This document shows positions 1 to 64,000 of a DNA stretch of 64,000 nt, one piece after another. Position 1 is the stretch's first letter; every line of letters begins with the position of its first letter. Below the pieces are notes generated by a model that worked only from the letters and a program-made list of their open reading frames with translations, was not told the origin of the DNA and searched no databases. The stretch is from Octopus sinensis (lineage: Eukaryota). A program made the translations under genes and the position numbers. Where the stretch lies: contig NC_043002.1 of NCBI RefSeq assembly GCF_006345805.1, positions 44,888,001-44,952,000 of the forward strand, written 5' to 3'.

Positions 1-1091
1 GCACATCGAAAGAAAGAAGTATATTGTTTGTCTATATGCTGCATAGTTATGTATGTAATTAATCATTGTTACATACAAAATGAGAAAGAAATATTAAAGA
101 AGCAGGAAGTAAGCTCACACAGTTAATGAAAATAAATGTGCAAGAGAAGAGAAATGAAAATTTTGAATGGCTTTTGTCACACGCAAATAGCAAATGAAGT
201 TGTAGAGATATTCGAGAATGCAATGTTTGGGAGACAGCAATTCAATTGAGAGGTTACTTGTGATCGCGCATGTGCATAAACTGTAGTTCGGTCATGAACA
301 CTTCTCTCTAGCCGGGGACAGTATAATAGAAGTTACTGTATATCATTATGTATGCGTTACTAGAAATCCATAATAGACGTATTTTTAAAAAATAATATCG
401 AAGATTCATATATTTTTCATGGCTTATTGCTTTTGCCGTTGACGAAAGCAGGTAATTCTCTGAATAAAATTACTCTAATTTCTTTATCTGAAGTTTTCTA
501 AACAGAAAACTAATAACGTCGTGGCTAATCTATGTTTCTGGTTGGTACATTTCATCAATGCAAAAAGCAGCTGTTTCGATGCATTTAAAATTGTATTAAT
601 ATACGTAACAATTTCGATACAGATAAAAATGATAATAGTATACTCTTTGTAAAAATGTTTCGGCTAAACCAAAATTTGATAATGGAAACTGTAATGCATT
701 TTATCTTAATTTACAGTGGTTAAAGAAATCAGATTAGTTTACGATGAAAATTTGAGAAGAATTGATGTTTTATTCTGTTGATAGGAATCATTAATCTGAT
801 TTCTGAAAGTACACATATGATTTAGGGTGAAATTGTGGATAATTATTTATAAAACTGGTCAGAATTGCATATTAATTAGATGTATATATGTTAGATGTCA
901 ACGGCATTACGTATGTAGAATTATAATATGGTACCCACTTTCTGGTTTGTTTTTGTTTTTTAATTTGTGTACTCATTTTTCGAACACTACTACAAATACT
1001 CCTAATCACCAAACTTTTAGAAATAAGTACATCATAGGGTACAGTATCAGTAGTCATGAGGTTGTTTTGTTTTACGCATATTCTTTAATAC

Positions 1092-1572
<481 letters not shown>

Positions 1573-1599
1573 TTTTTTGCACCTGAATATGTGCGAGTG

Positions 1600-1863
1600 T
1601 ATGTGTGTTTACGTAATATACACATATACATATATATATATATACGAACAGTTATGCAGCAGTCTGGTGCAGCCTCTCAGCTTACCAACACTGGTCAAAC
1701 CGTCCAACCCATGTCAGTATGGACAACGGATGCTAAATGATGATGATGATATATATATATATATGCAATTCTATATATATACACATATATGTAAATATAA
1801 ATATATGTATGCGTGTATATATAGCATATATATATACATTATATACATATATATGTATATGCA

Positions 1864-1894
<31 letters not shown>

Positions 1895-1985
1895 GCATAT
1901 GTATATATATACATGTATGTATGTATGTATGTATGTACGTATGTATGTATATATGTATGTAAGTATGTATGCATATACACACACG
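1600..1985. repeat. compound (TA)n/(TATG)n/(CA)n microsatellite
   Basis: Directly visible; source of the YI/MYVC low-complexity ORFs. Confidence 0.95.
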
Positions 1986-2542
1986 AAGGCTAGTACAAAA
2001 TAATGGAAGTACCATTGTTCTAGTCTGTACATATGGGTTTATATGCACTCCTTATGCCTTGTACTTTACGATAGAACCATCTATTTACCTTTTTTTTTTC
2101 CTTTTCGACCGTATCTCTATAAACCGTATCTCTTTTCCGCATCAGATATTTTTTTTTTCAATAGTATACTATCGAACATCATTTATAGTTATAATTTTCA
2201 AAAGATAACAATAGAGAAGTTAATACATATAATAAACTAAAATGACAGTATCACAATAAAAATTTCTAAAGATTTCTTTCGAAATTGTTTCCTATCATGC
2301 GGTTATTCCCTGCATTAAGTATGTCAATATTGTCTTAACTCTTGTTTTGCATGAGAATAAAGACACTCCGAATTTTATATGTCTTATACGAAATGCAGTG
2401 AATATGTAAAAATCAATTTATAGTAATCGATATTTCCACACTTTATGTCGAAGAGCTGGCAGAATCGTCAGTACGCCGAATGAAGTTATATATGTATATG
2501 TGTGTATGTGTGTACGCATACATTTACACATTCAAGCATACG

Positions 2543-2635
2543 TGCATACATACATACATGCATACATACATACATACATACATACATACATACATACATA
2601 CATACATACATACATACATACATACATACATACGT
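2543..2635. repeat. (CATA)n microsatellite
   Basis: Directly visible tetranucleotide array. Confidence 0.95.
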
Positions 2636-2691
2636 ACGTATGGACCTAAGTATGTGTTTATGTATGTATGTATGTATATTTTATGTATGTA

Positions 2692-5600
2692 TTCTCTTGC
2701 ATGTAGTTGCATATCTAGACATGCTCATATATATTTAAATGGTAAACCTCTGGAAAGTTTTACAGATTCTTACAGTTCTAGTGATGGATTAGATCTGTAG
2801 TCATCGAATTAGTTTTCTCCTTTCTGGTTTTGAGAAGCCTAATTTCTCAGGATTGGTATTTATGCAGCGGGTTACATACCCCAGGGCTCCAATAATTACA
2901 GGTATAAACCTGAACTTGTAATCTGGATAGAGTAACTGCAGATTTCTCAATAGTTCAGCATAGGTTTTTCTCTTTTTCACTGATCTTCAGCTTTATGCAA
3001 ACATCTGCTGAGCAGCTAATTTCCACAACTGTGCACAGTTTCTCTTCTATATCCCAAATCATTATATCAGGCCTGTTCTGCTTACATTTTACTGAGGTCT
3101 TCACTGGTACATTCCAGCAGTTTCTTTTCTTATTATGAGTAGCTACGGCTTCTACCATAGTGTGGGTTCTTATTTCTTTGTTCTTGGGATTATCCTTCCG
3201 ACGGATATCATTATAGAGTGTTCTAGCTAAAACGTCATGTCTCATCGGTAGATAATACCGTGATGAGATTTTCGCACAACTGCTTATGATGTGCATGATA
3301 TTTTCAGTGTGAACTCCAGAAAGTCTGCATCGATTGTCACATTTTACGGCTTTTCCTGCATCTCTATCCCTTTTGTGCATCAGGTACTAGTTGACATTTC
3401 CCGTTCCTGGATTGAAAAAGCATACCATTCAAAGTGGGAGGTAGTAATCCAGCTATTCGTCCATGATAAACTGCTTTGATGATCGATGCTATTATTATCA
3501 CGGAGCTTTCTGCTGACATATCCATGCATAGTCTTCTGCTCACATAAGCTCATCTTTTCATATATTGCGGTAGAGTCGTACAACGTCTTTGGGCATGTAT
3601 TCTAGGTTATCTGACAAAGTGTGTTGCACAAGGAGCTGCCTTCTAAGTCTTATGATGTTATTAGCTTCACGTATGAAAACTTGATCAATGGATGCACTTC
3701 GACGCTTGTTGGTTAAAAGATGTTGCCGAAGGGATACGATGCGACATTCAAATGCATTTTCGATTGCTGTTAAGCCTCTGCCGCTTTGTTTTCGTTTAGG
3801 AAGATGCGATCTACGTCACTGTTTATGTGGAAATTATGTGTGCTTGCTAGTATTTTTCGGGTTTTCACATCAATGGCTCGGATTTCATCAAGCGTCCAAT
3901 CAAGCAGCACCACAAATAAATTGTGGGCCAATGTTTTATTGAATGCAGAGAGTTCTGAGGTCCAAATAAGATATATTTTCACCCACCCTTAGATACCTGT
4001 AACATTCCTCGTTAGATATAGAAGGAAACATTCAAATCATTGATGGAGATGTTACTAGTCTGGTTTATAGTTTTCCTCCTTTTCACAGCCATATAACAAC
4101 ATTTATCCTGACCAAACTCCAACGCTAAATCCTTTGAGAATGTTGTAACTAGGTCAAGGTTCTTTTTCATATCATGCCTATTCTTCGCATAAAGTTTTAA
4201 GTCATCCACAAAGAAACAGTGTGTAATTTTGTTATTTCTGTTTCCTTGTAAACCAGTGAAATATCCTTCAGTCTTCCTTAACATGAATGACAAGGGGTTT
4301 ACTGAAAGTATAAGCTACATCACAGAGAGGTTGTCTCCTTCGAATATGCTTTTGCGATACTGTATTCTATCTGTGATAATACATTCACTCTTTGTGTTTA
4401 ATTTCATGATCAGTCAGGTCAGCTATGGCTTTGACTATCTCACTGGAACTTTAACAAGTCGAAGGGCTTCTAGTATCGATGAGCGGGGATCAGAGTCAAA
4501 GGCTTTCTTGTAGTCTAGCCACATTGAAACTAGGCTCCTTCTATGTTCTCGCACATCTGACACCACAGTTTTTGTTGATTAACAATTGCTCAGCACGTCC
4601 CCAGACTCCCTTCTTCCCAGCTGCTTGTTCTACAGTGATATTGTTATTGGTTTCACAATGGTCCTGGAGGAAGCAGTTTAAACATGCTGTATATATCTTA
4701 TACATTAAGTTCTAGCATGCAATTGGCCGGTAGTTTTTTACCATGTGGGTGGATCTGCATTTGGGGATCAATTTTGTCTCTGCCAGAGCTAAACAGTGTG
4801 ATATACTACAGTTCCCAATGAAAGCTTGCTGGTACAGATTGGTAAGATGTGGTCGGCAGAATGTTAGCTTCTTATACCAATATCCAACAATCAAGTCTCT
4901 TCCAGGTGCTTTTACGTCTTGGAGTTTGTGCATCAGAGATGTAAGAGTTTCACCATCAATGTTGCATGTCTTGGATGTAAGGCAGAAGCAATAGCTTTTC
5001 GGATTTCTTCCAGCTACAAAGCATCTTGGTTTCATTCCTTCTTTTCACTCGAGATTTTCTTCCAGAAGTCGTCTATATCTTCTCATGAAGGAGCCATTAA
5101 TGTGGTTTGGCTAACAGGCACTATAGAATCTGTTGGAATGACGCTAGCTGCGAAACCACGTGATGGTCTTATATCATTCATACATTCGTTTTTGTTTATA
5201 GAGTTTGGAAGAAGATTAATTTTAGATTTTTCTATAAAGTTACAGTTACTAACCTTCTTTCTATGTTCTAAAAATGCTGCTTCTTGGCGTAGTTGCTTGG
5301 CAGTAAAATGATTTAGTTCTGGATGCAGTTCGTCCCAATATGCTTTCAATCAATTCATATAGCCAATAGCAGAGTTTTGTTTCGTTTTTTCGACGCATTT
5401 AAATAGATCATTGTTCAACTCATAACAATGATCTGAGAAATGAGTTTTGTAGTTACAGTTCCTTCTGTATCTGCACCTAGAAAGAATTTGTTTGCGTGTT
5501 GAACTTTTGTCAACGTTCTGTTCCTCGGTTGTGATGTTGATGTTGCGTCTAGCCCTGTTGTATGTAGTAACTCTCTGCATACTAAATTCAAGTTTCAGTT

Positions 5601-5771
5601 GAAAATCATCACTACGATCATGAATAAAATGCTTCCTCACTTAATTCATCGGAAGATTAACCAGTTATTTAACAAGGCTGATAGTTGTGTCTCCAAAGTT
5701 GGAGATAATATTCATCGTATTTTCGATAAATAGTCTCCCACGCCAAATACGAGACTTGTCGCTTTGAGTAA
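2692..5771 (-). mobile_element. degenerate R4/Dong-clade non-LTR retrotransposon (RT + CCHC knuckle + restriction-like endonuclease), frameshifted
   Basis: Minus-strand fragments in the expected order: N-terminal WDELHPELNHFTAKQLR (5083-5349), RT start NYRPIAC (4712-5035), RT catalytic FVDDLKLYAK (4012-4293), CRL..ENIMHIISSC..RHD knuckle and NRPDIMIW..VEISC endonuclease (2955-3380), then FIPVIIGALG and stop near 2735. Confidence 0.9.
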
Positions 5772-5900
5772 TGTATGTATGTTTGTATGTATGTATGTAT
5801 GTATGTATGTATGTATGTATGTATGTATGTATGTATGTATGTATGTATGTATGTATGTATGTATGTATGTATGTATGTATGTATGTATGTATGTATGTAT
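5772..5900. repeat. (TATG)n microsatellite at the 5' flank of the Dong-like element
   Basis: Directly visible. Confidence 0.95.
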
Positions 5901-6757
5901 GCAAATCTTTTATATGTGCAATTTTTTCTATAGTACGCAGATGGCTTTCCCCAGTTAGCTATTGCGAAGTTTTGGATTCGTTTTTCCGATAACATCGAAG
6001 AGACAGACAAGAAAAAGAATTGCTAAAAAAGCCAAAAGGAGATCGGCTGTATATAGTAGCTTCGTGTTTTGTGAGCATATCGCCGGAAGGTTGCTGAGCA
6101 AACTCTTAGGCATTACATTATTTTAAAGTGTGGATTTTTAAAAGTTTTAGTTATTTATCCAGTATCACTTGTTCGTCATTATAAAGTATGGTATCATAAA
6201 TCTTAATCATTCTCAAGACTAGAATTACTTGTATTTTTCGACGGGTAACTATATATACATATGGATAGATAAATATATCTTCTACGCAAAACAATAAAAT
6301 TCTTTAAATCAGTTAAATCAGTTAACTGCTAGCGAAAGGTGGCAAAAAAAGGGCGCAGCATAGCAACACAATTTAACAAAATTGTTGCTGACCTAGGATT
6401 GATACCTGCCTCTGATACCAACAAGATATTCATTCTGTCCATTATTCTATCTACTCAAACGTGTTTACTTTCTCACATTTAGCATAGAAATATAATTGTT
6501 CGCATAAGTAATGATATGTTGCCGTCAGATAAATTAGAGAAATGCTATCATATGTTGGTTTCTTTTATAAACATCTATTATATGAGAAAATTAGCTTTAA
6601 GATCACGTGTAGATAAATAAACAACCTGGGGCTTTCAATAGCACTTCAAGAATAAATACAACAGACGAATACATAGCTACGCTCACAAATACATATACAA
6701 ACACACGCACGCGCCCACACATACCTATATATATACATATATATATATGTATGTATG

Positions 6758-6801
<44 letters not shown>

Positions 6802-6806
6802 ATATA

Positions 6807-6959
6807 AAATTATAAATGAGTTATCCACATAGTGGATAACTCTCTAATAATTTATGTATAAATTTGTATTTTCTCCGTAGTTTTTTGTGCTAAGCCACTT
6901 GGTGTTAAATTAATGGTATTATTAAATTAATATCGATTTTTCACCCTCATTTATAATTT
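6807..6959. mobile_element. about 150 bp element with 14-bp terminal inverted repeats, inserted in (TA)n
   Basis: AAATTATAAATGAG (6807-6820) / CTCATTTATAATTT (6946-6959); internal hairpin GAGTTATCCAC-ATA-GTGGATAACTC; right half resembles 54170-54270 in reverse. Confidence 0.6.
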
Positions 6960-6961
6960 AA

Positions 6962-7033
<72 letters not shown>

Positions 7034-8016
7034 ATATATACATGCATCTGGGTGTATGTGCCTGTACATATGATACATAATTTACGACAGTACAATCGCA
7101 AATTGTTGAAAATAAACGATAATTGATGCTTTTGTGTTCTACATTCTCTTTTGCTAATGATAGTTGCAGTTATTCTGCGGATTGGTTAATTCATTTCACA
7201 CTTTCTCAGGATTCTACCTTCAGTTTCTTCTATAATAATTCCAGTTTCTTTACTACTTACCATTTAAATAGAATACATATATTGTAATTATTGTAATACT
7301 TAACTTTGATGTATCTTTATATTCTCTCGGCTACGACTCTGTCAATTAACCAGATTCATTACCAGTCGCTCATGTAAACCTTCTCCATTTTCTTACTAAT
7401 GGAACAACCGTCATTATTGCAGCTGTTTTTCCGCTGGTTAACCTGTTACCTCCATTACCACGATCATGATCAACGATGGTAATTACCATTATCACAACAA
7501 TCAAGGTGATTACGACACAATTACTTACATTATATCAACTACCACCTTTAACACTACCACCATACGACCATTATTACAAGTATCGTTCGTTTTTCCACAA
7601 ACAGATGAAGTATATTGACTATCACTAAGAGAGATATCACTGATATATATCTCTATCTGTATCTATCAAATGCCGTTTTAACTACCGGTGACTTATATCA
7701 GCAGCATCCATATCTATATCACCATCTGTGTTACTAATTTTATCATTGAAGCTGTCATCACCATTATATTTACTAACACCTTGCTACTACGATTACTTCT
7801 GCTACAACTACTTCTACTACGGATATAAAAATTCATTTTCTGTCTGCAATTTAAGCTGTTCAGATACAAACGCTATGTTTCCTTTACCAATGGATCTCTA
7901 AGAAGTACAAGGTAACCGTCAAATTAATCAACTTCTAACCAAGGAGAACTGGTGTGACTGTGCACACAAACTGTATTTAGACTAGATTTTCAATCAGATT
8001 TAATATGTACTTCGTC

Positions 8017-8235
8017 AGGGCGGCGAGCTGGCAGAATTGTTAGCATATCAGGCAAAATGTTTAGCCGCATTTCATTCGTCTCTACGTTCTGAGTTCCAAT
8101 TTCACCAAGGTGGATTTTGCTTTTCATCCTTTCGGGGTCGATATAAAAGTCCCAGTTGAGGATTTGTGTCGGTGTGAGCGACTTACCCCTCTCCCGAACT
8201 TACTGGCCTTGTGCTAGAATTTGAACCCAATATTT
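8017..8235 (+). mobile_element. tRNA-derived SINE, family B
   Basis: GGCGGCGAGCTGGCAGAA head, TTCTGAGTTCCAAT box-B-like motif, core CTTTTCATCCTTTCGGGGTCGAT, tail GGCCTTGTGCTAGAATTTGAA. Confidence 0.85.
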
Positions 8236-8361
8236 ATTTCGTCAAGATACAGGTCTTAAATTCATAGAGGGCCGAAAAATTGAATATCGTGACAATAAAT
8301 AGCGCGAAAGAACGACGTCAGACAATTTCAATATAATTTTTTTTTAGATCGTTTTATATAT

Positions 8362-8552
8362 TGGTTTCAAATTTTGGCACAGTGCCAGCAATTTCGGGAC
8401 GCGGATAAGTTGATTACATTGACCCCAGTGTTCAATTGGTACTTATTTTACCAACCCCGAAAACATGAAAGGTAAAATCGGTCTCAACGGAATTTTCGGA
8501 CGAAATGCTGCTAAGCTCGGCGTGCTAACGATTCTACCAGCTCGCCGCCTTA
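8362..8552 (-). mobile_element. SINE family B
   Basis: Reverse complement of the family B head and core. Confidence 0.8.
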
Positions 8553-8814
8553 GATCGTTCTATATATAATTAAAACAAAAAAAATATGACATAAGTGAAG
8601 GAATATTTTTCAAGTATGATCAGAAACCTCACTGTGGTCTCAACGTGCTGGTAGATCTTACAACAGAAATTTTTCACTTGCTAATATACACAAGAAAAGA
8701 CGAGCTAATATTAAACATATAATGCTGACTGCAAACACAGTAGTTACGTTATAGATTTTGAATATAGGTACCGTTTCAAATTACCAAATTTGGGGCAATA
8801 CACACCGTCTACTA

Positions 8815-9030
8815 TATCGATTTCAAATTTTGGCATAAAGCCAAGAGTTTGGCGGGCGGGGCTGAGTCGATTAAATCGAGCCCAGTGCTCAAGTCGTACT
8901 TATTTTATCGACCCCAGGAGGATGAAAGGTGAAGTCAACCTCGGCAGAATTTGAACTCAGAACTTGGAGACGGACGAAATACCGCTAAGCATCTTGCCCG
9001 GTGTGCTAACAATTCTACCAGCCCGGCTCT
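8815..9030 (-). mobile_element. SINE family B
   Basis: Reverse complement of the family B core (GATGAAAGGTGAAGTCAACCTCGGCAGAATTTGAACTCAGAAC). Confidence 0.8.
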
Positions 9031-9238
9031 TTCACAGCGTCTATTGTATCGACAACAGTACTTAAAGAATAATCATTTTATCGATCCTGGAAGGATTAAA
9101 ATCATAAATGACTACAGCGTGATTTCAACTCAGAAAAATCCTAACTATATATTTCTTTACCACTTTGTTAATATTTCACCTGAATCTGCCACCGCATGAC
9201 ATTTCATAATTTTATTATGAAGGGTATTCTGTTCAAAA

Positions 9239-9654
9239 GCGGCGTGCTGGCCGAGACGTTAGCACGCCGGGCGAAATGCGTAGCCGTATTTCGTCTGCCA
9301 TCACGTTCTGCGTTCAAATTCCGTTGAGGTTGACTTTGCCTTTCATCCTTTCGGGTCGATAAATTAAGTACCAGTTACGCACTGGGGTCGATATAATCGA
9401 CTTAATCCGTTTGTCTGTCTTTGTTTGTCCTCTCTGTGTTTAGTCCCTTGTGGGTAGTAAAGAAATAGGTATTTCGTCTGTCTTTACGTTCTGAGTTCAA
9501 ATTCCGTCGAGGTCGACTTTGCCTTTCATCCTTTCGAGTCGATAAATAAAGTACCAGTTACGCACTGGGGTCGACATAATCGACTTAATCCGTTTGTCTG
9601 TCCTTGTTTGTCCCCTCTATGTTTAGCCCCTTATAAGTAGTAAAGAAATATATA
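9239..9654 (+). mobile_element. SINE family B with duplicated body, bounded by a 16-bp target-site duplication
   Basis: One head followed by two tandem bodies (GTATTTCGTCTG...TAAAGAAATA); AAGGGTATTCTGTTCA at 9220-9235 and 9655-9670. Confidence 0.85.
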
Positions 9655-12600
9655 AAGGGTATTCTGTTCAGTCCTTTCGAGTTTGAAGTTGTCTAAATTT
9701 TAAAATGTTCTCTGTGAAACCGCACAGTTCCGATTTCGCTCCTACTGTGCAAAGTGCATTCTTCTCAAACCCCGCTTTCACACGGTGGATAATGATGGCT
9801 TGTGTACGCTGTGCCAAAATAAAGACATAATGGTTATCTTTGGAACGATTTTGATCATAAGTATGATCGATCAGGGCTGATTGAAGAGTTAAATAATAAC
9901 GTGTGTGTGTGTATGCTTGCGAGCGTGTGTGCGTGCGTGTAAACAAGTGTGCATGCGCTTACATGTAGAGGATAGTTATATCATAGGTATATCAAGCCTT
10001 TCAATATGGCAGAGTTGCGAATTGTTTATGTTCTTCACAACACGATAAAATTCGCCCTTATATCCTTTCTCATTTTAGCGAAAGTCAGCCAATCAGCAGT
10101 GTTGTTGGAGCTTTTCTTTATAAAATATCGTTTAGTATTTGTTCCAACTCTCAGGCTCTGATTTCAAATTCTGCTGACGTCAGCTTTACCGTTTATTTTT
10201 TCGGTGTCAATAAATAAAGTACCTGCTCGGACAATGAAATGCCGTTTGATTGAACAAGTGTATTGTGTACATTATTTACAATATTTACATTTGACGGATA
10301 ATATGTAGATCATGTACATAATTCCTCATCTCTTAAATATAGACCAATAAACGTATTGTGGTATTCGTTCTAGTTCTTTACCCTTTGGGCTCAAATTTTA
10401 CTTTGTATCACTAGCTTCATATCGGAAACCAGAAGCATTTATTTATTGCTAACAGCAATCTCTTACCTATTTACAATGTTACTTTGGTATAAATTGTTTG
10501 TGTTAATGTAAACCCGTTTTAGTTATACGTTTATTCTAATTATTACTTTTTATATGCATGCTCATACTTAAATCTACAATCACACATACACACACACACG
10601 CATGAGTGTATCTATTTCTGTGTTTTTTTAAGTGCGTGTGTATCTGTGTATGTAAGAACTGCATGAAGCTCAATTAAATATTTGATGAAAACACTTGTTG
10701 AAGGAATTATGATGATAAATTGCATCACTGATATTTCATTCTATGTAAATAATTGGAAACTGCTGATCCCAATGTCAGATCAGCTAATTCATAAAATTTC
10801 ATAAACAACCATGTATAACAAAGTAAAGCCTTATATATACAATTAATCTTCATTCAAAAATTATGCTTTGAAAATTAACCGTTTTAAAACGTCATTCTAC
10901 AGATGTTAATCCAATATAAAGCGGTTTTAAAACAATATTTTGCCTTGTGTTAATCAATACAAATGCAGTTACCAGTTTGCGATTTCATTTATAAAATAAG
11001 ATGTTTTCATCTTCTAAAGGTTAAAATCCTGAAACCTTATACTAATTTCTCAACAGTTTTTTTCTCTACCAAGATCTAACTAATACAGTTTTATGTTCCA
11101 AAGTAATTTGTATTTTCTTCCTACCGAAGTTTATACTTCTGCTTCGATATTAAAGAAGATTAGATGCAAATTGTACGATTCATAGTGTTATACTGATTGA
11201 ACGCTTTATACTTAAAAATAGCATAAAAACATAAAAACGTATTTCCTCAGACGATTTTGTAAAGCAACACATTTTAAATTTGTGATTTAGTATTAAAATA
11301 GTATGAAATATACTTCCTTGGGTAAGACACTCAATACTTTAAGTCCTTTAAGGATATACGCTGAGAGAGATCACACAGACAGCAAGCTTCTAACGCGCAG
11401 TAAGCATTCAAATTACCTCTTTGCGAGGCTTAAACTTGCGAGAGCAACTATTCGGAAAGAACTTTTACTCTAAGGGTGGTTTTATAAAAAATTCCACGAT
11501 TTATAGAACAGTTTTTAAACATTAACAATATTCTAATTGTTGAATTGTTTGAAATATCACAATTGTTGAAATGTTCGATAGAGAATAGAATTAGGATTTT
11601 GTTATATAACACTACTAATAGTGGATGTGATGTGATATAAATTCTAAATCAAAAAACCAAGATTATTTCATATAACTGTAATCATTCAGTTCGATGACGG
11701 AATAACATTATGAGCTACGTAGCTTCAATGTGTTATTTGATTTTATCGCCACTCGTCTAGCATAAACAAATGGAAGAACAGCGCCGATATTAGATAGCCA
11801 GAAGAATGAGCTATTACAATTTATTTCAGTTTGTACACCTCATTCAATATCCTCTTATAGTCAATGATATTTAAATTCTCGTCAAAATGCTTACATTGTA
11901 ATATTTATTTGGTACCCAAAGTTGTTTCAATTTCTATTTCAATCGTCGTTTAATGAAGGAAAAGACGGCTTATGTTTATTCTTTGTTTAATTGACTGTAA
12001 AATTATATCCAAAGCTGAACAAACTATAGCAATTTATTCTTCTTAAACTATTCAGGCCTAAAATTGTTTGCTCACAAATTTCAATATCCGTTCGTGTACA
12101 GGAATATACGAGAATTTTATTCCAGGAAACCTCAACAAGAAATATTTCTTGTGTCAAACATTGTATATAAATTTCATTGAAGTAGATAAGTGTGACTAAA
12201 GTATCTAAACTATACGTTTACTCAGTAGTGCCTACACACACATATAGATGGGTGGATGTTTACTTGTTGTGTTATATATATATATATATATATTTATATA
12301 TGTATACTCCGAGAAATTCCTGTCTATTCTGTGAACTAACGAAAAGATACTTGATAGAATTTCTGAAAGACTATCGAGATGCCTACACGCATATAGATGT
12401 ACTTTCGCAAAATGCAGTGAGAATGTATTTTCAGTAACCATTAAATTAGTGTAATTTTATTTTATTTTACTTTAAGTTATGGACGACTTAAATTTAATTT
12501 AAACCTCCCCGTTCTTCTAAACACCTACTAAATATCTAACTCGCTTTGTAATCATGAGTGCGCCTAACCTTGCGTGTGTGTATGCTCACATTTTTGCTAA

Positions 12601-13209
12601 TGCTTGTATGAGCGTGTGTACTCGTGCCAAGCAGCTTGCCCGAGGGTGTTTATACATCCATGTCTATATATATATATATATATAACTTATAAAATAAAGG
12701 CAAAAGAAAAGTTCTAATGCCAAATATGCCGAAAATAAACAAATTGTCGATACCCATTATGATTTATGCATCTCGAAACAAGCCGATAGAAATTTCTAAA
12801 AAATTCCGTTAATACCGTATTGGTCCCATTTCAGAGTTAATTCATAAGGATTTTCCCCTCCTCAGTGATAAATACGTAAGACATAAATGAAATACTTACT
12901 CATACCCATGGAAAAAAGCAAGCATCAAGTCCTGAGCAGACCTAAGTACCCCAAATATATCCAAAATAGAAAATCTTCAATTGGCACCTCAAAAAGTTGA
13001 TCAGAGATTGTAACGAACTTGGTGTTACAGTGCAAAATAAGGCATCTCTCTTGACTTCTTCATAGGAGGCAGAAAACTTTTAGGTGATAAGTTTTGCCAC
13101 AGATATAACATCTGCCTTACAATTTCAGTGGCTGAAAATGGCGAAAGAAAAGTATATTTAATGAAAACTCACCACCGATGTTTCAGTGTGGATTCCACTT
13201 TTGATACCA

Positions 13210-13210
<1 letters not shown>

Positions 13211-13282
<72 letters not shown>

Positions 13283-13286
13283 CAAC
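13211..13286. repeat. (TAA)n microsatellite
   Basis: Directly visible. Confidence 0.95.
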
Positions 13287-13334
13287 ATTGAAAAATACCT
13301 TAGGAATGAGAACCCAGGTTCGAAATTTCCCCAA

Positions 13335-13380
13335 GACACCTGAAGAATTCTGAAGGGTATATCAGCCGAAACGTTGTGTT
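13335..13380 (+). ncRNA. type I hammerhead ribozyme motif (stem II base damaged)
   Basis: GACAC | CTGAAGA 13340-46 | A TTCTGA..TCAGCC | GAAA 13368-71 | palindromic stem III ACGT | T | GTGTT. Same repeat as 58520-58670 in reverse. Confidence 0.65.
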
Positions 13381-14149
13381 CTTTTCATGAGTGTAGTATG
13401 AGAAAGATTTGGCTGTTATTTCTAGCAAACTGAGCAATCACACGGAGTTATTCAATTGGCTCATTTGTTGATGTGTATAAGTAAACAAAAACTAAAAGAA
13501 CACACACACGTGTATATATGTGAATGTATGTGTGTGTGGGTGTGCGATAATAAGTATCTCTTTTTATATTTTTTGTTAAGTTAGAATTTTTACTGTTTTG
13601 GTCAGGATTTTTCCAATTTCTTTTTTCATATATCAAGCGATTGACGAAAGCACTTAAAGAATTAAATTCATAGAGCCGAACAAAATAAAAAATATAAATT
13701 TTATTTTTACCCTTTACTTTTTACTTTCCTGCAATATAATTAATTACTGTATCCTATATATTGTGTCCTGAGTATTTCAGAAATCTCATTTAATTTCAGA
13801 TTCAATATTATTATCTTTTAATTCCCATATAAATTTGCTTAATTCGGTAGAGTTGATTTTCTGTTTATTTTTAAAAGACTGGTGTTTAACATGGACTGCT
13901 CCACTTGAATACAACTTTCCAACGTAGTTGTAAAATACACACTATTTACAAACAGCGAACGACTTTTGGTGGCAGAATAGTCACCAAACCATATTTCTCA
14001 CAATGGGAAAAAAAATTTCACTTCATGTGAACACTTGAAATACAGTTTTCCAATAATGGTAAATGTTGTTGTTGTAAAATCATACACTGTTAAAAAGTGA
14101 ATAATTTTTGGTTTGAAGTATATGTCCACCAGACAATGAGAAAAAAATT

Positions 14150-14372
14150 CATTTACTATGGACCATTTTGTTGAACCGCAAGTAGACCAACATCCTGAAT
14201 CCAGTGAGGATTCCCTGTTTGTAAAACATAAGCACAGACAACGACACTCATTGGGTCCAAGAGAAAAGTCTTACCTTGCAGCAGCTTGTTTTTGCAGGCT
14301 AAACACTGACTCATGGGAAGTATGCAGGCTACTTGGTTAACAAGCTACTTACCGCACAGCCACTCCTACGCG
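14150..14372 (-). mobile_element. diverged SINE family A fragment
   Basis: CAAGCTACTTACCGCACAGCCACTCCTACGC is the reverse complement of the family A head. Confidence 0.6.
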
Positions 14373-14819
14373 AATTTATAAAATTGTAAATTGTATTTTC
14401 TTCTTCAAGTTTAGTCTTGAAACTTTTTACACACGTACACATGCATAAAGTCCTTCATTCGAATTGGTTTCAGTTATTCTTTAAGAGTAGGTTCGTGTAA
14501 AAAAACTATGTGTGTGCATGTATTTCTTCGGGGGTGCATGAATGTACAATTATGTGTATATGCGTTTGTTTTTATATGGATATATATGTGCCTGTGTGTC
14601 AGTGAGTAAACAATAGTGAATATAATGAAGGATTATAAGTTTATATTCATGTATATTATGAATTGTTACATTTATAAATTGTTAATATTTTTTTATCAAA
14701 TACATATCAAACATAAATAAAATACATATATTTCCATCAGATAAACAAAAATGTTCTTTTCTTTTTCTCTACTTTTCCGTTTACTGCACTTTAACAATAA
14801 AGTTAATTATTTTCTTTAA

Positions 14820-15010
14820 CAGAGCAGAATCGTTAGTGTACTGCACACACAAAAATCTTAGTGGCATTTCGTCCTTCTTTACGTTCCGAGTTCAAATTCC
14901 ACCGAGGTTGTCTTTGCCATTTATCCTTTCGGAGTCGATAAAATATAAGGCTGATGTAATCGTCTTGACCCCTGCTCCGAAATTGATGGCCTTGTGCCAA
15001 TATTTCAAAC
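14820..15010 (+). mobile_element. SINE family B
   Basis: GCAGAATCGTTAG head, GAGTTCAAATTCCACCGAGG, ATCCTTTCGGAGTCGATAAAAT, GGCCTTGTGCCAA tail. Confidence 0.75.
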
Positions 15011-15401
15011 CAACAATAACGCTAACACTGTACAAAGCTTACGTTTAAAAAATAGTCCTAAAACGCACATAACTGGGTTGAATGTTCTACGTTTGAAGTT
15101 AGACGTGAAATTTTTTGAATGAACGCTAAGTTATGAACGTTTGCATTTATCTAAAATCTCTGGTGTATTAAGTTGTATATTATCAATTTGTCTTGCATAA
15201 TTTATTATATCATAAACTGAGCTGTCGCCTGCTTTTATATAATTTTGTGTAGCATAAATGTTGATTAGCGCTTTTAACGTTATATTTCGTATAAGTTTAT
15301 AGTTTTGTCGGAAATAACTAGTAGACTAGTGCTATTTTGAATTTTGCGATTTCTCTTCTAGCATGTTTTAGCATGTATCTCTCTCTCTCTCCCTCTCTCT
15401 T

Positions 15402-15432
<31 letters not shown>

Positions 15433-15458
15433 CTCTCTCTCCAGTTCTCTCTCTCTCG

Positions 15459-15490
<32 letters not shown>

Positions 15491-15500
<10 letters not shown>

Positions 15501-15858
15501 GGCAGTTTGTCTGTGCGTGTTTCTGTGTGTCTGTTTGCTTGTACCCTCACCCTGACCACGGCTTTCAACCGATTCTGATGAACCTTGACACACACATAGC
15601 CCAATGTCATAATTCAAATCTAACGCAGCGAAAATTTTGAAAAGTTCCCCCAGTTCTGAAAAAAATCGATAAATTCGACATGGGGTCGAGAATCAGATAC
15701 ACGAACCACAAACTGTCTAGGGGACGCAACTCCACCTTTTTTAAATCTAAAAAAAAAATTTACCATCATTTTTTTCCATTTTTTTTGCTATAACTCTCTA
15801 AAAATGCTTTATAGTTATTTCCCTTACAAACCTGAGCAACGCCGGGCGATACTGCTAG
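15491..15858 (+). mobile_element. non-autonomous Helitron-like element
   Basis: 5' ATATATAAACGGCAGTTTGTCTGT with (GT)-rich stretch; 3' imperfect hairpin CCTGAGCAACGCCGGG followed by CTAG|T; no TSD; sits in (TA)n. Confidence 0.7.
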
Positions 15859-16179
15859 TATATATATATATATATATAACGTTTAATGTACACTGTATTA
15901 AAACAAGAGCTACTAGTAATACGTAATTTTTATAACGTGCTTCGTGTTTCCAAGCCATTTCCAGTTTCTGGGTACATGGTTTGTTCAATTTGAGAACAGG
16001 ACGTTGGTGCACGAGAAAAAGCGAGAAGTTGGATGCCTAAAGTCAATTGAGAAGACAAAGGGTGAATAAAAACGGAATATGGGGAAAGAAAAGAAAATTA
16101 GAGTTATGTCCCCTTTTATCAAAGAAAACATAATTAAACTAGCTGGTGTAGAATAATTCAACGGAAAGGAGTTCAAAGT

Positions 16180-16650
16180 TTGTGGGACGGGTACTCAATC
16201 CAGAGAGGTTGTTGTCCTCCAGTTCGACAAAACAAATTGGTCATATATTTGCATTTACTGAAAATTTCAGATCTGAAATTAAGTAGTGTGATGGAATTCT
16301 TGGATCTAAAAAAATGTACGATCTTTCAGCCACTCATCAGTTGCATCTCTAAGGTCCATTTATATATCGCATAGACTTCTCCATGATTTTCCACTTGATT
16401 ATATATGGTGTGCAGTTGGACTTGAAACGCCAACTTAGTGGCTTTACTTTGTCGATGTATCAGAAATGCTGGTGACTTCCATAAATCTGTTAAAAAAACC
16501 TTCGCATAAGACGATGTTAATTCTCTTTTCTGTTACAATATCTTGAAGCGTTGCAGTGACTTCTACCTTATAGAGGAAAGGGTGGTATCCCCTAAATGGA
16601 GGACACTTCTGGATTAAGCAGCTGTTTCTCAAACTTTTCAGAACCAATCA
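16180..16650 (-). mobile_element. Penelope-like element (PLE) C-terminal GIY-YIG endonuclease remnant
   Basis: Minus frames give CP..LYKVEVTAT..EKRINIVLCEGFF (decayed GIY-YIG), NCTPYIIKWKIMEK and TLLNFRSEIFSKCKY, matching the C-terminal pattern I recall for PLEs with a C-terminal endonuclease; cut off by the LINE at 16652. Confidence 0.65.
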
Positions 16651-16651
16651 C

Positions 16652-17910
16652 CAAAGGCCTTTGATAAAGTCGATCATGGAATGATATGTCACAAACTGCG
16701 TGATCTTGGCATAGTTGGAAAATTGGGAGAATGGCTTCATGACTTTCTGAAGAATAGACGTCAGGTGGTAGCAGCCAATGGGGCCACTTCCATTAACACA
16801 CAAATAGTGAGCGGTGTTCCGCAGGGCACTGTTTTGGGACCACTACTGTTCATAATAGCCCTCTCAGACATGCCCTCAGACACGCAGAGAGCCACGATCA
16901 CAAGTTATGCAGATGATACAAAAGTTTCACAGGCAATACAGAACCCTGAAGACACTAAGCACCTGCAATGTGAGCTGGACGAAATATACAAGTGGGCTGA
17001 AAAGAATAGCATGCAGTTCAATGCTGAAAAGTTTCAAGCTCTATACTATCAGCATGCAAAACTAAATGCAATACCCAATGAATACACTGGACCCGGAGGA
17101 ATAGCAATCACAGAGGCACAATCAGTGCGTGACCTGGGTATTTACATGAGCGATGATGCAACCTTTCGTGTTCATGTTGCTAAATTGGCAATGAAATGTA
17201 GACGACTGGCCGGATGGATTCTCAGAACCTTTAGAACAAGAGAACAAGAAACCATGATGGTCCTCTGGAGGACACTTGTCCTAAGCCACTTTGACTATTG
17301 CTCTCAGTTATGGTCACCATCCAGTGTCAAGTTGATCACAGAGCTCGAGGCGATCCAACGTAGCTACACGAAGAAGATAGCCTCTATGCAGAATGTAAGC
17401 TACTGGGAAAGACTCAAGAGATTAAAACTATATTCCTTGGAGCGTAGGCGGGAAAGATATGCCATAATATACATCTGGAAGATCCTGGAGGGACGTGTCC
17501 CAAACTTTGGCATCGAGAGTTACACAAATGCCAGAACTGGGCGCCACTGCGTGGTGTCTAGGACTCCAAATTTGCCATCAAGATGTAGGACAAGATACTG
17601 TGATAGCCTGGGCTTCCGTGGCCCACAGCTCTTCAATATCCTCCCGAAGAACCTGAGAGACCTGCATGGGGTGGATGCAGATGTCTTTAAAATGGAACTG
17701 GATCTCTTCCTGTCAGGTGTCCCAGATGAACCAACTTCACGGCAGGAGGTGCAGATGAGGGCAGCTGCATCGAACTCTCTCATGCACCAATTGGCAGTTG
17801 CTAAAAAGCTTTCGTGAAGTAAAACCAAGTAGCAACACCAAATGGCGGTGCCCCAGCATGGCCACAGCTCATGATCTGAAACTAGAATCAATCAATCAAT
17901 CAATCAATCA
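16652..17910 (+). mobile_element. 5'-truncated CR1-group LINE (RT C-terminal half, 3' UTR, (ATCA)n tail)
   Basis: KAFDKVDHG..SGVPQGTVLGPLLF..SYADDTK..RDLG; 3' UTR stem-loop 17844-17882; tandem (ATCA)n tail 17886-17910. Confidence 0.9.
16681..17817 (+). CDS. LINE reverse transcriptase, uninterrupted 378-aa C-terminal portion (no true start)
   Basis: ORF track; RT motifs SGVPQG.VLGP and YADD. Confidence 0.85.
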   Translation: MICHKLRDLGIVGKLGEWLHDFLKNRRQVVAANGATSINTQIVSGVPQGTVLGPLLFIIALSDMPSDTQRATITSYADDTKVSQAIQNPEDTKHLQCELDEIYKWAEKNSMQFNAEKFQALYYQHAKLNAIPNEYTGPGGIAITEAQSVRDLGIYMSDDATFRVHVAKLAMKCRRLAGWILRTFRTREQETMMVLWRTLVLSHFDYCSQLWSPSSVKLITELEAIQRSYTKKIASMQNVSYWERLKRLKLYSLERRRERYAIIYIWKILEGRVPNFGIESYTNARTGRHCVVSRTPNLPSRCRTRYCDSLGFRGPQLFNILPKNLRDLHGVDADVFKMELDLFLSGVPDEPTSRQEVQMRAAASNSLMHQLAVAKKLS

Positions 17911-17934
17911 TATATATATATATATATATATATA

Positions 17935-18906
17935 TTTAAAAACACTAAATAAATAGGTATAAGAATTAATATCTATCGTAACTTATATCTGTCAATATAC
18001 ATAAAAATGATATAATGGCGGGAATTATATGTTAATGGAAGGAAAACTTTTCAGCCCCAAAATTAAAGAAAGGTGCAAAAATATTAGAACCAATGAACAA
18101 TACACTATGAAGATTTACAATCACAATCACTAGTCCTCTACAAAACCAGTCAATAACAATAATAATAACAACGATCAAACTCAAAATAATAACAATATCT
18201 AAATAATATTGATAAACAAACTAAGTTACTAAGTTCAACGATTAAATTAATCTATCTGGATTTTAAATGTATTAATATGTTTTAGCGTTTAATTAATATA
18301 CCCAATACTATTACTATTCCTGAATAATACAATCAAAAATTGGAAATAGTTCAAATATACACAAATCCATTATATAAACTAATTATATTAATATCTATGT
18401 ATAATATCTATAGATATTACACAATAAAAAAGGTTAAACATAAAACTGATATTAAAATAAACACTAGTTTACTTAAATATAATACTACTAAATAAAAATA
18501 TTATCTAATTATTAAAAGAAATATAGTCTAACAAAACTAGTTCTCAAATTAAATAATATGTAAAACGTTAAATTTCTATATAAAAAGTAAAAGACATCAT
18601 ATCAAATATCGAACGTAAAAGGTTACTATCAAGAAACTATAAATAAATGATAATATTACAACAACAATAATAATAATAACTTCAAAAGAAAATGATTCCA
18701 AATTCAAATGAAATAGATAAACGATAAAATGTCTAACTTATCTTTGCGAAGCAAAAAAGTAACTGAACTTTAAATTTAAAATAGTTAAAGCGTTTAAAAA
18801 ATTATTATTATTGTTGTTGTTATTATTATTATTGTTGTTGTGATATTATTTATTTATAGTTTCTTGATATTGGATATGATATCTTTTAATTTTTATATAG
18901 AAATTT
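17935..18906. repeat. extremely AT-rich element with internal imperfect inverted repeat; family unassigned
   Basis: 18570-18678 is the approximate reverse complement of 18800-18906; region bounded by (TA)n on both sides. Confidence 0.5.
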
Positions 18907-18929
18907 ATATATATATATATATAATATAT

Positions 18930-19025
<96 letters not shown>

Positions 19026-19217
19026 CAGAGAGAGAGAAAGAGAGTAATGTTATAAGACACCAATGTTTACTGGAGATAGCAGTCGATTTACGACGCTATG
19101 GTAAAGCTTCAATGTGTATATACTGGCAAAGACGTGTGAGGGCAGCGAACATAAAAAAAAATTCTGGCTTACCTCTAGGAGGAGCATTAGATAAATGGAC
19201 AAACCAGAATCGGATAA

Positions 19218-19287
19218 TCTGGTACCTAGGTTTCGGACTCTTCAAATACATTTGTTATTGTAAATTTGATAGTTTTCTTCAGCTAGA
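19218..19287 (-). ncRNA. degenerate type I hammerhead motif with extended stem II
   Basis: Minus: TCTAG | CTGAAGA | AAACT..TCAAAT TTACA..TGTA TTTGA..AGTCC | GAAA | C CTAG G | TA | CCAGA. Confidence 0.5.
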
Positions 19288-19558
19288 TTTACCTGGACAA
19301 TATTTCAAATGTTGCTACATCAATACCAGTATACTTGCCTGAACGCCTACTCGTTAACAGACCGAGAACAGTGGAAAAATGTTCAATGCAAAATAAAATA
19401 TTGCAATACAAATGTATTACTTTCCAGTAAAATAAAGCAATGTAAATGTAGAAGTGTATATATATACATATATACACCCACACACACACACATATATACT
19501 ATTTTATTTGTTTCAGTCATTTGACTGAGGCCATGGTGGAACACAGCTACTGCCACTC

Positions 19559-19596
<38 letters not shown>

Positions 19597-19610
19597 CTAC
19601 ACACACACAC

Positions 19611-19650
<40 letters not shown>

Positions 19651-20420
19651 CAGTTTTATTTCAATATTTCAATACCTTTTGTCAACAGAGAAAGAACCTG
19701 TTTCTTACCTAGATCAAAGATTTGGATTTGTAGTCTTCGAATTGGCTTTCTCCTTTTCTCCTTTCTCGCTTTGAGAAGCATAATTTCTCAAGATTGGTTC
19801 TTGGGCAGTATATTAACCCATCATAGTGCTCCAGTTATTACTGGTATAACGATTTTGCCTGATTGCAACCTTAATACATATATGTAATGTCATATAAATA
19901 TAAAAAGTTAGGATTACATGCCTATGCACATATAAGTAACAAAACACACACAGACTACCCTATACAGCCCTCTACATATAACCACGCCCACAAACACACA
20001 CACCACACACACACACATATATATTTTTTTTCTTTACCGACCAGACCATCAGATGTTGTTACACATCGCTGGTCACAATGCGTTCGCATTGTTTTTAGCC
20101 TTCGAATGACGCCACCCCACTGGCTAAGCGAGCAGGCCATTATATATATATATATATAAGACAAACGTATATAATGGTCATTATATATTGCTTTATTGTA
20201 CTAGAATTTCACTTACAGCTGTTTCCCATAGCCATTGTAGGTTCGTTATTGATTGGTTTACTCAATCAGATCATTGACGCAACCAAGGATTGCAATAAAG
20301 AATGGTGAAAAACTATAACCTGGGATGCTGCCACAAGAATATGCAGAGTTCTTTACTAATCTACACGATATTGTATTTTGACTAGATTGATAACCGCCCA
20401 CTAATAACCGTATATATATA

Positions 20421-20454
<34 letters not shown>

Positions 20455-20463
<9 letters not shown>

Positions 20464-20735
20464 TATTCGAGACAAAACCACTATTTTGCAAAACAAACAA
20501 GGAAAGACTTAATCAATACATAAATTTTAATAAATAGTCAAAAGAACCGCCACTACAATCGTTTCTTGTCTTGATCGACAATCTTCAGGTGGACTTCCAA
20601 TAATTCAGTGTCAAATTATGAAGTATTATATAATATTTTATAATATTTTATAATATTTTATAATATTTTACTATAAAATCGATTTAATCCTAAATCTGAT
20701 TTTTTCCCTGTAAATTTGGATTTATTCCCTAATAT
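20455..20735 (-). mobile_element. about 280 bp non-coding HHR-bearing element in (TA)n (PLE terminal-repeat-like)
   Basis: Bounded by (TA)n on both sides; contains the hammerhead at 20550-20592. Confidence 0.55.
20550..20592 (-). ncRNA. type I hammerhead ribozyme motif
   Basis: Minus: CCAC | CTGAAGA | TTGTC-GATCAA-GACAA | GAAA | C-GATT-G | TA | GTGG; all three stems pair. Confidence 0.7.
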
Positions 20736-20742
20736 TTATTAT

Positions 20743-20783
<41 letters not shown>

Positions 20784-20869
20784 ATATATATACACTCATA
20801 TATATAAATGCAAGTGTGCATAAAAATACACATGCGTAAAGATATGCTCGTACACAAAATGTATACATA

Positions 20870-21463
20870 TAATTTGACATGGGCAATTCTTCCTTGCCTT
20901 GGGATTCACGGTCAAACGGCTGGGTGGAATTGCGCGAAAAATTACACAGATGTGTAGAATGATCCGGTGGTGTTGCTGGACTTTGTATTTTTCACAGCTG
21001 CCATGGTTACCGAGATAATCTACTATAATAATACTCTTCTGTTTATGAATGAAAAAGGAAGGGGTGATAGATGAATAAGGAAGGAAGGGGAGATGTCATA
21101 CTTGGTATTGGGATGATTAAAATTGTGCGCTGAAAAATTAAATCATACAGCGTTTCAACTCTGTGTGAATATATGTGTGTGTATGTAAAAGGAGTTATGT
21201 GAATGTGTGTGTGTTTGCGCGCAATGGTAGTGGGATGGTTCATCTTTGTTCTCTTAGTATTTGGGTTTTTTTTTTGATTTGGTTGAATCTTGTTTGTTTT
21301 TTGTTTTTTGTTGATCAGTGATTGTTAGCGTTTTGACAGAAAAAAGTCATTCTACAATTGTTTTTTGACGTAAGCGTGCACAAACAAGTCGAATGCTTAC
21401 ACAGACCAGGTTTTACAGCCACACCGCCCAAACCGACCGGGTGAAACCGGGCTTAGCTGCTAG
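20870..21463 (+). mobile_element. non-autonomous Helitron-like element
   Basis: 3' hairpin CCGGGTGAAACCGGG then CTAG|T at 21460-21464; AAACGGCTGGGTGGAATT 5'-type motif; 5' boundary approximate. Confidence 0.55.
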
Positions 21464-21791
21464 TGCGCATATAATTCCGTATGTTTATATACATGTACAC
21501 ATATATAAATATATAAGACCTAGAAATAGTGATATTATCAAGTATAAGGTTGATTAATTGAAGGCGTAAATCAAATATATCAATATTTAATATTATCTAA
21601 TAGAGTGCAATAAATATATTCTTCACAAAAAATATTATACTATAAGAGGGGAAATGAACAAATCCAAGACAGAAGTGACTTGCCAGTTAGAAAAGAAATT
21701 TTATGAATTTAAAAACACATTATAATTAAATGTTAATAGCATTAACTTAAAGTATTAGGTATAACTGAATCCTATAGTCAATTTATTACAT

Positions 21792-22440
21792 ACTAGTATA
21801 CCCGTGCCGTCAAAAATGACAGCATGAAAAGGATACGGAAAATAAAATTAAAATAAAATCATTACAACCGTTATCTCAGCAATTGCTTCAACACCACGTT
21901 TCTAGTGAAAACCAAGGCAGCAATGAGTGCGCCTTGTTTGGGATGGTCCATTTCTGTATTAATTCATTCTTCCATTCTTCTCCTCGATGTTCTTTCTCTT
22001 TCGATTTCTCTCGTTTCTACTACTTCCTCTTCCGTTTCATCTTGTCGCCTTTGCAATGCTCTCATTCTTAGATATTCTCTCCTCACTGCTGCTTGCTCTT
22101 CTGTTTCGTCTTGGCGCTCTTGTACTGCTCTCTCTCTCTCTCTCTCTTTCTCTGGATAGCTCTCCTTTGTGCAATTAGGTACACCTTTTCATTTTGACGT
22201 CTTCGAGCTGTCTTCTTGCGTCTTACGCTCGTCTCTCTTGTCTCACTCCTTGTGGTTGATTTAATAACCTTAATGTATTGTTTAATCTTCTTGCGTCTTG
22301 TTCTTCCTTTGCAACTTTTTGAGCAGAAAAATATTCCATAGAGATACAGTCAAACGTCCATAGAGATACAAAAAAATTATTTTGAAGTGCAAAGATCTTA
22401 TTTACTTATCTTATATATTGTTATTAATGTTTACTAGAAA
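21792..22440 (-). mobile_element. Helitron derivative retaining the start of a RepHel-like ORF
   Basis: ACTAG terminus plus hairpin TGCCGTC-AAAAA-TGACAGCA at left; minus strand encodes RQDETEEQAAVRREYLRMRALQRRQDETEEE, resembling the charged repeats at Helitron RepHel N-termini. Confidence 0.55.
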
Positions 22441-22569
22441 AAATCACCGTTCATCGAATAAAAATGAAAATGTTATTGTTGAGAGAGAGAGAGAGAGTGT
22501 GTGTGTGTGAGAGAGAGAAATAGAGAGAGAGTGAGAGAGGGGGAGAGAGAGTGTGTGTGTGTGCGTCTG

Positions 22570-22570
<1 letters not shown>

Positions 22571-22660
<90 letters not shown>
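22571..22660. repeat. (GATA)n microsatellite
   Basis: Directly visible. Confidence 0.95.
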
Positions 22661-22661
<1 letters not shown>

Positions 22662-23080
22662 GAGGCAGCGTTCATCAATAAAGTGAAAAGGTTTTTGTGG
22701 AGAGACAGAGAGCGAGAGGTGCTATTTCATACTACACCCTCTCTCATTGCTATTACCATTTTGTCTCTTCTCTATTTTTACTCTTACTTTTTCTGCTACT
22801 CCCTTATTACATGATTTTGGACAAACTTACAAAGAAGCTCGTTCTTATAATAGAAGCTTATTTATGTATATATTTTGCTTCTGTATTATTTACTAGTATC
22901 AATGACTTTATTTACTCTTTTATATACTCATTGTTGTATTTATGTATATCTACTACCAAATGATCTATTTCTTCAAATTCACATATTTTATGGCTATATA
23001 TATGTATGTACGCACCTACAGACATACATATACACACATATATATGTGCGTATATACGTAGGTTTGTGTACAAGTAAGTA

Positions 23081-23150
<70 letters not shown>

Positions 23151-23161
<11 letters not shown>

Positions 23162-24256
23162 GTTAAAAAAAAACACAAACTGGGACAAGAACGTGAAACA
23201 TTTTGAAGACGACAAAAAAACACAGTCATCAGTCATCAGTCAAGAACCAGATCATCTTCGCAATTTCGGCTGATTAATCTTGAGATTGCTCCAATCTGGG
23301 CAGCCCGCCAAGGGAAATCTAAGCCAGTCGCATTAGATTCCTTGGAAGAAAATCTCGAAAGTATACAACACGGTGACGGAAAAACGGACGATGTTACTCG
23401 AAAAAAATTCAAAAATACGTAAAAATAATAACGATAGCACCGATAAGAATACAAAATAACGTAAAAACAATAATAACAAAACCAGGACGTCAGGACAAGC
23501 ATCTTTCGACAGGACGAGTTGAGTATAGGCTGGCTGTGGAACAAAGGCCTGAAGGCAAACGGAGAACAAACAAATACGTGTTGTCACACTAACTACTTGA
23601 TGCGAAAAGGCAGTAGTAGCTAGCTGGTCACGTGAGCACAAAAAGGAGAAAGGGACAGATGAAGTGAGAAGCAAGAGCGGGAAAGAGACAGGTCAAGTGG
23701 GGTATAAGGTCTGAGAGGCAGAGAAATGTGGGAGAGGAGGGACGGAGGGAGAGAGAAAGAAAGAAGGGGAACAAGGGAGGAGAAGAAAAAGAGGGAAAGA
23801 GACAGAACAAGGGGAGTGCAAAGGGTGAAGGCAGAGAAAAGTAGGAGAGGGGGGAAAAAGAGACAGTGTAGTCGAGTCGTACCAATGTTAGAGAGTAATA
23901 TACTTACAGTATAGGGTCAAAAGGTAGGATACGTAGCCGCCGTGTATATATGTAAACGTTAAAAAAAAACACAAACTGGGACAAGAACGTGAAACATTTT
24001 GAAGACGACAAAAAAACACACAGACGGGACTTTCGAAGCTCTCAGTCATCAGTCAAGAACCAGATCATCTTCGCAATTTCGGCTGATTAATCTTGAGATT
24101 GCTCCAATCTGGGCAGCCCGCCAAGGGAAATCTAAGCCAGTCGCATTAGATTCCTTGGAAGAAAACCTCGAAAGTATACAACACGGTGACGGAAAAACGG
24201 ACGATGTTACTCGAAAAAAATTCAAAAATACGTAAAAACAATAACGATTGCACGGA
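23151..24256. mobile_element. non-coding element with about 300-bp direct terminal repeats (23151-23445; 23947-24256) around a 500-bp purine-rich core, in (TA)n
   Basis: Near-identical repeats seen directly; the two minus ORFs 23236-23544 and 24049-24279 share translation; (TA)n on both flanks. Confidence 0.75.
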
Positions 24257-24522
24257 TATATATATATATATATATACATATATTTACATATATATTGGAA
24301 TACATATATGTATACATAAACTTATATATGCATATGCTGTCGGGCCCCACTGCTGATATTGGGGATTGCGCTCTATACCTTGCATAGGACGGGGCTCGCC
24401 TATTTGGGGTTGAATATGAATAGAATGCCTGGTGCGTGTTTTGTTGTAGCCACCCACTCCTAAAATAATGGGGAATGGGCTTGGGTATATGTATGTATAT
24501 AAACATATATATATATACATGT

Positions 24523-24604
24523 GGAGACGCAATGGCACAGTGATTAGGGCAGCGGACTCGCGGTCGTAGGATCGCGGTTTCGATTCCCAGACCGGGCGTT
24601 GTGA

Positions 24605-24606
<2 letters not shown>
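24523..24606 (+). mobile_element. tRNA-like SINE head (third family)
   Basis: Box A TGGCACAGTGATT, box B GGTTTCGATTCCC; no full cloverleaf or CCA; followed by TG/TA microsatellite. Confidence 0.7.
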
Positions 24607-24648
<42 letters not shown>

Positions 24649-24650
24649 TG

Positions 24651-25512
24651 CACGAGGTCTGAGGAATAAGTATCCGTACTGTTGCCATAATAACGAAGCT
24701 AAAGCATACAGAAAGCCGCAGGGCGAAGATTGACCTTGAACCCTACTGTGCATGCACTCTAGGTTTTAACGTTCTAGCTCACTTCCGTTGTTTGCAGTAG
24801 GTCTTGGAATGAAGGTGTGTAGTGTGATCGTCACATTGGCCATGACAGAGAAAGTTGTCATGGTGATACCCGCTTAGAGGCCTGCGCAAATTTGCAGAAA
24901 TTGAATGGAGAGAGGTGAATGAATTGCACACAAATATACGAGTGATTCAAACGTTTCCAAGATGGCCGAAAAATGTCGATATTGACGAGAGTTCTGTGAG
25001 ACCCGCAACCAGCAGAACCAAAAAAGACATCTCAGATGTGTGCAGCTGTGAGTAGAAACCGTCGAATCACCATCCGGGAGTTATCGGAGGATGTGCAAAT
25101 TAGTTACAGTTCAGTTCAGTCCATTATCACTGAAAATTTGGGTATGAGAGGCGTGTCTGCCAGGTTTGTGCCAAAACTGCTTTCAGCTAACCAAAAAGAC
25201 ACTCGGGTTTCAGTTGTACAAGATCCTCCTGATTGTGTCGAGAGCGATGAAAACTTTACGTAGGCCTTTGAACAGGTGTCGCCAAGCTTTTGGCAAAATT
25301 TGATGCAGATTCTCAACTCAACTTTGTGATGGTCAACGCTACAGACCTTCCTTTCAAGCACTGCTGTAAACAGAGGAAATGAGCTGGAACGTTAAAACTT
25401 AGTGCACATGCACAGCAGAGGTCACGGTCAATCTGTTCCTAGCAGCGTTACTCTGCGTGCTTTAGTGTCGTTACTATGGCAACACTCCGGATACTTGTTG
25501 ATCAGACCACGA
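24651..25512. mobile_element. mariner derivative with long inverted ends and partial transposase
   Basis: CACGAGGTCTGAGGAATAAGTATCCG..TTGCCATAATAACGA / inverse at 25450-25512; + strand YEWFKRFQDGRK and RITIRELSE..SARFVPKLL (mariner HTH, WVPREL-like). Confidence 0.8.
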
Positions 25513-25539
25513 ATTATATTATATCACATATATATATTT

Positions 25540-25611
25540 GTATTATATGTATATAAATATATATATATAATATATTATATATATATCCTCTACTTTGTAT
25601 GTATACACATG

Positions 25612-25643
<32 letters not shown>

Positions 25644-25699
25644 ATATATATATATAATATATATATATATATATAATATAATATATATATATATATATA

Positions 25700-25741
<42 letters not shown>

Positions 25742-26005
25742 CATATATTATCAATGGCTGGTTTTACTCCCTTCACCTCACCTGCATTAGCACCACTCAA
25801 CACCCACGTTTACTCTTATATTCCTATTGTAATGTATTTGTGACAGTTCTAATATCCTTACTTCTCAATATGAAACAATAACGAATTTCTTTTAAATTTT
25901 GTCTTTTACACACATATATGAATGTTTATATATGTAGATATTTTGACATGTTTTTTTTTATCAGCATATTGGAATGTGTGTCTGTATTTGTGTGTATATG
26001 TATGC

Positions 26006-26070
<65 letters not shown>

Positions 26071-26227
26071 ATAATATATATATAGTATATATATATATAT
26101 TGTGTGTGTGTGTTATATATATATATATGTATATATATATATGTGTATGTGTGTGTGTATATATATATATATGTGTGTGTGTGTGTATATATATATATAT
26201 GTATATATATATGTGTATGTGTGTGTG

Positions 26228-26320
<93 letters not shown>
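25540..26320. repeat. large compound (TA)n/(TG)n microsatellite field
   Basis: Directly visible; a unique-looking spacer lies at about 25745-25990. Confidence 0.9.
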
Positions 26321-26323
<3 letters not shown>

Positions 26324-26699
26324 GAAAGAAGGTTTGAAAATGCAATTTTAAAATATGTGTATTTACCTTTTACCTTTACCGACGTATGATGCTTCTTTCC
26401 ATATTGGTTGTAAACATTTCTCCACTTGCACGTTAGGTGCCGACATAATTCTCTTTTCCTTTACATTAAAAATATATGAATAATGGTTCTCTGCCTAGCT
26501 GTGTGTAAAACATCAGTAGACAGAGTTAGGACTACATTATTCCCGACCTTCTTGCAAAGAAATATCTATTTCAGATTCCTTGGAACTGGCAGGTGTAACC
26601 TGGGCCAAATTAATAGGTTTTTCCATTGCTTTCTCATTTTTTTAATTACCAGTCAGCGCTGGGAACTCTTCACTTGATAATTCAGAATCGTTCGGCAAT

Positions 26700-29481
26700 T
26701 CTGACACTCCCATCATTATATCAAACAATATTTGTTCCATAATAATATTTTTAAAACAATCAATATTTAAAAAATTATTATTTTCGCCCATTGAAAGAAG
26801 AGAAAAATACAATTATTCATCCCTCGATAGGGGAAATATAACAGCAAAAATTCAACAAGTTTCACGATAATAATTCCAACAGCAAAATAAACTTACTTTA
26901 AGCCACAATGAAGTGAACAGGTCGACGCCAAAAAAGTGAATGTTTATGTATTGAAATAATCAATGAATTTATTTGGCACTGAATGTATAGAGAAATTTAA
27001 TTTATGGGATACACCCGTAAGCGTTTTGTGCAATAACGTAAACGGAACAGTCAAACAATTGAATGAGAATGATGAACTGAGAAAAAAAAAACGAAAGAAA
27101 TTTTACCAAAATTTTTTCGGAAAGTTTAGTCTGTTGCTTTCAAAGAAAATTCAACACCTATTTTCAGGCCCAAACAGAGCGTGCCGTTTGCGGTAGTAGA
27201 CCAGGTCAATTAAGAATTTAAAAGGTTGTAAAGCCTCAATATAATTGAAGAAATTGAGCATGCAGACTGGGCAGCACAGGCGGTCTACGTAAGAAAAATA
27301 AATAATAAGCTAAGAGTGTTCGCAGACTTCTCAATCGGATTAAACAACTGTTTACTCACACAATTATCCACAACCAAGCCCAGAAGTATTTGCTAAACTA
27401 AACGAAGAGAAAATTTTCTCGAAGTTAGACCTCTCAGAGGCGTACATTCAAATTCAGTTAGAGGAAGAATGCACATATCTACTAACAATCAACACGCACC
27501 GTAGATTGTACAAGTTCAAACAACTGCTGTTTGGAGTAAAAGTGTCACCCGCCATATTCCAACAAATAATGGATGCGATGTTCAGTGAGTGCGACTTTGC
27601 CATCGCGTACCTCGATGGATGTTGATAAAGAGCGAGTCTCGGGTGCAACAGGTCGAACACATAAAGGAAGTATTCGAGAGAATAAGTGAATACAGGCTAA
27701 AATAAGTGAATACAGGCTAAAATTAACAGAAAAAATGAGAATATTTGACGGAAAAAATAAAATATCTATGTCAAGTAATCGACGATAGTGGACGCAGAGC
27801 GGACCAATCAAGGGTAACGACAATACGGAATATACCGCGCTCTGGCGAATGTGACAATGCTACAAACATTCCTAAGCTTGGTAAAGTATTATCAAATGTA
27901 TATCCTAAATATATATAAGGTAAAGGCACCTCTTAACGAATTACTAAAAACAAATGCCAAATGCGATTGGACAGAGAAATTCCAGAAATCATTTAACGAG
28001 TTAAAAGATGTGTTAACTTCAGACTTGTATCTTACGCATTTCAGCCCAAAGTTAGAGATGCTAGCGAGTATGGGATAGGAGCCGTGCTCCTACACAAGTA
28101 TAACGATGACAGGAGAAAGGCCATAGCTCACACATCAAGGACATAATTGCCGACGGAAAAGAACTATAGCCAGATTGAAAAAGACGTGTTGGCTATTATA
28201 TTTGGCGTGCAAAAATTCCACAAGTTCATTTGCAGAAGAGATTTTTGTTTGCAAACGGCCGGGACTGAAAATACGATGGTGAAAATACAATGGTCTCGAT
28301 TGCATATCAATTTGGCAGGCCCAGTAAATGGATATTATTACTTGATAGTAGTGGACAGCTACACGAAATGGTCTGAGGTCACGAGGTGTAAATGACCAAC
28401 CTCATATACGGTAATAAACTTCTTACACGATATAATTGTCTCTGATAACGGAACATAGTTTGTATCTTGTGAGTTTAAAAGATTCTGCGAGATGTTCGCA
28501 TTAGAACATAAAACTATAGTACCGTATCACCTTAGATCGAATGGAAGATCCGAAAGATTCGTGGACATTTTAAAGAGAGCTTTAAAGAAAGCTAATATGA
28601 AAGCCACGGATCGTGATCTAACAATTCTTAAGGGTATAAGGGTATACAGGGTAACTCTGAGCCCAAATGCGACGGAAGGATGTTCAGCAGCAGTATTAAT
28701 GTTTACTAGAAAGGTGAAACTGTTACCAGTGAAGAAAAAAATACGTGCTGGTAAAAACGTGCCAAAATTCTTATTTCAGTCATTTGACTGCGGCCATGCT
28801 GGAGCACCGCCTTTAATCGAGCAACTCGACCCCGGGACTTATTCTTTGTAAGCCCAGTACTTATTCTATCGGTCTCTTTTGCCGAACCGCTAAGTGACGG
28901 GGACGTAAACACACCAGCATCGGTTGTCAAGCAATGCTAGGGGGACAAACACAGACACACAAACACACACACATATACACACACATATATATATATATAT
29001 ACATATATACGACAGGCTTCTTTCAGTTTCCGCCTACCAAATCCACTCACAAGGCTTTGGTCGGCCCGAGGCTATAGTAGAAGACACTTGCCCAAGGTGC
29101 CACGCAGTGGGACTGAACCCGGAATCATGTTGTTGGTAAACAAGCTACTTACCACACAGCCACTCCTTCGCCTATATATGTGATAAGGTATATGTAAGAA
29201 TGTTCAAAAATAGCAAGCAATACTGGGAAAAAGGAGAAATTGTAACATACATAGGAAGAATGATGTATGGTATAAGAAGCAGAGATGGAATGGAAAGGAG
29301 ACATAGAAATCAGCTTAACAAAAGAGTCATAGAAAAGGAACCAACAAGAGTAGAAATACCGATATATTGGCTATATGAAACTTTTCAGGTTCCAACACCG
29401 CTACAGGATCGAAACCAGACGTACAAGGAAAGAAAGAACACTGAATTACTAAAAACAGACCCTAAGTAGAAAAAATATTGA

Positions 29482-29531
<50 letters not shown>

Positions 29532-29892
29532 GAGGAATTGGGGTGAATAAAAGAAATTTATTGTTAAATAAGATAACTAAAAGGGGAGATGTTGTATAGT
29601 GAAACTGTATATCCCTTCTGGTAAAAAAAATACAGCCATTATAAATAGATCAGTAGCCGGTCGTCAAGAGGGGTGGGGGTGAGAGTCGAAGAGATGAGAG
29701 TCGACAGTTTAAATCGGTGTTTTGTGGAGCTATCAGCGATAGTAAGACAGAAGTTAGTGTATTGCTATTCCGGTACGAACAGATACAACGGTATCCGATG
29801 ACTAATAAGTATTGTGGCTACTAGCGTAAAACAGCAACTACAGTACAACGGCAGTCAGACATCACGCCAGTAGAGGAACCCACTTTAGAACA
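26700..29892 (+). mobile_element. degenerate Ty3/Gypsy LTR retrotransposon (gag-RT-RNaseH-integrase remnants plus 3' LTR)
   Basis: FSKLDLSEAYIQI, LLFGVKVSPAIFQQIMD..AYLD (RT); EKNYSQIEKDVLAIIFGVQKFH (RNase H); YYLIVVDSYTKW, SDNGT, NGRSERFVDILK (integrase); PPT AAAAGGGGAGA then TGTTG..AACA LTR 29590-29892. 5' boundary approximate; no 5' LTR seen. Confidence 0.85.
28773..29172 (-). mobile_element. well-preserved SINE family A inserted into the Gypsy integrase region
   Basis: Complete head-to-tail copy including tail GGCGGTGCTCCAGCATGGCCGCAGTCAAATGACTGAAA. Confidence 0.9.
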
Positions 29893-29902
29893 ATATGCAT
29901 CA

Positions 29903-29936
<34 letters not shown>

Positions 29937-30319
29937 TATATATAAAGGAGGAATTGGGGTGAATAAAAGAAATTTATTGTTAAATAAGATAACTAAAAGG
30001 GGAGATGTTGTATAGTGAAACTGTATATCCCTTCTGGTAAAAAAAATACAGCCATTATAAATAGATCAGTAGCCGGTCGTCAAGAGGGGTGGGGGTGAGA
30101 GTCGAAGAGATGAGAGTCGACAGTTTAAATCGGTGTTTTGTGGAGCTATCAGCGATAGTAAGACAGAAGTTAGTGTATTGCTATTCCGGTACGAACAGAT
30201 ACAACGGTATCCGATGACTAATAAGTATTGTGGCTACTAGCGTAAAACAGCAACTACAGTACAACGGCAGTCAGACATCACGCCAGTAGGAGGAACCCAC
30301 TTTAGAACAATATGCATCA

Positions 30320-30322
<3 letters not shown>
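29528..30322 (+). repeat. tandem duplication (period 416 bp) of PPT + Gypsy 3' LTR + flank
   Basis: 29528-29905 is nearly identical to 29944-30322; LTRs 29590-29892 and 30006-30309; units separated by (TA)n. Confidence 0.9.
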
Positions 30323-30353
<31 letters not shown>

Positions 30354-30355
<2 letters not shown>

Positions 30356-31510
30356 TAGCATTAAAGACCCGTCGTTGCCGGGTCATAGTGCAAGTGCATG
30401 TATATATGTGTATATATATGTGTACATATTACATGTACATCTATATATATACATCTACACATAAAATACAAAATACAAAGTTATATCTTGATATCGCTAG
30501 TGATAATACTCAAAATATATAACAGACTGGAATCGTTAGCCCGTCTCTTGTAATTTCGATCAATTGTATTTTGTCCTCCCTCTTGTATAGAAGTGTGGCT
30601 ACAATCCAGCCTTCCCCTACTTCTGGGTGTGGGGGGTTATTTTTAATTTTTTCCGGGACGTCCTACGTCCCAGATATAAAGGTAAAAATAAAATATTTCC
30701 ACTTTGCAAGTTCGAGTCGAGTACTCCCTTGCACGCTCCGTTGACTCGAACTTTGCTTCTATTGTGGCGAATTTACCGCCTCTGATTAGATATATTTCAT
30801 AGTCGCACCAAGACACTTTTCGAAGGTGCTCTCCTCCATGTGTTCAAATCTTCTTTTTTCTCTACATTGTATACTTTATACACAATAGTCTTTTCTTTAA
30901 TTTAATTTTTTATTATCCATCTGGACTATTCCATTTCTGCACGCTAATTTTATTTTTAATTTATACCCATTCATGTGAAACCACTTATTCAAGTTCAAGT
31001 CATTGATGCAATTTTATACCAATTGCTATTTTTACTTTTGTATGTTACGATTATATTATACTTTAGTTCGATTTTAATTATTAATTACTACATATAATTC
31101 AATTGTTATTATTATTTTTATTGTTAAAGTGAAAATATCTGATATAAAATAGAGAAACGTTTTTGTTTCACTTTTAACACATAATACTGAAATAGTGGAG
31201 AAGATATGATATTGCTATGGGCTCGCTCTAGGCAAGAAATTGAACATTTTTTTGCCCATGAAACTACATGGACACTAAGTAAGGCATGTGTAAAATTTGA
31301 ATGAAATTGGTTGTGTAGTTCTCAAGTTTTAGGGAATCGTAGTGGAGAAGATATGTTATTGCCGTGGGCTCGCCCTAGGCAAAATGTTCAAAAGTTTTTT
31401 TGCCGATGACACTCCCCGGACCCTAAGTAAGGCATGTGTAAAATTTGAATGAAATTGGTTGTGTAGTTCTTATTTATTTAGCAGAAACAACAGACTGACA
31501 CACGGGCCGA
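30354..31510 (-). mobile_element. non-autonomous Helitron-like element with internal tandem repeat
   Basis: ACTAG plus hairpin CCCGTCGTTGCCGGG at left; about 147-bp tandem repeat at 31193-31325 / 31340-31470. Confidence 0.65.
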
Positions 31511-31669
31511 GAATCTTATCAAACTTCTCAAAATGGTAAGTAACAACGCACGTGACTCTCAGCCCTTGCGTCACTCTGTTGCTTCTGCTGAATATTAATA
31601 AAAATATGCATATACTCGTATTCTGAGTTTCTATTTTTTTCCTGTTTACATCACCACACCTGTATTGCA

Positions 31670-32060
31670 GGTGTAGCTGCGTGATAAGGAGGTTGCTTCT
31701 CGACCATATGGTTCGGGTGACTCAGTCCCACAGCGTGGATTTTGGGGCAAGTATCTTCTTTTACAGCCTCGGCTCAACCAAAGCCCTGTGTGTGGATTTG
31801 GTAGACGGAAACTGAAAGAATAACGTCGTGTGTGTGTGTGTATATATATATATGTGTGTGTGTGTATGTGTGTGTATGTGTGTGTGTGATGTGTGTATAT
31901 ATACCTATATTTATATGTGTGTGTTTCTGTGCCTGTTTTTGTCGCCCACCACCGCTTGACAACCGGTGTTGGTGTGTTTACGTTTCCGAAAAGAAAAACG
32001 ATCGAATAAGTACAAGACTTAACAAAAACATAAGTAGTGGTATCGATTTATTCGGCTAAA
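31670..32060 (+). mobile_element. SINE family A (diverged)
   Basis: Head, CCAAAGCCCTGTGTGTGGATTTGGTAGACGGAAACTGAAAGAA, internal microsatellite, GAATAAGTAC. Confidence 0.8.
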
Positions 32061-32110
32061 AATTCTGTATATCTATCTATCTATCGTTTTTGTTTGCCTC
32101 TATTAGTGTG

Positions 32111-32143
<33 letters not shown>

Positions 32144-32938
32144 TGTGTGTGTGTGTGTGTGTTGTAAGTACAAACACACCGAACAAAAGGTAATGGGCAA
32201 ACGATATATGTATGTATATACACGAGGATCAGTTAATTATGATTACATTCAACATATACCCCTGTAAGATTCACACACTTATGGCAATGGTCCTTCAGTT
32301 TTTCTAAGCCTTGTGAACGAACACGGAAGATTGGGCCTCCAACCAGGCCTTTCGTCATATCCTTAAAGCCGGGAACTATTCAGCAGTAAGAGTAAGAGTT
32401 AGAGAAAGCGCGTGGCCCAGCTGTTAATGTGTAGTTGCACTCACCTGTACAGGCAATTTCAACTTGTTGGAAGGAATGAACTAATTATCAGCACAAACCA
32501 TTGATCATTATCAATAAACCATTTGTGCAGGGTGTTATGCAAATTGTTGCGAACCCTCATTTGTCCACCGTATATAGAAGTAAAAACGATACATAAACAA
32601 AAGTAAGCATAAGAAGTGTATTTATATGGAAAGTTGTGTATACAAATACAGGAATTATGAAGATTTGATTACACAATTCATTTAGTGTTATAAGTAGCTC
32701 TCCGTATAAATTCACACCTCACACCTAATTATGTTTATCTATCTTTTTTCTTACTTTTTACTTTCATCTGTCTTTCAACGAAATCGGCCTTATTCCCTAT
32801 AAGGGTACTACCGGCTCTGGGTTTGGAATTTAAGTTTCGAATTTATCTGAACGCTACTTGGTGATTATCAATTAAAAGGTTGTTTTTGCATACTTACAAC
32901 ACACACACACATACAATAACAGAGGCAAACAAACACGA

Positions 32939-32976
<38 letters not shown>

Positions 32977-33045
32977 TACAGGCATACTGACAACCAAGCA
33001 GGCAGCCAGGCAACCAGACAGGCAAACAGACAGATAGATAGGTAA

Positions 33046-33103
<58 letters not shown>

Positions 33104-33708
33104 TGATAGCTACGTGTGTGTGTGTGTGTGTGCTAGTGTGTGTGTGTTTGTGTGTGAGTGTTTGTGTGTGTGTGTGTGCTAGTGTGTGTATGTTTGTGTG
33201 TGACTGTTTGTGTGTGTGTGTACAGTATATTCATCTTCTCTGTCATCAATTTGTTGTATACATTTTTATATACATTTTTAGGTATACATTGGCAGGCACC
33301 TGTTTAGAAATGAGCGTGTATTTGTAAGTGTGTGTATTTGTGTGTGTGTGTGTGTGTGAGTGTGTGTGTGCGTATGCGTGTGCATGTGTGCCTAGTGGGG
33401 AGCATGGATAGACACTTCACAACATTAAAAGTAGAAAACATATCAAACTTGGATGAAACACCTGAAAGCCGACACAATCCATATCCTGAATCTGTAAAAC
33501 ACTTAAATAAGGTTACACTTAATGTTCAAATCAATGTCAGATCTGAAGTGATAGAAAGATATTTTAAATTTCTGGTGCCTCAATGGCAAAAATGCTTTTG
33601 GAACTTCTTGCCATGATGTAACTGCATTCACACACATACAATCACAAATACACATACACAAACACTCAACATGCATATAGATAGACAAACAAACAGATAG
33701 ATAGATAA

Positions 33709-33747
<39 letters not shown>

Positions 33748-33758
33748 CCATAATTTTA

Positions 33759-33799
<41 letters not shown>

Positions 33800-35324
33800 A
33801 GTATGTATCCATGCATATACTCTCATATGTTTATATATACTGTGTATGTGTCTACGTATGTATGTATGTATGTATGTATGTATGCATGCATGTATGAATG
33901 TGTATATGTACATACAACAACATTCATGCACATGTAATATATAGAGCTATATATGTAGGTATATAAATGTATATGTATATGTTTGTGTGTGAATGTTTAT
34001 ATATACATGTATACATATACGTTATATATACATGTATATATATTTGCATGCATTTATGTATATGTGTTGAATGTGTCTGGTTCAAGTGTGTCTTTGTGTG
34101 TCTATTTGTATATATATCTACTGCGGTTCTTTCATCTCATTCGTGTGATTCAGCTTGCCAATAATTTTCACTCATATACAATTATGTATATAATTACGTA
34201 CTTATTTTTCTATTTTACATATAAAAATGTAATATATTACTCTATACATACATCTGAAGATATATCTATTCAAACATGAATACATACAGAAATACGTAAA
34301 TTATATTTGCCTGTAGGATAATATAACAATAGTTTAAGCTTCTATTGAAAAAGGGAAAAGAAAAACAATTCTTGTGAAACTAATTATCTACAAATTCGAT
34401 GTTTTGTTTTTCGCTTTTCTTTTCTCTTGTTTTCATTTCTTCTTTTAAGATAGGGAAGCATGCTGAAAATACCAACGATTGTTACTGCTAGCTATTGGCT
34501 CATTTGTGCTTATAGAATTGTTTCATTATTAAAATGTTTTCTGTAGTTTCATGCGAAGCTTTCACTGCACCAACAGGTGTACTTCTATTTTCTTGCAATG
34601 TCTGCAATCTTGCAGTATCTGCAGAATTGCAGTATTATTTTTGGTGGCGCAGAAAGTTTATGATATATCTAATTTCCTTTGCAGTTCGGTCTCTTTTTTT
34701 TTATCTCTGCTTTCATTATATATGTTTTCCTTTTCTATTACTGAGAATTGTTTCTGAAGAATATGTGATGCTTCTGTTGCGTTACTGAATTGAGTGTTTT
34801 TCAAAGAATGTGTACTCTCCTGCTGCCGAATTCATTCTCACCCTTGAAAACTTCGGCGAAAACAATAATTATGTCACCTTTGACATCATTTAGCCTCCAG
34901 TAGTGTCTGGTCTGGAGAATTAATACTAAACTGCTACAGCTGTTTCTGACGCCTTCAATAGAAAGTTATATAAGAAATTCCCTGCCAAACAACTCCAACA
35001 TTGTGTGAGATGCCGTGACTGACTTTATCCTCAATTACTTCAAATCTATTGCAGTCCACGGTTTAATATTGCTCATTATCTATTTCATTTTTTCTGTATG
35101 TTAAGGACTCTTAGCTTCCACCGCAAACAAAGCACAGCCTAAAACAAATAACATCAGTCTCCACTCTTCTTTAAATTAGCCTTCACAATAGTTCACATAC
35201 AACATTTTATTGCTTTTCTAAACAAAGATCTCAAAGAAGAAACATGTGTCCATGAAAACGCTTTAGAAAATTAAGGATTTAAAAGCAACTAGCAAGACAT
35301 TATCATTATTATAAACTTAAATGT

Positions 35325-35765
35325 GGCAGTGAGCTGACAAAATCGTTAGCACGCAAGGAGAAATGCTTAGCAGTATTTCGTCCGTTTTCACGTTCTGAGT
35401 TCAAATTAAGCCGAGGTCGGCTTTGTCTTTCATCCTTTCGGGGTCGATAAAATATGTTCCAGTTAAGTACTGGGATCAATATAATTGACTATCCCCTTCC
35501 TCCAAATTTCAGGCCTTGAGCCTATAGTAGAAAGGATTATTATAAACTTAGATAAGTAGCGAGCTGGCAGAATCGTTTGGACGCCAGGCGAAATAATTAG
35601 CGGTATTTCGTCCATCTTAACGTTCTGAGTTCAAATTCGGCCGAGGTCTGCTTTGCATTTCATCCTTTCGAGGGTCGATAAAATAAGTACCATTTGAGAT
35701 CAGGGGTCGATGTAATCGACTTATTCCTCTAATTTCCTGGCCTTGTGCCAAAGTTTCAAACCATT
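35325..35765 (+). mobile_element. two tandem SINE family B copies
   Basis: Two heads (35327, 35558), each followed by the conserved core. Confidence 0.85.
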
Positions 35766-35869
35766 ATTTGTAAGGTGAATCAACAAGTAAATGTATACAT
35801 GAATAAAAGAAAGAATGACAGATTTACATAGACCGTTTATAGACAATAAATATATAGAGAGAGTTTCCA

Positions 35870-37300
35870 TTTATTAACCTCTTGTTCGATTTTTGTTGAA
35901 ATTTTTAAGGGGTATGTAGGATTATGTATCCCATGTCTCGTGTACTTTTCGTCTAAATCAGTCTACATTTAAAGCGGAAATGAAGAAAAACAAGTTTATA
36001 GGGTGTTTTTTTTTTATTATGCGAGTTAACAGATATCATATAAACTACATGTAATGTGATTTACATATAGCACAATACTTAACCAGACCATTAATATATA
36101 CGTATATCTTCCACCATATAATTATATTTACAAACAATTATGTATATATTTTACAGCCTGCTTTACCATATATAACTTTAAATATTCTCTCATCAACTGA
36201 TTTTGTCAATTTCTCAACAATCTCACTTTTAATATTACTTGCAGCAGTTTTTATTGCTACCCATAGTAAATCCTTGTTTGGATATTGTTTACCATTAAAA
36301 TGTACATCTTTTTTTAATAATTGACCATAAATTGTCTGTTGGGTTTAGATCTGGAGATTGGGGGTGCCGTTTTATTATCTTAAGTTCTTTGAAACCTTTC
36401 TTAGCTAAATGGTTAATAGTGAATTTAACAGATTGTGAAGGAGCATGCTCTCTAACTTGAAACTTCGTGATGTTCCCTTGTACCAATGGAAGAAGTTGTC
36501 ATCTAGAAAGTTGCAATAATTTCCAGCATTTATTTTGACTCCATCAACAACCTTAAATGGACCTATAATGTCTCCCCCAGCCCAAAACATGAATTTCCCA
36601 CCACCCTGCTGTCTTCTTAATTTGTTGAATTTTTCCATGTAACACTCAGCCTTTTGCCTATCCATCAGGTCCATCTAATGTTGCTCGTCAATAATAATTA
36701 CATTTGTAAAGCCCACGTCACTTTTTGTGTACTTTATTTAAAGGAGACAATTTTGCGAAATTTATGACTTTGCCTATATCTTTTAGTATTGTGCAACGTT
36801 TTTTTCTTTTGTATGTTAGAAATTCCTGCTTCTTCAAAGATTTGTTTGCGGGTTGACCCACTTTTCTTGAAATTTCTCTTACCTCTATTTGTGATGTTCT
36901 TGAAACCCATTTTCTTCGTTATTCTTACACTCTCAATGTTTTGTACCTGTTTTTTATTGTTTTGTAATCTCTATTAAGCTTTTTAGAAATTACAATTGTT
37001 GTATCCCCTTCTCCCAGTAGTTTCACTATTTTATTTTCTCCTTTGATGTTATATCTCAACTTCGACACATTTCTATATTTCCTGTATCTGAAATTAAGAA
37101 AAAACATTTCAAAATTTCATATTACATTGGGGGAAAGCAGTTTCTTGATAATTTGCATAATAAAAACAAACACCCTACAAACGTGTTTTTCTTCATTTCC
37201 GCTTTAAATGTAGGCCGATTTAGACGAGAAGTACATGAGACATGGCATACATAATCCTACATATCCCGTAAAAATTTCAAGAAAAACGGACAATGGGTTT
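35870..37300 (-). mobile_element. degenerate Tc1-like DNA transposon with about 115-bp TIRs
   Basis: TIRs about 35882-35996 / 37178-37293; minus fragments KIVKLLGEG..ISKKLNRDYKTIK (HTH), RQQGGGKFMFWAG, HAPS..PQSPDLNPTDNLW (DD34E-type). Confidence 0.85.
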
Positions 37301-37353
37301 GATTTTTGTTGAGGAATGATTGATCTACATAATAAAAGAAAATCTAGTGTTTG

Positions 37354-37386
<33 letters not shown>

Positions 37387-37669
37387 GTTACTTCCATCTT
37401 CTTACTCTGTTAAAATATTTAAGAAAAATTATATTAACATGTCATGCTTGTTAAAAATTTTATATTTTGTGCAGATGAAGACAGCACTGCATTTAAATTG
37501 ATGTAATGAATGCATTACTCAATTAAATGGAGCCGCTTGAAACGGTCGTGCTGCATTACTACTTTATATCCTGTTGCTTATTTTAATTTTATATACCTTA
37601 CTTCGTGATGTGCGGATAATACCTGACTGACTTAGTGTTTCAACTTAAGAATATATATATATATATATA

Positions 37670-37795
37670 TATTATATAGAAGGAGCTTCTACAGGACTAG
37701 AACTGTTTCATTCAAGAGAAATCTTCAGGAAGCTTCCTGAAGATTTCTCTTGAATGAAACAGTTCTAGTCCTGTAGAAGCTCCTTCTATATAATA
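37670..37795. repeat. perfect spacer-less 126-bp palindrome
   Basis: Arms of 63 bp; centre AAG|CTT at 37732/37733. Confidence 0.95.
37731..37781 (+). ncRNA. type I hammerhead motif (mirror copy on minus strand at 37684-37734)
   Basis: AGCTTC | CTGAAGA 37737-43 | T TTC-TCTT-GAA T | GAAA 37756-59 | CAG-TTCTAGTC-CTG | TA | GAAGCT; the 10.1:11.1 pair is U.U (non-canonical). Confidence 0.7.
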
Positions 37796-37866
37796 ATTAA
37801 TTTTACTCTGCTATGTATTGAGTACCTTATTTACTGTGGTTAACCCCGAATCAACCCGGGACCTAC

Positions 37867-37897
<31 letters not shown>

Positions 37898-38479
37898 GAG
37901 AGAGAGAGAGAGAGGGAGAAAGAAAGAAAGAAAGAGAGAGAGAGGAAACAAACAAACAAACAAACAAAGACTTTTGAAACACAAACAAGTTTAATTCCAT
38001 AGATAGAAATTTCAGAAAGTTTACGGAAAACACAGACGACTAATAAGCGAATACTTACTGAAGTTAGATTATTAAAGACTACGAGAGTTGAACTAAATAC
38101 TCTCTATTGTGACCTTTGATATCTTTATTTATACAAGGCTTGACAAAGAGAAATATAAAAATTCATATTACGACAAAAAGTTGCACATTGCTTACAACGA
38201 TGCTGATTTGTCAGCCTTTACATGGTATTCCTACCCATTTACTCTTTTTATACCCACTCCCTTTCTATCTCTCTCCCCCTTTCTTTCTTTCTCTCTCTCT
38301 CTCTCTCTCTCTCTTAATTCATGTCTGTAGAGCGTCATCGTTACGTGTGAAGGGGAGAACAAAATAATAGAAGCGTGAAAGAGGAAAGCAACAAGTTGAG
38401 GTTGGGTTTAGTTTACACCCAGCGTCGTTCATTGCCTATTTCATCTTCATATACTAATGATAATAATTTCTAATAAAGA

Positions 38480-38660
38480 TAGAAGGCCCGAAATTTGTTG
38501 GGGGGTGCAGTTAATCAGAGCGACACAGCCGCTTAGCTAGTATATATTTTATTGATCTCAGAAGGATGAAAGGCAAAGTCGAGCTCGGCGGGATTTGAAC
38601 TCATAACGTAAAGTCGGGATAAATGTCGCTAAGCTAACGACTTTTCGAGCTGAACGCCTT
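38480..38660 (-). mobile_element. SINE family B
   Basis: GGATGAAAGGCAAAGTCGAGCTCGGCGGGATTTGAACTC. Confidence 0.75.
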
Positions 38661-39096
38661 TCATATTTTGATGATAATAGCAACAAAAATTAGAAGAATA
38701 ACAATTGAATGCCAAATGTTGTAAGACTTCAAATAAAATACTAAAGATAGCATTAATGGGAGAATTTGAGAGCACGTACTGGCAGGGAAATCGGCTATAT
38801 ACAGAATCATTAGAATTTTTTCAGTGATAGCCATAGGTTTTCCTTGTTTCTGTTATAGTTTTTGATTTTCCATATTTTTGCTTTATCAGGATACGTAATG
38901 CGATTCCAACTGAATAGTGATTCACCTGGTGCACAATACTTGTTCCCAACTGTTAGATTCTGGCCAAGTAAATCATTGTCCGTTTCATACTTGAACAGCT
39001 AAGAATATTGCAGTGCCTCAGGTTACAAGTGATTTGGTAAGATATTGTGTGTTTAATAATAGATAGATAGATAGGTAGATAGATAGATAGATAGAT

Positions 39097-39510
<414 letters not shown>

Positions 39511-40431
39511 CATAGATGATCACTGTATGTTGTCAATATTTGATGAATTTTTTTGTGGATTGCTTGTTGCTTTAAAAGTTATTGTGAAGTCTGTGGTTGA
39601 AAAAGAGGATGTTAGGGAAAGCAAAATGGTGGAAAATAGAAGGAAAGAGTTTGGGGAAGTCAACCCGCAGTTTTCACAAATACGTCAATACATGTATGCA
39701 TACACATGCAAGAAGCATGGACGTATATGAGAAGAGAGAAATCGAAGAGACATATGTGATCCCTGCCAACCGTTGCCTGCCACTCACACTATACATATCT
39801 ATACATCCACTCACACACGCACACAGACGCACACTCACACACACACACATATAGGGGTATGTATGTATATATATGTAAGTATTTATGCATATAATTGTTA
39901 ACAAGAAGAGTGGAGTGAGCAAATTGTTTTATTACATACATTAACAATTGCTTGACTGACATTCGAACTCTCAAGAGTATTTTTTACTTTTTTTATAATC
40001 AGTATTTGTGGCACAATTTCTATCAAAACTATATTCCATATCTGATATATTTGGAGTGATTACTCTTTTCGTCATTTATTAGGGTATTCTAGCATCTATG
40101 TTACGGTCATGACTGTACACACACACATACACACACATTCCATAGGTGTTTTTTCTATGTTCGACCAACTAACAGAGTTATTACCCGTGTTATCATTTAC
40201 TCACACGAATGAAATAGTTATGTATGTATAATATATGTTTGTAGGCTGTCCAACGACAGCTTAGCTGGCCGAAACTTCGAAGTCACTGTCAACAATATTC
40301 TTGCTGAAGAATAATAAATTTGTATTCCAGAAAAGTATTTAGTGGCCCATCAAATTAATGTAAAATTGACTTTTTTATAACTGAACATAAAAGCAAATAT
40401 CATATATAATATATATAATAATTATACATAT

Positions 40432-40535
40432 AGGCGCAGGAGTGGCTTTGTGGCAAGAAGTTTGCTTTCCAACCACATGGTTCCGGGTTCAGTCCCACTG
40501 AGTGACCCGTTGGGCAAGTGTCTACTACTATTGGG
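40432..40535 (+). mobile_element. SINE family A head fragment
   Basis: GGCGCAGGAGTGGCTTTGTGGCAAG..GGTTCAGTCCCACTG. Confidence 0.75.
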
Positions 40536-40678
40536 AAGGGGCTGGTGACACAATCGTTTCATTCACACATTGAGTTTGGTGATACTAGTTGCGGATTCTA
40601 GCTCGCTCTGATACTGAGTTGAGTTGGTGCCTTCTAGTATCTCAAAATTCAATATATAATCATTTATGATTATAGTAT

Positions 40679-40785
40679 TCTACGCTGAAGAGAAAAGAAG
40701 TTTCGGTAAGATAGAATTATTTAATATTTAATATTTAATTCTTATGCTTTCCTAAAAACTTGATTTCGAAACGTACGTCCGTAGA
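40679..40785 (+). ncRNA. type I hammerhead ribozyme with greatly extended stem II
   Basis: TCTACG | CTGAAGA 40685-91 | GAAA-AG-AAGTTT ... AAACTT-GA-TTTC | GAAA 40768-71 | CGTACG | TC | CGTAGA; perfect 6-bp stem I, canonical G10.1-C11.1, GUC triplet. Confidence 0.8.
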
Positions 40786-41074
40786 TAACTTAAAAATGTA
40801 TGATAGATTGCCGTCAATTCATTCTCCCTTACCTGTTTGTGTCTGCCTTCCAATTGCTGTCTTTACTGAGATCTCCCTTTTTAGTAGAAGAAATAGCTAT
40901 AACTCTTTGACTGCTATTTCTAAATTCGGTATGTGGTAAGGCAATTCGTTGCTAAACCCTTTATTGCTTAGTATTACTTAAATTTTCCTCGAATGAGGCT
41001 TTTACATGCCGAAGACTACTTGGTGAAATTGATAATTATTCCAAATTAATTAATTTCACCCTTCATTATTACGG

Positions 41075-41218
<144 letters not shown>

Positions 41219-41305
41219 ATATTGATAAAAATGGTAAGACAACAAAAGAAAGAAACCTCGATATGTAAATAGAGGAATTTATCTGTAAATGTAATATGTA
41301 AAAGA

Positions 41306-41386
<81 letters not shown>

Positions 41387-42246
41387 GGAAAAATAAAAGT
41401 TGAAAATGCACTGAGAATAGTTAAAATATTTTTTATAAATATATTTAAAGCTTTAACCGGTTTCACATTTTAGACTGATTTTCAAAATGCTCAAATAGAA
41501 ACACGTAGCTTATGCCACAGCCGTCTTGCTTCTGACTAATGTTTGAAGCCTGCCCTACTTTTATAGGGAGTTCATGGCTCAAATTATTATATGTTTTGAT
41601 TAGGATTCGATTGGTAGAGGATAGTCACATGACTGGTCTTCGAAATTTTTGACAGTTCACCGCTACGTCCGTGTGTGAGCATCAAGAGACTATGCTTGGC
41701 GTCGTAAGTTAAGGCTGACGCGGTTGACTGAACATGTACGCGTTGATGTTGAAATTGTAATGAAGGAACCTTGGATCTAGTTTAGAAACCGGTCCTTTCT
41801 CCATTGGCAAGAAATCTAGAAATAAAACGGAACAATGAAATACATACAAATTTACACAAACACTAAGAAATACTGGGTTTTTCGAAAAAAGAGCAAAAGA
41901 AAATTACTCTGATTCTCCAAATCTAGTCTCTTAGCAGCACTGAAGATTTGTAAGACATTCCAAAAATTCTCCAACTGAGATTCTTTGGATGAATAGTTGC
42001 ACACACTTTGGTGTATGCAGCAAGAGTTCAACCAACACACCAACTCAACCACACATTTATAAACACCGATAACTTTCTTATCTCAAAAACTGTTGACACT
42101 TTGTTGGCGATTGTCTCGTAAGAAATTAAATAAAATTGAAGGCACAAAAGCATGCACATGCATACATACATACATACATACATACATACATACATACATA
42201 CATACATACATACATACATACATACATACATACATACATACATACA

Positions 42247-42783
42247 TGAGGGCTGCAAACTTGTGTTCTAGTATTACCATCGCCTAATCGGAAGTCCTAC
42301 TCATGCGAATGTTACGACCAGCCAGTTGTGTGATAGTTCTTAATTTTTTCAAGTGATGACTGTGCATGATGATTTTGTTTTTATTGTGGGGAAAGAATTT
42401 GCACAAATTCAATCCCACTCTCTGAATATGGACGACATAATCTCGAAAAGAAGGACAAGTCTACATCATTTAGTATTGATAGTGTCGCAGGTTTTCTCCC
42501 AGAGTTCCCTCTCCTAGAGAGAAATTGTAACAACAGAGGGGCTTCCCACTCCCTGTAGGCCAACTGCACTTACATACATGCATACATACACATGTACACA
42601 TGTTGGATGGCCGTTGACTGCACATGAGTTCTTCTGCCATTTGACAGGTCTTATTTTTCTTCCAACGATCACCCTCTTCACCAAGAAAGCTTGATGGGGT
42701 TGCCAGTCTAGTTGCCGGCGACCCGACCATGCTACAGGTTGTACTGGGTTACATGTTACGAGTGCCACCCAAAAGCGACCTGA
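42247..42783 (-). mobile_element. about 540-bp element embedded in (CATA)n; resembles an RTE-type 5' UTR
   Basis: (CATA)n on both sides; minus strand carries CTAGGAGAGGGAACTCTG..AAACC, like a motif I recall from RTE 5' UTRs. Confidence 0.45.
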
Positions 42784-44389
42784 CATACATACATACATAC
42801 ATACGTATGTACGATGTCTAAGCATCCATTAGTCATAAAACACAGCCACTCGTATATTTTTCAATAGGGTGGGTATATTAGTTATTTATACAATATAATA
42901 TTTCTTCATTCGATTTTACCAAACTTGGTTTGGTACACGAGAGTTACGAAATATCCATCACGATATGCATCAGAAGGGCTGGTGGGAAAAAATAGAACGT
43001 TAGCTCTTTGTTACTGGAGCTCAGAAAGAGTCACATGTTGTCTGCGGCTGTCGTAAAAAGAAAACGGAACGAAGATATCGCGTGAGAAAACACAGAGAAT
43101 AAAATTTCGTCCATTAGAGTTACGTTCGTTTGATTAGTATCGGATTAGAAAATGTCACAACGGTTTACGAGGGAAATCCTTTACAGTGGATCTTCCTGGA
43201 CCCATTATACCTGAATCCCGTTGGCTTCCGGAGGTGAGGAGTGGAGGGTGACAACCAGTGTACATATACACAAACTTCAGACAGCTTACGATCAATCACC
43301 AGTAGTCTGGGCCTTGAATCTCCGAGTAGCAGCACGTAGCAGAACGTAGCAGTATGTACTGTATTAGACTTGAATAGTTGTTATTTCACTCTATTCTTCC
43401 GTATTAAGAACTTTATTTTGTCCAATTGAATTGCAATCACAACACTTTAATACAATCAATCCATTATACGAAAATACGTACACACACACAAACAAAGACG
43501 AATTAATGCACACGCGCGCGCGCGCGCGAACAATCCGAGAAAGCAAGAGAACTTTGCCAAAGTCAGCAACTAATAAGTGCAAAAGAAATATTGTTTACAG
43601 CGTAGAAGAGAAATCAGCCGCAGCATCCTTTCTTAGAGGGAAATTAAAGTGTTTAATGACGAGGAAACTATGATTACCAATACTAAGCTGATATAAACTG
43701 CAGATAGAAATGCAATTACGATTTCCATAACGGAAGTGCATTCTAAGATAATTTCTGAGCAAGACAATCTAACAAAATATCATAAACAAGTCACGCACTG
43801 TACGTATCAATTGTATTTCCGCATGTGTAGTAGTGTGTAGCTCGATTCCATACAATATTTTTATCATTATTTTATTCTTGAAACTACAACGCTTATAGTT
43901 GTTTAGGATGGCGCTTTCTTGCGTATGTATGGAAAATATAATGGTGGGCTAGAAAACTGCTTTGCAACCACGTGAACTGGAGTTCAATGTCTTGTGAAAG
44001 TGTACTTGAGTTGTCTAATGCCTTTTTGAGTGGAATTTGGAAGTAGAAAGTCTATGAAAAAGCATCATATATAGATGTATGTGCGTGTGCGTGTGCATGC
44101 TCCCGTGTGTGCAATGCGTGCGTGGATATTCAATATTGATGACGCTCATAGCAAAAGTTTAGAATTAGTAATTCCACCACCGCTGCTAGGCAGTTTCCAT
44201 CTGCTACTGATTTCCTTTTGTGCATTTTAGCACTACACCTCTACACGAGATGATTTTATGGGACATATATCGCAGTTTTGTGGCTTTCTACTGCATATCC
44301 AGGTTAATTACGATATACAGAAAGCCATTTTGAACTAATTCTACTTCCGTCGATATATCGAATGTTTATCCAGCCTGCCGGCTGTACAT

Positions 44390-46400
44390 AACATTGATGT
44401 TATATCTTATTTATTTGTATTTCTCTTTAAGATTTCCTTAATGTAAACGAGGTCAACCACGTTTTTTTTAACCTAATTTTGGTATGTCTGCTTTGGTAGT
44501 ATTTTGGATAGCATTTATGTAAGATTTCCTGTTCATCGAAAGGTTTTCTTGGAGAAGAAGCCTTTCCTTCTTAACAACTCTACTCATTCTATAATCTGTG
44601 TTAAGTCCCATATTTCGAGATATTTGCATGATAGAACGGATAACTGAACTTACAAAGTTCAGATTTCGACTCCATACAAAAACTTCACAGGACGACTAAT
44701 CCGTAAATGTTGCATTTGATTCTAGTGGAAATATTATGATTGTTCCATAATCTTAAATGCAGCTGTCCAAATACTGTACTTGTCTTTGCCATCCTCCTTT
44801 TTATCTTGATGTCAATATGTTCCTCTTTTGTTATTGTATTACGACTATACATGTAGACTTGCACAGTTGTTAGATTAATTTGTCTTCATGTGTTGACATT
44901 GGGGTTTTTATGGAACAATACTTCTCGTTTTTCATGTTTATCTTGAGATAAACACTTTAGATGCAATGGAAAAAAGTATGTACAATCTTCAGTAGATGCA
45001 GAGGAGTATGAGCAACTAGCGCACTGTCTTCTGTATACCGCAGTTTTCTTACGATCTGAGAAGCTCACATAATTTTTATTCTAAGATAGACGACGCTGAA
45101 GTCTACAAGTAACATTTTATATAAACTCTATCCTCAAGATGGCAGAAGGCCTCCATCAGCATTGCTGCGAGAAGCACAGAGAGAGTAAAATATTCATCTT
45201 TGTTTAACGCATTTGCTACGGCAAATACATCCAATGTACGTCATCTGTTGTTTAGTCTTGATAATGGAATGCATTAAAAAGCAGCGAAGTGGTGGAATCG
45301 TTAACACACCGGACGAAATTGCTTAACGGCATTTCGTCCGTCCTTACGTTATGAGTTCAAATTCCGCAGGGATCGACTTTGCCTTTCATCCTTTGAATAC
45401 CGGGGTCGATGTAAATGACTTAGTCCCTCACCCGAAATTGTTGGCCTTGTGCCAAAATTTTAGACCAATATTCCTCTGTGCATAGCCTCCAAAATGGATG
45501 TGAATTCCTGAATTACTATATTTCCACAATAGCTATTATTGGCCGGACATACCCACATCAAATGATTTTGTAAAGTCATTTAACCTTACGTATAGGGACT
45601 TGTTCTATTCTAAGCTTTACCCGTGGAATTGTGAAATGCAGAACAGCATGTTTGCTATCCTACAATCTACTACCCTTTCTTATACAGGTTGCGAGTTTTT
45701 TGAGAAGGATCTGGACGAATATACATTTTGCCTGCTGGTATTAGATGTTACATCCTTCTATAATTTTCAGCTTGTTATGTTTCACTTCTAGAAAATTTTC
45801 ACAATATCAGCAACTTTTTCTACTTGTGTTATTCACTCCTGCTTTGATCTATGAATCAGTTTCTAGTGACTTCCAGAAAGGCAAATTCGTCATATTTCCA
45901 GCTTTCAGTAGAATCTATCCACATCAGCACACAGCCATTTGTCAGAAACGAGACCCTTCTCCTATTGTTAGTATACTATAGAAGGTTAAAACGTAGGTGC
46001 GCTGCTGAATACCAGTGCCGCAAGATCTTTGTCACCAGGATCTTTGAGTCTATACCTTCAATACTATTTGGAATCATGAAAGAATATAACACCAATTTTC
46101 TCAGGAATACCAACGTCCACAGGAACTTGTATAAGTTTTGACACATTATTCTTCCATGGTATGAATCTTCATTCACCGTCGAAATTTCCTTTCCAGAAGA
46201 GTACTGAAATTATCTAAGTAATAAAGCCATGTTTCGCATAGAGCTATTATATCCATATATGTACTTCTCTAGTTGCATTTGCAGCCAGGCCTACTTTCCA
46301 TGTCACGTAACATAACATTGATTGAGTTAACGGCCTAACATTCACTGAACTATCGTTCAAAGTCTTTCCAAGATAATTTTTCATTAACGATCGTAGTTAT
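44390..46400 (-). mobile_element. heavily degenerate, internally deleted RTE-clade LINE (APE endonuclease + RT C-terminus)
   Basis: Minus: NVRPL, DIIALCETWL, FWKG, SSAPTF (APE; 45480-46360); DSALVAHT, KRRMAKTSTVFGQLHLRLWNNHNISTRIK..LYGVEI (RT; 44500-45070); SINE B inserted at about 45283-45470. Confidence 0.75.
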
Positions 46401-46952
46401 GATCACGCAGTCCGGTCCTTGATGATATAAGCCTTTAACCAACAGGAATGAAGGTGTTTCCGGATTTGATGTACATAATCATAAAGTCTGCTTGCAAGTG
46501 TCTTCTTAAAGCATAGCTAATTTTTACAAGTTATTAACATTTACAAGTCGCTCTTTTATACAAGTCATTCACATTTACACGTCACTAACATTTCCAAGGC
46601 TATTCTCCGAGACGATCTCTCGGAGAGAAACCGTCACTGTTTCTCACTAGCATTGTTTCTCACTAGCAAGAAAAGATCAAGATAAATGTAAGTTGTTCGT
46701 ACCTTGGTTAGTAGAAAAATGTTGAGAATTCTATGCAAACAATCGCCTTCATTGTGGTCTTGTAGCGTGGTTTCAATTCCCCCTTAATCTTCCACACTAA
46801 CGACAACATATACACGCGGATAGTTACGTAACTTTGAAAGAGAAAATATTTAACTCCCTGAGACATTACACACCAACATCTATATACTTATAAATAGGCG
46901 GACATAAAATTTCCTTCTAAGCTAGCATTATTTACATATGTATATATGCGTG

Positions 46953-47026
<74 letters not shown>

Positions 47027-48195
47027 TGAATAATGAATTACGTAGCCAAACTCAAGGACTCCCATCTTCGAACGACTTCTTTCCTGAGATAGTAAATTTT
47101 GATTTGGAGAAATTTAACTATTTTTTTCTGCCAGGTTGAATGACTGTAGTCAACGAGGGAGCCTTTTTTGTATAATACAAATAGCAAAATTGTTATGCAT
47201 GCAAAAATTATATATATGTATATACGTGTGTATAGTTTTATGCACACAAGCAGTTTTATTTGGAACAGGTATAGATTAATACCTTTATACATGCATGTGT
47301 ATTTAGGATATTCTCCCACACACATGCACACACACACAAGCACACACTCACACAAACACACATCCGCACTCAGTTATTCACTGCTCACACACATCAACGC
47401 ACTCATTCATACACGGTTCTATATATGATTATACGTGCATATGTTTAACCTCTGGTAAGAATATGTATGTATTTTTTTTCTGCGAATACTGTATGCACAC
47501 AAAATGATTTCCTTCGCCTATATACATAAATTTATCTCAGCAAACATCACTATTTTCCTGCTAAACTATGGATTTATGTTGATAAAGTTTTGAACTACTA
47601 ACAACATATGTGAAAAAAAGGAAAAAGATAAATTAAGCATAAATTGACTTCAAAAAGAAGGAAAGATGTGTACTTCCGAAGTAAGCAAGCCACCGATAAA
47701 AGATGATTAAGTAGAACTCATAGGCAAGCAGTAAATGAGGGGATATTAATGATCAATTTGAATCTGCGGCATTGGAAACGGAAGATACTTTCTAGGGAAA
47801 TATTATTCGGACGAGTGCAGTTCATTAAATATGTTATACATAGAGATAGAGGATGAAGAGGGAGAAAAGAAGGGAAGTGGAGGAGATTGGGAACGAATAG
47901 AAAATTCACCAAAACTAACGATACGAATCTTATGCATTACTTAAGAATCCTCAAGACACCGCGTTAAAATTATGTTGCTCACTTGAGATAACATATCGAC
48001 TTACATTAGATTTTTTTTTTAAATGAACACTCAAAGCATACATGCACACACACAAGTATACACGTGTGTAGATAAGTATGTATATATGTTAATAAAGTGA
48101 TGTTTATATATAAATGTAATTAAGTCTATATATATATATATATATATATACGCACACAATATTAGTAGCAATAATAATAATTATTATGATTATTA

Positions 48196-48242
<47 letters not shown>

Positions 48243-48279
48243 TATTATTATTATTACTATTATTATTATTATTCAGTAG

Positions 48280-49368
48280 TATATTTTTTATATCGTGCTT
48301 TCACTTCACTACCGAGCGCAGCTCTGTGTGCCTTGGGTATGTGCTGTGATTTGTTGTGATGCTCTGGTGGTTATTTTATGGAAAGTGTTCTTCGTAGGAT
48401 GTGTGCAATTTTCTGTATGTTATATGTGTTTGTAAGTCCTGGTGTTTTTGTTATGTATTTGTCTGAATATTTTTTATCATGCCTAATTATGATAGGAATT
48501 GTTTCTGTTTTTAGATTCCACATTCTGGTTACCTCTATTTCCAGGTCTTTGTATTTTGAAAGTTTCTCCATTTCTTTTAGAGACACGTTGTCATCCGCTG
48601 GTATTGATACATCAATTAGAAAACATTTTTTTTCTTCATGATCTCTGACAACTATATCTGGTCTATTGGCCTTAATTTCTCTATCTGTGCGTATTGGCAT
48701 ATCCCAGAGTATGGTTGCTTTCTCGTTTTCTGTGACCTTTTCTGGTATGTGCCTATACCATCTTTTTTCTGTTGTTATTCCCTAATGTTGGCAAAGTTTC
48801 CAGTGTATATAGGTCCCAACTCTGTCGTGTCTGTGAATATATTCCTTCTTAGCCAGGACTGGGCAGCTAGAGATAATATGATTTATTGTTTCTCGTCCAT
48901 CTCCACATATTCTGCAGTTACTTGTTATATTTCTTTTCATTACATGTTTTTGGTAATTTCTGGTGGGGAGGCTTTGGTCTTGTGCTGCAATTAAAAATCC
49001 TTTTGTCTCTGCTTTGAGTCCTGAGCTTCTCAACCATTGTTGGGATTTTTCTTTGTCTATTTCTTTTGCATTTAGTTTAGTCCAGTATTTGCCATGAAGG
49101 GGCTTTTCTTGCCATCGTTTTATCATGGTTCGTTGCTGTTCTATTTTTAGTTTGGATTTCATTTGTTTTATAGCTTTTGTTGCTTCTTCTTCTTCTTCTT
49201 CTTCTTCTTCTTCTTCTTCTTCTTCTTCTTCTTCTTCTTCTTCTTCTTCTTCTTCTTCTTCTTCTTTTTCTTCATATTTGTTAGGTGGTATGATTTCTTG
49301 TTTGTATTTGTCGCTTCCTTAAATACTGAGAACAGTTTTTTGTTTTGCTCGTGTTTTGCCGCTATTTG
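48280..49368 (-). mobile_element. 5'-truncated R4/Dong retrotransposon embedded in (TAA)n
   Basis: WQEKPLHGKY, FLIAAQDQSLPTRNY, CRICG..ETINHIISSC..RHD, NRPDIVVRD..IDVSIP; 3' UTR runs into (TAA)n at 48170-48275; (TAA)n also at 49370-49455. Confidence 0.92.
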
Positions 49369-49456
49369 TATTATTTATTATTATTATTATTATTATTATA
49401 TTATTATTATTATTATTATTATTTTATCATTATTATTATTATTATTATTATTATTA

Positions 49457-50370
49457 CTGAGGCGGCAAGCTAGCAGAATCATTAGCACATCGGGTGAAAT
49501 GCTTCGCGGTATTTCGTCTGTCGCAACGTTCTGAGTTCAAATTCCGCCGAGGTCGACTTTGCCTTTCATCCTTTCGGGGTCGATAAATTAAGTACCAGTT
49601 ACGCACTGGGGTCGATGTAATTGACTTAATACCTATGTCTGTCCTTGTTTGTCCCCTCTGTGTTTAGCCCCTTGTGGGTAATAAAGAAATAGGTATTTCA
49701 CCCATCGCTACGTTCTGAGTTCAAATTCCGCTGAGGTTGATTTTGCCTTTTATCCTTTCAGGGTCGATAAAATTATTACCAGTCACGCACTGGGGTCGAT
49801 GTAATCGACTAGCCACCTCTCTCAAGATTTTCAGACTTGCGCCTATAGTTGTAAGGATTATTGTTATTATGATGAAAGCAGCGAGCTGGGAGAATCGTTA
49901 GCACGTCGGGCGAAATGATTAGCGGTACTTCGTCTGCTACTACGAGGTCGACTTTGCCTTTCATCATTTCGAGGTTGATAAATTAAGTACCAGTGAAACA
50001 TTGGGTTCGATGTAATCAACTAGTCCCCTCACCCCAAATTTCATGCCTTGTGCCTTTAGTAGAAACGATTCTTCTTCTCTTCTTCTTCTTCTTCTTCTTC
50101 TTCTTCTTCTTCTTCTTCTTCTTCTTCTTCTCTTCTTCTTCTTCTTCTTCTTCTTCTTCTTCTTCTTCTTTTTTTTTTCGTCTTAAGGCAGTGAGCTGGT
50201 AGAATCTTAAGCACGTTGGAGAAAATGCCTAGCGGTATTTCGCCCGTCGATACGTTCTGAATTCAAATTCCGCTGAGGCTGAATTTGCCCTACATCCTTT
50301 CGAGATCGATGAAATAAGTACGGGGTGAACACTCGGGTCAATGTAATAGACTCATCCCCACCTCCTCCAA
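49457..50370 (+). mobile_element. head-to-tail cluster of about five SINE family B heads/bodies
   Basis: Repeated GCAGAATCGTTAGCAC heads and TTCATCCTTTCGGGGTCGAT cores, separated by (ATT)n and (TTC)n. Confidence 0.85.
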
Positions 50371-50410
50371 GATACCCTTGTGGTAATAATTTGAAATAAT
50401 AATAATAATG

Positions 50411-50465
<55 letters not shown>

Positions 50466-50476
50466 TAATAATAAAT

Positions 50477-50939
50477 GCCCTGATGCAGTACCAGGCAGCG
50501 GCTCTCATGGCTTCTCTTCTTAACTGACTTGAAGTGTTATCATGTACATTGTTTTGTCTTGGTATAAAAGATGGGCTACAGCAAATATTCTGCTCAATAC
50601 CACAGATTTGCTTATCAGTGGTTTGACCGTAACCATTTGAGCATGTCCCTTAGTGGCCGATGATATGTGCATCTCTGATCACGAGTAGAAGTAGTGGAGG
50701 AGCATCATAGCCATGTGGTGAGAGGGATTCTTTGGGGTTTGAATGATTCACCTCTGGAAACATGGGTGTTTCGTTCAACATCCTTAAACAACCCTTAATC
50801 AGGGACTTTTGAGTAGGATGGGTTAGCCAACCAGAAGAAAATTCTAACTGGGTCCACCAGCAAGGTAGTCATGATGGGTATACTGGGCGTCGTATATTTT
50901 ACCCCAGTGTCACTTTGATGGCATGCACTGCTCTCTCAC

Positions 50940-50940
<1 letters not shown>
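50477..50940. mobile_element. about 465-bp non-coding element embedded in (TAA)n; orientation and family uncertain
   Basis: Complex, higher-GC segment with pure (TAA)n directly on both sides (50390-50475; 50941-51068). Confidence 0.6.
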
Positions 50941-51012
<72 letters not shown>

Positions 51013-51069
51013 CAATAATAATAATAATAATAATAATAAATAATAATAATAATAGCAATAATAATAATC

Positions 51070-51280
51070 CTTTCTCCTGGAGCACAAAGCTTCAAGTTTG
51101 TTGGGTGGGGACTAGTCGATTATATCGACCCTAGTGTATCACTGGTACTTAAATTATCAACCCTGAAAGGATAAAAGGCAAAGTCTACCTCAGCGGAATT
51201 TGAACTCAGAACCGAGCGACGGGGGAAATGTTGCTAAGGACTTCGTCCAGCGTGCTAACGATTCTGCTAGCTTGCCCCCT
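51070..51280 (-). mobile_element. SINE family B
   Basis: GGATAAAAGGCAAAGTCTACCTCAGCGGAATTTGAACTCAGAAC..CTAACGATTCTGCTAGCTTGCC. Confidence 0.8.
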
Positions 51281-51294
51281 TAATAATAATAAAC

Positions 51295-51325
<31 letters not shown>

Positions 51326-52117
51326 CAACAACAGTAATAACAACTACAACAACAACAACAACAACAATAATAATAATAATAATAATAATTATAATTATAA
51401 TAATAATAATAATAATAATATTATAAACATAGATGTTTGCGCGCGCACACACAAACACAGACATGAAATAGCTTATTTTGTAGGTCTATGTTCTTGACTA
51501 TACTAAACATGCACTAAATTACGGATTCAATTCTGACTCTAGTATCAAAACGATATTTAGTATTGTGTTGAGAAGTCAGTGTCAGTGAAACATCGAAGTA
51601 AAAAGTCAAAAACGGTCGTCTATTGCATATACATGTGTGGCGGGGCATAAGTGGTCTCTGTAAGGACAGAGAGTTAGAGCGATCAATACATAGATATGAA
51701 TGGATAAGCATTCTTCCACAATGAATAACGCTTCAGATAATATATATATAGTCAAGAGCTTACCAATGTAATTATACATAGAATTTTTTTTTTTTACTTT
51801 TTGTTCTTGCCACACGTATACAAACTCTTATAGTAGGCATACGTACAGACAATTACGAACATACTTTTAGCAGTACATATCGAATGTACCATTATAAAAT
51901 ACGGTATATTCGCTTTTCAGCAACAAAAACAAATATTGGAATAAATATAAATATTTTGACTTATTTAATAATCGAGCCCTCGATACTTGACCGGAGATCC
52001 CAAGTGAAGGAGATGTAGGAAGAGAGAAAAGGGAGGGAGGAAAGAAGGAAGGAATATTAAATAAATAATCTTCATTCTCCAAGCTCGCATATATGCATAT
52101 ATATATATATATATATC

Positions 52118-52154
<37 letters not shown>

Positions 52155-52172
52155 GTATATATTATATATATG

Positions 52173-52248
<76 letters not shown>

Positions 52249-52256
52249 TATATATG

Positions 52257-52301
<45 letters not shown>

Positions 52302-52305
52302 GTAT

Positions 52306-52376
<71 letters not shown>

Positions 52377-52802
52377 GCCAGCTTGGAGAATCCTTACAGA
52401 TATGAAGATTATTTGTTTATTGTTCCTTCCTCTCTCCGCTTTCCTCAGAAAACAAGCTCCTTAAGAATGTAGTATATATAATACGATACAAGAGAAAAAC
52501 ATACAGAGTGCATAAAGTTGTAAAGTTACAAATAACGAGGAAAATATAGTATGATAAAATTTATTTAACCGTTGGAAATTTTTATATAAGAATTGTTTTG
52601 CAGCTTAAAAGACATGGACAGATAATATGTTTTATTATAATTTATAATTAGTAATTTCTAATGGTTAAATGAAATTTATCATACTATATATAATATAGAT
52701 ATACATATATATACATAATATATGATATAATATATATATGCATATGTATATATATATATATATACATATGCATATGTGTATATATACATATATTATGTAT
52801 TG

Positions 52803-52844
<42 letters not shown>

Positions 52845-53045
52845 ATTTATTTATTCATATGCATACATATATAAATACATACATACGTATGTGTATATAT
52901 ACATTATATAAATATCTTATATATCTTATTTCTACTTTCATTCTCTTATTTCACCTTTCATTCTCTTATTTCCCTCCATATTCACTATCTTCTGCTTTTC
53001 CATGATAATTCGAATTCAAATATTTCCTCAGTTAAACCTTCCCAC

Positions 53046-53096
53046 ATCGTCTCTGATGAAGGCATATCCATATTATTCCAGAAACAATTGTACGAC
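53046..53096 (+). ncRNA. degenerate type I hammerhead motif
   Basis: GTCT | CTGATGA 53053-59 | A GGCATA..TATTCC A | GAAA 53081-84 | CAATTG | TA | CGAC. Confidence 0.5.
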
Positions 53097-53267
53097 TATT
53101 TCCTTATAAATGTCCTGAAAAGTGCTTGGTTTCGTTATCTCATTCTATCTAATATATATATGTAAAGTTAATCCAAACATGAAAACACCAAGAGAAAACA
53201 CAACAACGCGAGGACGTGGAACAAATATAGTATTATTGAACGCTCAGGAAGGAAGGGAAGAAGGAGG

Positions 53268-53303
53268 GGTCTACGTTTCGAGCGGAGCTCTTCGTCAGAT
53301 ACG
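53268..53303 (-). ncRNA. minimal hammerhead core, stem I damaged
   Basis: Minus: CTGACGA | A GAGC-TCC-GCTC | GAAA | CG | TA. Confidence 0.5.
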
Positions 53304-53384
53304 TAGGAAAAGGAAAGATCCACAGAAGGGAAGACGGAGGAAAAAAATCGCCAACGGTACACACGCAGTCACATTTTGAATGAT

Positions 53385-53441
<57 letters not shown>

Positions 53442-53529
53442 ATGTGTGTGTGTGTGTGTATATATATACACGCTTATTCATGTACGTATATATGTATGTG
53501 TGTGCATATGAAAATATATGTGTTTGTGA

Positions 53530-53581
<52 letters not shown>

Positions 53582-53585
<4 letters not shown>

Positions 53586-53886
53586 GTCGTCTGATCAATA
53601 AGTATCCGGACTGTTGCCATAGTAACGAAGCACGCAGAGTGGAACCGCTTGGCAAAAATTGACCTTGAACTCTGCTGTGCATGTGCACTATGTTTTGAAC
53701 TCTCCTTTGCAGGTGTATTAGCTCATTTATACTATTTTCGGCAGTGCTTAGAAGGAAGGTGTATAGGGCGTGATCGTCACATTGACCATCACAATGAAAT
53801 TTGTCATGGCGATACCTGTCCAATGGCCTACGTAAATTCGTATAATCCGCACACAAGTGAACGAGTGATTGATACGTTTCCAAGAT
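53582..53886 (+). mobile_element. 5' end of the same mariner family as 24651-25512
   Basis: CACGTCGTCTGATCAATAAGTATCCGGACTGTTGCCATAGTAACGAAGCACGCAGAG. Confidence 0.75.
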
Positions 53887-53887
53887 G

Positions 53888-54372
53888 ACTAAAGTGAATT
53901 CCTATACGCTAGAGATAGACGTCAAATCGCCTTACCACAAAGAGTGTGTTCTCATGCAAAATGCAAGTATCTGTAAATCCTCAGCGTAGCCTGTCGTATT
54001 TCGAAACATATTTCACAGAACTATACACAGAAAAGTTTTCCCGAAAAAAAACTTATGTACAGTTCTACAAAATATTTTTGTGGTATTTTTCAAATGTCTT
54101 CAGTTTGGAGCGCTAATGCCGGAAATAACTCTACAGATAATAAATTACCGCAGTTAATTTACCGGTTTGAAACACTGCTATTTTAAATTAGATAATGAGG
54201 GTAGAAATTGATATCAATCAATTAACATCAATTTAAACCAGTGGTCTAGCATATTAAAAAAATCCAAAGATTTAAAAAGTATATTTCAATCAATAAGAGG
54301 AATAGCTACTAAAGTGGATTCCTATATGCTAGACATAGACATCAAATCGCCTTACCACAAAGAGTGTGTTCT
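53888..54372. repeat. 65-bp direct repeats 420 bp apart
   Basis: 53888-53952 vs 54308-54372, four mismatches. Confidence 0.85.
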
Positions 54373-54584
54373 TCATAAAAACCCAGCAAACGCCAAAATG
54401 TAAAAGATAACCAAGGTCAATGAAAATTTACAAAATAAAACGATTACCTACATACCATGATTTCATTATTAATACTTGCAAAAGAATCTAAGAAAGGAAA
54501 CTTTTTTTTACAATTCCATTACTGTTTTACATTCGAACTAAACTTAATAAAACCAGTCATATATTTTTTGATAATATAAAAAAC

Positions 54585-54960
54585 GCAGATGTAACTGTGT
54601 GGTAAGGAGCTTGCTTTCCAACAACATGCTTCCGGGTTTAGTACATCTGTATAGCGAGTGTCTGCTATAGCTTCGGGCCGACCAAAGCCTTGTTAGTAGA
54701 TTTTATAGACGGAAACTGAAAGAATCCCGTTGTTTGTGTGGTGGTTTGTCTTTGTGTCTCTGTTAGTGCCTCCACCACCGCTTTACAGCTGGTCTTGATG
54801 TGTTTACGTACTGAACTTAGAGGTTCAGCAAAACAAACTAATAGAATAAGTACCAAGCTTAACAAAAAATAAGCACTGGGGTCGTTTCATTCGACTAAAT
54901 ATTCTTCAAGGCGCTGCCCCTGCATGGCCACAGTCAAATGACTGACACAAGTAAAAGATA
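54585..54960 (+). mobile_element. SINE family A
   Basis: Head to tail GCATGGCCACAGTCAAATGACTGACACAAGTAAAAG. Confidence 0.8.
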
Positions 54961-56179
54961 TAAATAGAAGATAATGCATTTTATGTCCACTTTACTTCTT
55001 TTGCAACTATCAAAAACCAGGATTTAATCATATAGGCGCAATTTGCGCGTAAAGCTCAGAAAAATAAACGCTCACTTTATTGTTAATAGTTTCTACTTAA
55101 CATCAATGAACTTTTTATACTCTGATCAAGGAGCCAATTCATTAAAAACTTGTATATTAATTTTATGTAACTAATTCAAATTTGTAGATATTATTAATAT
55201 TCTTCATATTCTATAATAAGCTTATATTATAGTTTGGGCTCTTAATTTCTTCTGATGTCAAAAGTGTGGTTGGGTTCATATTCTAAAGGAATTTCAAACA
55301 AAGCAGTTCAAGTGTAATGATATAAAAGGCTGCTAGTTATATTTACCTACTACTACTTCATTTTAAAGCTCGTAAATCTAAATGTGTAACACATGTATGG
55401 TAATTTATATTTCAAACAGTTACTATTGTCTTGCAAAAGCATTTAATTCTTTAAAGTTTGGAATATGTCCTAAGGTCATTGCTTATTGTAGATTTCTTTA
55501 TAGCAGATATTCAGCTGAACAACATAGATAAACATTTTAAGAGCAATTAAATGACAGATATTATATTAACCATGTTGGGAAATACATCGTGATATTTTGT
55601 AATATCTGTCTTTAAATACACAATTTAGGAAATCATTTGTCTGTTGCACTATTTTTAATTACTGCTAGAAATAGACAGACAATGTTTGCAATTAAGTTGT
55701 AAAGGAAGTGCCAGACATCTCTCTGTTATAGCTTGAAACTCTCAAAGAGACAGAATTTATACTAAATAATTTTAAACCTATTTTGAACCTATTGTGAACC
55801 AATTATACATATACGACAAACATTCAAACCAATTTTGTCATTAACACAATGTGCAGGTGTTGACCTACTTATTCTCGGTAAATGATTTGCTTTCATTAAA
55901 AATAAATCCATTGTTTCAAGTTAACAAAATATTGTGAACACAAATTTTTAACTAGAAACAAAATATAAAGGGAATACTTTCTGTACTTCCATTTGTAAAT
56001 ATTTAAACTTTAACTTATTAATGTATTTACATGTTAACAAGAAAATAATACTCGATGTAAGAAAGAAGGTTAGAAATGGATTGCAAATACCCAGCTGAAA
56101 GGGGAGTCATTTACAATAGAAATAAAGGAAAACTGAGATTACCTGTGGATGAAAAAAATAATTTTGAAATATTAAATAC

Positions 56180-56560
56180 AAATGCATGTGTGGTTGTGTG
56201 ATAAGAAGTTTGATTCCAGATTCAATCCCACTGCGCGACCCCTTGGGCTAGTGCTTCTACCATAGTCTCAGGCTAACCAAAGCCTTGTGAGTGGATTTGG
56301 TAGACAAAAACTGAAAGAAGCCCGTCGTATATGCATGTATGTGTGTGTCTTTGTATTTGTGTTTGTCTATCACCACTTGACAACTGATGCTGGTTTGTTA
56401 ACGACCCCGTAAACTAGCAGTTCAACAAAAGAGTCCGATAGAATAAGTGCCAGGCTTTAAAAAGTAAGTCTTGGGGTCGATTCGATTTATTCGACAATAA
56501 CCCTTCTAGCTGGTGCTCCAGTGTGGCCGCAATCAAATAACTGAAACAAGTCAAAAGTAG
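56180..56560 (+). mobile_element. SINE family A
   Basis: Same body and tail as above. Confidence 0.8.
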
Positions 56561-58510
56561 GCAATATTGTTTCAAAAGTGAATATTAATATTTGGACGTA
56601 CAACTCACCCTAATTCATACTTTGAATTTGTAATCTTCTGAAAATAAAATATATCAATACAAAGGTTCCGCAATGTTGCCAAGAAGAGTTTCCTAATGTA
56701 TATAATTCGAAGAATACATTGTATGTCTTTCATCTGGAGCCCTTTTCCATATTTTTCGTCTCATGATAGAATTACTCAAATATTCCTTGTCATAATCTAA
56801 CTGGCATTTTTCAGATTTCTTATAAAGAACATTTAATTTTCATTTTACTTGTAATATACTTATTTATGACAGATTTATTTCCCATCTTACTAAGAATCCA
56901 CAGAGAGAATCATTTTATGTATAAAGGAAAAGTGTGAAAATTCAGTGAACATAGGTGTAAGGATGCAAAATGCAATGCGAAATTAGATATTAATGTTTGA
57001 GGATATTATTTCAAACAGAAATGAACCTTACACTCACAAATATTCAATTTGCATTTTATGAGAACTGAAGGAATTTTTTTCCGTTCCCGCAGAATTGATC
57101 AATTTAAAATTATTATTAAAATGTTTTTTTTTTGTTTGGTTGTTTGTTTTTTTTCTTCTTCTTCTTGAGGTGAAATTTACGTGAAAATCCTCAACAATAT
57201 CGACGATTATTCTCGTAACGGATTGCTTTGAAAAGCGTAAATGACACATGCTGTTTGTCATTTGACATAGAAAATAAAATGTCAAAACAGTCGAGAATTG
57301 ACTATATTTAGTATTTTTAAGGTGAATCGTCAGGCAATGTTTTTCGATTGAATGAACAAATCAGGCTTAAAGCCTTCAAAACTATGATAAATACAAAAAA
57401 AGAGAGAAACACAAGCAGTGGCATATGAAAATTTGATTGACGCAATTTTGCAAGAAAATGATAAGTTTTGATAACTTATAATACGTTCATAGTGAATCAA
57501 TCAAATATAATTTCTGTTGATTTTTAACCATTTCGTTTGTTTTCTTGTACACGAAACCAGCAGTTCATCGTTAATACAAACTTTACAGGATCATTCGAAA
57601 TATATTATCACTGATATAAACTTCAAGTACCTATTAGCTATATTAATATTATTGACTTAAATATTGGAGCATCGTTATTATAAATTCCATTCAAATATAT
57701 TTTAGGATATATATATAAGATTAGAAAACAGCAGTCAAATAAGATTTAACTCAATGTTAAAGATAAGAGAAAAAGAAATCAAATATGCATATACTACTAA
57801 CTAGGTTATAAAACTAGGCTTCACAAAGCTAAAAAGAACACAGCTAGTGAAGAAGGTTAATTCGCAAGATATTAACGGCAAATACATCTGGTAAATGTTC
57901 TTTCGTTATAGACAGATCGAAGGTAAGATGGGAATGATCCAGAAAATGTAAATCCCTGCAGCAGGAAGGTAGGCCACATAAACTATTGTCTGTCGTGTAT
58001 TTTGATGGAAGGAGGGACACAACCCTCATAAGTCAAGAAACGGGAAAAACATTTCGTAAGAAAACAATTCAAGAAGAACACATTTCATTCATAGAAGAAC
58101 CTAAGTCCCGTTATCTTGGGCATTTTGCTGTTAAAGCGTGTTCCGCAAAAGCCATTTCCGATGGTTTGTTGAATTATTTGGAAACCAATGAGATAGTAAC
58201 TAATCACATGACAGCTGTAGGTTGCGATGGTACTGCAGTGAATACAGGGCCAAAAGGAGACACCATTAGACATTTGGAGGATAAAATTGAAGAAGCCATT
58301 GCATTGGTTTGTGTGTCAGCTCCACACAAATTAGTTTTCCTTACGCCATCTTATTAACGATCTCGACGGAAAAACTGTCGGGCCTCAGATTTCTTGGGCC
58401 TATTGGTAAGAGACTGGGCGATGTGAAGCACTAATTGTGAAATTCAATCAGATTCCAATGGACTTACCATCAGTAGACAGAAACGACCTCAGTACCGAAG
58501 GAAAATACTT

Positions 58511-58664
58511 TATTTACATTGTTTATATTATTTACATTTGACGGATATTTGTCCTCATCTTGTTTGATGTTAACACAAGCTTTCGGATTATATACCCTCC
58601 AGCCTTCATCAGGTATCTTGAAGAAATTTCGAACATGGGTTCTCATTCCTAAGGTATTTTTCAA

Positions 58665-58727
<63 letters not shown>

Positions 58728-58753
58728 TAATATTATTATTGTTATTATTATTA

Positions 58754-58784
<31 letters not shown>

Positions 58785-58785
58785 A

Positions 58786-58824
<39 letters not shown>

Positions 58825-58928
58825 ATTATTATTATTATTATTCAGGTCACTGCCTAGAATCGAACTCGGAATTTTGGGGGTAATAACCCGCGTTCTTAAA
58901 CACTACGCCATATGCCCGTGGGCATATG
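58511..58928 (-). mobile_element. composite SINE: tRNA-like head + (AAT)n + hammerhead-bearing tail
   Basis: Minus: box A TGGCGTAGTGTT, box B GAGTTCGATTCT (58845-58928); (AAT)n 58667-58843; tail homologous to 13287-13380 with CTGATGA..CGAAA. Confidence 0.7.
58572..58618 (-). ncRNA. type I hammerhead motif (3' side of stem II damaged)
   Basis: Minus: GATAC | CTGATGA | A GGCTG..AATCC | GAAA | GC | TT | GTGTT. Confidence 0.55.
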
Positions 58929-60598
58929 ATCAAAAATGCCTTTTTGATATCCACTAGTTTATTTCTGAAGGAAAATGTTCAACTGAAATGGCATTAGGGA
59001 ATCCCGGTAAAATGGCTTAGAACTGCAAATTGTATGCTACGTTTGTATGTTGCCAACGAGAATCCTTTTAACACGATGAAATTAATTGATGCCTACATAA
59101 TGACGGTTTATGTGCCAATGTGGTTCACAATTAAACGCAACTCTTCCTCGGAAAATGGGGCTCTAGATGTACTCAAGGCGACTGAGTCTTCCGGAGAAAT
59201 GGATCGAGTGGTACAAGACATTGTATTTCCAGTTATGCAACAAAATGCTTTCTTTGTGCCCCCAGAAAATATCTTACTAGTCATAATAATCGATGAACGG
59301 AGCCACATTCGAGAACTAGCATGGAGGCGCATAAAGCAGGCTCGAACACAGTATAAAGGAAAATCTGTGTGACCTTTCAAAATTCCTACCCTAAACGTTG
59401 CTGCCTCAATCTACATGGACATGGACTGGTAGGACACTATTGTTACTGAACCATCTCTAACACAGGCATTTTCCCATGAAGAAATCGATACCTTCATTCA
59501 ACAGTGGCATTTGATGCAACTGGAAAAATTACTGTGCCACACCCAAGCTGTAGAGAGATGTGTAAAACTCGTGACAGAAGCATCATCTAATATTTGAAGT
59601 GAGAACAGTCGAAACGGTTTCATTGGGAGTCGAATCGAATCAAGAGAAAAGATTTCGGTGTTCGAGACAAAAAAAAAAGCCTTCAGATTGAAAAGTAATA
59701 CAGCAACAACCAATTAGAGTTATTTCGTTTTAGCTATTTTGAACATAACAAACATAAAACTATTGAAAAGGTTGCAAGACGCAATGGAAATTTTAGAAAA
59801 TAAAAATAAGAAATAAGTGGAAATTTTACCGGTGAGTGTGTTAAATAATAAGGCACTAAAAAAGAATGACTCTTCCCAGACAACAAAACATTATGTCGTT
59901 TTAGGAAATTCCAAAACAATAAATCTTTGACAGTTCTATTCTTTTTCTGAGAGTGAGATGCTAATTTATGTCTACGAAAAAAAAAATAATTAGCTTTATT
60001 ATTGGAACGAAAAAGAATGCACTAAAACGATTCGTATTATTTAGTTACAAGGAATTATTTTGAATAAATTGGCAATGTTAATTATTTTTATCGCCAAAAT
60101 GTGTCAAGAATCAAAAATTAGTTTAAGCGTAATTTTATTTTAATGTGTGTGTAATCTAGACCTCATGTAATACATATATTCGGTGACATAGTATCAAGAA
60201 TAATAAAGAAACTGGAGTAGAAAAGTCTGTTTATTTTACATAATTTCGAAATTTTAAGTGCTTTGCAGAGTCTAAAGATATGAAGTTTAGAGCATGAGAT
60301 TTTAACAGTCTTCTTTTTAAAGAATTTTGCAAAGGAAATTTGATTCATAATAATGAATATACAAAATAAAATGAGGATCAACAAATGTGTTCTAAATTGA
60401 TTTTTCGCTCCTTATTCAAAATTTAAAGTGGGCTGTGGAACTGAAAGTTTAAGTTTAACAACTTTAGATTCTTAACCCTGTTGTTGTTACAGGATTTCGC
60501 AGTCATAAATATATGCTTAAAAACATATTTCAAAACTCTGTGTACAAAGCACCCTTTTCGCTCCACGCTAATACATATATGCATACATGTGTGTGTGT

Positions 60599-60707
<109 letters not shown>

Positions 60708-60727
60708 TTATATATATATATATATAT

Positions 60728-60990
60728 GACTGTGTGGTAAGAAGCTTGCTTCTCAACCACATATCGTGTGTGTGTGTGTGCGTGTATTTGTGTGTCTGTG
60801 TTTGTCCCACACTTCCACTTGACAACTGATGTTGGTTTGTTTACGCCCCCGTAACTTAGCGGTTCGGTAAAAATACACGGACTGATAGAATAAGTACTAG
60901 GCTTACAAAGAATAAGTCCTGCGGTCGATTTGTTCGAATAAAGGTGGTGCTTCAGCAAGACTACAGTCAAATGGCTGAAACAAGTAAACG
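60728..60990 (+). mobile_element. SINE family A (internally deleted)
   Basis: GACTGTGTGGTAAGAAGCTTGCTTCTCAACCACAT head; CCGTAACTTAGCGGTTCGG; tail CAGTCAAATGGCTGAAACAAGTAAA. Confidence 0.8.
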
Positions 60991-61176
60991 GAAAGAATAT
61001 ATATATATATATATATTATGTGAAATAGAAAGATGAATAATCTTGTAGTAGATTAATCAAAAGTTTAACCGATACCTTAGTAGCAAAAATCACAGCAGTA
61101 AACAGCACGGTTGGAGGTACAACCATCTGGCGTTGCAACCGTGCGTTGGTGCGGATAATTGAAATTAAAACATTAT

Positions 61177-61590
61177 TGGTGAATTGAAGAAATGGAGCTG
61201 AACGCAGATTGAACAGAAATCGTTTTATTTCATTCTACACGTGTTTCGAAAGGCACAAATTACCAAAATCCGATTGAATAATGGGACCATATTGTGTCTT
61301 TCTCTTCAGGAAGAAAAAAGGAAATCCGTTGGAAAAACAAAAACAGAACAGAGGCGGAGCAAAAAACAAATCGAAGCACAGTTTAGGAGCACAGTTCGAT
61401 TTGTTTTTTGCTCCGCCTCTGTTCTGTTTTTGTTTTTCCAACGGATTTCCTTTTTTCTTCCTGAAGAGAAAGACACAATATGGTCCCATTATTCAATCGG
61501 ATTTTGGTAATTTGTGCCTTTCGAAACACGTGTAGAATGAAATAAAACGATTTCTGTTCAATCTGCGTTCAGCTCCATTTCTTCAATTCA

Positions 61591-61593
<3 letters not shown>
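61177..61593. repeat. inverted repeat, 199-bp arms (61177-61375 / 61395-61593), 19-bp spacer
   Basis: Arm ends pair symmetrically (coordinate sum 122770); the opposite-strand ORFs 61235-61489 and 61281-61535 translate identically outside the spacer. Confidence 0.95.
61455..61541 (+). ncRNA. type I hammerhead ribozyme with extended stem II (mirror copy on minus strand at 61229-61315)
   Basis: TTCTTC | CTGAAGA 61461-67 | GAAAG-A-CACAA ... TTGTG-C-CTTTC | GAAA 61523-26 | CACGTG | TA | GAA-T-GAA; canonical core, GUA triplet. Confidence 0.8.
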
Positions 61594-61635
<42 letters not shown>

Positions 61636-63399
61636 ATATATACATGTCAAATTAGTGAACCCATCACAAATGTGTTGCTAACTTCTGGATATTGGTGAGA
61701 AAAATAAACTGTGCCATTGTCAACAGTTTATCACTCCCTATTGGTTGAATTAACAGCAATTCAAAATATGTAAGAAATGAGAAAATGAGTTATCTTATCT
61801 TAACCAGTTTTTCCGGTACTCATTCTGTAAATCGGCTTAAAATCTTCCAGGCGATTATGTTGTTCTACTTGGAGTCACTTGGAATATGATTGAATAAGAG
61901 ATTTCGGGTCGTTTTGTGGCTTCCTTATATTTTATTTTAGATTATTTTATTTCGACTGAAAGCCGTACTATATTTTCAACTTCACGAATATTCTTCTGCT
62001 AGAAGCATACGCTCTGCCACTACATTTTAATGTAATTTAATAGTATAACGAGCGCGTTATACAATACATGTACATATACAAGGCGTTTTAAGAGACAACT
62101 TTGATACGCTCAGCTAGTTATCAAACGTAACGAACGAAAATTCCCGTATTACTTCCGTTGACGCTGTAAATCTGTACTGACTATGGAATCGGAGCTATCA
62201 AATACTGGCGTATAAACTACCAGACTGTAGTGAAGGAATCATTCTAGGACTTGTTTTGAAAATGACAATTTCATATTTAGGGTGACAGCAGTCAGGCACA
62301 TCTAGGATAATCACAGTTGCACCCAATTTATGAAAACACTACATACTTAATCGCATCCCATGAGTGACATTACTACGTCACTTGAAATAATGCTATTGCA
62401 TTTTTTTTTTCTTTCTCAAAAGAGCATCTGACTATGATGTGGTTTCTGTCATCTGGATAATATCTAGGAACGTACTGCAAGATAACTAAACATGGAACAT
62501 TTTCCATATATCGAAATAAGTCATACTGAAATAGAAGCAACTGAACGAAACATATATTTAAATAACGGGAAAATCTTTAAGTCTCAATATTGAGTTCGAG
62601 TCTTCCTCTACTTATAAAGATTAAAGAGTGATGGGCTTCTCTTAGATTGTTTTCCAGGTATGGCTATGTACTTAAGAAGTTTACTTTTCACTCAGCTGGT
62701 TCAAGATCAGTCATACTGCACCAAACATGGGACAAGTATCTTCTATAATCAATTAAAAAAGAAAACAATCAATTCAAATAAACGAATAATAAAATTAACA
62801 GAGAACAAGAGGACGTGCACATGGAATGTATAAGTTTGACGTTCAGTATAAAGAGAGCTTGACGTTTCATGTATAGTCCTTCGTCGGAAAGGAGAAACGG
62901 AAGAGTCCAAAGAAGGAAAAGAAATCACCGACAGCATGTGTGCAGTTACGTTGCATCCTTTTGTTTAGCCAGATCTATGCACACGCGCGCGTATGTGTGC
63001 GCGTGTACGTAGGTGTGCGTAGGTGTGCGTATGAGTGTGTGTGTGCCTGAGTCTGTATGTCTCTGTGTATCTGTGTCTGTGTGTATGTATGTGAGTGTGA
63101 TAGTAAGCGTATGAGTTAACCTATTTGTGTCTATTTTGCACCGCTTGAAAGCCACTGTTGGCTTATGTCCCTATTATTAGCAGTTCGGCATAAAGGTTGG
63201 GAGAATAAGCAGTACACATTTTAAAAAATAAGTGTCAATGTCATCAATGAAAATGCATAGCATCTTAATATGGCTTCAGCCGAACAAACGAGATATCTCA
63301 ATATTCGTCGTCCGTCAGATGTGTGTATTTAATTTTCTCGTGGGCTATTGTATCTTTTGCTGATATATACATATATATATATATATAAGCATAAACAGC

Positions 63400-63510
63400 A
63401 GAGTTCCGTCAACTAAATTTCAATCACACGACACTTGACAACAAAAACGTATGGTAGAAATCACCTGCACAAGGTACTGCACAGTGCGATCGAACCCGGA
63501 ACCATGTGAT
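63400..63510 (-). mobile_element. SINE family A head fragment (diverged)
   Basis: CAAGGTACTGCACAGTGCGATCGAACCCGGAACCATGTG. Confidence 0.6.
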
Positions 63511-64000
63511 GTTTCTTAATTTCAGACATTTCTTAGCATACTTTTAGAAGAATGGTCGAAACAGTCGATATTATTAAATTTCAGGATTTCTATTTATTGC
63601 TTCTAAACTGTATTGCTACCAACATCATGCCAGGAAAAGCCATTAACGTATTATGCAATATAATAAACCGCTTGTGAGAAGTTTCTCATCTCACATTAAT
63701 GAAATTAAAAGATTTATTTGCAAAGAAGTAAATCTCATTAATTACCAATGACTTTCTTGATCTTAATGACATATATTACATTTTAAAATACACTGAAATG
63801 TGTGGAGCTAACTAAGAATTTTGATATGCTTTAGGTAAATTTCATTACTCGTGTTTAATGATTCAATACATATTCAATAAATATTTGGAACAACATATAA
63901 TTTTAGACATGAAACTGTATATATGTCAATCTCATAAATAAATTGTTCCAATATCGATTTAATAAATACGTTTGAACTCTAAGAAGATAATTAGATTGAT

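What the first reader, a model, noticed from the sequence alone, without database searches (positions are those of the whole stretch)
61018..61593. 417-bp fold-back encoding a canonical hammerhead ribozyme on both strands
Seen: perfect 199-bp arms with a 19-bp spacer carrying a GCACAG direct repeat. Each arm holds an intact type I HHR (CUGAAGA, G10.1-C11.1, GAAA, palindromic stem III A-CACGUG-U, GUA site, stem I UUCUUC/GAAUGAA) with a long hairpin stem II. The unit is (TA)n - 160 bp unique - left arm - spacer - right arm - (TA)n, i.e. a ~360-bp element plus an inverted copy of its first 199 bp. Established: PLE terminal repeats carry HHRs and PLE insertions often show inverted partial repeats. 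Inference: this is a recent non-autonomous PLE- or retrozyme-like insertion. A transcript in either direction would carry the ribozyme and could also fold into a 199-bp dsRNA hairpin that competes with it, a plausible ADAR or Dicer substrate in a lineage known for heavy A-to-I editing.
Basis: partly seen in the sequence, partly recalled or inferred. Interest (0 to 1): 0.8.

Follow-up and report, generated by a model that had tools for sequence, protein, structure and literature searches.

The report
Hammerhead-ribozyme retroelement with inverted partial copy
A short non-coding mobile-element insertion in a (TA)n microsatellite of what looks like an octopod genome carries an intact self-cleaving hammerhead ribozyme motif and a perfect inverted copy of its first 199 bases; this arrangement is already known for Penelope-like elements and retrozymes, so it is real but fairly ordinary.

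Summary
Arms 61177-61375 and 61395-61593 are 199 nt and 100% complementary, with the 19-nt spacer GCACAGTTTAGGAGCACAG, and the 575-bp unit sits between (TA)n tracts. Each arm carries a complete type I hammerhead core, cut after A61534 (+) and after 61236 (-). Helix II is a 55-nt hairpin and helix III is the palindrome ACACGUGU.

Rfam Hammerhead_1 matches it end to end but below threshold (14.8 bits against 34). A strict descriptor expects 0.003 hits per simulated window. The same window holds a second, sequence-unrelated intact hammerhead of the same build (40679-40785) and one or two decayed ones, each 200-300 nt upstream of a (TA)n tract.

The best reading is a non-coding, about 360-nt, Penelope-like-element-dependent retroelement (a "solo retrozyme" or pLTR-like unit). 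I infer that its 5' 199 nt were duplicated in inverted orientation during reverse transcription. Opposite-strand hammerhead pairs, (TA)n targeting and inverted partial copies are all published features of such elements.

A read-through transcript in either direction would fold into a 199-bp dsRNA (-392 kcal/mol) that buries the ribozyme. I could not retrieve family copies, reads or expression data. Verdict: new member of a known kind, modest interest.

The parts
60997..61018 (.). (TA)n remnant on the left of the insertion; part of a longer (TA)n microsatellite that is also interrupted by a SINE at 60730-60996
   Evidence: Other copies of the SINE in the window do not end in (TA)n, so the tract is genomic and not a SINE tail.
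61019..61176 (-). Unique 158-nt 3' part of the full-length copy (in ribozyme sense the element runs from 61394/61375 down to 61019); contains a 9-bp local hairpin GCACGGUUG/CAACCGUGC
   Evidence: No other copy in the window.
61177..61375 (-). Left arm: the 5' 199 nt of the full-length copy, sense on the minus strand
   Evidence: inverted repeat I1, 100% complementary
61229..61315 (-). Type I hammerhead motif of the full copy (C3 at 61309; predicted cut between 61236 and 61235)
   Evidence: descriptor hit; exact mirror of the plus-strand motif
61376..61394 (.). 19-nt spacer GCACAG-TTTAGGA-GCACAG. In ribozyme sense it reads CUGUGCUCCUAAACUGUGC and is probably the element's own 5' terminus or 'tail'. 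The arms begin with the self-complementary TCGAA/TTCGA.
61395..61593 (+). Right arm: inverted copy of the first 199 nt, sense on the plus strand. It ends at ...TTCAATTCACCA next to (TA)n, where the full copy continues AATAATG (an A/T-rich junction).
61455..61541 (+). Type I hammerhead motif: helix I UUCUUC/GAAUGAA, CUGAAGA, G10.1-C11.1, 55-nt helix II hairpin, GAAA, palindromic helix III ACACGUGU; predicted cut after A61534
   Evidence: (RF00163, 14.8 bits, model positions 1-45 of 45)
61594..61642 (.). (TA)n on the right of the insertion

Best explanation
This is one insertion of a short (about 360 nt), non-coding, hammerhead-bearing retroelement. It is of the kind described as solo non-LTR retrozymes or pseudo-LTR-derived, Penelope-like-element (PLE) dependent non-autonomous elements. 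It sits in a (TA)n microsatellite of an octopod-like genome. The full copy lies on the minus strand (61394/61375 down to 61019). Its 5' 199 nt are repeated head-to-head on the plus strand (61395-61593).

Shown: the anatomy, the intact ribozyme core, the absence of coding capacity, and the (TA)n setting.

Inferred: the inverted arm arose in the same event as the insertion. In the favoured route, the plus-strand cDNA was primed from the left (TA)n 3' end and copied the RNA to its 5' end. It then snapped back on the 5-nt self-complementary TCGAA/TTCGA, copied itself for 199 nt, and was joined to the right (TA)n at the A/T-rich AATAAT site. Twin priming from both target ends gives almost the same product. 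Either route explains the 100% identity of the arms, the shared inner end and the unequal outer ends.

The ribozyme is the metazoan 'dimeric' type. As a monomer, helix III is only 2 bp plus a palindromic tetraloop, and two sense copies can form an 8-bp helix III. In the element's normal life it would process multimeric or paired transcripts. At this locus each transcript direction carries one ribozyme, located in the 3' arm, so the 199-bp perfect hairpin forms first and locks it away. The locus is therefore most likely a dead-end copy whose only plausible RNA product is a long dsRNA hairpin.
For: - **Inverted repeat and junctions:**
- **Complete hammerhead core, type I topology:**
- **Chance expectation:** 0.003 per window for the strict descriptor. 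A relaxed rule (CUGANGA upstream of GAA, an 8-nt A...U palindrome and H) expects 0.08 per window, with none of 400 simulations reaching 4, against 4 independent loci observed.
- **Second intact hammerhead at 40679-40785:** same build (CUGAAGAG-AAA...UUU-CGAAAC, 76-nt helix II, palindromic ACGUACGU, GUC site), different helix I and distal helix II sequences, and no other similarity to this element (RF00163 20.2 bits).
- **Decayed copy at 19217-19288 (-):** helix II would read GGACU/AGUCC but for two G-to-A changes.
- **(TA)n association:** all loci lie 200-300 nt upstream of a (TA)n tract, against a background of 0.18.
- **Dimer folding:** cofolding forms the intermolecular 8-bp helix III, -47.3 against 2 x -18.3 kcal/mol.
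- **Non-coding:** no ORF above 89 aa, no Pfam hit, no protein-database hit.
- **Size and composition:** 357-376 nt, 37% GC.
- **Hairpin dominance:** -392 kcal/mol in both directions.
- **Host:** the best named relative of a LINE RT ORF in the window is from Argonauta hians.
- **Literature:** PLE hammerheads with palindromic helix III, opposite-strand pairs 100-700 bp apart, mostly solo (PMC4209133); inverted partial copies, tails and (TA)n targets (PMC8557442); retrozymes of 170-400 nt with low GC (PMC7229834); solo retrozymes and pLTR ancestry (10.64898/2026.07.22.740005); Penelope abundant in coleoids (PMC8967140).
Against: - No second copy of this particular element was found in the window, in the protein collection or in JGI metagenomes (five chance matches). 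Mobility and family conservation are therefore unproven.
- No head-to-tail tandem, which defines active retrozymes.
- No PLE RT/GIY-YIG ORF in the window.
- The Rfam score is below the gathering threshold.
- The monomer minimum-free-energy fold keeps helix II but not helices I and III.
- The whole-element fold is no more stable than shuffles, z = -0.46.
- The direct (not inverted) GCACAG repeat in the spacer is not predicted by simple twin priming and is only accommodated, not explained, by snap-back.
- Cleavage, transcription and read support are untested.
Confidence: 0.65

Rival explanations
1. The insertion is real, but the inverted arm arose later at the DNA level. The route would be a replication template switch or fold-back repair of a break at the fragile (TA)n tract, using the TCGA microhomology, and not reverse transcription.
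For: Long (TA)n tracts flank the unit and can form cruciforms. The arm and spacer boundaries carry a self-complementary TCGAA/TTCGA. The outer junction is directly at (TA)n. None of the other hammerhead loci in the window has a fold-back, so the architecture is not a constant family trait here.
Against: PLE insertions are documented to carry inverted partial copies generated at insertion (PMC8557442), and opposite-strand hammerhead pairs 100-700 bp apart are reported (PMC4209133). The palindrome centre lies 218 bp from the right-hand (TA)n tract and 358 bp from the left-hand one, so a break at (TA)n would need long resection. The sequence alone cannot separate the two routes.
Confidence: 0.15
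2. The inverted arm is an assembly or library artefact (a chimeric palindromic read or polymerase template switching). The true locus would hold a single 357-376-nt copy.
For: The arms are 100% identical. Palindromes next to microsatellites are error-prone, and PLE structures are noted to cause assembly problems (PMC8557442). No independent assembly of the locus could be retrieved.
Against: The arms stop after 199 nt exactly at the (TA)n junction, and the contig continues into different unique sequence on both sides. Missing-adapter chimeras usually give read-length palindromes. The 19-nt spacer does not resemble a sequencing adapter (my own knowledge). The architecture matches a published biological pattern.
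Confidence: 0.1
3. It is a foldback or MITE-type DNA transposon (61177-61593, with 199-bp terminal inverted repeats), and the hammerhead match is incidental.
For: The inverted repeats make up nearly the whole 417-bp unit and the flanks are A/T-rich.
Against: The hammerhead motif is expected 0.003 times per window, and the same ribozyme build recurs in unrelated, non-foldback elements of the window. There is no TA target-site duplication: the left flank ends ...TTAT and the right flank starts TATA. The (TA)n tracts bracket 61019-61593, not 61177-61593. No other copy is present in the window.
Confidence: 0.03

Closest known systems
Minimal or variant type I hammerheads in the pseudo-LTRs of Penelope-like elements and their widespread solo copies (Cervera & de la Pena 2014, PMC4209133; Craig et al. 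2021, PMC8557442)
   Same: Type I topology. G10.1-C11.1 pair. Longer than usual helix II and short helix I. Small palindromic helix III, implying action as a dimer. Mostly solo motifs. Pairs on opposite strands 100-700 bp apart. Inverted partial copies at insertions. (TA)n as preferred target.
   Different: No RT/GIY-YIG ORF or second pLTR nearby. [quoted passage not shown] Helix II is much longer (a 55-nt hairpin; 76 nt in the second locus) than the published 6-8 bp. The two copies share their inner end, so the inverted copy lacks the 3' 158 nt.
Metazoan non-LTR retrozymes (Cervera & de la Pena 2020, PMC7229834) and their 'solo retrozyme' monomers (Li, Clavereau & Pollet 2026, bioRxiv 10.64898/2026.07.22.740005)
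   Same: Non-coding unit of 170-400 nt with low GC and one type I hammerhead. Helix III of 2 bp plus a palindromic tetraloop, as in invertebrate and axolotl Amex2 motifs. Monomeric dispersed copies are described. Thought to be mobilised by PLEs.
   Different: No head-to-tail tandem here, so two cuts and a circular RNA cannot be made from this locus. Helix II is not the canonical 4 bp with a loop 2 able to contact loop 1. No expression evidence.
Newt satellite 2, Schistosoma Sm-alpha and Aedes repeat hammerheads that act as dimers (cited in PMC7229834 and in PMC3088659, Fig. S8)
   Same: The palindromic helix III and loop 3 would extend to an 8-10-bp helix in a dimer. Cofolding of two copies here forms that helix.
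   Different: Those motifs sit in direct tandem arrays that supply the partner in cis. Here the partner is on the opposite strand and so is absent from any single transcript.
L1 twin-priming inversions and hairpin self-priming by reverse transcriptases (general knowledge, not tested here)
   Same: They give head-to-head inverted segments created during target-primed reverse transcription, with microhomology at the junctions.
   Different: L1 twin priming normally gives little or no overlap between the two segments. Here 199 nt are duplicated perfectly.

Membership tests
Hammerhead ribozyme, type I | Conserved core: C3 U4 G5 A6 N7 G8 A9, G12 A13 A14, A15.1-U16.1, H17 not G | tested here: met
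   CUGAAGA 61461-67, GAA 61523-25, A61526...U61533, A61534
Hammerhead ribozyme, type I | Three helices around the core, with helix I open and helices II and III closed | tested here: met
   Helix I is 6-7 bp with one bulge or mismatch. Helix II is 5+5 bp with an A.C mismatch inside a 55-nt hairpin. Helix III is 2 bp plus a tetraloop, or 8 bp in a dimer.
Hammerhead ribozyme, type I | Score at or above the Rfam RF00163 gathering threshold (34 bits) | tested here: not met
   14.8 bits over the full model length, E 0.49 in 131 nt. No hit in the whole window at gathering. The loss comes from the long helix II insertion.
Hammerhead ribozyme, type I | Conservation of the core with compensatory change in the helices among relatives | tested here: inconclusive
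   Only in-window relatives were available. The 40679-40785 motif and the 19217-19288 relic keep the core and the palindromic helix III while helices I and II differ. No alignment of this element's own family could be obtained.
Hammerhead ribozyme, type I | Self-cleavage at the predicted site; loop 1-loop 2 tertiary contact | not testable with these tools
   Needs in vitro transcription of monomer and dimer constructs.
Metazoan non-LTR retrozyme | Head-to-tail tandem repeats of 150-450 bp, each with a hammerhead | tested here: not met
   One sense copy plus an inverted partial copy; no direct repeat. It fits only the 'solo retrozyme' category of 10.64898/2026.07.22.740005.
Metazoan non-LTR retrozyme | Non-coding unit of 170-400 nt with GC below 45-50% | tested here: met
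   357-376 nt, GC 0.375. ORFs are at most 89 aa and arise only from the palindrome. No Pfam or protein-database hits.
Metazoan non-LTR retrozyme | Expression as linear and circular RNA | not testable with these tools
   No transcriptome access.
Penelope-like element (autonomous) | ORF with a telomerase-like RT and a GIY-YIG endonuclease between pseudo-LTRs | tested here: not met
   The only RT ORFs in the window are LINE-type RVT_1 far from the locus. The element is therefore at most a non-autonomous derivative.
PLE-type insertion architecture | Inverted or tandem partial copies, microsatellite ((TA)n) target, hammerhead in the repeat | tested here: met
   compared with the descriptions in PMC8557442 and PMC4209133. 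The geometry differs in that the copies share their inner end.
Any mobile-element family | Multiple dispersed copies in the genome | not testable with these tools
   The source genome is not searchable here. No other copy in the 64-kb window.

The most novel reading that the evidence does not exclude
Octopod genomes may carry a very large, largely unannotated population of type I hammerheads with 55-76-nt helix II hairpins, embedded in short (TA)n-targeting retroelements. Apart from the flagged locus, the remaining 63 kb of this window holds one intact and one or two decayed motifs. All score 15-20 bits with Rfam RF00163, below its 34-bit threshold, so standard annotation would miss them; the giant squid survey reported only 235 Hammerhead_1 hits (PMC6962438). 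[quoted passage not shown] Fold-back copies such as this one would then be natural sources of long perfect dsRNA (hpRNA-like, substrates for ADAR or RNAi) directed against the family.
Probability: 0.35. Interest if true: 0.45.

Novelty: new member of a known kind. Interest (0 to 1): 0.3.

Why it matters
The locus adds a clean cephalopod example to the known link between hammerhead ribozymes and PLE or retrozyme retroelements. It also shows that threshold-based Rfam annotation misses this long-helix-II variant. The perfect fold-back records how such elements can generate inverted duplications at insertion, with the centre marking the template's 5' end. If transcribed, it would be a ready-made 199-bp dsRNA in a lineage reported to have extensive A-to-I editing. 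None of this changes current understanding. Its value is as a well-delimited test case for cleavage assays, and for editing or small-RNA mapping.

Tried and rejected
- **Rfam on the whole fold-back.** It gave only plant and animal miRNA-precursor and snoRNA models (for example MIR8562, 124.8 bits, below its gathering score of 211). Any perfect long hairpin produces such matches, so I rejected them.
- **Rfam at gathering thresholds on the whole window.** Nothing.
- **Exact look-ups of three window ORFs in the assembly collection.** None is on record, so there is no independent assembly of the locus.
- **Protein-database search with concatenated six-frame translations of the element.** This was a device to catch ORF calls on related copies. 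There were no hits even at E <= 10.
- **Metagenome scan for CCTTTCGAAACACGTGTA.** Five matches, all on unrelated contigs; four have 56-69% GC and none has a hammerhead-compatible upstream core. These are chance matches.
- **blastn of the element against the window, and of the four hammerhead loci against each other.** No similarity beyond the core boxes and (TA)n.
- **tRNA or SINE-head scan.** None.
- **Test of whether the single sense copy is unusually structured, like viroid-type RNAs.** z = -0.46, so it is not.
- **Search of the 416-bp x 2.1 tandem at 29489-30354 for a hammerhead.** None found.
- **MITE or TA target-site-duplication reading.** Rejected on the junction sequences.
- **Simple twin priming to a common RNA 5' end.** It predicts an inverted hexamer at the centre, but the observed GCACAG repeat is direct. 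I therefore rank snap-back slightly higher. This step is inference only.

Full report
**1. The observation**

- Arms 61177-61375 and 61395-61593 are 199 nt long and 100% complementary.
- They are separated by the 19-nt spacer GCACAG-TTTAGGA-GCACAG.
- The whole 575-bp block 61019-61593 lies between (TA)n tracts at 60997-61018 and 61593-61642.
- Further left, a 267-bp SINE (60730-60996) interrupts the same microsatellite (60598-60727). Other copies of that SINE in the window do not end in (TA)n, so the tract is genomic.
- The window is AT-rich (34% GC) and full of microsatellites and LINE fragments.
- The best named relative of one LINE RT ORF comes from the octopod Argonauta hians, at 62% identity.

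**2. The ribozyme motif**

On the plus strand of the right arm the motif reads as follows.
- Helix I 5' strand: UUCUUC, 61455-61460
- Core: C3-A9 = CUGAAGA, 61461-61467
- Helix II closing pair: G10.1 (61468) and C11.1 (61522), around a 55-nt hairpin
- Core: GAA, 61523-61525
- Helix III: ACACGUGU, 61526-61533
- Position 17: A, 61534
- Helix I 3' strand: GAAUGAA, 61535-61541

The exact mirror lies on the minus strand of the left arm (C3 at 61309, position 17 at 61236).

- **Core.** All invariant core positions are intact.
- **Helix II.** It starts with 5 bp, an A.C mismatch and 5 more bp.
- **Helix III.** It can form only 2 bp plus the tetraloop ACGU in a monomer. Two copies cofold into an 8-bp intermolecular helix III, at -47.3 kcal/mol against 2 x -18.3.
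- **Rfam.** Hammerhead_1 aligns over its full length with every core position matched, but scores 14.8 bits against a gathering score of 34 (E 0.49 in a 131-nt search). The 51-nt insertion in helix II is the main cost. At gathering thresholds the window has no Rfam hit at all.

**3. Is it more than chance?**

- **Strict descriptor.** I wrote a descriptor requiring CUGANGA, G10.1-C11.1, helix II of at least 4 bp, GAA, A15.1...U16.1, H17 and helix I of at least 4 bp. It hit 1 of 300 first-order Markov simulations of the window, about 0.003 per window.
- **Real window.** The same descriptor finds the two arm copies and an independent locus at 40685-40779 (+).
- **Relaxed rule.** This rule asks for an exact CUGANGA within 130 nt upstream of GAA, an 8-nt A...U palindrome and H. 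It expects 0.08 sites per window, and none of 400 simulations reached 4. The window has 5 sites, which are 4 independent loci.

**4. The other loci**

- **40679-40785 (+).** This motif is intact: UCUACG-CUGAAGA-G-AAA...(76-nt hairpin)...UUU-C-GAAA-CGUACG-UC-CGUAGA. It scores 20.2 bits with RF00163. It shares the build of the first motif but has different helix I and distal helix II sequences. The 542-bp element around it has no other similarity to the flagged element.
- **19217-19288 (-).** It has an exact core, palindromic ACCUAGGU and a GUA site. Its helix II would read GGACU/AGUCC but for two G-to-A changes, so it looks like a decayed copy (17.8 bits).
- **About 53053-53092 (+).** This one is weaker.
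- **(TA)n association.** In ribozyme sense, all four loci lie 200-300 nt upstream of a (TA)n tract. The background chance of that is 0.18 per site.
- **No fold-back elsewhere.** Neither the 40.7-kb locus nor the 19.2-kb relic has a fold-back.

Hammerhead-bearing short elements are therefore a recurrent component of this genome. The recurrence of one ribozyme architecture in otherwise unrelated sequence is the best comparative evidence available here.

**5. What the element is**

- **Layout.** In ribozyme sense the full copy runs on the minus strand from 61394/61375 to 61019. That is 357-376 nt at 37.5% GC, with the cut site 140 nt from the arm's inner end and 217 nt from the 3' end.
- **Non-coding.** The only ORFs (at most 89 aa) are created by the palindrome. 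There is no Pfam hit and no protein-database hit.
- **Literature match.**
  - PMC4209133: PLE pseudo-LTRs and thousands of dispersed solo copies carry type I hammerheads with a long helix II, a short helix I and a small palindromic helix III. Dual motifs on opposite strands 100-700 bp apart are reported.
  - PMC8557442: PLE insertions form complex tandem or inverted partial copies with short tails and prefer (TA)n.
  - PMC7229834: metazoan retrozymes are 170-400-nt, low-GC, non-coding units with type I hammerheads.
  - bioRxiv 10.64898/2026.07.22.740005: such retrozymes also occur as solo monomers and derive from PLE pLTRs.
  - PMC8967140: Penelope elements are abundant in coleoids.
  - PMC6962438: an Rfam survey of the giant squid already listed 235 Hammerhead_1 hits.

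I therefore file the locus as a non-autonomous, PLE-dependent, hammerhead-bearing retroelement (a solo retrozyme or pLTR-like unit). It is not a PLE proper, because it has no RT/EN ORF. It is not an active retrozyme either, because there is no tandem.

**6. How the fold-back probably arose (inference)**

- **Geometry.** The plus strand reads: target (TA)n, antisense full copy, 19-nt loop, sense copy of the first 199 nt, target (TA)n. The two copies share their inner end and differ at their outer ends.
- **Snap-back route (favoured).** A cDNA primed at the left (TA)n copies the RNA to its 5' end. It then snaps back on the self-complementary TCGAA/TTCGA, copies itself, and is joined to the right (TA)n at the A/T-rich AATAAT site.
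- **Twin priming.** Priming from both target ends gives the same geometry. However, it predicts an inverted hexamer at the centre, and the observed hexamer repeat is direct.
- **Other routes.** A later DNA-level template switch at the fragile (TA)n, or an assembly artefact, cannot be excluded without reads or population data. I give these routes 0.15 and 0.10 respectively.
- **Age.** The 100% identity of the arms fits any of these routes. It means the structure is young, or that both arms were made in one event.

**7. Consequence for RNA (partly computed, partly inferred)**

- A transcript of 61019-61593 in either direction folds into the 199-bp perfect hairpin, at -392 and -391 kcal/mol.
- In both directions the ribozyme lies in the 3' arm, after its complement, so the hairpin should zip up before the hammerhead can fold.
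- No single transcript contains two sense ribozymes, so the dimeric helix III cannot form in cis.
- At this locus the ribozyme is therefore most likely silent. The plausible product, if the locus is transcribed at all, is long dsRNA.
- The ADAR or Dicer idea is reasonable but has no evidence here.

**8. Limits**

I could not obtain other copies of this element, raw reads or expression data.
- No other copy in the window.
- No exact ORF records.
- No protein-space relatives.
- Only five chance matches in metagenomes.
- The single-copy RNA is not unusually structured, z = -0.46.
- No tRNA-like head was found.

**9. Verdict**

This is a new member of a known kind. The slightly unusual features are the very long helix II, which makes Rfam miss it, and the perfect head-to-head duplication that shares the 5' end. 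Interest is modest (0.3).

Noticed in passing
window 40536-41077 (hammerhead at 40679-40785, +): A second, intact type I hammerhead: CUGAAGAG...76-nt helix II...CGAAACGUACGUC, predicted cut after C40779. It sits in a 542-bp non-coding element that ends at the (TA)n tract at 41078 and starts next to a truncated SINE head (40423-40533). It scores 20.2 bits with RF00163, has no sequence similarity to the flagged element outside the core boxes, and has no fold-back.
   Followed up: partly
window 19217-19288 (-), element about 19026-19446: A decayed hammerhead (CUGAAGA-AAACU...AGUCC-GAAA-CCUAGG-UA) in which G-to-A changes break the 10.1 and 10.2 pairs and one helix I pair. It scores 17.8 bits with RF00163 and is bounded by (TA)-rich tracts on both sides.
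   Followed up: partly
window about 53043-53102 (+): A possible further hammerhead relic: CUGAUGA, a 22-nt helix II region, GAAA-CAAUUG-UA. The stems are weak and it could be chance.
   Followed up: partly
window 29489-30354: A 416-bp unit repeated 2.1 times at 99% identity. Each unit is about 376 bp of unique sequence followed by about 40 bp of (TA)n. I saw no hammerhead core on either strand. It may be another (TA)n-associated short element or a microsatellite-mediated duplication.
   Followed up: partly
window 60730-60996, 54731-54955, 56325-56554, 28770-28988 and others: Several copies (70-82% identical) of a SINE with an internal (TG)n stretch. The copy at 60730 is inserted in the same (TA)n microsatellite as the flagged element. 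A tRNA-like SINE head fragment lies at 40423-40533.
   Followed up: partly
window 16681-17817 (+); 2955-5035 (-); 48371-49162 (-): LINE-type reverse-transcriptase remnants (Pfam RVT_1 and zf-RVT). The best named relative of the 378-aa ORF is a hypothetical protein of Argonauta hians (62% identity), which points to an octopod source genome.
   Followed up: partly
window 9286-9650 and 31193-31470: Two further short tandem duplications: 183 bp x 2.0 at 91% and 148 bp x 1.9 at 87%. The first looks like a tRNA-derived SINE dimer.
   Followed up: no
window 61259-61511: The perfect hairpin gives strong but sub-threshold Rfam matches to unrelated miRNA-precursor models (MIR8562 at 124.8 bits, MIR5048, MIR847). 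This illustrates how inverted repeats inflate miRNA counts in genome annotations.
   Followed up: yes
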